NCBI GenBank assembly: GCA_963835915.1
Contig: CAWIHE010000004.1
Span: 696,248-760,247 of the forward strand
Length of the DNA stretch: 64,000 bases
Direction: 5' to 3'
Origin: Candidatus Uhrbacteria bacterium
Lineage (GTDB): Bacteria > Patescibacteriota > Patescibacteriia > 2-12-FULL-60-25
The notes beneath the pieces are model-generated. The model saw only the letters and a program-made list of their open reading frames with translations. It was not told the DNA's origin and did no database searches. Each line of letters begins with the position of its first letter. The first letter of the stretch is position 1. Positions 1 through 64,000 of this stretch are shown here, one piece after another. The position numbers and the translations under genes are program-made.

Positions 1-1076
1 ACCAGCCCTTCATCACGAGCGACGCGAATGGGCCCAAGCACCTGCTCCTCAAGATGACGCGCGCAAAGCTCGAAGAGCTCGTCGGCAGTCTCGTCGTAAA
101 GACGCTCGAGCCGTGCAGGAAGGCGCTCGCGGACGCAAAGCTCTCGGCGTCCGACCTCCACGAGGTCATTCTCGTCGGCGGGATGACGCGGATGCCGCTC
201 GTCCAGCAGGAAGTCGAAAAGTTTTTCGGCAAGAAACCGAACGTGACCGTGAATCCGGACGAGGTCGTCGCGCTCGGCGCGGCGGTCCAGGCGGGCAACC
301 TCCAGGGCGACATCAAAGGCGATCTCCTCCTGCTCGACGTGACGCCGCTTTCGCTCGGCCTTGAGACGTACGGCGGCGTCTTCACGAAGATCATCGAGCG
401 GAATACGACGATCCCGACGTCCAAATCACAGGTCTTCTCGACGGCGTCCGACGGCCAGCCGAGCGTCGAGGTCCATGTCCTCCAGGGCGAGCGCGAGATG
501 GCCGGCGACAACCGTTCGCTCGGCCGGTTCATGCTGAGCGGCATTCCGCCCGCGCCGCGCGGCGTCCCGCAGATCGAGGTCACGTTCGATCTCGACGCGA
601 ACGGGATCCTGAACGTGAAAGCGAAGGACCGTGCGACGAACAAGGAACAGCAGATCACGATCACGGCGTCGACGAACCTCTCGAAAGACGAAGTCGAACG
701 GATGAAGAAGGAGGCGGAGGCGAACGCGGAGTCCGACAAGAAGCGTCGGGAGTCCATCGAGATCAAGAATATGGGCGAGACGATGGTCTACACGACGGAG
801 AAGATGCTGAAGGAGGCCGGCGATAAGGTGACGGCGGATGAGAAGAAGCCGGTTGAGGAACAACTCGAAGAACTCAAGACGGCGCTCAGAGGCGAGGATG
901 TCGAGGCGATCAAGCGCGCATCGGATGCGCTCGCGACCGCCGCGCAAGCCGTCGGTGCGAAGATGTATGAGCAGGCAAAATCAGCCGGAACGGACTCGAC
1001 AGATTCTGCTGGATCTGCAGACGGTCAGCCTGGGGACAATTCCGGCCCGGTCGAAGGTGATTTTTCGCAGAAATAA
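1..1076 (+). CDS. dnaK: Molecular chaperone DnaK (Hsp70), C-terminal ~357 aa; 5' end outside window
   Basis: Frame is open from nt 3 ([27 protein letters not shown]). Substrate-binding-domain motifs [11 protein letters not shown] and [26 protein letters not shown]. Acidic tail; TAA at 1074-1076. Confidence 0.95.
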
Positions 1077-1113
1077 GCCCCTTAAAGCCGTCCACGAACG
1101 GGTGTTTGTGGCG

Positions 1114-1119
1114 TACAAT
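1114..1119 (+). promoter_or_regulatory. Candidate -10 box TACAAT, 10 nt upstream of ATG 1130
   Basis: gcgTACAATagagtgcagtATG. It lies downstream of the TTG (1106) used by the ORF track, which favours ATG 1130 as the start. Confidence 0.35.
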
Positions 1120-1129
1120 AGAGTGCAGT

Positions 1130-2020
1130 ATGAAAAAGAAGAAGGCGAAGACGGGGGCGAAGAAGAGGGCGGGCAGGCGGATTGTCGTCAAGCACGCAAG
1201 CAGGACGCGGACAGCGGCAAAACGGGCCATCAAAAAGCGCGCGAAGATCGTTCGGCGGCAGCCCAAGAAGAAGTCACGAGTCACCCTCCTCCGCCAAGGC
1301 TCCGGGGGGCGCACGAGTCACGAGTCACGAGTAGGGGCACGCCGCGCGCGCCCGAAACAAAAAAAGACGGTCGTGGCGGTTGTGGCGGAGGCGCCGAGCG
1401 GGACGTTGTTTCCGTACGGGATCAAGCGGCATGGGGATCTCGCATGGCATCTCGCGCAGTTCGAGCGATCGTTGAAGAAGTTCAGCGAGGAGGATAAGGA
1501 AGTCCTGCGGCGCGCGCTCAAGTTCGCGAAAGAGCGTCACGAGACGCAGGTTCGGAAAGACGGGTCGCCGTTCATCATCCATCCGGTCAGGATCGCGAAC
1601 ACGATAGCATCCGAGTGGGGGATCCATGAGATGCCGATCATTGCGGCGGCGCTCCTCCATGACGTCATCGAGGATACGCAGACGACGATCCGCGAGGTGA
1701 AGGACGGGTTCGGCGAAGGGATCGGGAAGCTCGTGGACGGACTCACGATGTGGCCGGGCAGCGAAACGCCGGAAGTCTACCTGAAACGCGTCGCGCGCGG
1801 TCCGCGGGAGCTCCGCATCGTCAAGTGCGCGGACGTGCTGGACAACCTCCGTTCGTGGCACGAGTGCCGCGAAGGGATCGCGGACCAATTCACGCGGTGG
1901 TGGCGCCAGGCGCACGACTTCGCGCTCCCCATGGCCGAGTCCACGCTCGACGTCGCCGCAAAACGGATCCGCGAGATCGTCGAGGACCCGTGGTACCTGA
2001 AGAAGGCGAACATGGTCTAG
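1130..2020 (+). CDS. HD-domain protein (RelA/SpoT-type (p)ppGpp hydrolase-like) with a ~90-aa poly-basic N-terminal tail
   Basis: HD motif region RHETQVRKDGSPFIIHPVRIA ... AALLHDVIEDT. N-terminus MKKKKAKTGAKKRAGRR. The start is uncertain (TTG 1106, ATG 1130, or in-frame GTGs near 1373). Confidence 0.7.
   Translation: MKKKKAKTGAKKRAGRRIVVKHASRTRTAAKRAIKKRAKIVRRQPKKKSRVTLLRQGSGGRTSHESRVGARRARPKQKKTVVAVVAEAPSGTLFPYGIKRHGDLAWHLAQFERSLKKFSEEDKEVLRRALKFAKERHETQVRKDGSPFIIHPVRIANTIASEWGIHEMPIIAAALLHDVIEDTQTTIREVKDGFGEGIGKLVDGLTMWPGSETPEVYLKRVARGPRELRIVKCADVLDNLRSWHECREGIADQFTRWWRQAHDFALPMAESTLDVAAKRIREIVEDPWYLKKANMV
1273..1332. repeat. GTCACGA heptamer repeats (family D), in frame within the N-terminal tail of the HD protein
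   Basis: gtcacgagtcac at 1273-1284 and cacgagtcacgagtcacgagt at 1312-1332. The same unit occurs at 22054-22179, 33103-33133 and 57934-57963. Confidence 0.8.
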
Positions 2021-2100
2021 GAGTAGTAGTTGGCAGTGAATAGTTGCAGTCAACCGTAAATATCTGGCTATTCCTACTGCTACTGCCACTACCAACTATT
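2021..2100. repeat. Imperfect TAG/CTA-rich intergenic hairpin (family E)
   Basis: gagtagtagttggcagtgaatag ... ctattcctactgctactgccactaccaactatt; the arms are partly complementary. Confidence 0.5.
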
Positions 2101-2115
2101 AGTATTAACTCAGTC

Positions 2116-2994
2116 ATGACGACCAGTGGACTGAAACGCATTACTCTGATCGGCATCGCGGCCGTGATCGTGATTGTCGTCCTTGCGGTTGCCGTGATTT
2201 CCGTTTCGCACGGGAAGGCCGTCCATCCGCCGGTGAAGCCGAGAACGGATCTGGCGAAGATCGGCGATTTTCCGGCGACGTCGACGGATGCGGATGTGAA
2301 GACGAAACTCCTCAACGCATTTCGGGCCGGACGGCTCGCGGAACTCTGGTCCGGCGATATCCCGAACGGGAACGGGCGTCTCGTCCTCGCCGCACCGACG
2401 CCGGATGGGACGTCCGAAACCGGATCATGCTCGGATGCAGGCCGTCTCTGCGCGTTCTACGTAGCGGGCGGCGCGGAGGGCGCGGGAAGACTCCTCATCG
2501 CTGGAGAACGGGTTACGGGGTTCCGCGCGGTTGAAGCATTCCAGGATGACGGCCATGCGCGGATTGCGACGGAATTTTCTCTTTACGACTACTCGAACGT
2601 GAGCCGTTATCTCCTCGATCTGAAGAACGGCAATCTCGTTCCGCTCCTCGTCCTCGAAATCGATTCGGACGAATCGTCGTCCGCCTCGCTCCAGGCGAGC
2701 GGGTATGGCTCCATCCTCAAGCTCGCGATCAGCGGAACCCGGACGAACGGACGATTTACCCCTTCGAAGGTCGACGTGACCGAGGATGACGGTGCCGTCA
2801 TTTCATCGCTTGACGCCTCGTCCGTCGCGCGTCTCGCGAAATCGTCCGCCTCCGCCGACCAGCCCGTTCCGGCGATCACGATCAGCCCGTCGAATGACGA
2901 TACGCGCACGCTCGCCATCGGCATCGAACTCTCCGGCGTCCCGTACGTGTTCGATCTTAAGTCGAAGACGCTTGATTCGGTGATGAGTCAGTGA
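2116..2994 (+). CDS. Hypothetical membrane-anchored protein
   Basis: ATG 2116 gives MTTSGLKRITLIGIAAVIVIVVLAVAVISV (N-terminal TM helix). The ORF-track start (TTG 2044) lies inside the hairpin. TGA at 2992-2994. Confidence 0.65.
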   Translation: MTTSGLKRITLIGIAAVIVIVVLAVAVISVSHGKAVHPPVKPRTDLAKIGDFPATSTDADVKTKLLNAFRAGRLAELWSGDIPNGNGRLVLAAPTPDGTSETGSCSDAGRLCAFYVAGGAEGAGRLLIAGERVTGFRAVEAFQDDGHARIATEFSLYDYSNVSRYLLDLKNGNLVPLLVLEIDSDESSSASLQASGYGSILKLAISGTRTNGRFTPSKVDVTEDDGAVISSLDASSVARLAKSSASADQPVPAITISPSNDDTRTLAIGIELSGVPYVFDLKSKTLDSVMSQ

Positions 2995-3053
2995 GTTAAT
3001 AGTACAGAGTATGTAGTAATAGTAGGACGCGCGGATCCATTCTGAACTATCAA

Positions 3054-3076
3054 CTACAAACTACAAACTACAAACT
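3054..3076. repeat. Tandem heptamer CTACAAA x3 upstream of dnaJ
   Basis: ctacaaactacaaactacaaact, preceded by tagtaatagtagga (family E-like arm). Confidence 0.8.
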
Positions 3077-3081
3077 GAGCC

Positions 3082-4158
3082 ATGCCCCGCGACTACTACG
3101 AAATCCTCGGCGTCCCGAAAGGTGCGAGCGAAGACGATCTGAAAAAAGCCTTTCGCAAGAAGGCCCATGAATTGCATCCGGACAAGGGCGGGGATGAAAA
3201 GGCGTTCAAAGAAGTGAACGAGGCGTATCAGGTGCTCGGCGATGCGAAGAAGCGCGCCGCGTACGACCAATTCGGCCATGCGGCGTTCCAGCAAGGCGGC
3301 GCAGGTGCCGGTCCGCAGGGATTCGGCGGATTCAACGTCAACTTCGAGGACATGGGCGACCTCGGCGACCTCTTCGGGAACATGTTCGGGTTTGGAGGGG
3401 CGGGCGGGACGTCTCGCGGCGGACAGAGGCGTCGCGGGAACGATGTCGAAGTCCGCGTCGAGATCACGTTCATGGAAGCCGTCCGCGGCACGGAGAAGAC
3501 CGTGAGCTATCGCGCATTGACGGCCTGCGAGGCGTGCGGAGGATCAGGAGCCGAAAAAGGGTCCAAGACGGTCTCATGTCCCGCGTGTAAGGGTTCAGGA
3601 CGCGTCACGCGCCTCCAGCAGACGATCCTCGGATCATTCCAGACCGTCGCCGCGTGCGAGAAGTGCCGTGGCACGGGATCCGTCCCCGAGCGGACGTGTC
3701 CATCCTGCCACGGGAACGGTGTCATCGGCGCGAACCGGACGTTCTCCGTGTCGATTCCCGCCGGCATTGATGACGGCGAGTCGATCAGGGTCTCGGGATC
3801 CGGTGAAGCGGCGCCACACGGCGGAGCCGCTGGCGACCTCTACGTCCACGTCCGCGTGAAAGTAGATTCGAGGTTCACGCGCGAAGGGAATGACGTTGTG
3901 AGCGAGGCGTATGCGCCGATGTCGGCGTTCGCGCTCGGAGGGAAGATCGACGTCGAAACCGTTGACGGTCCCGTCGAACTGAAAGTCCCGGCAGGGACGG
4001 ATGCCGGAACCGTCTTCCGGCTCCGCGGCAAAGGGATCCCATACCTGCGAAGCCACTCGCGCGGAGATCACCTCGTCACGCTGAAGCCGGAAATTCCAAA
4101 AAAGCTTTCGCGCGAACAGCGGAAGCTCCTTGAGGGACTCTCTGGTATGGGGCTCTAA
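3082..4158 (+). CDS. dnaJ: Co-chaperone DnaJ (Hsp40)
   Basis: J domain DYYEILGV...HPDK, G/F-rich linker, four CxxCxGxG zinc-finger repeats ([32 protein letters not shown]). Confidence 0.97.
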
Positions 4159-4191
4159 TGGGCGAACGGCTTACGCGTCCGCCAGCCCGTT

Positions 4192-4815
4192 TCACGAAGG
4201 TCGCGCGTTTACCGTAATCGCTTTCGCGGTGATCGTCGCTTCGTTTTTAAGATCAGATCCGTCGCCGTACACCGCGATTACGTCTCCGACCTTGAGGTCG
4301 GCGATTGTTATTTTATTGGTCGCGTTTGGCGATGGAGGCATCGGCGGGGCCGAAGGCGCTCCCGGCTTGAACGATCGCTGCTGGGCCATGTACGTCTTTA
4401 CTTGTTTTGCGAGATCTTCCGGCTTGAGTGGAGCGATCAACGAAATCTGCGTATCTTTTGTAACGACCACCTGCCGTTCAGCACCGATGCCGTCGATGTT
4501 TTTATCCGTCATGATGCTCGTGACGTTGACGGTCAGCGTATTCCCATTGATCTTCACGATATTCGCGCTCAAGGCCGGTACCGGCATTGATGCCATCGGG
4601 TTGATCGCCGAGGCCTGCGTGGCCGCTTTCACGTATCCCTCGGAATACCCTTGCGAATACGTTTTGATCTTAAGCGACGACGGACCGACGCTCTGGATGA
4701 TGACGAGTGAGAGCGCAACGACGAACAGGCAGAGCGCGACGATGAGGAGGACGCGCCGCGAGGCGTTTGTGTCCGACTTTTTTGAATAGCGTGCAATGGG
4801 TGACATACGCGCCAT
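4192..4815 (-). CDS. Hypothetical membrane-anchored protein
   Basis: N-terminal TM segment VLLIVALCLFVVALSLVIIQ. The composition looks protein-like, unlike the overlapping + strand ORF. Confidence 0.6.
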   Translation of the reverse strand: MARMSPIARYSKKSDTNASRRVLLIVALCLFVVALSLVIIQSVGPSSLKIKTYSQGYSEGYVKAATQASAINPMASMPVPALSANIVKINGNTLTVNVTSIMTDKNIDGIGAERQVVVTKDTQISLIAPLKPEDLAKQVKTYMAQQRSFKPGAPSAPPMPPSPNATNKITIADLKVGDVIAVYGDGSDLKNEATITAKAITVNARPS

Positions 4816-4902
4816 AGTATAGCATGTCAGGGCGGCCTGACGCGAAGGAACTGTCCCATGTGGATAAAAAGATCCTTATGATATATTCTTACGCGTGGGA
4901 AA

Positions 4903-6075
4903 ATGCAGAAACATATGAAGGTGATCAACCGCGTTCATCCATCCGTCGCCGAATGCCTCCTGGCCATCCGTATAGATGGTGCTGGCTCGGTCTTCGATCC
5001 GTTCCCCGGTGCGCATCATCTCCTTGAGCACCTGGTCGCTTCGCATGTCGAAGCAGCCATCGTAAAACGAGGAGGGCGTTTTGAGGCTCATACGTATCGC
5101 GAGTATCAAACATTTATGTGCGCCGTTCAATGTGATCGCGCGGCAGAGGCAGTCAGGGGAATCACGGGCGGATTTCAGTTCGTGTGCGATGGTTCTTGGA
5201 GTGATGCGCAGCAGACAAAGGCAATCGGCATGATGAAGAAAGAGCGATTCACACACCTTCGCAATCCGCATGAGCGGCTCATGGAAGAACTGGACAGCGC
5301 CGTTCTGTGTATGGCGTATGCCCGCCCTTCATCCCTCATCGAGGTCCCCGCTGGACTCCAAAAAAAACAGTTCGTTTCACTTGCGCGTTCCGTGTATCAC
5401 CCGGACAACATGTGCATGATTTGTCTGGGGCCAAACGGAGACGTGAACCAAAAAGCGATTGACGCGAGCGAGGTCGTCGCGTTCCATGACGGCACTCTAC
5501 TTGCGTATCCTCCGTGTGAACGTACCGTAAAAATAATAAAAACAGAATCGCCATCATCGAGCGAAGCATTTCTGCGCATGGATCTTCCCGGTTTTGGACT
5601 GCAGTCGCCTGAACACTTCATCAACCGAATTGCTGCGAATTTGTTATCAGGCCCCCTCTATGCGCTTGAAGCGCAACTTGGTGAAAACGGATCAGCCCTC
5701 TGTTACGATTTGTTTTCCGATACCGCGGAATTTCATTCCTTTGCCCAGATTAATCTTGGAGCGGCGTGTTTGAAAAAGGATTTGACGAACGTAAAGGAGA
5801 TTATTTTGAAATATATATGCGCATTACCTCAAAACGCATTCCATTCGAATACGTGGGAATTGATGCGCGCGCAAACGGAACAAGAAGTTAAAATTCTCGA
5901 ATCAGAGCCGTATGACCTGTTCGATTTTTTGATGCTGGAGTCGGATAGTCGCACGATACGTACTCCGGAGCCAAGAGATCTTTTGTATCCGTGGACGCAA
6001 GACGCTAAGCGCATCAAGGAATTGCTGAAGAGGACGTGTGATCCTGCTGCCGTAGCAATTGCGATCGCTGCATAG
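4903..6075 (+). CDS. M16 (pitrilysin/insulinase)-family zinc peptidase-like protein
   Basis: Inverted zinc motif HxxEH present as GAHHLLEHLV; length ~390 aa. The region is AT-richer than its flanks. Confidence 0.55.
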   Translation: MQKHMKVINRVHPSVAECLLAIRIDGAGSVFDPFPGAHHLLEHLVASHVEAAIVKRGGRFEAHTYREYQTFMCAVQCDRAAEAVRGITGGFQFVCDGSWSDAQQTKAIGMMKKERFTHLRNPHERLMEELDSAVLCMAYARPSSLIEVPAGLQKKQFVSLARSVYHPDNMCMICLGPNGDVNQKAIDASEVVAFHDGTLLAYPPCERTVKIIKTESPSSSEAFLRMDLPGFGLQSPEHFINRIAANLLSGPLYALEAQLGENGSALCYDLFSDTAEFHSFAQINLGAACLKKDLTNVKEIILKYICALPQNAFHSNTWELMRAQTEQEVKILESEPYDLFDFLMLESDSRTIRTPEPRDLLYPWTQDAKRIKELLKRTCDPAAVAIAIAA

Positions 6076-6079
6076 AAAT

Positions 6080-6109
6080 GGAGCCTGGGTAGATATCTAC
6101 CCAGGCTCC
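6080..6109. terminator. Perfect 13-bp stem hairpin between convergent genes (bidirectional terminator-like)
   Basis: ggagcctgggtag-atat-ctacccaggctcc; there is no clear U-tract. Confidence 0.55.
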
Positions 6110-6138
6110 GCGAGAAACGCCCCCGACTGCGTCTGCAC

Positions 6139-6333
6139 CTACTTCGGGATTCTTTTACTGGAAGTCCCCTTGTACGTGGAGCCGGACGACTTGTTGACGT
6201 TGCGTTGGCCCTTTGAACCTGTTCCGGATACCGGGTTATTTCTACCCTGTGAGCCCGAGAATCCTCCCGACTTGCCGGAACCACCCGACTTGCCGGAGCC
6301 TCCAGATCCAAAGAAATTGCCAAAAATACCCAT
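6139..6333 (-). CDS. Small Gly/Ser/Lys-rich protein (64 aa), function unknown
   Basis: MGIFGNFFGSGGSGKSGGSGKSGGFSGSQG.... Strong SD on the minus strand: gcaaaacAAGGAGAcagaaATG. Confidence 0.55.
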   Translation of the reverse strand: MGIFGNFFGSGGSGKSGGSGKSGGFSGSQGRNNPVSGTGSKGQRNVNKSSGSTYKGTSSKRIPK

Positions 6334-6700
6334 TTCTGTCTCCTTGTTTTGCTTCAGTCGAAGCTTTTATGAAAATAAGGCATAAAAGAATAAAAGTCAA
6401 GTCACCATCGTCCTACTACGTAGGGCTGCATGAGACTTGGAGGACTGACCTTTACTTTCTATTTTTCTTGACAAGCGTATAATCAATATGCATGGGTCTG
6501 GCATTCCTGTGGACATCCATCGGTCGCGAAAGTCTGCCACACTTGACAGTTTCGCGTAATAATGCTAGCCTTAGCACAACCTGCCTTTTTGCGCATTGGT
6601 GCGCATTTAGGTGATGGTGAGGGGTAGAAAGTCTTTTAGGACCTTCAGCACCTTTAAAAACTGACAGGTCCAAATACACTGGATAGAGAAGGAGACGACC

Positions 6701-8695
6701 ATGAAAAAGTTTCAGGGTTTGGTTTTGGCCGTCTTCGGCTCCGCCCTGGCACTTGCTTGTGGCGGCACCGGAGATGCAAATAACAATCTTCACACGGTTC
6801 TTGCCTGCGAAGTCATTGATGGCGGAAGCTGTGTGAATGGCGCGGCTGGCATGAATACAGCCGGCGCAGCGGGCGATAGCGCTGTCAATCCTGGAAGCGA
6901 TTCCGGCGTTGGCGGGAACGCACCCTCGACTGGCGGCAAAGCTTCGTCCACCGGCGGTAATCAATCTACTGGCGGATCGGCTCAAGCAGGCGCGTCCCCG
7001 CAAGGCGGACAAGCGCCCGGCACGGGCGGCAACGCCCCTTCGACTGGCGGGTCTTCACCGCAATCAACCGGCGGATCCACTCCGGCTTCGACTGGTGGAA
7101 ATCAGTCGACGACGGGCGGTTCCTCGCCTCAAGCGACGGGTGGCTCAAATCCGGCAACGGGTGGGAGCAATCCGGGAACCGGCGGATCCACTCCGCAGTC
7201 TACGGGCGGCAACGCCCCTTCGACTGGCGGGTCTTCACCGCAATCGACTGGCGGATCCACTCCTGTCTCGACTGGTGGAAATCAGTCGACGACGGGCGGT
7301 TCCTCGCCTCAAGCGACGGGTGGCTCAAATCCGGCAACGGGTGGGAGCAATCCGGGAACCGGCGGCAGTTCGCCGCAATCCACAGGTGGCAACCAATCTA
7401 CCGGCGGAACCTCTACCGGAGGAACTGCGACGGGTGGAAGCAAAACCGGTGGAACCTCGACGGGTGGAAACGCCCCTAGCGGGGGCAGCGGCCCCACTTC
7501 TACCGGCGGCACCGCCACAGGCGGCATGGGAACGGGTGGAATCGCAACGGGCGGAACTGCTCCTGCGTGTGTCCCCAGCCCACGTCCGGCCCTAGTGCCG
7601 GATAACGGGCCGGCGATTCATTGCACGGTCACACCGGATTCGACGTTCCCGGCAACTCAACACCTGAATGGAGAGATCCAGTGTCTGCCCTCGGGCGACT
7701 GCTTCCTTCTTTCTGGTACTGAAGCAAGGAATCACCAGATTCTACGCAAGACAAACGGAGCGTGGGCTCCGGAAACGCTTCCCGCCTCGCTCTTCCCGGG
7801 TGATGCCGAAACATACAACCTGTGGTTCTACGGAATCTCAGGGACGCGTCTCGACAACATGTGGGCAGTCGGCGCAAATAGGCCGGTTGCGATCATCCGG
7901 CGAGCCGCGGATGGCACGTGGTCTGAGCAGACCAATGGCCTCGTCTCCAAGACTGGGTGGAATATCCGATGGGCCCAGTCAATCTGGGCGTCAGAAGATA
8001 GTGCTTTCGTGACCACGGAAGAGACCAACCCCTGCCCGAACGGCTGCACGACTGCACAGGCGCAAGAAACCGATGCAGGCATCTATCAGTGGGTCGGTTC
8101 TAGCTGGAAGGCAATGGATCTACCTGCTCACGAGAAGCACATCGGCCTCCAGAAGATCTGGGGGACGTCCAACACTGACGTATTCGCAGTGGGCTGCATC
8201 TTTGATGCGCAGCCTGACTCGGGCACGTTCCAGTCCTGCATTCGTGGAGTGCTTTGGCACTATGACGGGTGCACGTGGTCGGATCTTACGGGTTCCGTGC
8301 CTCAAGACGTAAGAGCCTTGAACGGTGTCCACGGAAGCGGTGGACATATCGTAGTCGTTGGTGCTGCCATCACGGCTGATAGAGATCGGCCAGTCAGGCT
8401 GTTTTCCACCGACTTGAATCAGTGGCAGAGGTCTGACGGGACGATCCGGGCAGGCGATGGGCCAGTCTGGATGGCTGGCGCAAATAACATATACGTAGGC
8501 AGTACGCTCGAGGATGCTGCCGGAAACGACGTGATCGATGGTGCTAGAGTCACGCTCCTTAGTAATGGGGCTTGGCAGCAGCCGGTATATACCGGAGGGT
8601 CTGCCGACGAAGTCGTGTCGGGAATTTCAGTAGGCAGTGCTCCATACATTGCCACTCAGGGCTCATCCGGAGCCCGCGTGTATACCTGTCAGTAA
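6701..8695 (+). CDS. Secreted lipoprotein with a long (S/T)TGG-type Gly/Ser/Thr/Pro repeat linker and a globular C-terminal domain (possibly beta-propeller)
   Basis: Strong SD gaGAAGGAGAcgaccATG. Signal peptide plus lipobox MKKFQGLVLAVFGSALALAC|GG. Dozens of xSTGG repeats. The C-terminal half has recurring W/F-x-V-G strands (MWAVGA, VFAVGC, IVVVGA). Confidence 0.75.
   Translation: MKKFQGLVLAVFGSALALACGGTGDANNNLHTVLACEVIDGGSCVNGAAGMNTAGAAGDSAVNPGSDSGVGGNAPSTGGKASSTGGNQSTGGSAQAGASPQGGQAPGTGGNAPSTGGSSPQSTGGSTPASTGGNQSTTGGSSPQATGGSNPATGGSNPGTGGSTPQSTGGNAPSTGGSSPQSTGGSTPVSTGGNQSTTGGSSPQATGGSNPATGGSNPGTGGSSPQSTGGNQSTGGTSTGGTATGGSKTGGTSTGGNAPSGGSGPTSTGGTATGGMGTGGIATGGTAPACVPSPRPALVPDNGPAIHCTVTPDSTFPATQHLNGEIQCLPSGDCFLLSGTEARNHQILRKTNGAWAPETLPASLFPGDAETYNLWFYGISGTRLDNMWAVGANRPVAIIRRAADGTWSEQTNGLVSKTGWNIRWAQSIWASEDSAFVTTEETNPCPNGCTTAQAQETDAGIYQWVGSSWKAMDLPAHEKHIGLQKIWGTSNTDVFAVGCIFDAQPDSGTFQSCIRGVLWHYDGCTWSDLTGSVPQDVRALNGVHGSGGHIVVVGAAITADRDRPVRLFSTDLNQWQRSDGTIRAGDGPVWMAGANNIYVGSTLEDAAGNDVIDGARVTLLSNGAWQQPVYTGGSADEVVSGISVGSAPYIATQGSSGARVYTCQ
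7023..7382 (+). repeat. Near-perfect 180-bp tandem duplication (2 copies, 60 aa each) inside the lipoprotein linker
   Basis: cgggcggcaacgccccttcgactggcgggtcttcaccgcaatc recurs at 7023 and 7203; the copies differ at only a few positions by eye. Confidence 0.85.
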
Positions 8696-8725
8696 GCCCC
8701 CTCCGAAAGAGAGGGGGATCGGACT

Positions 8726-8760
8726 AGGCGGCATCGCTATTGCGTGCCGCCTTTTCTGTT
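8726..8760 (+). terminator. Rho-independent terminator after the lipoprotein gene
   Basis: aggcggca-tcgctattgcg-tgccgcct followed by ttttctgtt. An additional small hairpin ccccctc/gaggggg sits at 8697-8717. Confidence 0.7.
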
Positions 8761-8761
8761 G

Positions 8762-8770
8762 TGGTATAAT
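8762..8770 (+). promoter_or_regulatory. Extended -10 promoter element TGgTATAAT, 10 nt upstream of ATG 8781
   Basis: gtTGgTATAATaattaacagtATG; there is no SD between the -10 box and the start. Confidence 0.55.
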
Positions 8771-8780
8771 AATTAACAGT

Positions 8781-11700
8781 ATGAAACGATTTACACAGAA
8801 GTACACCGTGCCAGTTATTGTATTTATTGCAATACTTGCCGCGGGTGTCAAATTTGTATCAGCACAATACTACGGGCCAACAGCTTCTCCGCCTGGGAAT
8901 AATCCGCTTGGGCCGGTCTGGCTTCAAACAGCGGCAACGCCTGGCCACCAATCTGGAAAGATTGATATATCGGGTGCGGCTGGAAGTGACATCTATTTGT
9001 TTAGCAACAGCGCAATTCGTGCCGACTTGACTTCGGGAAACAGTTCAATAAATATTTCGAACTATGGAAATACTCCAACTGGTTTTACCTTGAATGTAAA
9101 AGGAGATCTAAAGATCCTATCGGGTCTCACGGGCACAACGGGAAATCTCTACGTCCCCCAAATCTGTCTCGGTGCCGCAGGAAGTGAAGTCTGTCGCACC
9201 ACCTGGCCCTCGGGCAGTGGCGGTACGCTCACGGGCGGAGGAACGGCGAACTACGTTCCTCTCTGGTCAGGGGCGACAACACTCGGAAATTCGTCCATCT
9301 ATCAGGATGCGAGCAATCGAATCGGGATCGGAACCTCAAGTCCGGCGGAGAAGCTGCATATCGTAGGTGCGGGAGGAGAAGACGGCATTGTCGTAGATGC
9401 GGCGACATATCCGGAAATCGTTTTTGATCGAACCGGTGTGCACAAGGCATATCTGGGTATCGCCGGAACCGCCGGAGGTTATGCGGCGGGATCATTGGCG
9501 GATTCTCTCGTACTTCGTTCGCAAAACGCGCTCCATCTCGTTTCAAATGCCTCCACGATTGGCTTGACGGTAAATGGTGGGAATGTCGGCATCGATACAA
9601 CGACTCCGGCGGCAGAAGTTCAGATCGCCGATATTGGAGCCGCAGGGACGAAGAACTTGATGGTCGGGGACGACACCTACTTTACGGATCTTGATTGGGG
9701 AAACGCGCTCGGATTGTACGGAGTATATGATTCGTCAATTGGGATCTTGCAGCTTGGGAGTAGCGCAGGCGCGAACATCACTGGAGCAGCTGGGCACATC
9801 GGAATCACGACGGCAAATTTCAATATCACGCCGGCAGGCAGACTGACCATCGCGGGTCAGGGGGGTTCTGCGGCGAACGATGGAATCGAGTTTTTTACAA
9901 CGACCAACGGGAGCGGGTACAGCGGATGGGCGGGCCGGGAATTCATCGATGTGCCGTCCGGCGGCTGGGGCACGGCGCCGTACGTGTTCTCTGTTCCGAA
10001 TACGTCAGGGGTCGAGGTGAAGACGATGACGCTGCTTAACGGCAGGGTCGGCGTTGGGACCCAGGCGCCCGCCGTGAAGCTCGATGTCGTTTCGACTGCG
10101 GAGGGAGCTGCGATCAGCGGAGTTGCTTCAAATGCGCTTAGCACAGGAGTCGAAGGAACCGGTGTACTCTACGGCGTCTGGGGAACCGGCACGGGGGGGG
10201 TGTATGGCATTGGGAGCTCGGCCGGCGTCATCGGGTCTGCGCAGTCGGCGGCCGGAGGCGGCGGAGGAATACTCGGAGACGCTGGACTTGGAGTCGTCGG
10301 GACTGCGGGGGCGCTGGCAAATGCTTCGTCGTTAGGCCATGCCGGAGGTTACTTTACGTCGCTAGAAGGTTCCGGGGCTTTGAGATCGAGTTTTGCCTTT
10401 GCGGCGGCGACTCCTGATGAAGGGTATGGCGGATTCGGTGGAATCGTCGGTCTCGGAGACGATTACGGAGGAAGGTTCTATCAATACCATCAGGGTGGAT
10501 CGTACGTGAACATGGCTACGCTCGGAACGCCATCTTACTCCGGTGATTTCGCGGGTCCGGTGAACTTGAACTCGAACAACATCGTCAACGTGGCGAGCAT
10601 CCAGAACAGCGGCATTGTCTTAACGCCCCAGAATATCGGAGGAGACAACGGACTTCTTTTGAAGAATACCGGCGGGGTAAATAACGACACGGATCTCCAA
10701 TTCATGGATGGGGGCGGTAATTCCAATAATATCCGTTGGGAAACTCGGTCGGGCGCGACTTTTGCTCAGCAGCCGGAATGGCAGATCGGAAACGCCGGCG
10801 ACCCCACACTGCTGATCGGGCCGAAGGCCGGTTCAGCGGGAGTCGTAAAAATTCGCGGTTTCTTACAGATAAGCTGTCCGTCCTGCACTTACAACGCTCA
10901 ATTTTCACAGCCCACCAATCCGGGAACGGCTGTTTATCCTCTGAATACCGCGAGTGGCTATTACGCAAATATCGGCAACGGTGACTCGTCGGCCATGTTC
11001 GTCGGTCCCGTGGGCATTAACATCGGGGGCGGCTCAACGAATAGTGGTGCGGCGCCCGCGGCGGGGCTCGAAGTCGGCACCGGGGGGAAGCCGAACGCCG
11101 CGCAGTTCGACGGGTCGGTGAACATGAATAGCAACAACATTCTGAACGTCGCGTCAATGCAGGCGAATGGCGTGTCCGAATACCTCCAGAACATCGGTGG
11201 CGATAACGGTGTTCAGTTCTATAACACGTCGGTCGATATCTCCGACCTGCAATTAAAAACGAGCACCGGGAAGTTGAGTAACATCCGACTTCAAAACGCA
11301 GGAGGGATGTACACGGGAAATACGGAATTGCAGATCGGGAAATCCGATTATGCGCCGCTCGTCGTCGAGGCAAGGCAGGACAACACGATCGGAAAAGTCG
11401 CCGTTCGCGGATTGATGGGCATCGGGACAGGGTCACCGACCGTTCCGTTGGATGTCGTTGGGAGCGCAAACGTGTCGGTCTCAGGGTGGGCCTATACGAG
11501 TACTGGCGTTACGGGGGCGTTCAATACCAGCGTTCCCGTCGCGATCAGGACAACGACTGGCCGCATCCTTGCACAGGGTGGCGAGATCGACGTTGCCTCG
11601 GATGGACGCGCAAAAGACATCCAGAGCCGCCTTTCAAGCAAGGAGTCGCTCGACAAGATCATGAAATTGAGCCCGGTCGATTACAAGTGGAAGTACAACA

Positions 11701-11948
11701 CCGATAAAGCTGATCACCTCGGTCTCATCGCGCAGGAGGTTGCCAAAGTCATTCCCGAAGCGCTGACGATCGTCGACGGAAAGATCAACGGCAAGGACGT
11801 TCCTGACTTCCACATGCTCGACTACAACGAAGTCGGCATCGTGGCGATCGGCGCCATCCAGGAACAGCAGAAGGAAATCGACTCCTTGAAAGCGCAGAAC
11901 GCCGATCTCTTGAAACGGGTGGAGGCGCTCGAGGCGAAAGTGAAGTGA
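8781..11948 (+). CDS. Large (1055 aa) cell-surface fibre / tail-fibre-like protein with a C-terminal peptidase S74 intramolecular-chaperone domain
   Basis: ATG 8781 gives the signal/anchor MKRFTQKYTVPVIVFIAILAAGVKFVSAQ. Gly/Ser/Thr/Asn-rich body with internal repeats (NLNSNNIVNVASIQNSG / NMNSNNILNVASMQANG). C-terminus: SDGRAKDIQ...LSPVDYKWKYN...HLGLIAQEVAKVIPEAL plus a terminal coiled coil. Confidence 0.85.
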   Translation: MKRFTQKYTVPVIVFIAILAAGVKFVSAQYYGPTASPPGNNPLGPVWLQTAATPGHQSGKIDISGAAGSDIYLFSNSAIRADLTSGNSSINISNYGNTPTGFTLNVKGDLKILSGLTGTTGNLYVPQICLGAAGSEVCRTTWPSGSGGTLTGGGTANYVPLWSGATTLGNSSIYQDASNRIGIGTSSPAEKLHIVGAGGEDGIVVDAATYPEIVFDRTGVHKAYLGIAGTAGGYAAGSLADSLVLRSQNALHLVSNASTIGLTVNGGNVGIDTTTPAAEVQIADIGAAGTKNLMVGDDTYFTDLDWGNALGLYGVYDSSIGILQLGSSAGANITGAAGHIGITTANFNITPAGRLTIAGQGGSAANDGIEFFTTTNGSGYSGWAGREFIDVPSGGWGTAPYVFSVPNTSGVEVKTMTLLNGRVGVGTQAPAVKLDVVSTAEGAAISGVASNALSTGVEGTGVLYGVWGTGTGGVYGIGSSAGVIGSAQSAAGGGGGILGDAGLGVVGTAGALANASSLGHAGGYFTSLEGSGALRSSFAFAAATPDEGYGGFGGIVGLGDDYGGRFYQYHQGGSYVNMATLGTPSYSGDFAGPVNLNSNNIVNVASIQNSGIVLTPQNIGGDNGLLLKNTGGVNNDTDLQFMDGGGNSNNIRWETRSGATFAQQPEWQIGNAGDPTLLIGPKAGSAGVVKIRGFLQISCPSCTYNAQFSQPTNPGTAVYPLNTASGYYANIGNGDSSAMFVGPVGINIGGGSTNSGAAPAAGLEVGTGGKPNAAQFDGSVNMNSNNILNVASMQANGVSEYLQNIGGDNGVQFYNTSVDISDLQLKTSTGKLSNIRLQNAGGMYTGNTELQIGKSDYAPLVVEARQDNTIGKVAVRGLMGIGTGSPTVPLDVVGSANVSVSGWAYTSTGVTGAFNTSVPVAIRTTTGRILAQGGEIDVASDGRAKDIQSRLSSKESLDKIMKLSPVDYKWKYNTDKADHLGLIAQEVAKVIPEALTIVDGKINGKDVPDFHMLDYNEVGIVAIGAIQEQQKEIDSLKAQNADLLKRVEALEAKVK
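11598..11945 (+). other. Peptidase S74 (endosialidase / tail-fibre intramolecular chaperone, auto-cleaving) domain
   Basis: By eye it matches the family hallmarks S-D-x-R-x-K, L-x-P-V-x-Y-x-W and G-(L/F)-I-A-Q-E-V. Confidence 0.8.
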
Positions 11949-11952
11949 GAAA

Positions 11953-11980
11953 GAGTAATAGTTAATAGTTTATAGTAAGG
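11953..11980. repeat. Family E arm (left) flanking the four-helix-bundle gene
   Basis: gagtaatagttaatagtttatagtaagg. It pairs with the reverse complement of 12422-12452 (19/21 over agttaatagtNtNtagtaa). Confidence 0.6.
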
Positions 11981-12001
11981 CGCGGCGGAAGCCGTGTCTT
12001 A

Positions 12002-12346
12002 TTATGAACGAATAAGGATTGAATTAAGAATCTTTGAGATTTCATCGAGATCTGAAAATAGTCCCGGATAGAGCGATACCTGCCCATACCGGAGACGTTC
12101 GGATAAGTGCAGTTGAGATTCGAGTTCGGATGCTGATCCTAGGGCGATTCGCACGAAGTTCAGCCATCCGGGCTTAGTACGTCTGGAGCCTTCCGCGATG
12201 TTCGACATCAATGAAACGGCAGCTCGCTCCATTTGATCACAGAGGCTATACCGTTGATGTTGAGGGAAGGAGGCCGTTAGGCGATAGACTCGTTCCGCAA
12301 CGTCAGACGCCTTTTCCCAGACGATGAGCTTACGATAATCGGACAT
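12002..12346 (-). CDS. Four-helix-bundle protein (23S rRNA intervening-sequence protein family)
   Basis: MSDYRKLIVWEKASDVAERVYRLTASFPQHQRYSLCDQMERAAVSLMSNIAEGSRR is typical of this family. Confidence 0.85.
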   Translation of the reverse strand: MSDYRKLIVWEKASDVAERVYRLTASFPQHQRYSLCDQMERAAVSLMSNIAEGSRRTKPGWLNFVRIALGSASELESQLHLSERLRYGQVSLYPGLFSDLDEISKILNSILIRS

Positions 12347-12421
12347 GTTCTATTCAGTCCCGCGTTTCAAATGAGTTGTCAAGCCCTTATTAATCCGCAA
12401 TACTATCAATCATCCGTCCGT

Positions 12422-12452
12422 CTACTATTTACTACATACTATTAACTTATCC
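12422..12452. repeat. Family E arm (right) flanking the four-helix-bundle gene, immediately upstream of cysS
   Basis: ctactatttactacatactattaacttatcc. Confidence 0.6.
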
Positions 12453-12454
12453 AC

Positions 12455-13867
12455 ATGTTAAAAATCTACAACACCCTGACCCGCCGCATTGAGCCGATAA
12501 CTCCCATCACCGCAGGGAAGATCGGCTTTTACGCGTGCGGCCCCACGGTCTACCAGCGCGCGCACATCGGCAATCTCCGCGCCTACATCATGGAAGATAT
12601 CCTCCGGCGGACGCTCGAGCTGATCGAGGGGGACGAGGTGAAGCACGTGATGAACATCACGGACGTCGGCCATCTGATCGGTGACGAGAGTTTGGGCGAG
12701 GACAAGGTTGAGAAGTCGGCGCGCGAGCAGGGGAGGGATGCATGGGAGATCTCGCGCGAGAATACGGAGACGTTTTTGAAGGACCTCGATGCGATCAACG
12801 TCCTGCGTCCGACGGCGATGCCGAAGGCGACGGATCACATCCAGGAGCAGATTGATCTCGTAAAGATTCTTGAGGAGAAGGGATTCACGTATAAGATTAC
12901 CGACGGCATCTACTTCGATACGTCGAAATTTCCGTCGTACGGATCTCTCTCGGGCCAGAAGCTCGATGAGAAGGAGGCGGGCGCGCGCATCGAGGCGAAT
13001 CCCGAGAAGAAGAATCCGACGGACTTCGCGCTCTGGAAATTCTCTCCGTCCCACTCACCCACTCATCCACTCATCCACTTACCCAAACGGCAGATGGAGT
13101 GGAAGTCGCCGTGGGGCGTCGGGTTCCCCGGATGGCACATCGAATGCTCGGCGATGAGCCGGAAGGAGCTTGGTCAGCCGTTCGATATCCATGCGGGAGG
13201 CGTCGACCACATCGCGGTCCACCACGAGAATGAGATTGCGCAATCCATGGCTGCGTACGGTGTCTCGCTCGCGAATTATTGGATGCACGTTGAGTTCCTC
13301 ATGGTCGACGGGAAGAAGATGTCAAAGTCGATCGGGAATACGTACACGCTGGATGATCTCAAGGCGAAGGGGATCGATCCGATTGCGTTCCGCTTCTTCG
13401 TCCTTGGCGCACACTACCGATCCAAACAGAACTTCACATGGGAGGCGATCGCCGGCGCGCAGAGCGCGATGGATAAACTTCGGCGCGCCGTTCGGTCATG
13501 GCAGAAAGCGGACGGCGAAGGCGTCGGCGCGGTCGAAGAGGAATTCCGGAATGCGATGCTGAACGACCTCAATACGCCGGAAGCGCTCGCGATTCTATGG
13601 AAGCTCGTAGACGGGGATTTCGCGACACAGGCGAAATCAACATCCCTCCTCTTTATCGATCGCATCCTCGGCCTCAATCTTTCGGCGATCATCAGCATTC
13701 CCTTCGATGTACCGAAAGACATCAAAAAAATTGCCGATCTCCGCTGGGCCGCGCGCAAGAACGGCGACTGGGACGAAGCAGACAAGCTCCGCCAAGAGCT
13801 CGCGGGGCACGGGTGGACAATGCTTGACGGGAGGGACTCGTACTCGCTGGAGCCGGATAGTCGGTAG
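12455..13867 (+). CDS. cysS: Cysteine--tRNA ligase
   Basis: GFYACGPTVYQRAHIGNLR (HIGH region), GWHIECSAM, KMSKS. Carries an in-frame repeat-encoded insert SPSHSPTHPLIHLP. Confidence 0.95.
   Translation: MLKIYNTLTRRIEPITPITAGKIGFYACGPTVYQRAHIGNLRAYIMEDILRRTLELIEGDEVKHVMNITDVGHLIGDESLGEDKVEKSAREQGRDAWEISRENTETFLKDLDAINVLRPTAMPKATDHIQEQIDLVKILEEKGFTYKITDGIYFDTSKFPSYGSLSGQKLDEKEAGARIEANPEKKNPTDFALWKFSPSHSPTHPLIHLPKRQMEWKSPWGVGFPGWHIECSAMSRKELGQPFDIHAGGVDHIAVHHENEIAQSMAAYGVSLANYWMHVEFLMVDGKKMSKSIGNTYTLDDLKAKGIDPIAFRFFVLGAHYRSKQNFTWEAIAGAQSAMDKLRRAVRSWQKADGEGVGAVEEEFRNAMLNDLNTPEALAILWKLVDGDFATQAKSTSLLFIDRILGLNLSAIISIPFDVPKDIKKIADLRWAARKNGDWDEADKLRQELAGHGWTMLDGRDSYSLEPDSR
13050..13084 (+). repeat. 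Family H octamer repeat (CCACTCAT-like), in frame inside cysS
   Basis: ccactcacccactcatccactcatccacttaccc. The same unit forms the hairpin at 62230-62307 and recurs in dnaG at 63670-63708. Confidence 0.8.
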
Positions 13868-13920
13868 TTAGTAGTAATAGTAGGAAATGTCTCATGCGTC
13901 CTACTACATACTACATACTA
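13865..13920. repeat. Family E hairpin downstream of cysS
   Basis: tagttagtagtaatagtagga - loop - tcctactacatactacatacta (~17/21 complementary). Confidence 0.7.
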
Positions 13921-13928
13921 AATAAAGG

Positions 13929-13985
13929 GCCCGATACGTCCGTACACACCATCCGGAGGGGTGGATGAGAGATGACGTATCGGGC
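13929..13985 (-). terminator. Long-loop hairpin downstream of the tRNA pair (terminator-like)
   Basis: gcccgatacgtc (13929-13940) pairs with gacgtatcgggc (13974-13985). The minus strand continues cctttattt. Confidence 0.45.
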
Positions 13986-13989
13986 TTCG

Positions 13990-14062
13990 AAGGGGAGCGA
14001 GGGATCGAACCTCGGACATCCAGACCTGGTGACTGGTGCTCTACCGACTGAGCTACTCCCCT
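13990..14062 (-). tRNA. tRNA, most consistent with tRNA-Trp (CCA) but with a non-canonical anticodon loop
   Basis: Hand fold: acceptor AGGGGAG/CTCCCCT, D arm GCTC-AGTCGGTA-GAGC, T arm CGAGG-TTCGATC-CCTCG, anticodon arm CCAGT-CACCAGG-TCTGG (A at position 33, U31-U39 mismatch). No encoded CCA. Confidence 0.7.
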
Positions 14063-14087
14063 TTAAGGAAAGAACGATTCCGTTCGG

Positions 14088-14162
14088 CCCCGGCAGATGG
14101 ATTTGAACCACCGTCTCAGAATTCCACCGAATCCCGCGCTCTAACCGCTAAGCTATGCCGGT
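14088..14162 (-). tRNA. tRNA-like gene; anticodon not assignable by hand
   Basis: Acceptor (A)CCGGCA/TGCCGG(G) with an A1-G72 mismatch, D arm GCTT-AGCGGTTA-GAGC, T arm GGTGG-TTCAAAT-CCATC. The 25 nt between them (GCGGGATTCGGTGGAATTCTGAGAC) do not give a canonical 5-7-5 anticodon arm. Confidence 0.55.
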
Positions 14163-14223
14163 AAACGTGCGCGCCGGTATTCAATCAGGCCTCCTTGGAA
14201 AAGTCAACAAGTCAACGTATATA

Positions 14224-14266
14224 TAAAAAAACGGCCTCGCCCTCGAGTACGAGAGTAAGGCCGTCA
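14224..14266 (-). terminator. Rho-independent terminator closing the ATP-grasp operon
   Basis: Minus strand: gacggcct...aggccgt followed by ttttttt (plus-strand A-run at 14225-14230). Confidence 0.75.
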
Positions 14267-14291
14267 GGTGATGGATCGCGGGACCCGGGGT

Positions 14292-14435
14292 TCAATCGTC
14301 GCGGCGACGAGGATGCCCACAGCGAGTATGAAATGACGTCGGGTCGATGAGTTCGGCCTCGGGAACGTCCTTTCTCCTCACCAACTCGGGTTCTGGATCA
14401 GGTTTTTCAGCGAATTGTACTAGGAAGGGCAGCAT
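14292..14435 (-). CDS. Putative graspetide (omega-ester RiPP) precursor peptide, 47 aa; not in the ORF track
   Basis: Hand translation: MLPFLVQFAEKPDPEPELVRRKDVPEAELIDPTSFHTRCGHPRRRDD*. SD aAAGGAAtactgaccATG. Starts 35 nt after the upstream gene's stop; the terminator follows. LPFLVQF resembles the microviridin leader motif PFFARFL. Confidence 0.6.
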   Translation of the reverse strand: MLPFLVQFAEKPDPEPELVRRKDVPEAELIDPTSFHTRCGHPRRRDD

Positions 14436-14469
14436 GGTCAGTATTCCTTTCTTGACATTTGCGCCAAAA

Positions 14470-15201
14470 TCAGGATAGCAGACGAGCGATCTCTGTCAAG
14501 CTCCTCGGATTCCGGGACGGATCGGCTCGCGGAATCGTAATCACGATATCATAAAATATGTCCGGATCTTCTCTCTGTGAGCACGCTTGCCTCACCGCTC
14601 GGCTTTTCCCATTGACGTCTATTTTTCCTTGTTGATATGACAATAGCATTGAGAATACGGAGAATTTCTTTTTCAATAATGATGCCATTGAAGTTCGACT
14701 GATATGGTTCTTCGTATTGACTACATATCTTGCGTGAATATTCCCCGTCTCAACGAGGATCGTTGATCGTGGATTACGTTTTTTGTACCTGCACAATGAG
14801 TCCGCCATCTTGCGTTCATGATCCTTGCTTCCAAGGACGTTATCAAACGTGTGCACATCAATCCGGTTATGGTGCGCACGGTTATATCCGCGTATCCATT
14901 TTAACAGAGCAATATGTTCATACGTAAAACGACCGTCGGAATGTAAAAAAAATGTCGTGAGTTGCGAGGGAACGCTTCCTCCGTACACGTAACGTCGAAG
15001 CGCATTCCGTTGTGCGTCGGACAACTCCCATTCGAAGGCAGCCGTACAGGGGCGAGATCCGGCCAGGATGGCACGCAAACACCTTTGCACAAACGGCCCA
15101 TTTTGTTTTGCGCCGTGCATTTCGCCGATTAATATAAAATCATGCGATTTTCTTAATACTGAAGACAGCGGCGTCGGTGTGCGTAACGAGATTCTTTTCA
15201 T
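14470..15201 (-). CDS. ChaN / Tiki / erythromycin-esterase superfamily protein
   Basis: Superfamily motifs in order: ILIGEMHG, FEWE, ERKMADSL, LVETGNIHARY. ATG 15201 (MKRISL) is preferred because it avoids overlapping the upstream gene; the ORF track extends to 15270. Confidence 0.6.
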   Translation of the reverse strand: MKRISLRTPTPLSSVLRKSHDFILIGEMHGAKQNGPFVQRCLRAILAGSRPCTAAFEWELSDAQRNALRRYVYGGSVPSQLTTFFLHSDGRFTYEHIALLKWIRGYNRAHHNRIDVHTFDNVLGSKDHERKMADSLCRYKKRNPRSTILVETGNIHARYVVNTKNHISRTSMASLLKKKFSVFSMLLSYQQGKIDVNGKSRAVRQACSQREDPDIFYDIVITIPRADPSRNPRSLTEIARLLS

Positions 15202-15260
15202 CGTCTCATTATATAACAAATGAGTCCGCGGCGGGTGCCGTGGACTCAACGACATAGGTT

Positions 15261-16187
15261 TCAGAGACACAAGAGGTCGATAAAAGGATCAATGAGATTG
15301 ACGCCAGTCATATATTGCAACCACAGCCATTGGCCGTTGGGATTGAGTTCCAAGAAAACGGGCTCACTATCGTCTATGATGGCGAAGTCAATCGCTCCGA
15401 ACTCCAAGCCATAGAATGACATGAGGGTGCGTACCTTCGCGGCAACTGATCCATCGAGTTCATGACGTTCATGTTCGATCTGACTCAATTTCAGTTGTTT
15501 CAGGTCATCCGCCTTTGCTCTGGCTGTAAGCCGGAACGAATAGAGATCCGTACCAAACACGACGACTCTGATCTCGGATTTTATTATCAGTTGTTCTTGG
15601 GCGTAGCACGGAGAGAATGCCAGAGCAGACTCAAAGAATTCCCGGGGAAGCTTTCGAGTCCCGATAACCAGCGCGTCGTCCTTCGCTCCGATGACTTGGG
15701 CCTGAATCGGCTTCGCGACAATCTGTTCATGGTGTTGCGCGGCAAATTCCTCCAACGCTTCCAGGCTTGTCGTTACAAGCGTATCGGGAATGCGCAGTCC
15801 AAGTTCCTTCGCACGTTGGAGCTGGGCGATTTTTGTTCTTGCCGCGGCGATGCTCTCTCTTCGATTCACCCAACGGCAGTTTTGGTATAAAGCGAGGATG
15901 GAATTGAATAGACCCTCGGTTTCCTCACGTACGAATGCCTGCGAGACGGAGGTTCCTTCCGGGAGAACCACTTTTCTATACCATACCGTGGAAATTTCCG
16001 GGACGAACCACGATGTGCACATTGGTTCATCTGTTGATGCGCAAATGCGCCAGCTACGACGTTGTGACGCGAACACGTCACTATCAAGGCGAAATGTCGG
16101 GACCGAGCGTTCTTCAAGTCGCCTGCAGACCTCCGTCACGTGCGCATCATCAGTATTGCTTACGGCTAAGATACTCTTTTGCTGCAT
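15261..16187 (-). CDS. Microviridin-type (MdnB/MdnC-like) ATP-grasp peptide ligase
   Basis: Matches to the MdnC sequence as I recall it: FRLDSDVF (FRFDTDRF), STVWYRK (SAVWYRR), KIAQLQRAKELGLRIPDTLVT (KQLQLQVARQLGLLIPGTLTS), EIRVVVFG, YGLEFGAIDFAIIDDSEPVFLELNPNGQWLWLQ (FGLNYGAIDMIV...IFLEINPVGEFFWLE). SD aaAAGGAAGataaaATG. Confidence 0.8.
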   Translation of the reverse strand: MQQKSILAVSNTDDAHVTEVCRRLEERSVPTFRLDSDVFASQRRSWRICASTDEPMCTSWFVPEISTVWYRKVVLPEGTSVSQAFVREETEGLFNSILALYQNCRWVNRRESIAAARTKIAQLQRAKELGLRIPDTLVTTSLEALEEFAAQHHEQIVAKPIQAQVIGAKDDALVIGTRKLPREFFESALAFSPCYAQEQLIIKSEIRVVVFGTDLYSFRLTARAKADDLKQLKLSQIEHERHELDGSVAAKVRTLMSFYGLEFGAIDFAIIDDSEPVFLELNPNGQWLWLQYMTGVNLIDPFIDLLCL

Positions 16188-16261
16188 TTTATCTTCCTTT
16201 TTAAGGATCAGACCTCATTTGGGTTATCATGAATCGTAGAGGATGTCAATACCCGCGCCCG

Positions 16262-16270
16262 TGATACAAT
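16262..16270 (+). promoter_or_regulatory. Extended -10 element TGaTACAAT, 6 nt upstream of ATG 16277 (leaderless-type)
   Basis: gTGaTACAATgaggccATG. Confidence 0.5.
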
Positions 16271-16276
16271 GAGGCC

Positions 16277-16810
16277 ATGTCAAACGGCGTGCCGTCACCG
16301 GAGATCCAGAAGGCGCCGGAGGCTCCCGTAGAAGAGAGTGCGGATTCGAGTTCCGTTGCCGCGGATCGGAAAACGTACGAGCAGTCCGCCGAATACGAGG
16401 ACGCGATTTTGCATGCCGAGGCGGGGACGGAGCTGGAAGCGGCACAGGCCACGCACGTCGCGCCCGTGAAGCCGCCGGCGCCCGCGGCGCAGGTCCAAGG
16501 AGAGAAGGACGAAGTCGTCATCGAGGTCGAGAAGATCCTTGAGGAGGGGATTGGCCCGTTCTATGCGTCGCTTCCGCCGGAGGCGAAGCCCGTATTCAAG
16601 AAGCGCGGGGAGGAAGTCGCCACGCAGATCGCAGAGATGGTCCGGCGGATGCACCTAAAGGTCCGCAAGGTCGTACGGCTCATCGCGGAATGGCTGAAGA
16701 TGATTCCGGGCGTGAATGCGTACTTCCTTGAGCAGGAAGCGAAGATCAAGGCGGACATGCTGAAGGAACTCATCGACGCGCGTAAAGAAGACGCCGAGCG
16801 GACCGTATGA
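16277..16810 (+). CDS. Hypothetical protein (acidic N-terminus, C-terminal amphipathic/hydrophobic segment)
   Basis: 177-aa ORF whose stop overlaps the start of the downstream ATPase (ATGATG at 16807). Confidence 0.6.
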   Translation: MSNGVPSPEIQKAPEAPVEESADSSSVAADRKTYEQSAEYEDAILHAEAGTELEAAQATHVAPVKPPAPAAQVQGEKDEVVIEVEKILEEGIGPFYASLPPEAKPVFKKRGEEVATQIAEMVRRMHLKVRKVVRLIAEWLKMIPGVNAYFLEQEAKIKADMLKELIDARKEDAERTV

Positions 16811-19380
16811 TGCTCTTCGCATTTCAGGCGGATCTCATGACGGAGGGCGCGGGGACGCCGATCTCCGCGGCGAGCGACATGGTCGGCGCGGCCTTCGCGA
16901 ATCCGTTCGTGAGCACGGCCGTGCTCCTCGTCGTCATCATTGTCGCGGTCGTCATTCTCGCGCGTATCCTCCGCGTCGTCATGCGGAAGAGTAAGCGCGC
17001 ACATACGGCGATCGGAACGGCGGTCCTGAAGGTCACCGTGCCGAAAGACGTGAACCGTAACGGCAACGCCGACGAGGCGGGGACGCACAAGGTCCAGGAG
17101 CTCATCTCCGTCATGGAGACGGTGTTCCAGACGTTAGGGTCGCTCAAGGCGCAGAAAGGGCTTGCCCCGTGGCTCTTCGGGAGGACGGACGAATTCTCCT
17201 TCGAGATCGTCTACGAGCGGAACAAGATCCGCTTCTACGTTGTCGTTCCAGGCGGGTACAAGCATTTCATCGAGGAGCAGGTCCATGCGCAGTTTTCGGA
17301 TGCGGAGATCGAGGATGTCCCGGACTACAACATCTTTACGCCGACGGGCGTGATCCTAGGGAGCTACCTCGTGTTCCGGCGTGCGAGCATGTTCCCGGTG
17401 AAGACGTACGACAAACTCGAATCCGACCCGCTGAATTCGCTGACGAATGCGCTCGCAAAGCTCGGCGAGGGCGAAGGGGCCGCGTTGCAGGTCATCGTCC
17501 GTTCCGCGCCGTCCAGGTGGCGGAAAGAAGGTCTCCGAGTCGCGCGCGCCATGCAACAGGGGAAGAAACTCTCCGACGTCCAGTCCGCGGGTGGCGCGAA
17601 AGGCATGGCGGGCTCGATTGGGAAGGATTTTAAGAGCGTCGCATTCGGATCCCCGAAGAAGGAAGGCGAGAAGGAGCCGTATCGGCTCTCGCCGCTCGAA
17701 GAGGAGATGATTAAGGGATTGGAGGAGAAAGCGTCGAAAGCGGGGCTCCAGGCGAACATCCGCATCGTCGTCTGTGCCAAGACGCCGGCGCGGACCCAGC
17801 AGGCGCTGAACGACATCCTCCAGTCGTTCGGCCAGTACAACGTGTACGAGTACGGCAACTCATTCGTCAAATCGATGCCGAAGTTCCGGAAGAAGCTCAT
17901 CGAGTCGTTTATCTATAGGACGTTTGACGAAGGTCGCTCAATCGTCATGAACAGCGCGGAGCTCGCGTCGATCTACCACTTCCCGCTCCCGACGACCGAG
18001 ACGCCGAAGATCGACTGGCTCCTCGCGCGGAAAGCGCTTCCGCCGTCGAACATCCCCGACGAGGGGATCGTCCTCGGCTACTCGGAGTACCGCGGCCACC
18101 GGTACACGATCCGGATGCTCCAGCAGGACCGCCAGCGGCACATGTACATCATCGGGAAGTCCGGCACGGGAAAGACCCAGCTCCTGAAGAGTCTCATCAA
18201 GCAGGATATCGAGGCGGGACGCGGCGTGTGCGTGATGGACCCGCATGGCGATCTCGCACGGGAAGTCCTCGCGCTCGTCCCGCGCGAGCGCGCGGACGAT
18301 GTCATCTTCTTCTCGCCGGGCGATACCGAGCGTCCGCTCGGATTGAACATGCTCGAGTACGACCAGTCGAAAGTCGAATCGAAAGAGCGCGTCGTCGGTG
18401 AGATGCTGAAAATCTTCGACCGGCTGTTCGACCTCAAATCGACCGGCGGACCGATGTTCGAGTACTACATGCGGAACGCGCTCCTCCTCATCATGGACCA
18501 CCCGGAGAGCGGATCGACCTTGCTCGAGATCCCGCGCGTCCTCGCGGACGAGGAGTTCCGCCGGTTCAAGCTCTCGAAGTGCAAGAACCAGCAGGTGAAG
18601 GATTTCTGGATTAAGGAGGCGCAGAAGGCCGGCGGTGAAGCCGCGCTCGCGAACATGGTGCCCTACATCGCGTCAAAGCTCGCGCCGTTCATCTCGAACG
18701 AGATCATGCGCCCGATCATCGGCCAGCAGCAGAGCGCCTTCAACGTGCGCGAGGCCATGGACTCGCAGAAGATCCTCCTCCTCGATCTCGCGAAGGGCAA
18801 GCTCGGCGACATCAGCGCGTACCTCATCGGTATGGTCCTTGTCGGGAAGATCCTGAACGCGGCGCTCGAGCGCGGCGACATGGACCCGAAAGACCGCAAG
18901 GATTTTTACCTCTACATCGACGAGTTCCAGAACTTCCTCACGGATTCGATCAGCGCGATCCTCTCCGAGGCGCGGAAGTACGGGCTCGATCTCATCGTGG
19001 GCCACCAGTTCATCGGCCAGCTCGAGAAGATGAAGGAGATCCGAGATGCGATTTTCGGGAACGTCGGCTCGATGTTCGCGTTCCGCATCGGGCCGGAAGA
19101 CGCGGAGTTCGTCGTGAAGGAGTTTAAACCCGTGTTTACCGAGTACGATCTCGTGAACGTCGAAGCGTACACGTGCAACGCGAAGATCCTCATCAACAAC
19201 ACGGCGTCGCGCCCGTTCAACATGCACCCGATCATGGTCACGGATCCGCCGGACACGGAGCTCATGGAGCTGATCAAAGAACTCTCCCGCTACAAGTACG
19301 GCCGCCGCCGCCAGCTCGTCGAAGCGGAAATCCAGGAACGCGCATCTGCGATTGAGGCGATGATTGATGATGTCGATTAG
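16807..19380 (+). CDS. TraD/VirD4/TraG-like (type IV coupling protein family) membrane P-loop ATPase
   Basis: N-terminal TM helix (VLLVVIIVAVVILARIL), Walker A IIGKSGTGKTQ, Walker B FYLYIDEFQNF, C-terminal SEARKYGLDLIVGHQFIGQL. Confidence 0.6.
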   Translation: MMLFAFQADLMTEGAGTPISAASDMVGAAFANPFVSTAVLLVVIIVAVVILARILRVVMRKSKRAHTAIGTAVLKVTVPKDVNRNGNADEAGTHKVQELISVMETVFQTLGSLKAQKGLAPWLFGRTDEFSFEIVYERNKIRFYVVVPGGYKHFIEEQVHAQFSDAEIEDVPDYNIFTPTGVILGSYLVFRRASMFPVKTYDKLESDPLNSLTNALAKLGEGEGAALQVIVRSAPSRWRKEGLRVARAMQQGKKLSDVQSAGGAKGMAGSIGKDFKSVAFGSPKKEGEKEPYRLSPLEEEMIKGLEEKASKAGLQANIRIVVCAKTPARTQQALNDILQSFGQYNVYEYGNSFVKSMPKFRKKLIESFIYRTFDEGRSIVMNSAELASIYHFPLPTTETPKIDWLLARKALPPSNIPDEGIVLGYSEYRGHRYTIRMLQQDRQRHMYIIGKSGTGKTQLLKSLIKQDIEAGRGVCVMDPHGDLAREVLALVPRERADDVIFFSPGDTERPLGLNMLEYDQSKVESKERVVGEMLKIFDRLFDLKSTGGPMFEYYMRNALLLIMDHPESGSTLLEIPRVLADEEFRRFKLSKCKNQQVKDFWIKEAQKAGGEAALANMVPYIASKLAPFISNEIMRPIIGQQQSAFNVREAMDSQKILLLDLAKGKLGDISAYLIGMVLVGKILNAALERGDMDPKDRKDFYLYIDEFQNFLTDSISAILSEARKYGLDLIVGHQFIGQLEKMKEIRDAIFGNVGSMFAFRIGPEDAEFVVKEFKPVFTEYDLVNVEAYTCNAKILINNTASRPFNMHPIMVTDPPDTELMELIKELSRYKYGRRRQLVEAEIQERASAIEAMIDDVD

Positions 19381-19401
19381 TTATACGGAATATTTTCAAT
19401 T

Positions 19402-19518
19402 TGGTCTACGAATTTACGAATTGGGCGAATCGGCGAATTACGAATGTAAGATGCAATTCCCTTCGTATTCAATTCGTAATTCGCCGATTCGTGAGCCCAT
19501 TCGTAAATTCGTAGGCCA
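19402..19518. repeat. Family B hairpin element (~117 bp, TACGAAT-type arms), copy 1
   Basis: tggtctacgaatttacgaattgggcgaatcggcgaattacgaatg ... attcgtaattcgccgattcgtgagcccattcgtaaattcgtaggcca. Confidence 0.9.
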
Positions 19519-19611
19519 ATGTGGATAAGTCCTCTTCCGTCTAGAACGAATCTCTGGTAGTCTGTCAAACAGAAACGAGACCAGGGGTGGGGTCGTTTCA
19601 AACAAAAACAT

Positions 19612-20229
19612 ATGCCGGAAATTGACCCGGCGAAAAACGCAGACAGTGATGACGCCGTTCCGGGCAGCTCATCAATGCCTGCGACCGCGTGCGAAACGAA
19701 ACTCGCCATCGCACAAAAAGTAATCGCGAACCTCCGAGAGGAGCTCGCGAATTTAGAGCATCTCCTTTCAAGCGAAGCGGAGACCGCGAGTCTTGACGAT
19801 CTCATCATCCGCAAGGAAACGGATGGGAGCGAGATGATCGGTCCGGCCGCCGAGGGGAAGGTCATCGAAGGGGTGTTCGATGGCCAGCACATGATCGGAT
19901 CGGACGGGAAGCAGTACCTCGTTCCGCCGAACTACGCCTCGAAGTCGAAGCTCGTCGAAGGCGACATCCTGAAACTCACGATTGCGCCGAACGGGACGTT
20001 CCTCTTCAAGCAGATCGGTCCGATCGAACGGAAGCGGATCATGGGGATCCTCGTGCGCGACGAACACACGGGCGACTGGAAAGTCGTCGCGGACGGGAAA
20101 AAGTACAACATCCTCACGGCGAGCGTCACGTTCTTCCACGGGTCGCCGGGGGACGACACGGTCATCCTGGTCCCGAAGAGCGCCCCGTCGAAGTGGGCCG
20201 CCGTTGAGAACATCATCAGGAAGCAGTAG
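19612..20229 (+). CDS. Hypothetical protein
   Basis: 205-aa ORF with coherent composition; no family recognised. Confidence 0.6.
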   Translation: MPEIDPAKNADSDDAVPGSSSMPATACETKLAIAQKVIANLREELANLEHLLSSEAETASLDDLIIRKETDGSEMIGPAAEGKVIEGVFDGQHMIGSDGKQYLVPPNYASKSKLVEGDILKLTIAPNGTFLFKQIGPIERKRIMGILVRDEHTGDWKVVADGKKYNILTASVTFFHGSPGDDTVILVPKSAPSKWAAVENIIRKQ

Positions 20230-20238
20230 CTTTTTGGA

Positions 20239-20339
20239 TTGTAGTTAGTAGTAAATAGTAATAGTAAATAGTAGGAGACGGTCATCATTCGAGAGACCGT
20301 CTTTAGTATCTACTATCTACTATTTACTACTAACTACAA
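20239..20339. repeat. Family E long hairpin (~100 bp)
   Basis: ttgtagttagtagtaaatagta (22 nt) is perfectly complementary to tactatttactactaactacaa; the inner pair is gacggtc/gaccgtc. Confidence 0.9.
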
Positions 20340-20384
20340 CGACGAGTTGACTTCCATCGAGGAGCAGGCGACACTAGCCCCGCT

Positions 20385-22070
20385 ATGCCGATCTCCCGCA
20401 CCCACCGACCGCGCCAGTTCAGGGACGTGACGGGGCAGAAACACGTCACGGAGACTCTGCGGAAAGAGGTCGCGTCGGGCGTCCTCGGGCACGCGTTCCT
20501 CTTTTCGGGCCCGCGCGGGATCGGGAAGACGACGATCGCGCGGATCTTCGCGAAGGCGCTCCTGAACGTGGAGACGGACAACGGCGAGCCGCCGGTCGAT
20601 TCGGAGGCGAGCAAGGAGGTCGATGCGGGATCGTGCATTGATTTGATTGAGCTGGATGCCGCGTCGAACACGGGCGTCGAGAACGTGCGTGAAGCGATCA
20701 TCGAACACGTCCGGTTCGCGCCATCGCGATGGAAACGGAAGGTCTACATCATCGACGAGTGTCACATGCTTTCGACGAGCGCGTGGAACGCGCTCCTGAA
20801 GACGCTCGAGGAGCCACCGCCGTACGCATTCTTTATTCTTGCAACGACGGAGCTCCACAAGGTTCCCGAAACGATCGTCTCGCGCTGCCAGCGATTCGAA
20901 TTCCATCGGATCGCGCCGGACGAACTCTCCGACCGGATTCGCGCGCTCGCGAAAGAAGAGAAGATCGCCGTGGACGACGATGTGGTCCGCATGATCGTGC
21001 ACGCGAGCGACGGGAGCGTCCGCGACGCGGAGAGTCTCCTCGACCAGCTCGCGTCGCTCGAGGTCAAAAAAATCACACGCGACGTCGCCTCGCTCGTCCT
21101 GCCGACGTCCCGCGTCCCCGAAGCCGCAAAACTTTTCATGACGTGTTTGACACGCGATGTCGGTGCCTCGCTCGCGGTCGCGCGCGCGCTCGTCGACGAC
21201 GGGATCCCGCCGAGCGATCTCCTGAACGACCTCCTCGAGATCGTGCGCGCACTCATCCGCGCGGAAGATCCTGAAGAACGGAAGCGTCTTGAAGAGGGCG
21301 ACGAAGGCGACCGCGCGATTGCGAACCTCCTCGGCAAGATCGACCGCGACGAACTCGGGAGCGCCGCCTTGATGCTCATCGAACGCCGCCGCGACGCGAA
21401 AACCGGCACGGACCCCCAATTCGTCCTCGAACTCGCCATCCTCGCCATCGCCGGCGGCCTCCTCCCGCGAGGCGCAACGGCCGTCCAGTCGCCGGGACCG
21501 ATCCCTTCGCCCTCCGTCCCTCCATCCGTCCCAAGACCCGCACCATCAACGGACGCAAAAAAAGACCAGGCAAAAACAAAGGGTCATCGTGATGAGAGTC
21601 AACGAGTCAACGAGTCAACGAGTCAATCAGTGAATGACTCATCTCCGATTGGCCCCGCGGCCGCACAGATAGACTCTGACCTACGCACCTACGCACCTAC
21701 GCACCTACGCACTCAAACAATCGACCTGAACGACCTCCGCATCCTCTGGAATTCGATCATCCGCGAGGTCGAGAAGGAGAACCGTTCGATCCCGTTCATC
21801 CTGAAAGTGGCGAAGCCGATCGCGGCAGACGCGAACCGGATCACGCTGTTGTTCGCGTACGATTTCCACAAGGAGAAGATCATCAACGACCTGAAGATGA
21901 AAGGGATCGTCGAGCGCGCCATGTCGAACGTCCTCAAGATCGACAACATCATCATCGACGGCATCGTCGGCTCGACGATGGATGACGCTCCGTCCACGGT
22001 CTCCCGGGACATCGTCGAGCAGGTCTTGAGCACGTTCGGTGGCGAGATCGTCCCGAGTCGTGAGTCGTGA
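20385..22070 (+). CDS. dnaX: DNA polymerase III subunit gamma/tau
   Basis: RPRQFRDVTGQKHV, HAFLFSGPRGIGKTT, IIDECHMLS, SRCQRFEF. The variable linker contains repeat-encoded inserts. Confidence 0.95.
   Translation: MPISRTHRPRQFRDVTGQKHVTETLRKEVASGVLGHAFLFSGPRGIGKTTIARIFAKALLNVETDNGEPPVDSEASKEVDAGSCIDLIELDAASNTGVENVREAIIEHVRFAPSRWKRKVYIIDECHMLSTSAWNALLKTLEEPPPYAFFILATTELHKVPETIVSRCQRFEFHRIAPDELSDRIRALAKEEKIAVDDDVVRMIVHASDGSVRDAESLLDQLASLEVKKITRDVASLVLPTSRVPEAAKLFMTCLTRDVGASLAVARALVDDGIPPSDLLNDLLEIVRALIRAEDPEERKRLEEGDEGDRAIANLLGKIDRDELGSAALMLIERRRDAKTGTDPQFVLELAILAIAGGLLPRGATAVQSPGPIPSPSVPPSVPRPAPSTDAKKDQAKTKGHRDESQRVNESTSQSVNDSSPIGPAAAQIDSDLRTYAPTHLRTQTIDLNDLRILWNSIIREVEKENRSIPFILKVAKPIAADANRITLLFAYDFHKEKIINDLKMKGIVERAMSNVLKIDNIIIDGIVGSTMDDAPSTVSRDIVEQVLSTFGGEIVPSRES
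21596..21640 (+). repeat. Family C octamer repeat (GTCAACGA x3+), in frame in dnaX
   Basis: gagtcaacgagtcaacgagtcaacgagtcaatcagtgaatgactc encodes ESQRVNESTSQSVNDS. Confidence 0.85.
21679..21713 (+). repeat. Tandem octamer CCTACGCA x4, in frame in dnaX
   Basis: cctacgcacctacgcacctacgcacctacgcac encodes LRTYAPTHLRT. Confidence 0.85.
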
Positions 22071-22179
22071 GGACGGATCGGACGAACTGGACCCATCGTC
22101 AAATTGAAAGGAGCATCCGGATTGGCGGATGCTCCTTTTTGAGTTCTTCACTCACGACTCACGACTCGTGACTCACGAC
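22054..22179. repeat. Family D arms (CGAGTCGTGA / CTCACGACT) bracketing a canonical terminator between convergent dnaX and the gpsA-like gene
   Basis: Left arm cgagtcgtgagtcgtgag includes the dnaX stop codon. Right arm ctcacgactcacgactcgtgactcacgact ends at the gpsA-like stop. Confidence 0.8.
22107..22141. terminator. Rho-independent terminator (bidirectional context)
   Basis: aaaggagcatccg-gattgg-cggatgctcc-ttttt. Confidence 0.85.
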
Positions 22180-23066
22180 TAGATTGTCAGGATTGTCTTC
22201 GGCGCTCGCTTCCTCGCCACGATGAGTGCGATGTGTTCGAGGAGGCAGAAATCCTTTGACTTCCTGCCGAGGAGCTCGAGGAGCGGCTTGATGGAGACCG
22301 AACCTTCGCTGTCAAAATCTACCCTGCCTTCTTTCGCGAGCGTCACGCCGTATTCGTGATTCTTCGAGTACTGGCTGAACGCCGTGGCGGCGAAATCGCC
22401 AAGGCCGGCGTACGTATACGCCGTCTCCGGATTGCCGCCGAGCGCACCGATGATCCTGCCCATCTCTTCGAGGACGAGCATCATGTAGTACCCGCGAAAA
22501 TTGTCGCCGCACCCGAGCGTGGTCGCCATGGCGAAGCCGATCGCATAGATGTTTTTGAGGACCCCGCACAGCGCCGCGCCTCGCATGTCCGCGGTCGGCA
22601 TCAGACGTAACGGTGTGCCTTCGAAAAGGCGCGTCACGTGTTTCCGGACGGCCTGCGATGTTGACGCGACGACGGCCGCGGAGAGTTTGCCGACCATCAT
22701 TTCCTCCGCGAGCATGGGCCCGCTCAAGAGCGCGCATGGCTGGGACTTCGGGAAGACGTCCGCGAGGAGCATGTCGACCGTTTCGTCGCCGGTGCGGTCG
22801 ATACCCTTTGAGACACTCACGACGATCGTCGTCTTCTTCAAGTGGTCAAACAGGTCTTTCGCCGCGATGCGGATGGCCCATGAGGGGATGCAGAGGAACA
22901 CGACATCCGCTTTCGGGATGATCACGTCAAGCGGCTTCTTCACCGGGCACGCCTTCACATCCACGTCCCAGCACTCGATCGACGCGCGGTGCTTCGGCTT
23001 CAGGATCGTATAGACGGCCTTCCCGATCTCGCCCTGGCCGATGATGACGACGTTCTGCTTCTTCAT
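22179..23066 (-). CDS. gpsA: NAD(P)H-dependent glycerol-3-phosphate dehydrogenase-like protein
   Basis: Rossmann start VVIIGQGEIGKA, GPMLAEEM, GVLKNIYAIGFAM...GCGDN, GLGDFAATAFSQYSKNHEYG. Confidence 0.7.
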   Translation of the reverse strand: MKKQNVVIIGQGEIGKAVYTILKPKHRASIECWDVDVKACPVKKPLDVIIPKADVVFLCIPSWAIRIAAKDLFDHLKKTTIVVSVSKGIDRTGDETVDMLLADVFPKSQPCALLSGPMLAEEMMVGKLSAAVVASTSQAVRKHVTRLFEGTPLRLMPTADMRGAALCGVLKNIYAIGFAMATTLGCGDNFRGYYMMLVLEEMGRIIGALGGNPETAYTYAGLGDFAATAFSQYSKNHEYGVTLAKEGRVDFDSEGSVSIKPLLELLGRKSKDFCLLEHIALIVARKRAPKTILTI

Positions 23067-23097
23067 AGATTGAGCGGAATCATAGCACGCGTTGGGG

Positions 23098-23189
23098 AAG
23101 TCAACGAGTCAACCAGTCAACGAGTCAATCAGTCTCTGGTGGCGGATCCCCACTCGTTGACTTGTTGACTTGATGACTCGTTGACTTAT
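23098..23189. repeat. Family C hairpin (GTCAACGA arms) in a divergent promoter region
   Basis: gaagtcaacgagtcaaccagtcaacgagtcaatcagtc ... cactcgttgacttgttgacttgatgactcgttgacttat. Confidence 0.9.
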
Positions 23190-23224
23190 AATCCAGGGCA
23201 GATGAGTCCACAGAGAGCGAGGGA

Positions 23225-23253
23225 TTGACAAAAGCTCAAAACGCCGATATATT
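23225..23253 (+). promoter_or_regulatory. Sigma70-type promoter for tRNA-Gln
   Basis: TTGACA, 17 nt spacer, TATATT, about 10 nt before the tRNA 5' end. Confidence 0.75.
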
Positions 23254-23263
23254 TCGCCCACAT

Positions 23264-23337
23264 TCGGGGATCGTCTAGCGGTAGGACACCAGGTTCTGGC
23301 CCTGGTAACCGGGGTTCGAATCCCTGTCCCCGAGCCA
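23264..23337 (+). tRNA. tRNA-Gln (CTG), CCA encoded
   Basis: Acceptor TCGGGGA/TCCCCGA (U1-A72), anticodon arm CCAGG-TTCTGGC-CCTGG, T arm CGGGG-TTCGAAT-CCCTG, 3' GCCA. Confidence 0.9.
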
Positions 23338-23338
23338 G

Positions 23339-23374
23339 CAAAACACGAAGCGGACAGCCTCGTGTTTTGTTTTA
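23339..23374 (+). terminator. Rho-independent terminator after tRNA-Gln
   Basis: aaaacacgaagc-ggaca-gcctcgtgtttt followed by gtttt. Confidence 0.8.
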
Positions 23375-23395
23375 AACAATGCTAGGATCGCTCTC

Positions 23396-23812
23396 ATGTC
23401 CAATGATTCGCACCTCACGTTTCAGGGAAGTGTTCATACGAAAGCGCTCATCGAGCGTAGTGGGAAAATACTAATCGTTTTCGATAGAAAATGGGAACTT
23501 CCAGGCGGTCGACTGCACGTCGATGAACCGCCGGAAGATGCGTTGCGCCGTGAAGTGAAAGAAGAGGTCGGCCTCGATATAGAAATCGAGTGCATACATG
23601 ACGCCTTTCCTTTTTTGGGTCTGGACAGGAAAGAACGGCGCTTCGCCGTCATCTATCTCTGTACGTCGGATCCGCGTCAGACGCCGAAGCCTGATGGCGA
23701 CGAAGTCACCGACTACCGATGGATTTCAAAACAGGAAGAGCTTGATTCGTATGAGTTCTATCCTGATTTTAAAGAGACAATTGTAAAATATTTTAGGCGA
23801 AGCACAACATGA
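23396..23812 (+). CDS. NUDIX hydrolase
   Basis: Nudix box GGRLHVDEPPEDALRREVKEEVGL. TAGGAT lies 7 nt upstream of the ATG. Confidence 0.85.
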   Translation: MSNDSHLTFQGSVHTKALIERSGKILIVFDRKWELPGGRLHVDEPPEDALRREVKEEVGLDIEIECIHDAFPFLGLDRKERRFAVIYLCTSDPRQTPKPDGDEVTDYRWISKQEELDSYEFYPDFKETIVKYFRRSTT

Positions 23813-23859
23813 AACCGACAAAAACATCCGCCTACGCGGATGTTTGTCGAATGGGGGCA

Positions 23860-24237
23860 TTACTTCGCCATCTCCCAGAGTCCGATCACGCTCCCTTCCG
23901 GATCCTTGAAGTACGCGATAAATCCCATTTTACCGACGGGCGTTTTTCCTTTTACGATCGTTCCGCCGGCTTTTGATATCTTTTTGATGTGAGCGTCGAT
24001 GCTGTCGACGGCGATTGTGATGGTCGGCGCGTTGAACTGGCCGTCCTTTTTCATCATGCCGCCGTTGATGGCGCCTTTGACTTTCGGCATGTGTTTCGTA
24101 TCGATGTCCGTGGTCTGGATGATGACGTAATCCATTTTCTTGTCGTCTTCGAGCTTCCAATCGAAGACGCTTGTGTAGAACTTTTTCGCGCGCGGCACGT
24201 CTTCCGCGGGCAGTTCGAAGTGAACGACGCTGTTCAT
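23860..24237 (-). CDS. VOC (glyoxalase/bleomycin-resistance) family protein
   Basis: MNSVVHFELPAEDVPRAKKFYTSVFDWKLE...GFIAYFKDPEGSVIGLWE. Confidence 0.8.
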   Translation of the reverse strand: MNSVVHFELPAEDVPRAKKFYTSVFDWKLEDDKKMDYVIIQTTDIDTKHMPKVKGAINGGMMKKDGQFNAPTITIAVDSIDAHIKKISKAGGTIVKGKTPVGKMGFIAYFKDPEGSVIGLWEMAK

Positions 24238-24328
24238 ATCGTGGGTTGGTGAAGGTGAGTTAACGTTACTTTGACGTTATGTCGAAAAAGATGGATATGT
24301 CAAGTGGATAAGACCATTCTGAGTGAGA

Positions 24329-24405
24329 GGAAGCTGGAATCTGGAAGCTGGAAGCTGACTTGAACGTGATTGTAGTTAGCTTCCAGCTTCCAGATTCCAG
24401 CTTCC
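24329..24405. repeat. Family A hairpin (GAAGCTG/GAATCTG heptamer arms), copy 1, between divergent genes
   Basis: ggaagctggaatctggaagctggaagctg ... agcttccagcttccagattccagcttcc. Confidence 0.9.
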
Positions 24406-24447
24406 CTGTCTAGCTGTTAATGAATCGTCCAGTTTCAACGCGTGCGC

Positions 24448-24453
24448 TATACT
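24448..24453 (+). promoter_or_regulatory. Candidate -10 box TATACT, 6 nt upstream of ATG 24460 (leaderless-type)
   Basis: gcTATACTtcagccATG. Confidence 0.4.
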
Positions 24454-24459
24454 TCAGCC

Positions 24460-25779
24460 ATGTCAAAAAATATTCTCGTTTACGACGACGCGAACATGCG
24501 ACGAGAGCATGTCGGCAGATATGGCATCTCGCCGAAGGAGTGGTCACGCGTCCTTCCCGAACTCCGAGCCGCAAAGAGCGCGGTCCTAAAGCTTGCGAAG
24601 AAAGGCGAGCAGGGATTCCTCAATCTTCCGAAGGATGCGGAGATGCGGAAGGCGTGCGAGAAGGCCGCGAGAGAGACGAGGCGAAAATTCACAGACCTCA
24701 TCGTCCTTGGTATCGGGGGATCCGACCTCGGCGCGCGCGCGATCAATCAGGCGCTCGGCGGCACGGAGACCAAGAACGACGTTCGTCTCCACTTCGCGGG
24801 ATCGAGTACGGACCCGAATCAGATCCTAGATGTTCTGAAGACGGTCAATTTGAAAAAGACGGCCGTCAACGTCGTCAGTAAATCCGGCGGCACGATGGAG
24901 ATGATGTCGGCATTCCTCATCCTGCGGGATCGATTGAAGAGGGCCGTCGGAAAAAAGTTCGCCGATCACCTCATTGTGACGACGGATCCGAAGAAGGGCG
25001 TCCTTCGCGAGATCGCGAAGACCGAGGGCTATCGGACGCTTCCAATCCCGCCGAACGTCGGCGGACGGTTCTCCGTCCTTACGGCCTGTGGTCTCTATCC
25101 CGCCGCGGCGATGGGTGCGGACATCGGGAAGATGCTTGACGGGGGCAGAATGATCGCGCGGGAGTTTGCGGCGGAGACGCCGAATCAGAACGCGGCATGC
25201 CGATATGCAGGGCTCCACGTGACGGGGATGAAGAAGCGCGGCCAGAATATCCACGTCGTCATGCCGTACAACGCGCGGATGGGGGAATTCGCGAGATGGG
25301 TCAGGCAGCTCGTCGCGGAAAGTCTTGGAAAGAAAAAGGATCAGAGGGGGAAATCGATCTTTGCGGGCCCGACGCCGGTCGCCGCAATCGGGCCAGAGGA
25401 TCAGCACTCCCAGCTCCAGCTCTATTCCGAGGGGCCATTCGATAAGCTGATTACGATGATCGGCGTCAAACAAAGTGACGGCGATGTCGTCGTCCCCCGC
25501 ACAAACGATCTCCCGCATGCCGCCAGCAGATTCGGCGGACATCGGCTGTCGGATCTCGTCAGGATCGAGCGCGAAGCGACGGCCGAATCCCTGCGCCAAA
25601 ACGGCCGTCCGACGGGGACGATCCTTCTCAATCGCCTCGACGAGACGTCGCTCGGCGCACTCTTCATGTTCTACGAGATCGCCGTCGCGATGATGGCGGA
25701 GCTCCTTGGCGTGAACGCGTTCGATCAGCCGGGCGTCGAGCTTTCGAAGAAGATCATGAAGGAGAGGATGGGGCAGTAA
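24460..25779 (+). CDS. pgi: Glucose-6-phosphate isomerase
   Basis: LGIGGSDLGARA, SKSGGTMEM, GGRFSVLTACGL, QLVAESLGK. ATG 24460 (MSKNILVYDD) is preferred over the GTG at 24442. Confidence 0.85.
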   Translation: MSKNILVYDDANMRREHVGRYGISPKEWSRVLPELRAAKSAVLKLAKKGEQGFLNLPKDAEMRKACEKAARETRRKFTDLIVLGIGGSDLGARAINQALGGTETKNDVRLHFAGSSTDPNQILDVLKTVNLKKTAVNVVSKSGGTMEMMSAFLILRDRLKRAVGKKFADHLIVTTDPKKGVLREIAKTEGYRTLPIPPNVGGRFSVLTACGLYPAAAMGADIGKMLDGGRMIAREFAAETPNQNAACRYAGLHVTGMKKRGQNIHVVMPYNARMGEFARWVRQLVAESLGKKKDQRGKSIFAGPTPVAAIGPEDQHSQLQLYSEGPFDKLITMIGVKQSDGDVVVPRTNDLPHAASRFGGHRLSDLVRIEREATAESLRQNGRPTGTILLNRLDETSLGALFMFYEIAVAMMAELLGVNAFDQPGVELSKKIMKERMGQ

Positions 25780-25838
25780 ATAGTAAATAGTAGATAGTTG
25801 ATTGTTTCTGATCCTACTATCGACTATCAACTATCTAC
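25777..25838. repeat. Family E hairpin downstream of pgi
   Basis: gtagatagttga (25790-25801) is perfectly complementary to tcaactatctac (25827-25838), within TAAATAG-type repeats. Confidence 0.7.
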
Positions 25839-25855
25839 TTCATCCATTTCACCCA

Positions 25856-25884
25856 TTGACTTCTTGCCTAAAGAGCGCTAATAT
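25856..25884 (+). promoter_or_regulatory. Sigma70-type promoter for the efflux operon
   Basis: TTGACT, 17 nt spacer, TAATAT, about 50 nt upstream of ATG 25934. Confidence 0.65.
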
Positions 25885-25933
25885 TTCTTAAACTGGACGC
25901 ACCGGCATTTATAGTGAACACGACAATTTACGT

Positions 25934-27769
25934 ATGAAAGTGCCGGGATTTCTAAAGAAGAAACGCACGTACGTCATCCTTATCATCCTCGCCCTCATCG
26001 GGTGGGGGATTTATGCGCGAACGAAGAGCGCCGGTACGCCGAAGTATGAAACATTTACGGTCACGCGGACAACGCTCCTGGATACGGTCGACACGACGGG
26101 CGAGATCAAGCCCGTGGCGCGCATCAACCTCTCGTTCGGCGCGCCGGGACAAGTCGGGGCGATCAACGTGAAGGTCGGTCAGAAGGTCAAAAAAGGCGAC
26201 GTCCTCGCGGAGCTGAACGCGAAAGACGTCCAGTTTGCGTACGATTCCGCCTCGGCATCCCTCTCCGCGGCGCAGGCCCAGCTGAACCTCGCGCTCGCGG
26301 GCGCGAAGGGCCAGAACATCCAGATCTCGCAGGCCGGCGTCACGCAGGCCGGCGCGAATCTTGATAAGGCGAAGACCGAACTCAATAATGCAAAAGTGAC
26401 CACGCAGGTCGATGTCGACACCGCAACGCTCGCGCTTAAAACAGCGACCGACACGCTGAATAGCCAATCCGTCCAGCTGGATCAGGATATTATGGACGCG
26501 TACGACAACGCGCGCGCCGGCTATCTGAACGCGCTCGCCCCGATGCAGACCGCGTTGAGCGACGGTGACGCCATTGTGGGCGTTGACGACCAGGTGACGG
26601 ACGCATCATATAAGTTCCAGCTCGGCGTGACGGTCGCAGGCTCAATGGAGGAGGCGAAGCAGTCTTACGTTGCGGCAAAAGCGGCGCGCGTGAACGCTGA
26701 GTCCACGGTGAAGACGCTCAGCGCGAGTTCAACGCATGCGGAGATCGACGCCGTCGGCGACGCGGTTATCCAAGCCGACACGTCTATCCAGCAGTACTTG
26801 AACGACGTAACGAACGTCCTCGCCGGGTCGATCTCGGGTTCAAGCCTTTCTGCGACGTCTCTTGCCGCGCTGAAGACGACGATCCAGACGGATCGGGCGG
26901 CGATCGCGACGCTCCTCACAACGGATCTTGGGCTTCGCCAGGGAACGACGGGGGCGGTCCTTGCCCATGACCAGACGATGTCGAAACTCACGGATGCGGT
27001 TGAAACGGCGAAGCTGAGCCTGAAGACGGCCCAGTCCGAAGCCGATACGACCGTCTCGTCGGCGGATGTCGGGGTCAAAGTTCAGGACGCGGCGCTCACC
27101 TCGGCCCAAGCGCAGCTTGATCTCACGAAAGCCCCGCCGCGCACGGTCGACCTTGATCCGCTCTACGCCTCGGTCGCGAGCGCGCGCGCCACGTTCGACA
27201 AGGCGGCGGCGGATCTCCGCGACGCGCAGATCATCGCGCCCGTGGACGGCGTTGTCTCCGTGGTAAACCCCCAGCTCGACGAGCGCGTCGCCGCGAACCA
27301 GGTCGTGCTGACCATGCTCTCGGGCGATACGTACGACATTGAGGTGCTCATCCCCGAAGCGGACGTCGCGAACATCAAGACGGGCCAGAGCGCCACGACG
27401 ACGCTCGACGCCTACGGCGACAACGTGGGGTTCCCGGGCACGGTCGAATCGATCGAACCGGACCAGACGCTCGTCCAGGACGCCGTGTACTACAAGTCGC
27501 GCGTGAGCATCGTCGTTGACGACCACGAGATCAAGCCGGGCATGACGGCGAACACGACGATCCTCGTCGCGCAATCCGCGCCGGATGCGCTCGTGATCCC
27601 TACGCGGGCCGTATCAACGGATGCGGACGGGAAGACAACCGTGAAAGTCCTCGCTGCCAACAACCAAACGCATGATGCGACCGTCGAATTGGGGATGAAG
27701 GGCGACGAAGGGCGCATCGTGGTCCTCAAGGGCCTCTCCGAAGGCGACGTCATCGTCGTGTCCCAGTAG
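25934..27769 (+). CDS. HlyD/MacA-family membrane-fusion (periplasmic adaptor) protein with a very long coiled-coil hairpin
   Basis: N-terminal TM helix, lipoyl-like half motifs VKKGDVLAELN and IIAPVDGVVS, ~300-aa Ala/Gln/Thr-rich helical insert, C-terminal beta-barrel region. Confidence 0.85.
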   Translation: MKVPGFLKKKRTYVILIILALIGWGIYARTKSAGTPKYETFTVTRTTLLDTVDTTGEIKPVARINLSFGAPGQVGAINVKVGQKVKKGDVLAELNAKDVQFAYDSASASLSAAQAQLNLALAGAKGQNIQISQAGVTQAGANLDKAKTELNNAKVTTQVDVDTATLALKTATDTLNSQSVQLDQDIMDAYDNARAGYLNALAPMQTALSDGDAIVGVDDQVTDASYKFQLGVTVAGSMEEAKQSYVAAKAARVNAESTVKTLSASSTHAEIDAVGDAVIQADTSIQQYLNDVTNVLAGSISGSSLSATSLAALKTTIQTDRAAIATLLTTDLGLRQGTTGAVLAHDQTMSKLTDAVETAKLSLKTAQSEADTTVSSADVGVKVQDAALTSAQAQLDLTKAPPRTVDLDPLYASVASARATFDKAAADLRDAQIIAPVDGVVSVVNPQLDERVAANQVVLTMLSGDTYDIEVLIPEADVANIKTGQSATTTLDAYGDNVGFPGTVESIEPDQTLVQDAVYYKSRVSIVVDDHEIKPGMTANTTILVAQSAPDALVIPTRAVSTDADGKTTVKVLAANNQTHDATVELGMKGDEGRIVVLKGLSEGDVIVVSQ

Positions 27770-27829
27770 GGGCGAGATTCATCGCGCCCAACCAGGCAGC
27801 GCATCGCCTCACATCAGATAAGACGGATC

Positions 27830-27854
27830 GAGAGGCGGGGTTCCCCCGCCTCTC
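27830..27854 (+). promoter_or_regulatory. Intercistronic GC-rich stem-loop (11 bp stem), 8 nt before the ATPase start
   Basis: gagaggcgggg-ttc-ccccgcctctc; no U-tract. Confidence 0.6.
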
Positions 27855-27862
27855 CGAATACC

Positions 27863-28588
27863 ATGGCCAACACCATCGAACTCAAAGACGTGACGAAAGA
27901 CTACGATAACGACGGCGTCGTCACGCCCGTCCTTCACGGCATCTCGCTCGCAATCCCGAAAGGGCAATTCGTCTCAATCATGGGTCCGTCGGGATCGGGG
28001 AAGTCCACGCTGATGAACATCCTCGGCTTTTTAGACGTGATCACGACGGGCACGTACCACTTCGGCGGCCGCGACGTCTCAAAGTTGAGCGACGACGAGC
28101 TCGCCGACATGCGCGGCGAGAACATCGGGTTCGTCTTCCAGACGTTTAACCTGCTCGCACGGACAACGGTGTACGAGAACGTCATGCTCCCGCTTATCTA
28201 TTCAAAGATCCCATCATCGAAGCGGCATGAACTCGTCGCGGCCTCGATCGAGGATGTCGGCTTGACGCACCGGATCAATAATTTTTCCAACCAACTGTCC
28301 GGCGGCGAGCGCCAGCGCGTTGCGATCGCGCGCGCGCTCATCCGGAATCCGGACGTCATCCTCGCGGACGAGCCGACGGGGAACTTGGACTCGAAATCCG
28401 GCGAAGCGGTCATGGACCTCCTGCTCGATTTGAACGTGAAACAGGGTCATACGATTATCCTCGTGACGCACGAAACGTATACCGCGGAATACGCCGAACG
28501 GATCGTCCGCATCAAAGACGGGACGATCTTGAGTGACGAAAAGAACCCGCACCGGCGGACGCAGGACGACCATCAGCCGCTCAAATAG
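27863..28588 (+). CDS. ABC transporter ATP-binding protein (MacB/LolD/YknY type)
   Basis: Walker A GPSGSGKST, signature LSGGERQRVAIARAL, Walker B ILADEPTGNLD. Confidence 0.95.
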   Translation: MANTIELKDVTKDYDNDGVVTPVLHGISLAIPKGQFVSIMGPSGSGKSTLMNILGFLDVITTGTYHFGGRDVSKLSDDELADMRGENIGFVFQTFNLLARTTVYENVMLPLIYSKIPSSKRHELVAASIEDVGLTHRINNFSNQLSGGERQRVAIARALIRNPDVILADEPTGNLDSKSGEAVMDLLLDLNVKQGHTIILVTHETYTAEYAERIVRIKDGTILSDEKNPHRRTQDDHQPLK

Positions 28589-28593
28589 TCTTA

Positions 28594-28708
28594 TTGGCCT
28601 ACGAATTTACGAATAGTACGAATCGGCGAATGTACGAATAAGATACCGACGTCGTTTCATCACCATTCGCAATTCGCCGATTCGTACTATTCGTAAATTC
28701 GTAGGCCA
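28594..28708. repeat. Family B hairpin element, copy 2; its right arm abuts the permease start codon
   Basis: ttggcctacgaatttacgaatagtacgaatcggcgaatgtacgaataag ... attcgccgattcgtactattcgtaaattcgtaggccaATG. Confidence 0.9.
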
Positions 28709-29926
28709 ATGAAAACGTCCGACCTCATCGAGATCTCCATCCAGAGCCTCAAGCGGGGCGGGGTTCGGAGCATCCTGTCGATCCTCGGCATCGTCATCGG
28801 CATTGCGTCGGTCATCCTGATCCTCTCAATCACCGAAGCGGGAAAGGCCTTCATCATTGCGCAGGTCGAGTCGACCGGATCGGACCTGATTTTCATTGAA
28901 AGCGGGCCGCCGACGCAGATCACGTCGACGCCGGACGCGTTTACGAAGCAGGTCCTCACGGAACAGGACTTTAAATCGCTCCAAAAACAGCCCTGGGTCA
29001 TCTCCGTTGCGCCGATCCTCGTGTCCACGGATTCGCTCGCCGCAAACGGGCAGGTCGAGAACGGGACCGTCGTGGGGGCGAACAGCGTCATCCAGAGCGT
29101 CTTCAACATCAACGTCGCGAACGGCATCTTCATTTCGGAGGACGACATCGCGTCGCACCGCCGCGTCGTCGTCCTCGGGGGCTCGATTGCGAAAAAGATG
29201 TTCGGCTTCGAGGACCCGATCGACCGGACGGTCGATTTCGGAAAACAAAAATTCCGCGTTGTCGGCGTCATGGAGGTCGCGGGAACGCGGTTTCTCCAGA
29301 ACGTCGATGATTACGTCTACATCCCGTACACGACGTCGATGGACGTGTATGCCCAGACGCGCTTCATGGAGTTCATCGTAAAGCCGTCGATCGCGCCGAG
29401 CGACGCCATTGACCGGATCAAGGCCGTGATGCACGACAACCATAAGATTGACAACCCGAAGGATGACGATTTCCGCGTCCTCACGCAGGAAGACGCGGCG
29501 AAAATCGTGGATCAGGTGACGGGGTCGCTCACGATCTTCCTCGGGGCCGTCGCAGGCATCTCGCTCGTCGTCGGCGGCATCGGGATCATGAACATCATGT
29601 TCGTGACCGTCACGGAGCGGACGCGCGAGATTGGTATCCGCAAATCGCTCGGCGCGCGGACCGGTTCGATCATGCGCCAGTTCCTCCTCGAAGCCGTCCT
29701 CCTCACGTCGATCGGAGGCATCGTCGGAACCTCGCTCGGCATCGCGCTCACGTGGCTCGCCATCCGGATCATCCTCCTCTACATGTCCGGCTGGACCTTC
29801 ACGCTCTCAACGCTCGGCATCGCCCTCGGCGTCGGCTTCTCAACGGCCGTCGGCATCGTCTTCGGATACGCCCCGGCGAAGAAAGCGGCCTCGGTGAATC
29901 CGATTGAGGCGTTGAGGTATGAATAG
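28709..29926 (+). CDS. ABC transporter permease, MacB/FtsX family (permease 1)
   Basis: N-terminal TM helix, large extracytoplasmic domain, C-terminal FtsX region GISLVVGGIGIMNIMFVTVTERTREIGIRKSLGA...NPIEALRYE. Confidence 0.9.
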   Translation: MKTSDLIEISIQSLKRGGVRSILSILGIVIGIASVILILSITEAGKAFIIAQVESTGSDLIFIESGPPTQITSTPDAFTKQVLTEQDFKSLQKQPWVISVAPILVSTDSLAANGQVENGTVVGANSVIQSVFNINVANGIFISEDDIASHRRVVVLGGSIAKKMFGFEDPIDRTVDFGKQKFRVVGVMEVAGTRFLQNVDDYVYIPYTTSMDVYAQTRFMEFIVKPSIAPSDAIDRIKAVMHDNHKIDNPKDDDFRVLTQEDAAKIVDQVTGSLTIFLGAVAGISLVVGGIGIMNIMFVTVTERTREIGIRKSLGARTGSIMRQFLLEAVLLTSIGGIVGTSLGIALTWLAIRIILLYMSGWTFTLSTLGIALGVGFSTAVGIVFGYAPAKKAASVNPIEALRYE

Positions 29927-29927
29927 C

Positions 29928-30013
29928 GCTGAAGCGTTGAAGCTGGAAGCTGGAAGCTGGAAGCTATTTCTTGCGGAGTATTCAGCTTCCAGCTTCCAGC
30001 TTCCAGCTTCAGC
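29928..30013. repeat. Family A hairpin, copy 2
   Basis: gctgaagcgttgaagctggaagctggaagctggaagct ... cagcttccagcttccagcttccagcttcagc. Confidence 0.9.
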
Positions 30014-30052
30014 TCGATACGGTGCGACGACGACATCAGAATCAAGCCAGCC

Positions 30053-31288
30053 ATGAAGACGATCGACTACACGAAGATGTCGCTCACGAGCTTCCGGCGC
30101 ACGAAGAGCCGGACGATTTTGACGATGCTTGGGATGATCATCGGCGTGGCGTCTGTTATCATGATGCTCTCGATCGGCCAGGCGACCGAACGGTACATCC
30201 TCTCGCAGGTCGCCTCGTTCGGTTCGGACCTCATCACGGTGTCGAACGGGAGAGGGGACGATGCGACGGCAGGAGGCCCGAATCCGATCGTGAAGCAGAC
30301 GCTCACGTACGACGACTGGAAAGCGCTCCGTTCGAAAGACTGGATCCGGCTCGTCGCCGGCATGTACGTGTCGAACCCGATCGTGTCCGCAAACGGGATC
30401 AGCAATTTCACGCAGACCGTCGGGACGAGCGGGGACCTCGACATCATTTATGACTCGAGAGTCGCGAGCGGACGGTTCCTCGACGACAGTGACGTCACGG
30501 CATATAGCAGGGTCGTCGTCCTCGGCAACCAGGTCGCAAAAGACTACTTCGGGCAGGAGGATCCGATCGGGAGGACGATCGAGATCTCGAAAAAGAGCTA
30601 CCACGTCGTCGGCGTCATGCAGCCCGGGGGGACGAAATTCTTTTCAAACGTCGACAAGCAGATCTACGTCCCATTTACCACGCTCATGCGGGACGACGGG
30701 AAAACGCACCTGACGATCCTCCTCATGAAGACGAACATCGCGGACATGAATACGAGCATCTCCCAGGTACGGATCCTCCTCAGGGACGCGCACAATATCG
30801 ACAACCCGACCGGCATCCTGTCAAAAGACGATTTCAAGGTCATGACGCAGGCCGACGCCATGCAGCGCGCCGGCATCATCGGGACGATCCTCCAAGTTCT
30901 CCTCGGCGCGATCGCGGGCATCTCGCTCGTCGTCGGCGGCATCGGGATCATGAACATCATGTATATCTCCGTGAAGGAGCGGACGCGCGAGATCGGCCTT
31001 CGGAAGGCGATCGGCGCATCGGCGCGCGACCTCCTCATGCAGTTCCTCGTCGAAGCGACCATCTTGAGCGTCGCGGGCGGCGTCATCGGCATCATCATCG
31101 GAACGAGTTTCTCGTGGCTCGGCATCACGATCCTCGCGAATGTTCTCGGCGGGTGGTCCTACGCCACGCCGTGGTTCGCCATGGCGCTCGGCTTCCTCGT
31201 CTCAACGGTCATCGGCATCGTGTTCGGGTTCCTCCCCGCCCGCCAGGCCGCGAACCTCCAGGCCGTCGAGGCGCTCCGGTACGAGTAG
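30053..31288 (+). CDS. ABC transporter permease, MacB/FtsX family (permease 2)
   Basis: GISLVVGGIGIMNIMYISVKERTREIGLRKAIGA...AVEALRYE; a paralog of the upstream permease. Confidence 0.9.
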   Translation: MKTIDYTKMSLTSFRRTKSRTILTMLGMIIGVASVIMMLSIGQATERYILSQVASFGSDLITVSNGRGDDATAGGPNPIVKQTLTYDDWKALRSKDWIRLVAGMYVSNPIVSANGISNFTQTVGTSGDLDIIYDSRVASGRFLDDSDVTAYSRVVVLGNQVAKDYFGQEDPIGRTIEISKKSYHVVGVMQPGGTKFFSNVDKQIYVPFTTLMRDDGKTHLTILLMKTNIADMNTSISQVRILLRDAHNIDNPTGILSKDDFKVMTQADAMQRAGIIGTILQVLLGAIAGISLVVGGIGIMNIMYISVKERTREIGLRKAIGASARDLLMQFLVEATILSVAGGVIGIIIGTSFSWLGITILANVLGGWSYATPWFAMALGFLVSTVIGIVFGFLPARQAANLQAVEALRYE

Positions 31289-31298
31289 TTGATAGAGA

Positions 31299-31373
31299 GG
31301 GAAGCTGGAAGCTGGAATCTAGAAGCTGGACAGCCCCATCAGAGACAGCTTCCAGATTCCAGCTTCCAGCTTC
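31299..31373. repeat. Family A hairpin, copy 3
   Basis: gggaagctggaagctggaatctagaagctg ... cagcttccagattccagcttccagcttc. Confidence 0.9.
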
Positions 31374-31477
31374 TACATCAATAATCACAAAGGTCGCCAC
31401 GAGGGTTGTTGACTACTAGATGACTGGATGACTTCTGTGTTATCGTAGGGTCTTACCCACTTTTCAACCCACACCAT

Positions 31478-31864
31478 ATGAAAAACGAGAAGAAGCATCA
31501 CCATGGGAAAGCGGTTATGCTCGCCGGAGCAATTTTTGGGCTTGCCGCTGGAATTTTTATGAGTTCGCGCGAGGGGAAACGCATGGCGACCCGGCTCCAG
31601 AAGCGCGCGAAGGAGATCGAGGGGCGGCTTCGGAAGGAGTTTGAATCACGGAAAACGGCGACGCAGGGCGCCTACGCCGAATCGATCGACCGCGTCCTCG
31701 CGTACTATTTGAAATCGAAAGAGATCGCGAAATCGGAAATCCCGCAGCTCCGCACCTACCTCCTCGGGAAGTGGTCACACGTGAAGGACGAAATGGCATC
31801 AGTCTCGACGACAACATCATCTCCGAAGCGCCGACGGACGACCAAGAGGAAGCGGCGTTCCTAA
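31478..31864 (+). CDS. YtxH-like protein
   Basis: N-terminal hydrophobic helix AVMLAGAIFGLAAGIFM, then a charged helical region RKEFESRK.... Confidence 0.55.
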   Translation: MKNEKKHHHGKAVMLAGAIFGLAAGIFMSSREGKRMATRLQKRAKEIEGRLRKEFESRKTATQGAYAESIDRVLAYYLKSKEIAKSEIPQLRTYLLGKWSHVKDEMASVSTTTSSPKRRRTTKRKRRS

Positions 31865-31872
31865 GCAACCGT

Positions 31873-32523
31873 ATGCGAATGAGGACGGGTTTCCTCTTCG
31901 CGGCCGCCGTCATCATCGTCGGCGCAGGTTGTTTTTCAAAAAAATCCGAAACGCCATCGTACACGCCCGCTGAACCGTCGAGCGCCGTTACGGTTCCGCC
32001 GAACGCCCCGGGCGCGAACGCATCAACTGGTGGGTACGAGACGACCGTCACGCCGGAGCTTGCCACGCCGACCCTCGTCTCGTCGCTCCCGGACCCCTCA
32101 AAACTCCAGGGATTTACCGCCGACGAGCCGAAGGAGACGAAGAATCCGATCCCGCTTCCGGACGGGACGCGGGACGAATACACGTCGATCGACCGGACGT
32201 ACACGAAAGCGGGCGGCACGAACGACGAGGTTCGCGTCCACGTGATCGTCTCTGATACCCGGAGCATTCCCGTCCTCACGGCGTTCGTGAACAACTTCAC
32301 CGAATTTTCGAATGCGGACGGGTACCGGAAGCGGATCACGATCGAAGGGACGGACGCGTGGATCTTGTACACGAACGATCCTGCACGAAGCCGCGGGGGG
32401 TTCGGGGGGCTCACGATGCTCTACCGCGGGCGCTTCCTCATTCAGATCGACGGGACCCTCGGCACGACGGAAGACGACCTCGTTGCGTTTGCATCCGCAT
32501 TCGATTTTTCAAAATTCCGCTGA
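31873..32523 (+). CDS. Hypothetical lipoprotein
   Basis: ATG 31873 gives MRMRTGFLFAAAVIIVGAGC|FSKK (lipobox). The ORF-track start at 31771 overlaps the upstream gene. Confidence 0.65.
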   Translation: MRMRTGFLFAAAVIIVGAGCFSKKSETPSYTPAEPSSAVTVPPNAPGANASTGGYETTVTPELATPTLVSSLPDPSKLQGFTADEPKETKNPIPLPDGTRDEYTSIDRTYTKAGGTNDEVRVHVIVSDTRSIPVLTAFVNNFTEFSNADGYRKRITIEGTDAWILYTNDPARSRGGFGGLTMLYRGRFLIQIDGTLGTTEDDLVAFASAFDFSKFR

Positions 32524-32526
32524 TTC

Positions 32527-32967
32527 ATGAGCGATACCGGCATCCTTCGGACCGCGGAACGGGATCTCCTCCCGCCGGGATTCGAGAAGGACGTCGTGTT
32601 TGATTTCTCCGTGGACGGGTATGCCGCGTACGCGGAAGTCGACGGGTTCAACGCGGAAACGAAAGAGGCGATCGAGATCTGCTTAAGCGAGACGTCCGAA
32701 TCATCCCCGAAACCCGGACAGAAACGCAAACTCGCGTCTGACGTGCTCAAGCTCCTCTTCCTTCGCGATCTTGGATTCATCGGTCGCGGGAGGATCTTTG
32801 TCTCAAGTCCCGAACTCTCACGCTGGTTTCACGAAACAGGATCGTGGCTCTCCGCCGCATGCCGCCACTACGACATCGCCCTAGAACTGAAGAAAATCCC
32901 AAACAAGCGCGTCCGCAAGCAGGTCCACCACGCACTCTCGAAGGCGCGGCGTGAAATGCGCGGGTGA
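32527..32967 (+). CDS. Hypothetical protein
   Basis: 146-aa ORF starting 4 nt after the upstream stop; no family recognised. Confidence 0.55.
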   Translation: MSDTGILRTAERDLLPPGFEKDVVFDFSVDGYAAYAEVDGFNAETKEAIEICLSETSESSPKPGQKRKLASDVLKLLFLRDLGFIGRGRIFVSSPELSRWFHETGSWLSAACRHYDIALELKKIPNKRVRKQVHHALSKARREMRG

Positions 32968-33010
32968 TCGGTCGTGACGTTCGCCGTGATGATCGTCATC
33001 TCATCAAGTG

Positions 33011-33088
33011 GTGAAGCTGGAATCTAGAAGCTGGAAGCTGTTTTTGTTGGAATTCACACAGCTTCCAGCTTCTAGATTCCAGCTTCCC
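33011..33088. repeat. Family A hairpin, copy 4 (between convergent genes)
   Basis: gtgaagctggaatctagaagctggaagctg ... cagcttccagcttctagattccagcttcc. Confidence 0.9.
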
Positions 33089-33093
33089 TTTTG

Positions 33094-35784
33094 TTATTTC
33101 GCGGTACTCACGACTCGTGACTCACGACTCACGACTGCCTTCTTTTTCGCGATCACAATCTTCCCTCCCTTCGCATCAAGCTCGACCTCGTCGCCTTCAA
33201 CAATGTCGCCGGAGACGATTTTGAGCGCGAGATCGTCAAGGATGAGCTCCTGGATGGCGCGTTTGAGCGGGCGGGCGCCGTATGCGGGATCGTATCCCTT
33301 TTCCGCCATGAACGACTTCAAGGCTCCGGTGAACGAGACCGTGATCCGTTTCTGGCAGAGGCGCTTCGCGACGTTTGCGAGCTGGAGGTCGACGATCGCG
33401 GCGAGGTCTTCCTTCGTAAGCGACTCAAAGACGACGACTTCGTCGATCCGGTTCAGGAATTCGGGGCGGAAGTGGTCCTTCAGCATCCCGAGGACCTTCC
33501 CGCGGAGCCCTTCGGTCTCGCTCTGCGATCCGACGCCGTGGAAGCCGATCTCGCCGCCCTTGGTCCCCCAATCGAGGATCGCGTCCGATCCGATGTTCGA
33601 CGTCATGATGACGATACAATTTTTGAACGATACCGCGCGGCCCTTCCCGTCTGTGAGCCGGCCGTCATCCATCACCTGGAGGAGCGTGTTGAAGACGTCC
33701 GGGTGCGCTTTTTCGATCTCATCAAGGAGGATCACGGAATACGGCCGGCGGCGGATCTTCTCCGTCAGCTGTCCGCCCTCGTCGTACCCTACGTAGCCCG
33801 GCGGCGAGCCGATCATCTTCGAGACGGCGTGGCGCTCCATGAATTCCGACATGTCGAGCCGGACGATCGCGTCCTCGTCGTTGAACATGATTTCGGCGAG
33901 CGCTTTCGCGAGCTCCGTCTTTCCGACGCCGGTCGGCCCGAGGAAGAGGAACGACCCGATCGGGCGTCGTTCGTCGGAGATGCCGGCACGCGAGCGGCGG
34001 AGCGCGTTTGAGACGGCTTTGACGGCCGAGTGCTGATCGACGAGACGCTTGTGGAGTTCGGCTTCAAGGTTCGCGAGCTTTTGCGATTCGCTTTCGAGCA
34101 TGCGTCCCGCCGGGATGCCCGTCCACCGCGAAACGACGAGCGCAATCTCCGGTTCGGTGACGGCGTCTTTGAGGAGTCCGCGCTTCCCCTGGAGCTTCTT
34201 CAGTTTCGCCTCTCCTGCCGCGGACCGTTTCTCGAGGTCGGGGAGCTTCCCGTATCTGATTTCCGAGGCGACTTCGAGATCGCCGCGGCGCTCCGCGACT
34301 TCCGCTTCGCTCTTCAGCCGTTCGATTTCCTTCTTCATGTCCGCGTTCGCGCGAACAACATCTTTTTCCGCGGACCACGTGATCTCGAGCGCGTTCGCCT
34401 GTTCCGAAATTTCCGCGAGGGTCCGTTCGATGTCCGCGAGCCGGCGCTTTGATTCGGAATCATCTTCCTTTGAGAGCGCGCGTTTCTCGATCTCGTACCG
34501 AAGGATCTCCCGTTTCAGCTTATCAAGGGCTTCGGGCTGTGATTCGACCTGCATCTTCAGCGCGGCCGCGGCCTCGTCGATGAGGTCGATCGCCTTGTCG
34601 GGGAGATAGCGGTCCGTGATGTACCGCGAGGAGAGTTCGACGGCCGCAACGAGCGCCGCATCCGTGATGCGCACGCCGTGGTGCGTCTCGTACCGCTCCT
34701 TGATCCCGCGGAGAATCGCGATCGCGTCTTCTTCCGTCGGCTCATTCACGTAGACGGGTTGGAATCGGCGCTCAAACGCCGCATCTTTCTCGATGTGTTT
34801 CTGGTATTCCTTAAGCGTCGTCGCGCCTATGGCGCGGAGTTCGCCGCGCGCGAGCGCGGGCTTCAGCATGTTCGACGCGTCGAGCGACCCGCCTTCGCCG
34901 GACGTTCCGGCGCCGACGAGCGTGTGGAGTTCGTCGATGAAGAGGACAAACTTCCCGTTCGACGCCTCGATCTCTTTCAGGACCGCTTTCAACCGCTCCT
35001 CAAATTCCCCGCGGAATTTCGTTCCGGCGACGAGCGAACCGACGTCGAGCGCGATGATCTCGCGGTCTCGGAGCGTTTCCGGCGCGTCGCCGTCCACGAT
35101 CCGCTGGGCCAGGCCTTCGACGATCGCCGTCTTCCCGGTCCCGGCTTCGCCGATGAGGACCGGATTGTTCTTCGTCCGTCGCGAGAGCACTTGCATGATA
35201 CGACGGATCTCGTCGTCGCGCCCGATGACCGGATCAAGCTTCCCGTTCCGTGCGAGATCCGTGAGGTTGCGTGCGTACTTCTTCAGTGATTCGTACGTCG
35301 CTTCGGGTTCCGGCGAGTCGACGGTCGCAGTTCCGCGGACGTCTTTGAGCGCACGGAAGATCGCGTCCGTCGTCACGCCGCACGCGTTCAGGATCGACCC
35401 GATCTCGTCGCGGCTGTCCGCGAGCGCGAGGAGGAGGTGTTCGGTCGAAATGTATTCGTCATGAAAATGGCTCGCCGCGCGCTCCGCGGAGACGAGCGCG
35501 CGCGTGAGCGGCTGTGAGAGGAAAATTTGCCCCGGGATGCCTTCGGCGACGAGGATCGTCGGCTGTCGCTTCAGCGCTTCCTCGACGCGCCCCTTCAACA
35601 CACGGACATCCGTCTGGAGTTTTTTCAGGATCGCGGGTACGACGCTCCCGTCCTGCTCAATGAGCGCAAGGAGGAGGTGCGCCGTATCAACGGCCTGCTG
35701 TCCGCCGCTCGCCGCGATACGGTGAGCCTGCTGGATTGCCTCTTGGGATTTTGTCGTGAACTGCTGCGGGTTGGGGGGGAGCAT
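33094..35784 (-). CDS. clpB: ATP-dependent chaperone ClpB
   Basis: Clp N domain, two AAA+ modules ([15 protein letters not shown]; [19 protein letters not shown]), middle coiled-coil domain. The C-terminal tail [13 protein letters not shown] is encoded by a family D arm. Confidence 0.97.
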
Positions 35785-35819
35785 ATTCGTTGCGTCGGGC
35801 GTCGGGCGTCGTTGCGTCG
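35785..35819 (-). repeat. 35-nt repeat (family I), copy 1, ending immediately upstream of the clpB ATG
   Basis: Minus strand reads cgacgcaacgacgcccgacgcccgacgcaacgaatATG; the 35 nt are identical to 38842-38876. Confidence 0.9.
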
Positions 35820-35945
35820 ACCTTCACGAATCGGGTGGGTATGATGGAGACGCTGGCACTCTGTCTGCCTGACTGCTAACTCCATTTTTACATGCATCAT
35901 TCGTTTCGTCAAGACCGTTTGCTATCATGGTCCAGGGCGCATACG

Positions 35946-36638
35946 ATGCGCCCCTACGATATGCCTGGACGTCTGTCGCTGGTATCAACACCGATTGGAA
36001 ACCTTGAAGATATCACGCTTCGGGCGATCAAGACGTTCCGCGAGGCGGATGTCATCGCCTGCGAAGACACGCGAGTGACCGGGAAGCTCCTCTCGGCCCA
36101 TGGCATTAAGGGGAAGCGCTTCGTCGCCATCCACCATCACTCGGAAGATCGCGCGCTAAGAGACCTCGTCCGCGAGGTCGAAGCGGGCCGGAAGGTCGCG
36201 TATGCGAGTGATGCCGGAACGCCCGGCGTGAACGATCCCGGCGGAAAACTCGTTGAGATCGCTTACGATCACGGCATCAGCGTCGAAGTCATCCCCGGCC
36301 CGTCCGCGCTGACCGCCGCGATCGCGTCGTGCGGATTCCCGATGGAGCACTTTACGTATATCGGATTCATCCCGCACAAGAAGCATCGCGCGTCGACAAT
36401 CCGCTCGATCGCAGAACGAAAGGAGTCGACGGTTTTTTTCGAATCGACACACCGCATCCAGAAGACGCTCGACGAGCTTGCCGCCGTGCTTGACGAGGAT
36501 CGCCTCATCTATCTCGGCCGCGAGCTGACGAAGATGTTTGAAACGCATCTTCGCGGGACGATCTCTGGTGTGATTGACAGACTTAAAACGGGATCGACGA
36601 AAGGGGAATTCACGGTCATCGTCGGCCCGAAGAGTTGA
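35946..36638 (+). CDS. rsmI: 16S rRNA (cytidine1402-2'-O)-methyltransferase RsmI
   Basis: LSLVSTPIGNLEDITLRAIKTFREADVIACEDTR, SDAGTPGVNDPG. The start is uncertain (35946 or 35961). Confidence 0.85.
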   Translation: MRPYDMPGRLSLVSTPIGNLEDITLRAIKTFREADVIACEDTRVTGKLLSAHGIKGKRFVAIHHHSEDRALRDLVREVEAGRKVAYASDAGTPGVNDPGGKLVEIAYDHGISVEVIPGPSALTAAIASCGFPMEHFTYIGFIPHKKHRASTIRSIAERKESTVFFESTHRIQKTLDELAAVLDEDRLIYLGRELTKMFETHLRGTISGVIDRLKTGSTKGEFTVIVGPKS

Positions 36639-36675
36639 TGAAATGCCCGAAGTGCTGTTAAATGGTCAGACGAGT

Positions 36676-38301
36676 ATGAAGTTTTACCTGACAACACCGA
36701 TTTACTACGTAAACGACAAACCGCACATCGGAAGCGCGTATACGACAATCGTATGCGATGCACTTGCGCGTGCGCACCGGCTGCGCGGGGATGACGTGAT
36801 GTTTGTGACGGGAACGGACGAGAACAGCCAAAAGAACGTCGAGGCGATGGAGTGGATCGGCGGAAAGGACCTCACGGCGTATCTCAATCGAATGTCATCA
36901 TTATGGCAATCAACGTGGAGAGAACTCGGTATCACGAACGACGATTTCATCAGGACCACGGAGGAGCGCCACCTGAAAGCCGTTGAACGCTTCTGGAACG
37001 CTTCAATGAAGGCCGGTGACATCTACCTCGGAACGTATGACGGGCTCTACTGTGAAGGGTGCGAGGAGTTCAAAACGGAATCGGACCTCGTCAACGGATG
37101 CTGCCCCCTCCACCCAAATCGCGAACTGAAGAAGGTTTCCGAAAAGAACTACTTCTTCAAACTCTCTTCGTATCGCGATCAACTGATCGCCCTCTACGAC
37201 GCGCATCCCGAGATCACCCAACCCGCTTCGCGTCTGAACGAGGTTCGCGCGTACGTGAAAGACCATCTCGCCGACATTTCGGTCTCTCGAGACGTCTCGT
37301 CGCTCTCCTGCGGGATCCCCGTGCCAGGCGACGATTCCCAGCGGATCTACGTGTGGTTCGACGCATTGATCAACTACATCAGCGCAATCGGTTTCGGCAC
37401 GGACGACAAGAAGATGAAGAAATGGTGGCCGGCGGATCTCCACCTCATCGGCAAGGACATCCTTAAATTTCACTGTGCACTCTGGCCTGCGATGCTCCTC
37501 TCTGCGGCGAAAGCGGACCCGCTTCTCAAGAAGAAGCTTGCGGTCGACGATCTCCTCCCAAAGAACATTTTCGTCCACGGCTTCTTCACGATCAACGGGC
37601 AGAAGATCTCCAAGTCGCTCGGGAATACGATTGATCCGCACGATTTGACCTCGAAATACGGGAATGACGCCGTTCGATACTTCCTCTTGAGAGAAATTTC
37701 GTTCGGCGAAGATGGAGACTTCTCCGTCGCGCGTCTCGAAGATCGATACGCGTCAGACCTCGCGAACACCCTCGGCAATCTCGTCCAGCGTGCAGTCGCG
37801 ATGAGTAGAAAGTACTTTGACGGCAAAGTACCGGATGCTGATCCGGCGTCGGCGGCGAAGACGGCGACCGATGGAGTCTGGAGCGGCGCAAAAGGTATCG
37901 AGGAGATCGAACGCGCATACGATGCGAAAATCGATCACTTTCGTCTCGATGAGGCATTGACCCTCATCTGGGGCGCGGGCGAATCTAAGGGATCGGGTCT
38001 CATGCAAGCGAACAAGCACATCGAAGAGACGAAGCCGTTCCAGCTCATCAAAAATGATTCGAAAAAGACCGGCGAAGTCCTCTATTCAATCCTCGAGGCA
38101 CTCCGCCATTACGCGTGGATGCTCGATCCCATGATGCCCGAGACATCAACGAAGATCCTCTCCGCGCTCGGACAAAACCATAACCAGGAGATCAAGAAGG
38201 GTATTATGGAGCTGCGGAAGTGGGGCGGACTCGAGCCAAGATCAACACTACCTACACCTTATCCAATTTTTCCTCAGCTCGAGTCCGAAGCTGTCGAGTA
38301 G
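36676..38301 (+). CDS. metG: Methionine--tRNA ligase
   Basis: MKFYLTTPIYYVNDKPHIGSAYT (HIGH-type), YVWFDALINY, KISKSLGN (KMSKS-type). Confidence 0.95.
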   Translation: MKFYLTTPIYYVNDKPHIGSAYTTIVCDALARAHRLRGDDVMFVTGTDENSQKNVEAMEWIGGKDLTAYLNRMSSLWQSTWRELGITNDDFIRTTEERHLKAVERFWNASMKAGDIYLGTYDGLYCEGCEEFKTESDLVNGCCPLHPNRELKKVSEKNYFFKLSSYRDQLIALYDAHPEITQPASRLNEVRAYVKDHLADISVSRDVSSLSCGIPVPGDDSQRIYVWFDALINYISAIGFGTDDKKMKKWWPADLHLIGKDILKFHCALWPAMLLSAAKADPLLKKKLAVDDLLPKNIFVHGFFTINGQKISKSLGNTIDPHDLTSKYGNDAVRYFLLREISFGEDGDFSVARLEDRYASDLANTLGNLVQRAVAMSRKYFDGKVPDADPASAAKTATDGVWSGAKGIEEIERAYDAKIDHFRLDEALTLIWGAGESKGSGLMQANKHIEETKPFQLIKNDSKKTGEVLYSILEALRHYAWMLDPMMPETSTKILSALGQNHNQEIKKGIMELRKWGGLEPRSTLPTPYPIFPQLESEAVE

Positions 38302-38304
38302 CCA

Positions 38305-38339
38305 CTCATCGACTAATCGACTATTCGACTAATCGACTG
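38305..38339. repeat. Family G heptamer repeat (TCGACTA-type), single arm
   Basis: ctcatcgactaatcgactattcgactaatcgactg. Confidence 0.75.
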
Positions 38340-38340
38340 C

Positions 38341-38346
38341 TATACT
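38341..38346 (+). promoter_or_regulatory. Candidate -10 box TATACT, 7 nt upstream of ATG 38354 (leaderless-type)
   Basis: gcTATACTgtcctttATG. Confidence 0.4.
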
Positions 38347-38353
38347 GTCCTTT

Positions 38354-38824
38354 ATGCTTCTCGTTGATATCGTCATCGTCATCGCGCTCCTCGGATTCAT
38401 CGGAAACGGGTGGCGCGGCGGAGCCATTGAAACGCTCGGGCGTTTGCTCGGTGCAGTTGTCGGTTACCTCATCGCAAAATCGTATACCGGCTGGCTCGTC
38501 GGGTTCATCGGGCTCTTCGTCCCGACGACGTGGGCGTACCTCGTGTCGTTCATTCTCGTCTTCCTCGTGGTGGACCACCTCGTCGGCTTCCTGTTCCACC
38601 TCGTCGACGACATCCTGAAAGTCGTCACGTGGCTTCCGATCATCAAACAGCTGAACGGCCTCATCGGCGCGTTCTTCGGTTTCATCGAAGGGATCATCGT
38701 CATCGGCGGCATCTCGTGGCTCCTTACGCACACGCACGCCATCAACGCGTCATTCCTCACGGCGTCGACGGTCATGCGCTACGTCAACGCAATCTTCACG
38801 ACCGTCTTCGCAAAACTTCTCTAA
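38354..38824 (+). CDS. cvpA: CvpA-family membrane protein
   Basis: MLLVDIVIVIALLGFIGNGWRGGAIETLGRLLGAVVGYLIA; four predicted TM helices. Confidence 0.7.
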   Translation: MLLVDIVIVIALLGFIGNGWRGGAIETLGRLLGAVVGYLIAKSYTGWLVGFIGLFVPTTWAYLVSFILVFLVVDHLVGFLFHLVDDILKVVTWLPIIKQLNGLIGAFFGFIEGIIVIGGISWLLTHTHAINASFLTASTVMRYVNAIFTTVFAKLL

Positions 38825-38841
38825 TCGATTCACAGTCCGGC

Positions 38842-38876
38842 CGACGCAACGACGCCCGACGCCCGACGCAACGAAT
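38842..38876 (+). repeat. 35-nt repeat (family I), copy 2, overlapping the tatD ATG
   Basis: cgacgcaacgacgcccgacgcccgacgcaacgaATg. Confidence 0.9.
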
Positions 38877-39726
38877 GCATCCCCGTCTCATCGATACCCA
38901 TTGCCATCTCCATCTCCCGGCGTATGACGCGGACCGCGACGCCGTGATTTTGAATATGCGCGGAAAGGGGATGCTCGCGATCACGGTCGGCACGAACGGC
39001 GTCTCGTCGAAGGACGCGATCACACTCGCGGAGAAAGAGCCGGACATCTTCGCGACGGCAGGATTCCATCCAAGCCACCTCGTCGGCGTTCACGATGAAT
39101 ACGAGAAACGGGATACGGAACCCTATTCGATCGATCGACTTCGATCAATCGCGACGTCATCCCCCCGGGTCGTTGCAATCGGGGAAGCGGGGATTGATGA
39201 GTCGTATCTCAAGGATGACGATCCGCATCGCGTCGAACATGAGAAGGAGCAGCGGATTGTCTTCCGCGAACACATCCGTCTCGCCTCCGAGCTCGGTCTC
39301 CCGCTCGTCATCCACACGCGCGGCGCGTTCAAGGAGATTGCAGAGATCATCTCGGACGAATCCGCAAACGGACATCCCTGCCGCGGCGTCGTCCACTGCT
39401 TCACCGGAAGCTGGGAAGACGCGTCGATGCTCCTCGATCTCGGCCTGATGATCTCATTCACCGGGATTATCACGTTCAAGCCGCGAAAGTCAGACGACCC
39501 CGCAGAGAGCGTCCTCCGCGTCGTTGAGAAGATCCCCATGGACCGGATGATGCTTGAGACGGACGCCCCGTGGCTCGCCCCCGAACCGCACCGCGGTGAT
39601 CGAAATGAACCCGCGTACGTTGAGGATATCGCACGGGCCGTCGCGCGGATCCGCGGGGAGGATCTCGACGTGATCGCGCGCCAGACGACGGAGAATGCCG
39701 TCAATTTTTTCAAGCTCCCCCTTTGA
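38875..39726 (+). CDS. tatD: TatD-family metal-dependent hydrolase (DNase)
   Basis: LIDTHCHLHL, IGEAGID, VIHTR, GVVHCFTG, ETDAPWL. Confidence 0.9.
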   Translation: MHPRLIDTHCHLHLPAYDADRDAVILNMRGKGMLAITVGTNGVSSKDAITLAEKEPDIFATAGFHPSHLVGVHDEYEKRDTEPYSIDRLRSIATSSPRVVAIGEAGIDESYLKDDDPHRVEHEKEQRIVFREHIRLASELGLPLVIHTRGAFKEIAEIISDESANGHPCRGVVHCFTGSWEDASMLLDLGLMISFTGIITFKPRKSDDPAESVLRVVEKIPMDRMMLETDAPWLAPEPHRGDRNEPAYVEDIARAVARIRGEDLDVIARQTTENAVNFFKLPL

Positions 39727-39782
39727 CACGTCAACGGAATCGTGTAAGCTCACCGCACACATTCAAAACAGGAGAATTGAAC

Positions 39783-40586
39783 GTGAGCAACGTAAGTATT
39801 CCGATCGCCATCTTCGATGTTGATGGATCTTTTCGCCGATGGCAGCTATTCGTCGATTGGATCGACGGCATGGTGGAAAGCGGCGTGTTTCAGAAGATCG
39901 TCTTTGAACGGACGCGTCCGGCATTCGAAGCGTACCGCCGCAGGCAGGGATCGTTTGCGGCCTACATCAAAGAGTCCATTCAGGCGTATAGCGGTGAATA
40001 CCGCCTACGCGGGATACGCGTTTCCGATGCGGCGTTTGTCGCGGAGCAGGTCGTGCGCGCGCACGGAATGGAGACGCACGTGTTCGCCCGCGAGCTCTCC
40101 CTTTCGGCCCACGAAAGCGGATTCCATCGATCCTTCATCAGCGGCTCGCCGAAGGTGGTGCTGGATCCGTTTGCGCGCTTACATGGGTTCGATCCGGATT
40201 TCTGTTTTGGGACGGAGCATCCGCATCGGAACGGCCTCTTCACGGGCTCGCCTCCGAAAACTTGGTACGACCGCAAATCAATAGCCGTAGATGTTCTCTG
40301 TCAGAAACTCAATCTCAACCTCGATCATTCGGTCGCAATCGGCGATTCGGAATCGGATGCGCCGATGCTCGACCGCGTTGGGTACCCGATTTGCATCAAT
40401 CCCAACTCGGCGCTCGCGGATATCGCGCGCGAACGGGGATGGCCCATCGTCACGGAGAAGAAGGACGTTATCTCCCTATATCGCCTGAACCGACTTCGCG
40501 GCCTGCGTGGAGCGACGCTCAAATCAGTTCTTCCGCCCGGACTTTACCAATCAATGAGACAACGCATCGGCCAGTTCGTTCTCTAG
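39783..40586 (+). CDS. HAD-IB (SerB-like) family hydrolase
   Basis: SD cAGGAGAattgaacGTG. Motif I IAIFDVDGS; motif IV AIGDSESDAPML. Confidence 0.6.
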   Translation: MSNVSIPIAIFDVDGSFRRWQLFVDWIDGMVESGVFQKIVFERTRPAFEAYRRRQGSFAAYIKESIQAYSGEYRLRGIRVSDAAFVAEQVVRAHGMETHVFARELSLSAHESGFHRSFISGSPKVVLDPFARLHGFDPDFCFGTEHPHRNGLFTGSPPKTWYDRKSIAVDVLCQKLNLNLDHSVAIGDSESDAPMLDRVGYPICINPNSALADIARERGWPIVTEKKDVISLYRLNRLRGLRGATLKSVLPPGLYQSMRQRIGQFVL

Positions 40587-40606
40587 CCGTCGAAATAGAT
40601 CCTTCA

Positions 40607-40638
40607 GACCTCCTCGCGTGCGGGGAGGTCGTCTTTTT
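40607..40638 (+). terminator. Rho-independent terminator
   Basis: gacctcc-tcgcgtgcgg-ggaggtc followed by gtcttttt. Confidence 0.75.
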
Positions 40639-40721
40639 GACGGCTTGAAAATAACCTCGGTTACTGCTAGTGTCTCTTTAGCTCCTTACCCGAACCTTTC
40701 ACAACCATACCTGAGGGTGTC

Positions 40722-41195
40722 ATGCCCAAATTGCTTATCTTTATGAAGTACGGTGAGTTTGCCGATGGGGAATATGCCCCAGGCGCCGAGCGACAAATAC
40801 GCAGAGTCGCGAAGCACCTGGAGAGCATCATCGGCGAACGTTCGACGAAACTTATCTCGTCCACTGACGAGCCATGTGTGAAGACGGCGGAAACGGTCAA
40901 TGCGCATCTCCGAAAGGAGTCCTTCGCATCCAAGCAGCTCAGTCTCACAAGCGCTCCGTACGGGAGCGCAATCGAACGCTTCTTTTTCGGCGAACGCGTC
41001 AACACGTACGACGTCTACATCCTTGTCGTCCACGAGGCAATCCTCCGGGAAGCGATCAAGGTTGCGATCAGAACCGACGATCCGCGGTTGCGGTATCAGC
41101 TCCAAAAAACGCCGATTACCGACATACCCTATGGGAGCTTTCTGGTCTTCGACTGCAGTGAAAATCCGCGTACGGTGAAACTCTTGAAGAATTAG
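40722..41195 (+). CDS. Hypothetical protein (faint resemblance to the histidine-phosphatase fold; RHG replaced by KYG)
   Basis: MPKLLIFMKYGEF.... AT-richer region. The long antisense ORF 40686-41795 is judged spurious. Confidence 0.5.
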   Translation: MPKLLIFMKYGEFADGEYAPGAERQIRRVAKHLESIIGERSTKLISSTDEPCVKTAETVNAHLRKESFASKQLSLTSAPYGSAIERFFFGERVNTYDVYILVVHEAILREAIKVAIRTDDPRLRYQLQKTPITDIPYGSFLVFDCSENPRTVKLLKN

Positions 41196-41276
41196 AGGGG
41201 AACATGACACGCCACAGGTCTGAAGGTTACTCGACGTAAGGTCGTCCGCGCTTGGACGGCCTTTGTCATTTTGGTC

Positions 41277-41344
41277 GGGGAAGCTGGAATCTGGAAGCTG
41301 ATGGCTCCGTTGGATACAGCTTCCAGCTTCCAGATTCCAGCTTC
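41277..41344. repeat. Family A hairpin, copy 5 (upstream of the atp operon)
   Basis: ggggaagctggaatctggaagctg ... cagcttccagcttccagattccagcttc. Confidence 0.9.
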
Positions 41345-41429
41345 TCACATTCAGTCGCAACGATCCCCAGCCCGCTCCAAGACGGACTTGCCAATTTCGC
41401 CGCTTTCCTTTAGAATCAGCGCGTCCTTT

Positions 41430-41723
41430 ATGAAGGAAGAACGCCGTCCGTCCCGCGACCCGTCCATCTGGGAAGCCATGGGGATCGCATGGGATCTCAT
41501 CATCACCATCTTCGTGACGGCGGCCGTGTTCGCTCTCCTTGGCGTGTACGCGGACCGATGGCTCGGAACGGGCATGCTGTTCAAAGTCATCGCGTTTATC
41601 CTCATGATCGTCGTCGGATACCGCATCATCCTCACGAAAGGGCGTGCGGTCGCAAAACGGCTTGACGGACCGTCCCGGCCGGAAAAGGACGAACCCCCGC
41701 ATGAACATCCCCCTCAACGCTGA
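41430..41723 (+). CDS. AtpZ/AtpI-like small membrane protein preceding F-ATPase genes
   Basis: MKEERRPSRDPSIWEAMGIAWDLIITIFVTAAVFALLGVYADRWLGTGMLFKVIAFILMIVVGY (two TM helices); operon position. Confidence 0.5.
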   Translation: MKEERRPSRDPSIWEAMGIAWDLIITIFVTAAVFALLGVYADRWLGTGMLFKVIAFILMIVVGYRIILTKGRAVAKRLDGPSRPEKDEPPHEHPPQR

Positions 41724-42543
41724 AGTAATCGCGCACATCGGCTCGTTCCCGATCACGAATGCGTACGTGAATTCGAGCATCATCACGCTCGTCATCGTCG
41801 CGTTTGGATTTGTTTTCAGGAAACGCGTCGCCGAGATTCCGGGGCGTCTTCAGACAACCATTGAAGCGTTGCTCGAAATCCTCTTCGGATTTTTTGATCA
41901 GGTCACGAACGATCGTGAGAAATCGCGAAAATTCTTTCCGCTCGTCGGCGGGCTATTCTTTTTCATCCTCGCATCGAATTGGCTCGGCCTTCTTCCGGGG
42001 ACCGGTTCGATCGGCTTCCACGAAACCGTCCACGGGGCCGTCGAGCTCGTTCCGATCCTCCGTCCGGCGAACAGCGACCTGAACCTCACGCTCGCGATGG
42101 CGCTCGTATCGGTCATCACCTCGCACGTCCTCGGCATCATCACGCTCGGCTTCTTCACGCACGCGAACAAGTTCATCCAGCTGGGAACGCTCTGGAAGGC
42201 CGTGAAGACGCTGAACCCGGTCAACATCTTCACGGCCCTCATCGAGTGCGTCGTCGGCGCCATTGAGATCCTCTCCGAAATCGCAAAAGTCCTGTCACTG
42301 TCGCTCCGGTTGTTCGGGAATATCTTTGCCGGCGAGGTCCTCATGACCGTCATCTCTTCGCTCATCGCGTTCATCGCGCCGATCCCGTTCATGGCGCTCG
42401 AGCTGTTCGTCGGGGTCATCCAGGCGGGCGTCTTCTCGTTGCTCACGCTCGTGTATCTGACGATGCAGACGTCGGCGCCCCACGGAGATGACGATCACGA
42501 AGAAGCCGCACATCAGCACGCACACGCACGCGCCACGGCGTAG
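41701..42543 (+). CDS. atpB: F0F1 ATP synthase subunit a
   Basis: LSLSLRLFGNIFAGEVL with the conserved Arg; multiple TM helices; operon context. Confidence 0.92.
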   Translation: MNIPLNAEVIAHIGSFPITNAYVNSSIITLVIVAFGFVFRKRVAEIPGRLQTTIEALLEILFGFFDQVTNDREKSRKFFPLVGGLFFFILASNWLGLLPGTGSIGFHETVHGAVELVPILRPANSDLNLTLAMALVSVITSHVLGIITLGFFTHANKFIQLGTLWKAVKTLNPVNIFTALIECVVGAIEILSEIAKVLSLSLRLFGNIFAGEVLMTVISSLIAFIAPIPFMALELFVGVIQAGVFSLLTLVYLTMQTSAPHGDDDHEEAAHQHAHARATA

Positions 42544-42885
<342 letters not shown>

Positions 42886-42943
42886 ATGTGACCGTTGATG
42901 CCTGTTGAGCGGGTGCTCGACGGGCAGAGTGCGGTCGTATCGA

Positions 42944-42973
42944 AGTAGTTAGTAGTTAGTAGTAGTTAGTAGT
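42944..42973. repeat. TAGTAGT/TAGTTAG tandem repeat (family E-like, single arm) between atpE and atpF
   Basis: agtagttagtagttagtagtagttagtagt. Confidence 0.75.
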
Positions 42974-43012
42974 CGGAATCCTCTTACTTAGACGGTTATC
43001 TTAATTACAGCT

Positions 43013-43579
43013 ATGTTCATCGAAGCCGCACGCGCCGCAACAGAAGCGACAGCCGCAGAAGCAGCGGGACCGTCCAGCCCGCTCGCTACGTTTGGGGTGA
43101 ACTGGATGCTGTTTGTGGCACAGCTCGTTAACTTTTCGATCGTCATCTTCGTCCTTGCGAAGTGGGTCTTCAAACCGCTCATGAAGGCGATGGATGAGAG
43201 AAGCGCGAAGATCGAGACGGGCATCAAAGAAGCGGCGGAGGCGAAGGATCAGCTCGCGTCCGCGGAAGCGAAGCGTGATGCCGTCGTCCGTGAAGCGCAT
43301 CTCGTCGCGCGCGACATCGTGGACAAGTCGAAGACGAAGGCGGACGAAGAGCACGAAAAGCGCGTCCAGGCGTCGAAACAGATCGTTGAGGAGCACCTCC
43401 GCGAGGCGAAAGTGCGCGCCGAACGGGAAGCGGATGAGGCGAAACGCGCGGCGATGAAGAGCGTTTCGGACATCGTGATCGCGGCGGCGGAAAAAGTGAC
43501 GCACGGGACGATCGACGCGGAAGCCCATCGGACGCTGATCGACGAAGCGATCGCGGAACTCAAAACATCGTCCTCATGA
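43013..43579 (+). CDS. atpF: F0F1 ATP synthase subunit b
   Basis: N-terminal TM helix (LFVAQLVNFSIVIFVLAKWV), then a long charged helix; operon position. Confidence 0.85.
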   Translation: MFIEAARAATEATAAEAAGPSSPLATFGVNWMLFVAQLVNFSIVIFVLAKWVFKPLMKAMDERSAKIETGIKEAAEAKDQLASAEAKRDAVVREAHLVARDIVDKSKTKADEEHEKRVQASKQIVEEHLREAKVRAEREADEAKRAAMKSVSDIVIAAAEKVTHGTIDAEAHRTLIDEAIAELKTSSS

Positions 43580-44097
43580 TCCGCATTCCACTCACCACGT
43601 ACGCCGAGGCGTACGTCAGCGCGATGCCGAAAGGGAAAGACCCCGTCGGCGAGCTTCAGCGCGTCCATGCCGCCTTCGCGTCGACCCCTGATCTCGCGTC
43701 CTTCGTCGCGTCCGCATCAATTGCCGATGAAGATCGGCGCCGTGCGATGACCGTCGCCGCGCACGATATCTCCGAAGAGACGCAGCAGTTCATCCTCCTC
43801 CTCGCCGGCAATCGTCTCTTGAAGCGCCTCGATCGGATCATCGCGCTCGTCCGCGACGCGTCCGCGCGCGCGAAGGGAGAGACGTCCGCTTCCGTAACAT
43901 CCGCGGTCCCGCTCATCGATAAGGAACGGAAGGAGATTACGAAGATCCTCGAGCAGAAAGTCGGGACGCACATCGCACTCGCTGAACGCATCAACCCTTC
44001 GATCGGAGGCGGACTCATCGTCCAACTCGGAGACTGGGAATTCGATGCAACAGTTAAGGGTCGTTTGCGACGATTGCAGCAAACACTCATGGTATGA
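43576..44097 (+). CDS. atpH: F0F1 ATP synthase subunit delta
   Basis: Operon position, overlapping ATGA with atpF, C-terminal [22 protein letters not shown]. Confidence 0.85.
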
Positions 44098-44105
44098 GAT
44101 TTCGA

Positions 44106-44187
44106 ATGGAAATTGGAAATTGGAAAATGGAAAATGGACCGGCCGAATCCGATCCGTCCATTTTCCATTTTCCATTTTCCATCTTCC
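44106..44187. repeat. Family F hairpin (GGAAATT/GGAAAAT heptamer arms), copy 1, between atpH and atpA
   Basis: atggaaattggaaattggaaaatggaaaatggac-cggccgaatccgatcc-gtccattttccattttccattttccatcttcc. Confidence 0.9.
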
Positions 44188-44200
44188 ACCCACCAAGCGT

Positions 44201-45715
44201 ATGACCACCAAAGCAACCAACGACATCGTCGAAGAATTGAAGCGACAGATTGCCAGCTTCAAAGATCACGCCTCGTCCGAGGAGACCGGACGCGTCCGCG
44301 AAGTCGGCGACGGGATCGTGAAAGCATCCGGGCTGTCGAACATCGGATCCATGGAGATGGTCGAATTCGAAGACGGGTCCGCGGGATTCGCGCTGAACTT
44401 GGAAGACGACCAGGTCGGCATCCTCATCCTCGGCGAGACGGAAGGCATCAAAGAAGGCGGACGGGTCAAAGCAACAGGAAAAATCCTTTCCGTCCCGGTC
44501 GGAAAAGACGTGACCGGCCGCGTCGTTGATCCGCTCGGACGCCCGCTCGATGGCGTGGGACCCATTGAGTCAAAGGTCATGTACCCGGTCGAGAAGGTCG
44601 CACCGCGCGTCATGACGCGCGAGCGCGTGAGCCAGCCGCTCATGACCGGCATCAAAGCGATCGACTCGATGATCCCGATCGGACGCGGTCAGCGCGAACT
44701 CATCATCGGCGACCGCCAGACGGGGAAGACGGCAATCGCGATCGACACGATCATCAACCAGAAAGGGCAGGACGTCCATTGCGTGTACGTCGCCATCGGG
44801 CAGAAGGAATCAAAAGTCGCGAAGATGATGCAACGACTGAAGGACGCGGGCGCCATGGCCTACACGACGATCGTCTCGGCTGGAGCATCTGATCCTGCAG
44901 CTCTCCAATTCATCGCGCCGTACGCCGGCTGCGCGATTTCCGAGTGGTTCATGGACCAGGGCGAGGACGTCCTCATCATCTACGACGATCTCTCGAAGCA
45001 CGCGTGGGCCTACCGCGAAGCCTCGCTCCTTCTTCGCCGACCTCCGGGCCGCGAAGCGTACCCGGGCGACGTCTTCTACCTCCACTCGCGTCTCCTTGAG
45101 CGCTCTGCGAGACGGAACAAGGAGAGCGGCGGGGGGTCCATCACCGCGCTCCCGATCATCGAGACGCAGGCCGGCGACGTCTCCGCCTACATCCCGACGA
45201 ACGTCATCTCGATCACGGACGGCCAGATCTATCTTGAGAGCGACCTCTTCTACAAAGGCATCCGCCCCGCGGTGAACGTCGGCCTCTCGGTTTCCCGCGT
45301 CGGCGGCGATGCGCAGACGAAGGCGATGAAGAAAGTCGCCGGCCAGCTCCGCCTTGACCTCGCCCAGTTCCGTGAGCTTGAAGCGTTCTCCCAGTTTGCG
45401 ACAGACCTCGACGAAACGACGCGCAAACAGATCGAACGCGGCCGCCGCACGGTCGAAATCCTGAAACAGGCCCAGTACGCACCGATGGAGCTCGCCCACG
45501 AAGTCGCCGTCATCTTCGCCGTCACGAAAGGCCTTGCTGACGCGATCCCCGTCGATAAGATGATGGAATGGGAACAGGGCTTCCACGAATACCTCGTCGC
45601 CTCCGAATCCGACCTCCTCGCCGAGATCACGGCTAAGAAGATCCTCGACGATGACATCATCAAAGGCCTCGAACGAGCGGTCTCCGACTGGAACAAAACC
45701 TTCATCGCGAGTTGA
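44201..45715 (+). CDS. atpA: F0F1 ATP synthase subunit alpha
   Basis: GDRQTGKTA (Walker A), [44 protein letters not shown] 44201, downstream of the hairpin. Confidence 0.97.
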
Positions 45716-45769
45716 TCAATCTCAATGAGCCCCGCATAAACGCTCGCCGCATAACCGCCTAACCGTCCT

Positions 45770-46669
45770 ATGGCCGTCGCCACCCGCCTCATCCGACGCC
45801 GGATCACCTCGATCCGCAGCACCCGCAAAATCACGAAAGCGATGGAGCTTGTTTCGGCGTCCAAAATGCGGAAGTGCGTCCAGCTCGCCGTCTCGTCCCG
45901 TGCGTACGCGGATGCCGCGCGGCTGCTCGTCGATCAGATCCTCCACCTCGTCGATCCGGGAATGCATGAACTTCTCCTCGGCTACAAAAAAGATGGAGAT
46001 CATCGCGCACCGGCATCAGCGAAGAAGACGATCATCGCCGTCTGCGCCTCGGACCGCGGGCTCTGCGGCGGGTTCAACGCGCAGGAGATGAAGAAGACGA
46101 TCGAATTCGTCCGTGGACGCGCATCGGATCACATCGAGATCGTCTCAATCGGACGTCGCGCGGAGCGCGCGCTCGGACGCGCGGGACTTCCGATTATCGC
46201 CTCGTTTGAAGCGATCTCAAACGCTCCGTCGTTCGCACGGACGACGCCCGTGAGTAAGCTCCTCGTCGACGCGTTCGTCTCGGGCCGCGCGGATCGCGTA
46301 TTCATCTCCTACATGAAGTTCGAGGGCGCGATGAAGCAGGTTCCGACCGTCGAACAGATTCTCCCAATCATCCCTGAAGAGAAGATTGAAACGTCCAAGT
46401 CGGATGAGAACGACGACCTCGTCTTTGAACCGGATCCATCAGCCGTCCTTGATCGCCTCCTCCCAAAGCTCGTCGAAACGCGCATCTACCAGGCACTCCT
46501 TGAATCGTCAGCGTCGGAGCACTCGGCTCGGATGATGGCGATGCGAAGCGCCACGGACAGCGCGACGACGATGCTTGATGACCTCACGCTCGCTTTCAAT
46601 CAGGCGAGGCAGGCGGGAATCACGCAGGAAATCTCTGAGATTTCTGCGGGGAAGGCGGCCATCGAATAA
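45770..46669 (+). CDS. atpG: F0F1 ATP synthase subunit gamma
   Basis: RRITSIRSTRKITKAMELVSASKMRK, C-terminal ITQEISEISAGKAA. Confidence 0.93.
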   Translation: MAVATRLIRRRITSIRSTRKITKAMELVSASKMRKCVQLAVSSRAYADAARLLVDQILHLVDPGMHELLLGYKKDGDHRAPASAKKTIIAVCASDRGLCGGFNAQEMKKTIEFVRGRASDHIEIVSIGRRAERALGRAGLPIIASFEAISNAPSFARTTPVSKLLVDAFVSGRADRVFISYMKFEGAMKQVPTVEQILPIIPEEKIETSKSDENDDLVFEPDPSAVLDRLLPKLVETRIYQALLESSASEHSARMMAMRSATDSATTMLDDLTLAFNQARQAGITQEISEISAGKAAIE

Positions 46670-46690
46670 CCCATGAACTTCTTTTCCGAC

Positions 46691-48144
<1,454 letters not shown>

Positions 48145-48150
48145 CCGCTC

Positions 48151-48276
48151 AAATCTGGGCCTACGAATTTACGAATAGGGCGAATCGGCGAATGTAGGAA
48201 TAAGCTTAATCAAATATTGAAATCATTCATAATTCGCCGATTCGTGAGCCCATTCGTAAATTCGTAGGCCCAGATT
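48151..48276. repeat. Family B hairpin element, copy 3, between atpD and atpC
   Basis: aaatctgggcctacgaatttacgaatagggcgaatcggcgaatgtaggaataag ... attcgccgattcgtgagcccattcgtaaattcgtaggcccagattt. Confidence 0.9.
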
Positions 48277-48293
48277 TATCAACAACCGCCCAC

Positions 48294-48737
48294 ATGAACC
48301 TAAAGGTCAAACTTGTAACACCTGATCGCGTCCTCTTTGAAGAAGAGGCCGTGTCATTGACCGTGCCTACGGAAACGGGGGAAATCACGATCCTGCCGAA
48401 CCACGCGCCGCTCGTCGCAAACATTATCTCGGGCGTTGCGGAACTCCATCGGCCCGACGGCAGCATCGAGGACATCGCGCTCTCGAACGGCTTCCTCCAG
48501 ATCGGAACCGGCAGCCAGGTCTCCATCCTCGCCGAAACGGCGGAGCGCGGCGCGGAGCTCGATATCCAAGCCATCGACGAAGCGAAAGCGCGTGCCGAGA
48601 AGGTGATGAAAGAAGGCATCCACGCGACCGAAGAATCCTTCGCCGAAGCGGCGGCTGCGCTCGAACGCGAACTTGCGAGGTATCGGGCGGCGATGAAGTA
48701 CAAGAAGAGGGGAGGGCATCATTCGTCGCAGAGATAG
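48294..48737 (+). CDS. atpC: F0F1 ATP synthase subunit epsilon
   Basis: MNLKVKLVTPDRVLFEEEAVSLTVPTETGEITILPNHAPLV; operon position. Confidence 0.9.
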   Translation: MNLKVKLVTPDRVLFEEEAVSLTVPTETGEITILPNHAPLVANIISGVAELHRPDGSIEDIALSNGFLQIGTGSQVSILAETAERGAELDIQAIDEAKARAEKVMKEGIHATEESFAEAAAALERELARYRAAMKYKKRGGHHSSQR

Positions 48738-48768
48738 CTTCCGCAATAGACTGACGATACCTATCCAC

Positions 48769-48896
48769 TTTCCCGAGCGAGCCCGTCCGACGGGCGACGA
48801 GGGATCCCTTTGAAGCGGGGTGAGGATCTAGATGCAACTCCATTTAGTCGCGAAGGTCGTTTCTGAGGGATCCCTCGTCACGGACTCCTCGGGAAA
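48769..48896. repeat. Family K palindromic MITE-like element (~128 bp), copy 1
   Basis: Termini tttcccgag / ctcgggaaa; inner pair cgacgagggatccct / agggatccctcgtc; sub-hairpin cccgtc-c-gacggg. Confidence 0.85.
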
Positions 48897-48998
48897 ATAC
48901 AAAACAGGCAAGGCTTCATGCTGAGAATCTTCTAACTGATTAGTTGCCTAACCTCCCTGCTTCCGTTAAGCTCTCTTGCGTACGCTAGAACCTAAAAC

Positions 48999-49532
48999 AT
49001 GCGCTGTTTTATCGCACTTCCGCTCGCTTCCGAGCTCCGCGACGTCATGACGGAGGCGTGGGCCAAAGCGGAAAAGCCGTTGAAGATTCGGAGAATCGCC
49101 GAAGGGCAGTGGCATGTCACGCTTGCCTTTCTTGGCGATGTTACGCCAAACCACGTCGGCGATCTCATTCGCGTGTGCAATCGGCAGGGGAAATGTCCGG
49201 GGACGATCACGTTCAATGAGTTCAGATCCTTCCCGCATGATCGTCCGCGCATGATCGTGGCGTCCGGAGAGCCGGAGCCGATCAACATGTGGAAGATGTT
49301 CGTCGACCAGCTCCGCGACCAGTGCGCGATCTTCTCGCCAGCCATGGATCGAAAGCCGTGGCGCGCGCACGTGACGCTCGCACGTTCGGCCCCGGACACC
49401 TGTCTCCTCCCATGGTCATCACCCATCGGCCCGTGGACGTGGCAGCCCGGAGGATTCATCCTATACGAGAGCAGGCTGGAGGCGACGGGCTCGAAGTACC
49501 GGGTTATCCATGAGTTTCCGTTTACGCATTAA
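48999..49532 (+). CDS. thpR: RNA 2',3'-cyclic phosphodiesterase (2H phosphoesterase, LigT/ThpR)
   Basis: Two HxT/S motifs: WHVTLAFLG and AHVTLARS. N-terminus MRCFIALPL. Confidence 0.8.
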   Translation: MRCFIALPLASELRDVMTEAWAKAEKPLKIRRIAEGQWHVTLAFLGDVTPNHVGDLIRVCNRQGKCPGTITFNEFRSFPHDRPRMIVASGEPEPINMWKMFVDQLRDQCAIFSPAMDRKPWRAHVTLARSAPDTCLLPWSSPIGPWTWQPGGFILYESRLEATGSKYRVIHEFPFTH

Positions 49533-49540
49533 AATAGCTC

Positions 49541-49684
49541 TATGTCATCCCGAACCGAGTCCCGCCAACGGCGGGACGAAGCGTGAGGGATCCCGGGACG
49601 AGATGGGGCCACGATGGCGCGATGACTATTCCTGAGATCCCTCACCCATCGCTCGCGGACTCGCTCCGGATTCGGGATGACATA
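49541..49684. repeat. Large palindromic element (~144 bp) related in design to family K
   Basis: Termini tgtcatcccgaa / ttcgggatgaca; inner pair gtgagggatc / gatccctcac; sub-hairpin gtcccgcc-aac-ggcgggac. Confidence 0.8.
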
Positions 49685-49689
49685 ATGGT

Positions 49690-50469
49690 ATGAGTCATTT
49701 ACATACGTCTACAAGTTTCTTCGGCATCACCGTCGACGGTCTGACCGTAGAAGAAATCATCTCCCGCATCGAGTCGAGCCCCGCTCGGCCGTTTTGGATT
49801 GTGACGGCGAATCCGGAGATCCTCCTTTTCGCCAAGCGGAATCCCTCATACGCCGAAACGCTTCGTCGCGCAGATCTCCGCATCGTCGACGGCTTCGGCC
49901 TCTCGCTCGTCGGGTGGCTCCGGGGCGCCCGTCTCAAGCGGACGACCGGGGTCGATCTCGCGGAACGGCTGGCGTGCTGGGCGGCCCAAAAAGGCCTCTC
50001 TGTAGCGCTTATCGGCGGTGAGGTGCCGGATGTCGAAAAGCGGGCTTTACGCGCCCTACAGGCCAAAATTCCGGGCCTACGGGGGTTCACGGAGGCCGGC
50101 GGACGCGTATCCGCCGACGGCGTAGGGGATGAAGCGAACGATGACGCAAAAATGCGCATTTCGCTTCAGGACCCGGGTGTCATCTTCGTCGCCTTTGGCC
50201 ATCCCAAGCAGGAACGCTGGATCGAACGCTGCCGCGAGGACTTCCCCAACGCCCGCGCCATCATCGGCGTCGGCGGGACATTCAACTACTGGGCCGGCGC
50301 TTCATCCCGCGCGCCGGGATGGGTACGCTCGATCGGATTTGAATGGCTCTACCGGCTGGTGACGGAGCCGAAGAGGTGGAAAAGGATTTGGGATGCGGTG
50401 GTGGTGTTTCCTGTCGCAGTTACGTCTTTTTCATTTTTTCATGCTAAAATAGACAAGAATAAACTATGA
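49690..50469 (+). CDS. WecB/TagA/CpsF-family glycosyltransferase
   Basis: VTANPEILL, RIVDGFGL, FGHPKQERWI, VGGTFNYWAG. Confidence 0.8.
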   Translation: MSHLHTSTSFFGITVDGLTVEEIISRIESSPARPFWIVTANPEILLFAKRNPSYAETLRRADLRIVDGFGLSLVGWLRGARLKRTTGVDLAERLACWAAQKGLSVALIGGEVPDVEKRALRALQAKIPGLRGFTEAGGRVSADGVGDEANDDAKMRISLQDPGVIFVAFGHPKQERWIERCREDFPNARAIIGVGGTFNYWAGASSRAPGWVRSIGFEWLYRLVTEPKRWKRIWDAVVVFPVAVTSFSFFHAKIDKNKL

Positions 50470-51095
50470 ATTTACTCTATTTCCTCCTTGCTGTAATAGC
50501 TATCATTCTTTGGCGCATTTACCGTCAGAAAGAAGATGAAAAAGAAGCGATTGCCAGCGAGAAATTTGATACTGAATGGGAGGCGAAGAAAAAGAATGAA
50601 TTTAAAGATTATCCTCATTTGATAGGGAATGTTGATTACACTTGGTTGGAACTTTTCGGAAAAATTTATGTCGAGAAAGATTTTCCACACCTTAAGGCGG
50701 CTTTTCTCATATACTTGAAAGAATCCAATAACACTAAGTTAGATATGGAGGTAGATATGTTGTTTAGTGCGGTATGGGATATTACGGAAGAACTTCTTGA
50801 ACATCTAGAGAAATGTCACGTGAGTACAAAGTACGAATTCGAAATAGCAATTCTTACCTACTGGCAGATCATTGGACAAGAAGCCGATTCCTTTGTCGGG
50901 AAAGATATTGAAGATATAAAAAAGGCATTTCGTTCTGCACCATTTACCGATATAAAAAAGATTGCTTCGTGGTTTCCGAAAAAATCGAACCACCCGGATA
51001 AAGAACTTTCGTTTACAGATAAAAATGGAGTATTTCCTAGAGAATCGAAGGGCTCAACTCTAATTCAAAAGAGATTAAAAGCGCTCGGACTTTGA
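50466..51095 (+). CDS. Hypothetical protein with an N-terminal TM helix (AT-rich islet)
   Basis: ATGA overlap with the upstream stop. MNLLYFLLAVIAIILWRIY. Markedly AT-rich codons relative to neighbours. Confidence 0.55.
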   Translation: MNLLYFLLAVIAIILWRIYRQKEDEKEAIASEKFDTEWEAKKKNEFKDYPHLIGNVDYTWLELFGKIYVEKDFPHLKAAFLIYLKESNNTKLDMEVDMLFSAVWDITEELLEHLEKCHVSTKYEFEIAILTYWQIIGQEADSFVGKDIEDIKKAFRSAPFTDIKKIASWFPKKSNHPDKELSFTDKNGVFPRESKGSTLIQKRLKALGL

Positions 51096-51113
51096 TGTAA
51101 AGTAATCACCTTT

Positions 51114-51143
51114 AAAAAACCGCCCATTTTGGGCGGTTTTTTT
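51114..51143. terminator. Bidirectional rho-independent terminator
   Basis: aaaaaa-ccgccca-tttt-gggcgg-ttttttt. Confidence 0.9.
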
Positions 51144-51423
51144 AAACTCTCAATTCTCTAACTCTTACGCCTTCGGCGCTTCTTCTGCCGGGGGAACTTC
51201 CGGGGTCGGCTCTGTGGCGACCGGCGCCGGTGTTGCCTCTTCAGGGGCCTTCGTCTCTTCGACGGGCGCTGCCGTTGTATCGTCTGACATATGAGCTTTT
51301 GGCTGTATGGAAACAGAATGAAGTGAATTACCGCTGTACTATGCCAGAATTCGACGATAAGGTCAATGGACGCTTGGTGTTGTTGACCTCTCTCCATTCT
51401 TTCCTGTATTCTAAAATCAACAT

Positions 51424-51642
51424 ATGAGCCGTATTAACTTAACGAATATCGTCTGGCGGGAAGGAAAACACTTCGTCTCATGGAATCTCAACACGGGTGT
51501 TTCCAGTTTTGGGGACACGAAAAAAGAAGCTCTCGGGTCTCTCCAGGAAGCGCTTGAGCTCTATCTTGAAGATGTCCCTTCTTCAAAGATCATGAAAGTT
51601 GAACGTCCGGACGTGGTTCCGCTTCTTTTTAAGCATGCCTAG
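51424..51642 (+). CDS. hicB: HicB-family antitoxin
   Basis: REGKHFVSWNLNTGVSSFGDTKKEALGSLQEALELYLED; overlaps hicA by 8 nt. Confidence 0.6.
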   Translation: MSRINLTNIVWREGKHFVSWNLNTGVSSFGDTKKEALGSLQEALELYLEDVPSSKIMKVERPDVVPLLFKHA

Positions 51643-51862
51643 ACCGATCCAGCTGAAGATCGTCCTCCGGATCCTGCAGGAAAAAGGATTCTTTTTTATT
51701 TCGCAGAGGGGATCACACGCGAAATTTCGCAAGCATGGGAAGCCGACGAAAACCGTTATCGTTAAGATGGGCAAGAAGGAGATCCCGCATGGCACATTCC
51801 AGTCAATTCTGCTCTTATCCGGGCTTAAAGAGTCCGACTTTAGAGATGATCTGAAGTCGTAG
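51635..51862 (+). CDS. hicA: HicA-family mRNA interferase toxin
   Basis: MPRPIQLKIVLRILQEKGFFFISQRGSHAKFRKHGKPTKTVIVKMGKKEIPHGTFQSILLLSGL. Confidence 0.75.
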   Translation: MPRPIQLKIVLRILQEKGFFFISQRGSHAKFRKHGKPTKTVIVKMGKKEIPHGTFQSILLLSGLKESDFRDDLKS

Positions 51863-51898
51863 ACATCCCACATCAATCCCCGTACGATTCCCCTCGCT

Positions 51899-53371
51899 AT
51901 GCCCATCCGCACGCGATTCGCGCCAAGTCCGACCGGCTACCTCCACATTGGGGGGCTTCGGACCGGGCTCTACCAGATGTTGTTTGCGAAAAAGAATAAG
52001 GGCACATTCATCCTGCGGATCGAGGATACGGACCGCACGCGGTTCATCGAGGGGTCGACCGAGTCGTTCTGCAAGACGCTGCAGACCATCGGGATTGTGC
52101 CGGACGAGGGGATGATGATCGACGAGAAGGGGATGCTCTACGAGAAAGGCGATCACGGATCCTACCTCCAGTCCAAGAATGCGGACCGTCATCTCGCGTA
52201 TGCGCAACAGCTCATCGAGATGGGAAAGGCGTATCCGTGCTTCTGCACGGAAGAGCGCCTTCAGGAGATGAGAAAATCTCAAGAGGCGAATCATCATCCG
52301 ACGCGATACGACCGGGCGTGCAGGGCGATTCCGGCAGAAGAGGCTGCACAACTCGTCACCGATGGTGAGAAGCACGTCATCCGTCTTGCGCTTCCGACGA
52401 CAGGAAACATGACGTTCCACGATGAAATCCGCGGGGACGTCTCGTTCAGCTGGAGCGAAGTCGATGACCAGGTCATCATCAAATCCGATGGCATGGCGAC
52501 GTACCACCTCGCTTCGACGTGCGACGACCATGACATGGAGATTACGCACGTGATCCGCGGCGAGGAATGGATCTCGTCGACGCCGAAGCACCACTTCATC
52601 TACGAATCGTTCGGCTGGACGCCTCCAGTCTATGCGCACCTCCCGCTTCTCCTCAACGCGGACCGGTCAAAACTCTCTAAGCGCCAGCGCGACGTTGCCG
52701 TCGAGGATTTTCTGAATGACGGATATCTCCCTGAAGCGATCATCAATTTCGTCGCGTTGCTTGGATGGAATCCGTCGGGCGAGCGTGAGATCTACACGAT
52801 GGCCGAACTCATCGCGGCATTCGACCTCTTGAAGGTCAACAAGGGCGGCGCGGTCGTCAATTACGAAAAACTCGACTGGATGAACGCGCAGTACATCAAG
52901 GCGATGCCCGAGGCGGACTTCCTTGCGCATACAGATGCGCGACTGAACGGGATCATTCAGGATGCTGACGTGCGGAAGCGCGTTGCGCTCGCCATCCGCG
53001 AACGGATGGTGAAGTTCGCTGACGTTGCGACGGCCGCCGCGGAATTCCTCTCAACGCCTGAGAACGTCGACGCGTCCGTACTCGTCTGGAAGACCCAGAA
53101 GCCGCACGACGCGGCAAAGATGCTGGAAGTTGCCCGACTCCATATCGATTCGATGGACGACGCCACCCTCGCATCGATCTCCGCGATCGAAGCGTCATTC
53201 AAGGAACACATCGCGGATGCCAAACTCCAAAACGGCGAAGTCCTCTGGCCGCTCCGCGTCGCCCTCTCGGGTAAGACGCCCTCGCCGCCGCCGTTTGATC
53301 TGATCTACGTGCTCGGGAAGAAAATGACGCTGGAGCGGATCAAGAGCGCGATCGAGATTCTGAATAAGTAG
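51899..53371 (+). CDS. gltX: Glutamate--tRNA ligase
   Basis: RTRFAPSPTGYLHIGGLRT (HIGH), KLSKRQ (KMSKS). Confidence 0.95.
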   Translation: MPIRTRFAPSPTGYLHIGGLRTGLYQMLFAKKNKGTFILRIEDTDRTRFIEGSTESFCKTLQTIGIVPDEGMMIDEKGMLYEKGDHGSYLQSKNADRHLAYAQQLIEMGKAYPCFCTEERLQEMRKSQEANHHPTRYDRACRAIPAEEAAQLVTDGEKHVIRLALPTTGNMTFHDEIRGDVSFSWSEVDDQVIIKSDGMATYHLASTCDDHDMEITHVIRGEEWISSTPKHHFIYESFGWTPPVYAHLPLLLNADRSKLSKRQRDVAVEDFLNDGYLPEAIINFVALLGWNPSGEREIYTMAELIAAFDLLKVNKGGAVVNYEKLDWMNAQYIKAMPEADFLAHTDARLNGIIQDADVRKRVALAIRERMVKFADVATAAAEFLSTPENVDASVLVWKTQKPHDAAKMLEVARLHIDSMDDATLASISAIEASFKEHIADAKLQNGEVLWPLRVALSGKTPSPPPFDLIYVLGKKMTLERIKSAIEILNK

Positions 53372-53395
53372 TATTTTTGATCCGACCTCCTCTTT

Positions 53396-53505
53396 CATTT
53401 TCCCGAGGAGTCTGCGACGAGGGATCGCTTTGGTTGAAAGCCTGGAGCCATACAGCAAGAAAGGGATCCCTCCGACCCCGTCGGACGGTGTCGTTCGGGA
53501 AAATG
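53396..53505. repeat. Family K element, copy 2, inverted relative to copy 1
   Basis: The reverse complement of the right half (ttttcccgaacgacaccgtccgacggggtcggagggatcccttt) aligns with the left half of 48769-48896. Confidence 0.85.
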
Positions 53506-53541
53506 AAAAGAGCATATCCACTTCCCGGACCGCTCATGCGC

Positions 53542-53547
53542 TATAAT
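53542..53547 (+). promoter_or_regulatory. Consensus -10 box TATAAT, 6 nt upstream of ATG 53554 (leaderless-type)
   Basis: gcTATAATgcccgcATG. Confidence 0.5.
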
Positions 53548-53553
53548 GCCCGC

Positions 53554-54825
53554 ATGCGTTTGTTTTTCGCCACATTTTGCACTATTCTCGTCGTCGCCGT
53601 CGGCGCGATCGGGGTGCGAGCGGCATCGGCGACGCCGACGACGCCGGAGATCGACACGCTGAACGCGCAGATCAAGGACCAGCAGAGCAAGGCGAAAGAC
53701 CTTGACGGGCTCATCCAGGCGACGCAGTCGAGCATCACGGCGCACCAGAGCGACGTCCAAAATCTTCAAAACGAAATCGCGCTCCTCGATAACCAGATCG
53801 CGGAGAAACAGTTTACGGTTGCGCGAACGCAGAACGAGATCGATACGGTCACGCTTGAGATCGATCTCGCGACGAAACAGATTACGCTGCACGAAGACCG
53901 CATTGCAAAAGAAAAGGATCTCGTCGAAGCGCTCATCCAACGGATGAACGAGGAGGATGCAACGACGCCGCTCGACGTTCTCCTTGAAAACGGGACGCTC
54001 TCGGACGCGTTCGCGCGGTTCGAGGAGGTCCGGAAGATCGGGCGCGACCTCGAGACCACGCTCGCGCGCGTTAAAGACGAGAAGACGGCAATTGAGGCGG
54101 AAAAGCAGACGCAGGTCGAAAAGCAGACCGCGCTTGAAGATGCAAAACAGGCCCTGAAAGATCAGATGCTCGAACTCCAAACGGAGCGTGATTCGAAAAC
54201 GTCGCTCGTCTCGGAGACGCAGGACAAGGAGGCGGAATTCCAGCGGATTCTTTACGAGCTCCAGCAACAGCAGCAGTCGACGACGGGGGAAATTTCCGAT
54301 CTCCAAACCAAACTGAAACAGCAGCTCCAATCGGTCGATGAGCTCCTGTCGCGCGGTAACACGACGTTCTCGTGGCCCGTGGATCCATCACGGGGCATCA
54401 CGGCGATCTTCCACGACCCCCTCTACCCGTTCCGCGCGATTTTCGAACACCCCGGTGAAGACATCCGCGCGAGCGTAGGCACGCCCATCCGCGCGGCCGC
54501 TGGCGGGTACGTCGCATGGACGAAGACGGGGCGCATGTACGGGAACTACATCATGATCGTCCACTCGGGCGGACTCGCAACCGTGTACGGTCACCTCTCC
54601 AAGTTCATCGCAAAGCCGGACACGTTCGTTGAGCGCGGCGACATCATCGGCCTATCGGGCGGCATGCCGGGTCAGCCCGGCGCGGGCCTTTCGACCGGCC
54701 CGCACGTCCACTTCGAAGTCCGCCTGAACGGCATTCCCGTTGATCCCGAACACTATCTGCCCGATTTCCCCTCAAGCTTCTACGACAGCTATGCGGAGTA
54801 TAAGGCGATGAAGATAAGACTTTAG
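53554..54825 (+). CDS. M23-family murein endopeptidase with an N-terminal coiled coil (EnvC-like)
   Basis: Signal/TM MRLFFATFCTILVVAVGAIGVRA, long Q/E/L coiled coil, HPGEDIRA...GNYIMIVHSGGLATVYGHLS...GPHVHFEV. Alternative start at 53536. Confidence 0.9.
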   Translation: MRLFFATFCTILVVAVGAIGVRAASATPTTPEIDTLNAQIKDQQSKAKDLDGLIQATQSSITAHQSDVQNLQNEIALLDNQIAEKQFTVARTQNEIDTVTLEIDLATKQITLHEDRIAKEKDLVEALIQRMNEEDATTPLDVLLENGTLSDAFARFEEVRKIGRDLETTLARVKDEKTAIEAEKQTQVEKQTALEDAKQALKDQMLELQTERDSKTSLVSETQDKEAEFQRILYELQQQQQSTTGEISDLQTKLKQQLQSVDELLSRGNTTFSWPVDPSRGITAIFHDPLYPFRAIFEHPGEDIRASVGTPIRAAAGGYVAWTKTGRMYGNYIMIVHSGGLATVYGHLSKFIAKPDTFVERGDIIGLSGGMPGQPGAGLSTGPHVHFEVRLNGIPVDPEHYLPDFPSSFYDSYAEYKAMKIRL

Positions 54826-54830
54826 ACTCA

Positions 54831-54899
54831 AGTCGATAAGTCGATCAGTCGGTGAGTCGGTCAGTGCGAACGACTCACCGACTGATCGACTTATCGACT
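54831..54899. repeat. Family G hairpin (TCGATNAG/CGACT arms) between convergent genes; overlaps the dusB stop
   Basis: agtcgataagtcgatcagtcggtgagtcgg ... cgactcaccgactgatcgacttatcgact. Confidence 0.9.
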
Positions 54900-62348: not shown

Positions 62349-64000
62349 ATGGACGCCGTCGAAGAAGTGAAGTCCCACCTGGACATCGTCGATATCGCCG
62401 CGGAATACCTCCAGCTCAAGCCCGCCGGGAGCGGGAGTTTTAAGGCAAACTGCCCGTTCCACCAGGAAAAGACGCCGAGCTTCTACGTGAACCGCCAGCG
62501 GCAGAGCTGGCACTGCTTCGGGTGCGACAAGGGCGGGGACGTCATCTCGCTCGTCCAGGGGATCGAGGGGATGGATTTTCGGGATGCGCTCGCGCACCTC
62601 GCCATGAAGGCCGGGGTCACGCTCCCCGCGTTCAACACCGAAGCGGCGGGGGAGCGGAAGCGGCTCCAAACCGTCAACGACCTCGCATCACGATTCTTCA
62701 GATCCATCCTCCTCCAATCGCCGGATGCGGGACATGCCCGCGAGTATGCGGAGAAACGGGGGATCGACGACCTTACGGGAGACCTCTTTCGCATCGGCTA
62801 CGCGCCGAATTCCTGGGACGCGCTCACGACCGCGCTCAAAGCGAAGGACGTTACGGATGACGAACTCCTCCGCGCAGGCCTCACCGCTCCCAGCCAGCGC
62901 GGGACCGGATCGTACGACCGGTTCCGTGACCGATTGATGTTCGCGATCCATGACGTTCACGGGAACATCATCGGCTTTACGGGACGTCTCTTGAATCCGG
63001 ACGCGAAAGAAGCGAAGTACGTCAACACGCCCGAGACGGCCGTCTTCAAGAAATCTTCAGTCCTCTACGGTCTCGACAAGGCGAAAGGAGATATCAAATC
63101 AAAAGACCTCTGCGTCCTCGTCGAGGGCAACATGGACGTCGTCTCGAGCCACCGCGTCGGCATCGCAAACGTCGTCTGCCCCGGCGGCACGGCGCTGACC
63201 GCGGACCAGCTCCGGCTCATCGCGCGCTTCACGAAGAACCTCGCAATCGCCTTTGACGCGGATGCGGCCGGCGTCAACGCGACGCTCCGCGGACTCGACC
63301 TCGCGCGCGCGGAGGATTTCTCAATCCGCATCATCTCGCTCCCGGACGGCATCAAAGACCCTGACGAGGCGATTGCCAAGGATCCGGCGATTTGGACCAA
63401 TGCGATCCGCGACGCCGTAGACATCATGGAGTGGGTCTTCCGTCTCGCGTTCAAAGGGAAAGACCTCTCCAACCCGAACGACAAGCGCGAGATCGCGCGC
63501 ATCGTCCTTCCGGAGGTCAAACGCATTGCAGATCCGATCGTCCGCGACCACTGGATCCAGAAGCTCGCGAAAGCGCTGGAGACGAGTGAAGATGCGCTCC
63601 GGGATGCGCTCAAAGGCGTTAAAGGATTAGGCCAGCGGGCCAGCGGGCCAGCGGGCCAGCGTCAGGAGGCCCACTCATCCACTCATCCACTCACCCCCTC
63701 ATCTACCCGAGGCCGCGACCTGGCCGAGCGCATCGTCTCCATCATCCTCTCGAAACAGGCTCCGCGGGCGTGCATGCCGGCGAATCTCCATGACCTCCTG
63801 CCCGGCGACCTCCGCGCCCTTTACATCCGCGAGACCGAGGGTTATGATGTCCCCCGATTCAGTGAGGGATCACAACCGGCGGACCCTTTAGCGGCCCCGG
63901 ACCAAACGATCGATCACCTCATGAACATGCTCGCGATCAGGTTCGATCGCGATTACCCAAACCAAACCGCGGATGCGCTCGCATCCGAAATCGAGGCAAG
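62349..64000 (+). CDS. dnaG: DNA primase DnaG; 3' end outside window. Not in the ORF track because no stop falls within the window.
   Basis: Frame is open from ATG 62349 to the window end. Zinc finger CPFHQEKTPSFYVNRQRQSWHCFGC; TOPRIM VLVEGNMDVVS...DADAAG. Repeat-encoded insert at 63630-63708. Confidence 0.93.
   Translation, partial: MDAVEEVKSHLDIVDIAAEYLQLKPAGSGSFKANCPFHQEKTPSFYVNRQRQSWHCFGCDKGGDVISLVQGIEGMDFRDALAHLAMKAGVTLPAFNTEAAGERKRLQTVNDLASRFFRSILLQSPDAGHAREYAEKRGIDDLTGDLFRIGYAPNSWDALTTALKAKDVTDDELLRAGLTAPSQRGTGSYDRFRDRLMFAIHDVHGNIIGFTGRLLNPDAKEAKYVNTPETAVFKKSSVLYGLDKAKGDIKSKDLCVLVEGNMDVVSSHRVGIANVVCPGGTALTADQLRLIARFTKNLAIAFDADAAGVNATLRGLDLARAEDFSIRIISLPDGIKDPDEAIAKDPAIWTNAIRDAVDIMEWVFRLAFKGKDLSNPNDKREIARIVLPEVKRIADPIVRDHWIQKLAKALETSEDALRDALKGVKGLGQRASGPAGQRQEAHSSTHPLTPSSTRGRDLAERIVSIILSKQAPRACMPANLHDLLPGDLRALYIRETEGYDVPRFSEGSQPADPLAAPDQTIDHLMNMLAIRFDRDYPNQTADALASEIEA
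63630..63708 (+). repeat. Tandem octamer GCCAGCGG x4 plus a family H arm, in frame in dnaG
   Basis: ggccagcgggccagcgggccagcgggccagcg ... cccactcatccactcatccactcaccccctcatctaccc encodes GQRASGPAGQRQEAHSSTHPLTPSST. Confidence 0.85.

Follow-up and report, generated by a model that had tools for sequence, protein, structure and literature searches.

A short open reading frame (ORF) on the minus strand of the window (the whole stretch of DNA that was analysed, 64 kb in length) follows the genes of an ATP-grasp enzyme and of a second enzyme. The question raised by this locus is whether the frame is a real gene and, if so, what its product does beside these two enzymes. The reading favoured by the analysis, with a probability put at about 75%, is that this ORF codes for the substrate peptide (precursor) of a minimal graspetide-type RiPP cassette of three genes in Patescibacteria (CPR). 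The three genes are as follows.

14292..14435, minus strand: predicted precursor peptide gene, 47 aa, stop codon included in the coordinates, translation confirmed as MLPFLVQFAEKPDPEPELVRRKDVPEAELIDPTSFHTRCGHPRRRDD followed by the stop
14470..15270, minus strand: putative TIKI/erythromycin-esterase/ChaN-superfamily hydrolase, 266 aa from a GTG start
15261..16187, minus strand: ATP-grasp peptide macrocyclase homologue, 308 aa, assigned from profile and PDB matches

Gene organisation and annotation

The cassette was arranged on the minus strand in the order ATP-grasp, TIKI-like hydrolase and peptide, the peptide gene being the last. The stop codon of the ligase gene overlapped or abutted the start of the hydrolase gene, for which an alternative ATG start at 15255 gave a product of 261 aa, as in the database protein P0003. 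The conserved cassette contained no transporter, methyltransferase, second ligase, immunity gene or cluster-23 protein; the lack of a transporter was one of the points counted against the precursor reading. The following signals were located around the peptide gene.

14444..14450, minus strand: Shine-Dalgarno-like AAAGGAA, 8 nt 5' of the ATG, read from the sequence
14472..14499, minus strand: sigma-70-like promoter match, TTGACA-16-TATCCT with TG, consensus scan, 10/12
14223..14265, minus strand: predicted intrinsic terminator, 15-bp hairpin (14265..14230) and U7 (14229..14223)

GGAG/AGGA-like motifs were also present upstream of the peptide start in loci L001-L005. The spacer between the hydrolase gene (stop codon at 14472..14470) and the peptide gene was 34 nt. 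The promoter-like site, a consensus match only, overlapped the 3' end of the hydrolase gene and may be a candidate for a dedicated promoter of the peptide gene. The terminator hairpin (MFE -30.2 kcal/mol, z = -3.8 versus shuffles) began 26 nt past the peptide stop, and on its 3' side lay two tRNA genes followed by the convergent cysS. The Rfam scan gave no RNA family over the peptide ORF, the sole matches being the two downstream tRNAs.

Several of these details had been given in the initial annotation, which had been made by reading the DNA alone. Its ORF at 14292..14435 on the minus strand and its hand translation were an exact match to MLPFLVQFAEKPDPEPELVRRKDVPEAELIDPTSFHTRCGHPRRRDD, and its AAAGGAA, 8 nt before the ATG, was located at 14450..14444. 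The short spacer was also present, although at 34 nt and not the 35 nt given, and the hairpin with its T7 tract was present and strong, starting 26 nt after the stop. The statement that the ORF had escaped annotation was correct as well. The exact 47-aa peptide was absent from a collection of about 15 billion predicted proteins in which both neighbour proteins of the same 1,017,555-bp NCBI contig were present, and the peptide gene is unannotated in the source genome.

The ORF listing contained dozens of ORFs of 30-60 aa in this G+C-rich window, so the length of the peptide ORF alone carries little weight. A leader-motif scan of small ORFs at 13800..16900 produced two matches besides the peptide ORF; both overlapped the ligase or hydrolase gene in another frame, had no homologues and were rejected. 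No second copy of the peptide was found within the 64-kb window.

Conservation and selection of the peptide gene

A genome search with the ligase alone returned five close loci from Patescibacteria and Kaiserbacteria MAGs (46-66% identity), and all five showed the order ligase, TIKI-like gene and small ORF homologous to the query. These loci and the query make up the six unbiased loci referred to below (homologue in 6/6). A metagenome scan for FHTR[CS]GHPR added 12 further loci, with the TIKI-like gene and the ligase upstream wherever flank existed. Groundwater samples, namely the 'Hain-H41' and 'Hain-H51' assemblies, were among the sources of the family. The HMM search of 1.84 billion representative proteins produced 19 family clusters (40-59 aa) and one further protein, P0031, which was rejected as a family member, being an unrelated 214-aa repeat protein with QHTRCGK repeats. 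In all, about 34 distinct peptide homologues (40-59 aa) were collected.

The peptide gene was found at every related locus with enough flank, and gene callers had passed over it in several records. At L021 (ligase 49% identity) the peptide was in an uncalled gap and at L024 (ligase 46% identity; NCBI record) it lay beneath an annotated antisense ORF, while at L025 it had already been called as a gene. The exception to the gene order was L010, where an IS transposase occupied the ligase position and the hydrolase and peptide were retained; because of the IS insertion, this locus is probably degraded. A tblastn match, 'LPFLMKVGDDSDP...', upstream of distant Nitrospira ligases (L006 and L007) was antisense to a 215-aa ORF, lacked the core and was set aside as chance. 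The distribution was patchy and rare, with 5 of 185,579 species representatives in a scan confined to close relatives.

As many as 5-6 synonymous codons were used for an invariant residue. In the six unbiased loci, the motif codons had a mean pS of 0.87 (saturated) and a mean pN of 0.17, and pN/pS ranged from 0.08 to 0.33. Codon diversity and these values together rule out that the ORF arose by chance or that the conserved element is non-coding. Such an explanation, by which a chance open frame in the spacer borrows its conservation from a non-coding element, could appeal to the many chance ORFs of like length in G+C-rich DNA and to the gene callers that skipped the gene; besides the codon evidence, it is opposed by a stop that always comes right after DD, by linker indels that are always in frame and by the lack of an Rfam match in the interval, and its probability is negligible. 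Judged from these substitution patterns, the peptide ORF is almost certainly a genuine gene whose protein product is kept by purifying selection. The initial annotation had pointed to two checks, and both gave the result it expected: the small ORF and P-F-L-x-x-(F) were conserved beside homologous ligases, and the reading frame was kept, with strong synonymous bias.

Features of the predicted precursor peptide

Three regions were distinguished in the 47-aa peptide.

14409..14429, minus strand: leader motif P3-F-L-V-Q-F-A9, putative recognition motif
14334..14408, minus strand: variable acidic Pro-rich linker, residues 10-34, sequence and length vary
14295..14333, minus strand: invariant C-terminal core F35-HTRCGHPRRRDD-47, candidate cross-link residues T37, C39, D46 and D47

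The P, F, L and A of the leader were invariant in the alignment and in all sequences of the HMM search, giving the family consensus PF[LI][LVIM]xxA, which was preceded by 0-12 residues among family members. Linker indels were in frame throughout the homologues, whose total length was 40-59 aa. In every homologue, even those retrieved without the core pattern, the core, [FM]HTR[CS]GHPRx[RIV]DD, ran directly into the stop. C39 was invariant except for one Ser variant (locus L005); this conserved residue had not been flagged in the initial annotation. Conservation was higher in the core than in the leader, whereas RiPPs usually show the opposite, and this was counted against the precursor reading.

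Only one conserved hydroxyl residue (T37) and no conserved Lys were found; at most one canonical ester is therefore predicted. This too was counted against the precursor reading; in PMC8939145, just two precursor clusters are restricted to a single ester. The residues previously offered for cross-linking divided along the border of the linker. T37 as an ester donor and D46 and D47 as acceptors were conserved, whereas the donors T33 and S34 and the acceptors E26, E28 and D31 fell in the hypervariable linker and were not. K22, offered for an amide, sits in the same linker, is not conserved and was dropped. T37, D46 and D47, with C39 (Ser in L005), are the only conserved cross-link candidates.

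ATP-grasp ligase

The best NCBIfam match of the ligase was TIGR04187 (4.3e-52, residues 6-306), followed by MvdC (1.6e-38) and MvdD (2.9e-35). Weaker matches were obtained for grasp-with-spasm (7e-20), RimK (2.2e-8) and glutathione synthetase families. The TIGR04187 score was 177 bits against a cut-off of 350, and TIGR04185 and TIGR04184 scored 133 and 122 bits against cut-offs of 425 and 475, respectively. The pre-ATP-grasp domain PF21068 was matched at 4.3e-5 over residues 7-111, under its cut-off, and an MvdD-type pre-ATP-grasp domain is on record for many members of the ligase clade. In the PDB, the best matches were all macrocyclases: MdnB (2.5e-24), MdnC (7e-23), AMdnB, CdnC and PsnB. 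Because every score was under the curated cut-offs, the ligase is regarded as a homologue of graspetide maturases and not as a member of a named subfamily. Its scores, lower than the cut-off of PF21068 and of every NCBIfam graspetide family, were also counted against the precursor reading.

The ligase clade was discrete: its roughly 50 clusters share at least 42% identity, and the nearest sequences outside it reach 31% at most. Outgroup ligases (identity of 31% or less) were accompanied by other precursors upstream and by ABC transporters, with no TIKI gene. The discrete clade and the differing outgroup loci indicate that the triad co-evolves as a unit. The precursor was downstream of the enzymes in the cassette and upstream in the outgroup loci examined; it is also upstream in many described graspetide loci, and the downstream position here was counted against the precursor reading.

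TIKI-superfamily hydrolase

The strictly co-occurring middle gene was not mentioned in the initial annotation. Four residues of its product (E50, H52, E80 and H179) were invariant. The hydrolase of the window showed a weak Pfam match to Cofac_haem_bdg (PF04187), at 20 bits against a gathering cut-off of 27.7. The same family was matched by 10 of 11 hydrolase homologues (E <=0.1, best 1e-6), under the curated cut-off where scored, and three homologues weakly matched erythromycin esterase. Neither PF04187 nor PF05139 was matched above the gathering score.

A profile of six hydrolase homologues gave Bcr135 (2rad/3b55) as its sole PDB match. In the profile alignment, H52 fell on Bcr135 His-85 and E80 on Glu-113, which are the catalytic His-Glu pair in the 2His/2Glu motif of the superfamily (PMC6254334). 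The His-to-Glu spacing was equal in the hydrolase (H52/E80), Bcr135 (H85/E113) and RRSP (H3902/E3930), and the full pattern of E-x-H...E (28 on)...H (~100 on) was as in RRSP (E3900/H3902/E3930/H4030). The AF2 model, built from an 11-sequence alignment, had a pLDDT of 71.5 and a pTM of 0.74. Its top Foldseek matches were 3b55/2rad (Bcr135), 5t09 (HopBA1), 2qgm (Bcr136), 2ebf (PMT C1/C2) and 5w6l (RRSP), with E values from 5.8e-5 and query-normalised TM-scores of 0.38-0.56. Bcr135, HopBA1, Bcr136, the PMT C1/C2 domain and RRSP are members of the TIKI superfamily (PMC6254334). The model and profile matches thus give moderate support to a TIKI alpha/beta fold for the middle gene product.

Members of the TIKI superfamily cut macrolactone esters or peptide bonds. 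The hydrolase is about 260 aa long, compared with about 400 aa for Ere proteins and, unlike known TIKI enzymes, appears dedicated to a RiPP-like cassette. It had no hydrophobic N-terminus or signal peptide and is therefore probably cytoplasmic.

Proposed function and alternative explanations

The conserved ORF, its leader motif and the graspetide-macrocyclase homologue next door support the candidate-precursor reading put forward in the initial annotation. From this genomic context it is quite probable that the peptide is the substrate of the adjoining ATP-grasp. The known macrocyclases of the ATP-grasp type link Thr, Ser or Lys side chains with those of Asp or Glu. In the proposed pathway, the leader PFL[LV]xxA would dock on the ATP-grasp, like PFFARFL/Phhx(1,2)h leaders, and the enzyme would phosphorylate the side-chain carboxylate of D46 or D47 to an acyl phosphate. 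The hydroxyl of T37 would then attack the activated Asp, giving a macrolactone of 10 or 11 residues at the extreme C-terminus. The chances of this specific T37-D46/47 lactone are put at about even, and C39 (Ser in one homologue) could form a second link with the other Asp. The most plausible role of the TIKI-like hydrolase would be the subsequent removal of leader and linker. Opening of the lactone, for control or self-protection, is a less likely role; it is nevertheless a real alternative, since the superfamily includes macrolactone esterases (Ere). A core as unusually invariant as this points to a single conserved product or molecular target.

A bolder form of this chemistry was also considered, in which the ATP-grasp would join Cys39 to an Asp as a thioester, or the ring would act as an RCGxP 'cysteine-switch' inhibitor of metallo- or TIKI-type hydrolases. 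We know of no characterised graspetide with a Cys-Asp thioester (thiolactone), and the proposal is considered unlikely. If it were true, the dedicated TIKI enzyme would be a maturation or control partner, CPR would possess a minimal fixed-product peptide system acting inside the cell or against hosts, and a ring with an RCGxP thiol would be the first graspetide to inhibit hydrolases of either kind.

The same residues can be read without any cross-link. The peptide could be a small protein that partners the hydrolase, for example an in-trans pro-peptide or inhibitor, with the ATP-grasp regulatory or unrelated; Cys39 and the His residues would then fill the hydrolase active site. The invariant core does hold H-x-x-C-x-H and RCGHP, and RCGxP recalls the MMP cysteine switch PRCGxPD (PRCGVPD in PMC2989691), although this likeness amounts to four residues and was noticed post hoc. 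TIKI enzymes, RRSP and EreB among them, need no metal (PMC6254334), and the Ser that stands in place of Cys in L005 is more in keeping with a nucleophile than with a metal ligand. The peptide always occurs with the hydrolase, and L010 keeps both without an adjacent ligase, but that locus has the IS insertion and is probably degraded. A partnership with the hydrolase would, moreover, leave the ATP-grasp-type leader motif and the strict ligase linkage unexplained, and it is considered rather improbable.

Two other explanations keep the ATP-grasp as the modifying enzyme and differ in the product. The cassette could make a peptide-derived small molecule or cofactor by the logic of PqqA or MftA, the ATP-grasp cross-linking the peptide and the TIKI hydrolase excising a fixed product. 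Cofactor precursors show an invariant C-terminal core joined to a variable linker, and in the roughly 34 homologues collected here the linker varies freely but the core at the very C-terminus does not change; neither a transporter nor an immunity gene belongs to the cassette, which is kept in genomes of about 1 Mb. Against this, it contains no redox or radical-SAM enzyme, no dependent enzyme was identified, and the rarity in the close-relative scan (5/185,579) is unlike that of an essential cofactor, so that a cofactor product is given a small probability. A smaller one still is given to the view that the ATP-grasp is a RimK-like tailing enzyme adding amino acids to the C-terminal Asp-Asp, with no ring. 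The acidic end of the substrate and the weak likeness of the ligase to RimK (2.2e-8) and glutathione synthetase families would fit, but the matches to graspetide maturases were much stronger (4e-52 versus 2e-8) and the best PDB matches were all macrocyclases. The MvdD-type pre-ATP-grasp domain, detected in the ligase under the cut-off and in many clade members, also disfavours tailing, which needs no N-terminal leader motif.

Under the favoured reading of a graspetide-type precursor, the peptides form a new predicted family of precursors, strictly accompanied by a TIKI-superfamily hydrolase. The graspetide class already numbers well over a hundred predicted families. Graspetide mining has repeatedly missed precursors at CPR loci, and this peptide family is a concrete example. 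The minimal cassette is readily testable, with one ligase, one hydrolase, a 13-residue invariant core and few possible cross-links. A TIKI/erythromycin-esterase-type hydrolase tied to a RiPP pathway could represent a new class of leader peptidase or lactone esterase. The family also adds to the few clues on secondary metabolism and host interaction of the ultra-small Patescibacteria.

Comparison with known systems

The ligase was homologous to the microviridin ligases MdnB and MdnC, a leader starting with P-F-(F/L) is shared with microviridins, and the same Ser/Thr-Asp/Glu chemistry is expected. Microviridin systems have two ligases (MdnB and MdnC) compared with one here, and their GNAT and ABC transporter genes are absent from the cassette. 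There is no counterpart here of the TxKYPSDWEEY-type tricyclic core with its Lys, and PFFARFL is only resembled by PFLVQFA. Its single ligase, its different core and the lack of a Lys set the system apart, and it is not considered a microviridin.

The best-matching ligase family, TIGR04187 (SAV_5884 ligase family), is what we take to be the graspimiditide ligases, for example those of fuscimiditide (ThfA/ThfB/ThfM). Fuscimiditide has Thr-Asp esters (T7-D18 and T3-D22, with Asp22 C-terminal), a loop of about 10 residues and a C-terminal core, as predicted here. Graspimiditides have a PIMT-type O-methyltransferase and an Asp-Gly aspartimide site, neither of which was present in the cassette or core, respectively. 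The leader of fuscimiditide is much longer, and it has no dedicated protease, compared with the constant hydrolase here. Because there is no methyltransferase and the TIGR04187 score is under the cut-off, the system is not considered a graspimiditide.

The closest described systems are the CPR graspetide loci of Makarova et al. 2022 (PMC8939145), a bioinformatic study reporting leaders of the Phhx(1,2)h type and an occasional Tiki/TraB or Ere-like gene nearby. A Tiki/TraB-family peptidase occurs in some branch-2 loci, and where other graspetide loci have an Ere-like gene, both leader removal and ring opening were raised as its role (PMC8939145). The authors also noted that precursors at many loci were possibly missed as small ORFs. 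CPR branches 1 and 2 share with the present cassette the host group and a single MvdD-like ATP-grasp of about 309-330 aa. The leader of cluster 1472 (MPFALRFAEP) and that of the window (LPFLVQFAEKP) both fit Phhx(1,2)h and are much alike; together with the conservation of the motif, this bears out the likeness to known leaders that the initial annotation had seen in LPFLVQF. The CPR branch cores have the signature TxxxTx(6-10)Dx(1-4)D, of which a Thr upstream of two Asp is shared.

Unlike CPR branches 1 and 2, the present family has one conserved hydroxyl residue together with a Cys, a strict pairing with the TIKI hydrolase and a downstream precursor. A cluster-23 protein is found in all branch-2 and often in branch-1 loci (PMC8939145). 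This family, in the PMC8939145 alignment an unrelated one of about 167 aa, is absent here and, compared by predicted gene content, the cassette does not fit the cluster-23 pattern of the published CPR branches. HTRCGHPRxxDD was not among the 174 precursor clusters or the other supplement text of PMC8939145, as far as that text was available. HTRCGHP was likewise not found in the literature searched, nor in the supplement text of PMC8939145 and PMC13097080 as far as this was available. Graspetide organisation was recognised in an MvdD/MdnC-type ligase homologue with a co-located small predicted precursor that has a leader and a T37/D46/D47 core. With CPR graspetide loci already described (PMC8939145), the locus is best placed, by homology and organisation, as a graspetide-type cassette.

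Annotation and integrity of the cassette

The conserved peptide gene (the 47-aa candidate graspetide precursor) was simply uncalled in the window's own record and in the related locus L021. At locus L024 (NCBI GCA_017891565.1, JAAVJM010978443.1), it was covered exactly, on the opposite strand, by an annotated ORF that is probably a mis-annotation; the peptide there reads MNDQQERPTVPFLLDRADQ...FHTRCGHPRHRDD. The cassette of the groundwater contig L010 appears disrupted or rearranged, and a transposase occupied the position held by the ATP-grasp gene in all other loci.

L024 4203..4562, annotated 119-aa ORF, antisense to the conserved peptide gene
L010 18..1466 (-), IS-type transposase of 482 aa, directly upstream of the TIKI-like gene

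Other genes of the window and of L003

Window 13989..14062 (-), tRNA-Trp(CCA), adjoining the following tRNA gene
Window 14086..14162 (-), tRNA gene of unassigned type (ARAGORN and Rfam tRNA)
Window 16277..19380 (+), two genes divergent from the cassette, for a 177-aa protein and an 857-aa ATPase
Window 6701..8695 (+), 664-aa protein, long low-complexity region followed by a globular C-terminal part
Window 8637..11948 (+), 1103-aa protein, Gly/Thr/Ser-rich
L003 8809..10833, 674-aa protein near the cassette, similar to the 664-aa protein

The unassigned tRNA gene scored 48.9 bits against Rfam tRNA; ARAGORN gave it the label "tRNA-???" and an anticodon of four bases (ggtg). Visual inspection placed its anticodon loop at UCGGUGGA, which is 8 nt long, or 6 nt if the stem is paired differently. 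The gene may encode a tRNA whose anticodon loop is expanded, or else an atypical tRNA-His or tRNA-Thr.

The 857-aa protein was a VirD4/TraG-like coupling ATPase (TrwB_AAD_bind, 3.8e-11; TraG-D_C, 6.5e-5), while the 177-aa protein showed no family match; the neighbourhood of these two genes with the cassette was not kept in other loci. The low-complexity region of the 664-aa protein was built of STGG(N/S)xP-type repeats. The MAG carrying its L003 counterpart may be mis-binned or mislabelled, because its gene content looks Patescibacteria-like despite the label "uncultured Gammaproteobacteria". The C-terminal segment of the 1103-aa protein (DGRAKDIQ...LGLIAQEVAKVIPEAL...coiled coil) presumably resembles a tail-fibre/endosialidase intramolecular-chaperone (Peptidase_S74) domain, a putative assignment.

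Outgroup loci

The nearest outgroup ATP-grasp loci, L022 and L023 (about 30% identity), both contained ABC transporters and the following candidate precursors.

L022 3224..3442, one 72-aa peptide upstream of the ligase, ending ...GGYSHQSDD
L023 3007..3401, two tandem 61-aa peptides upstream of the ligase, MxMPLPLEL...DDNDxL

These candidates were unlike the window-family peptide and differed in being placed upstream of the ligase, and both loci look like other graspetide families.
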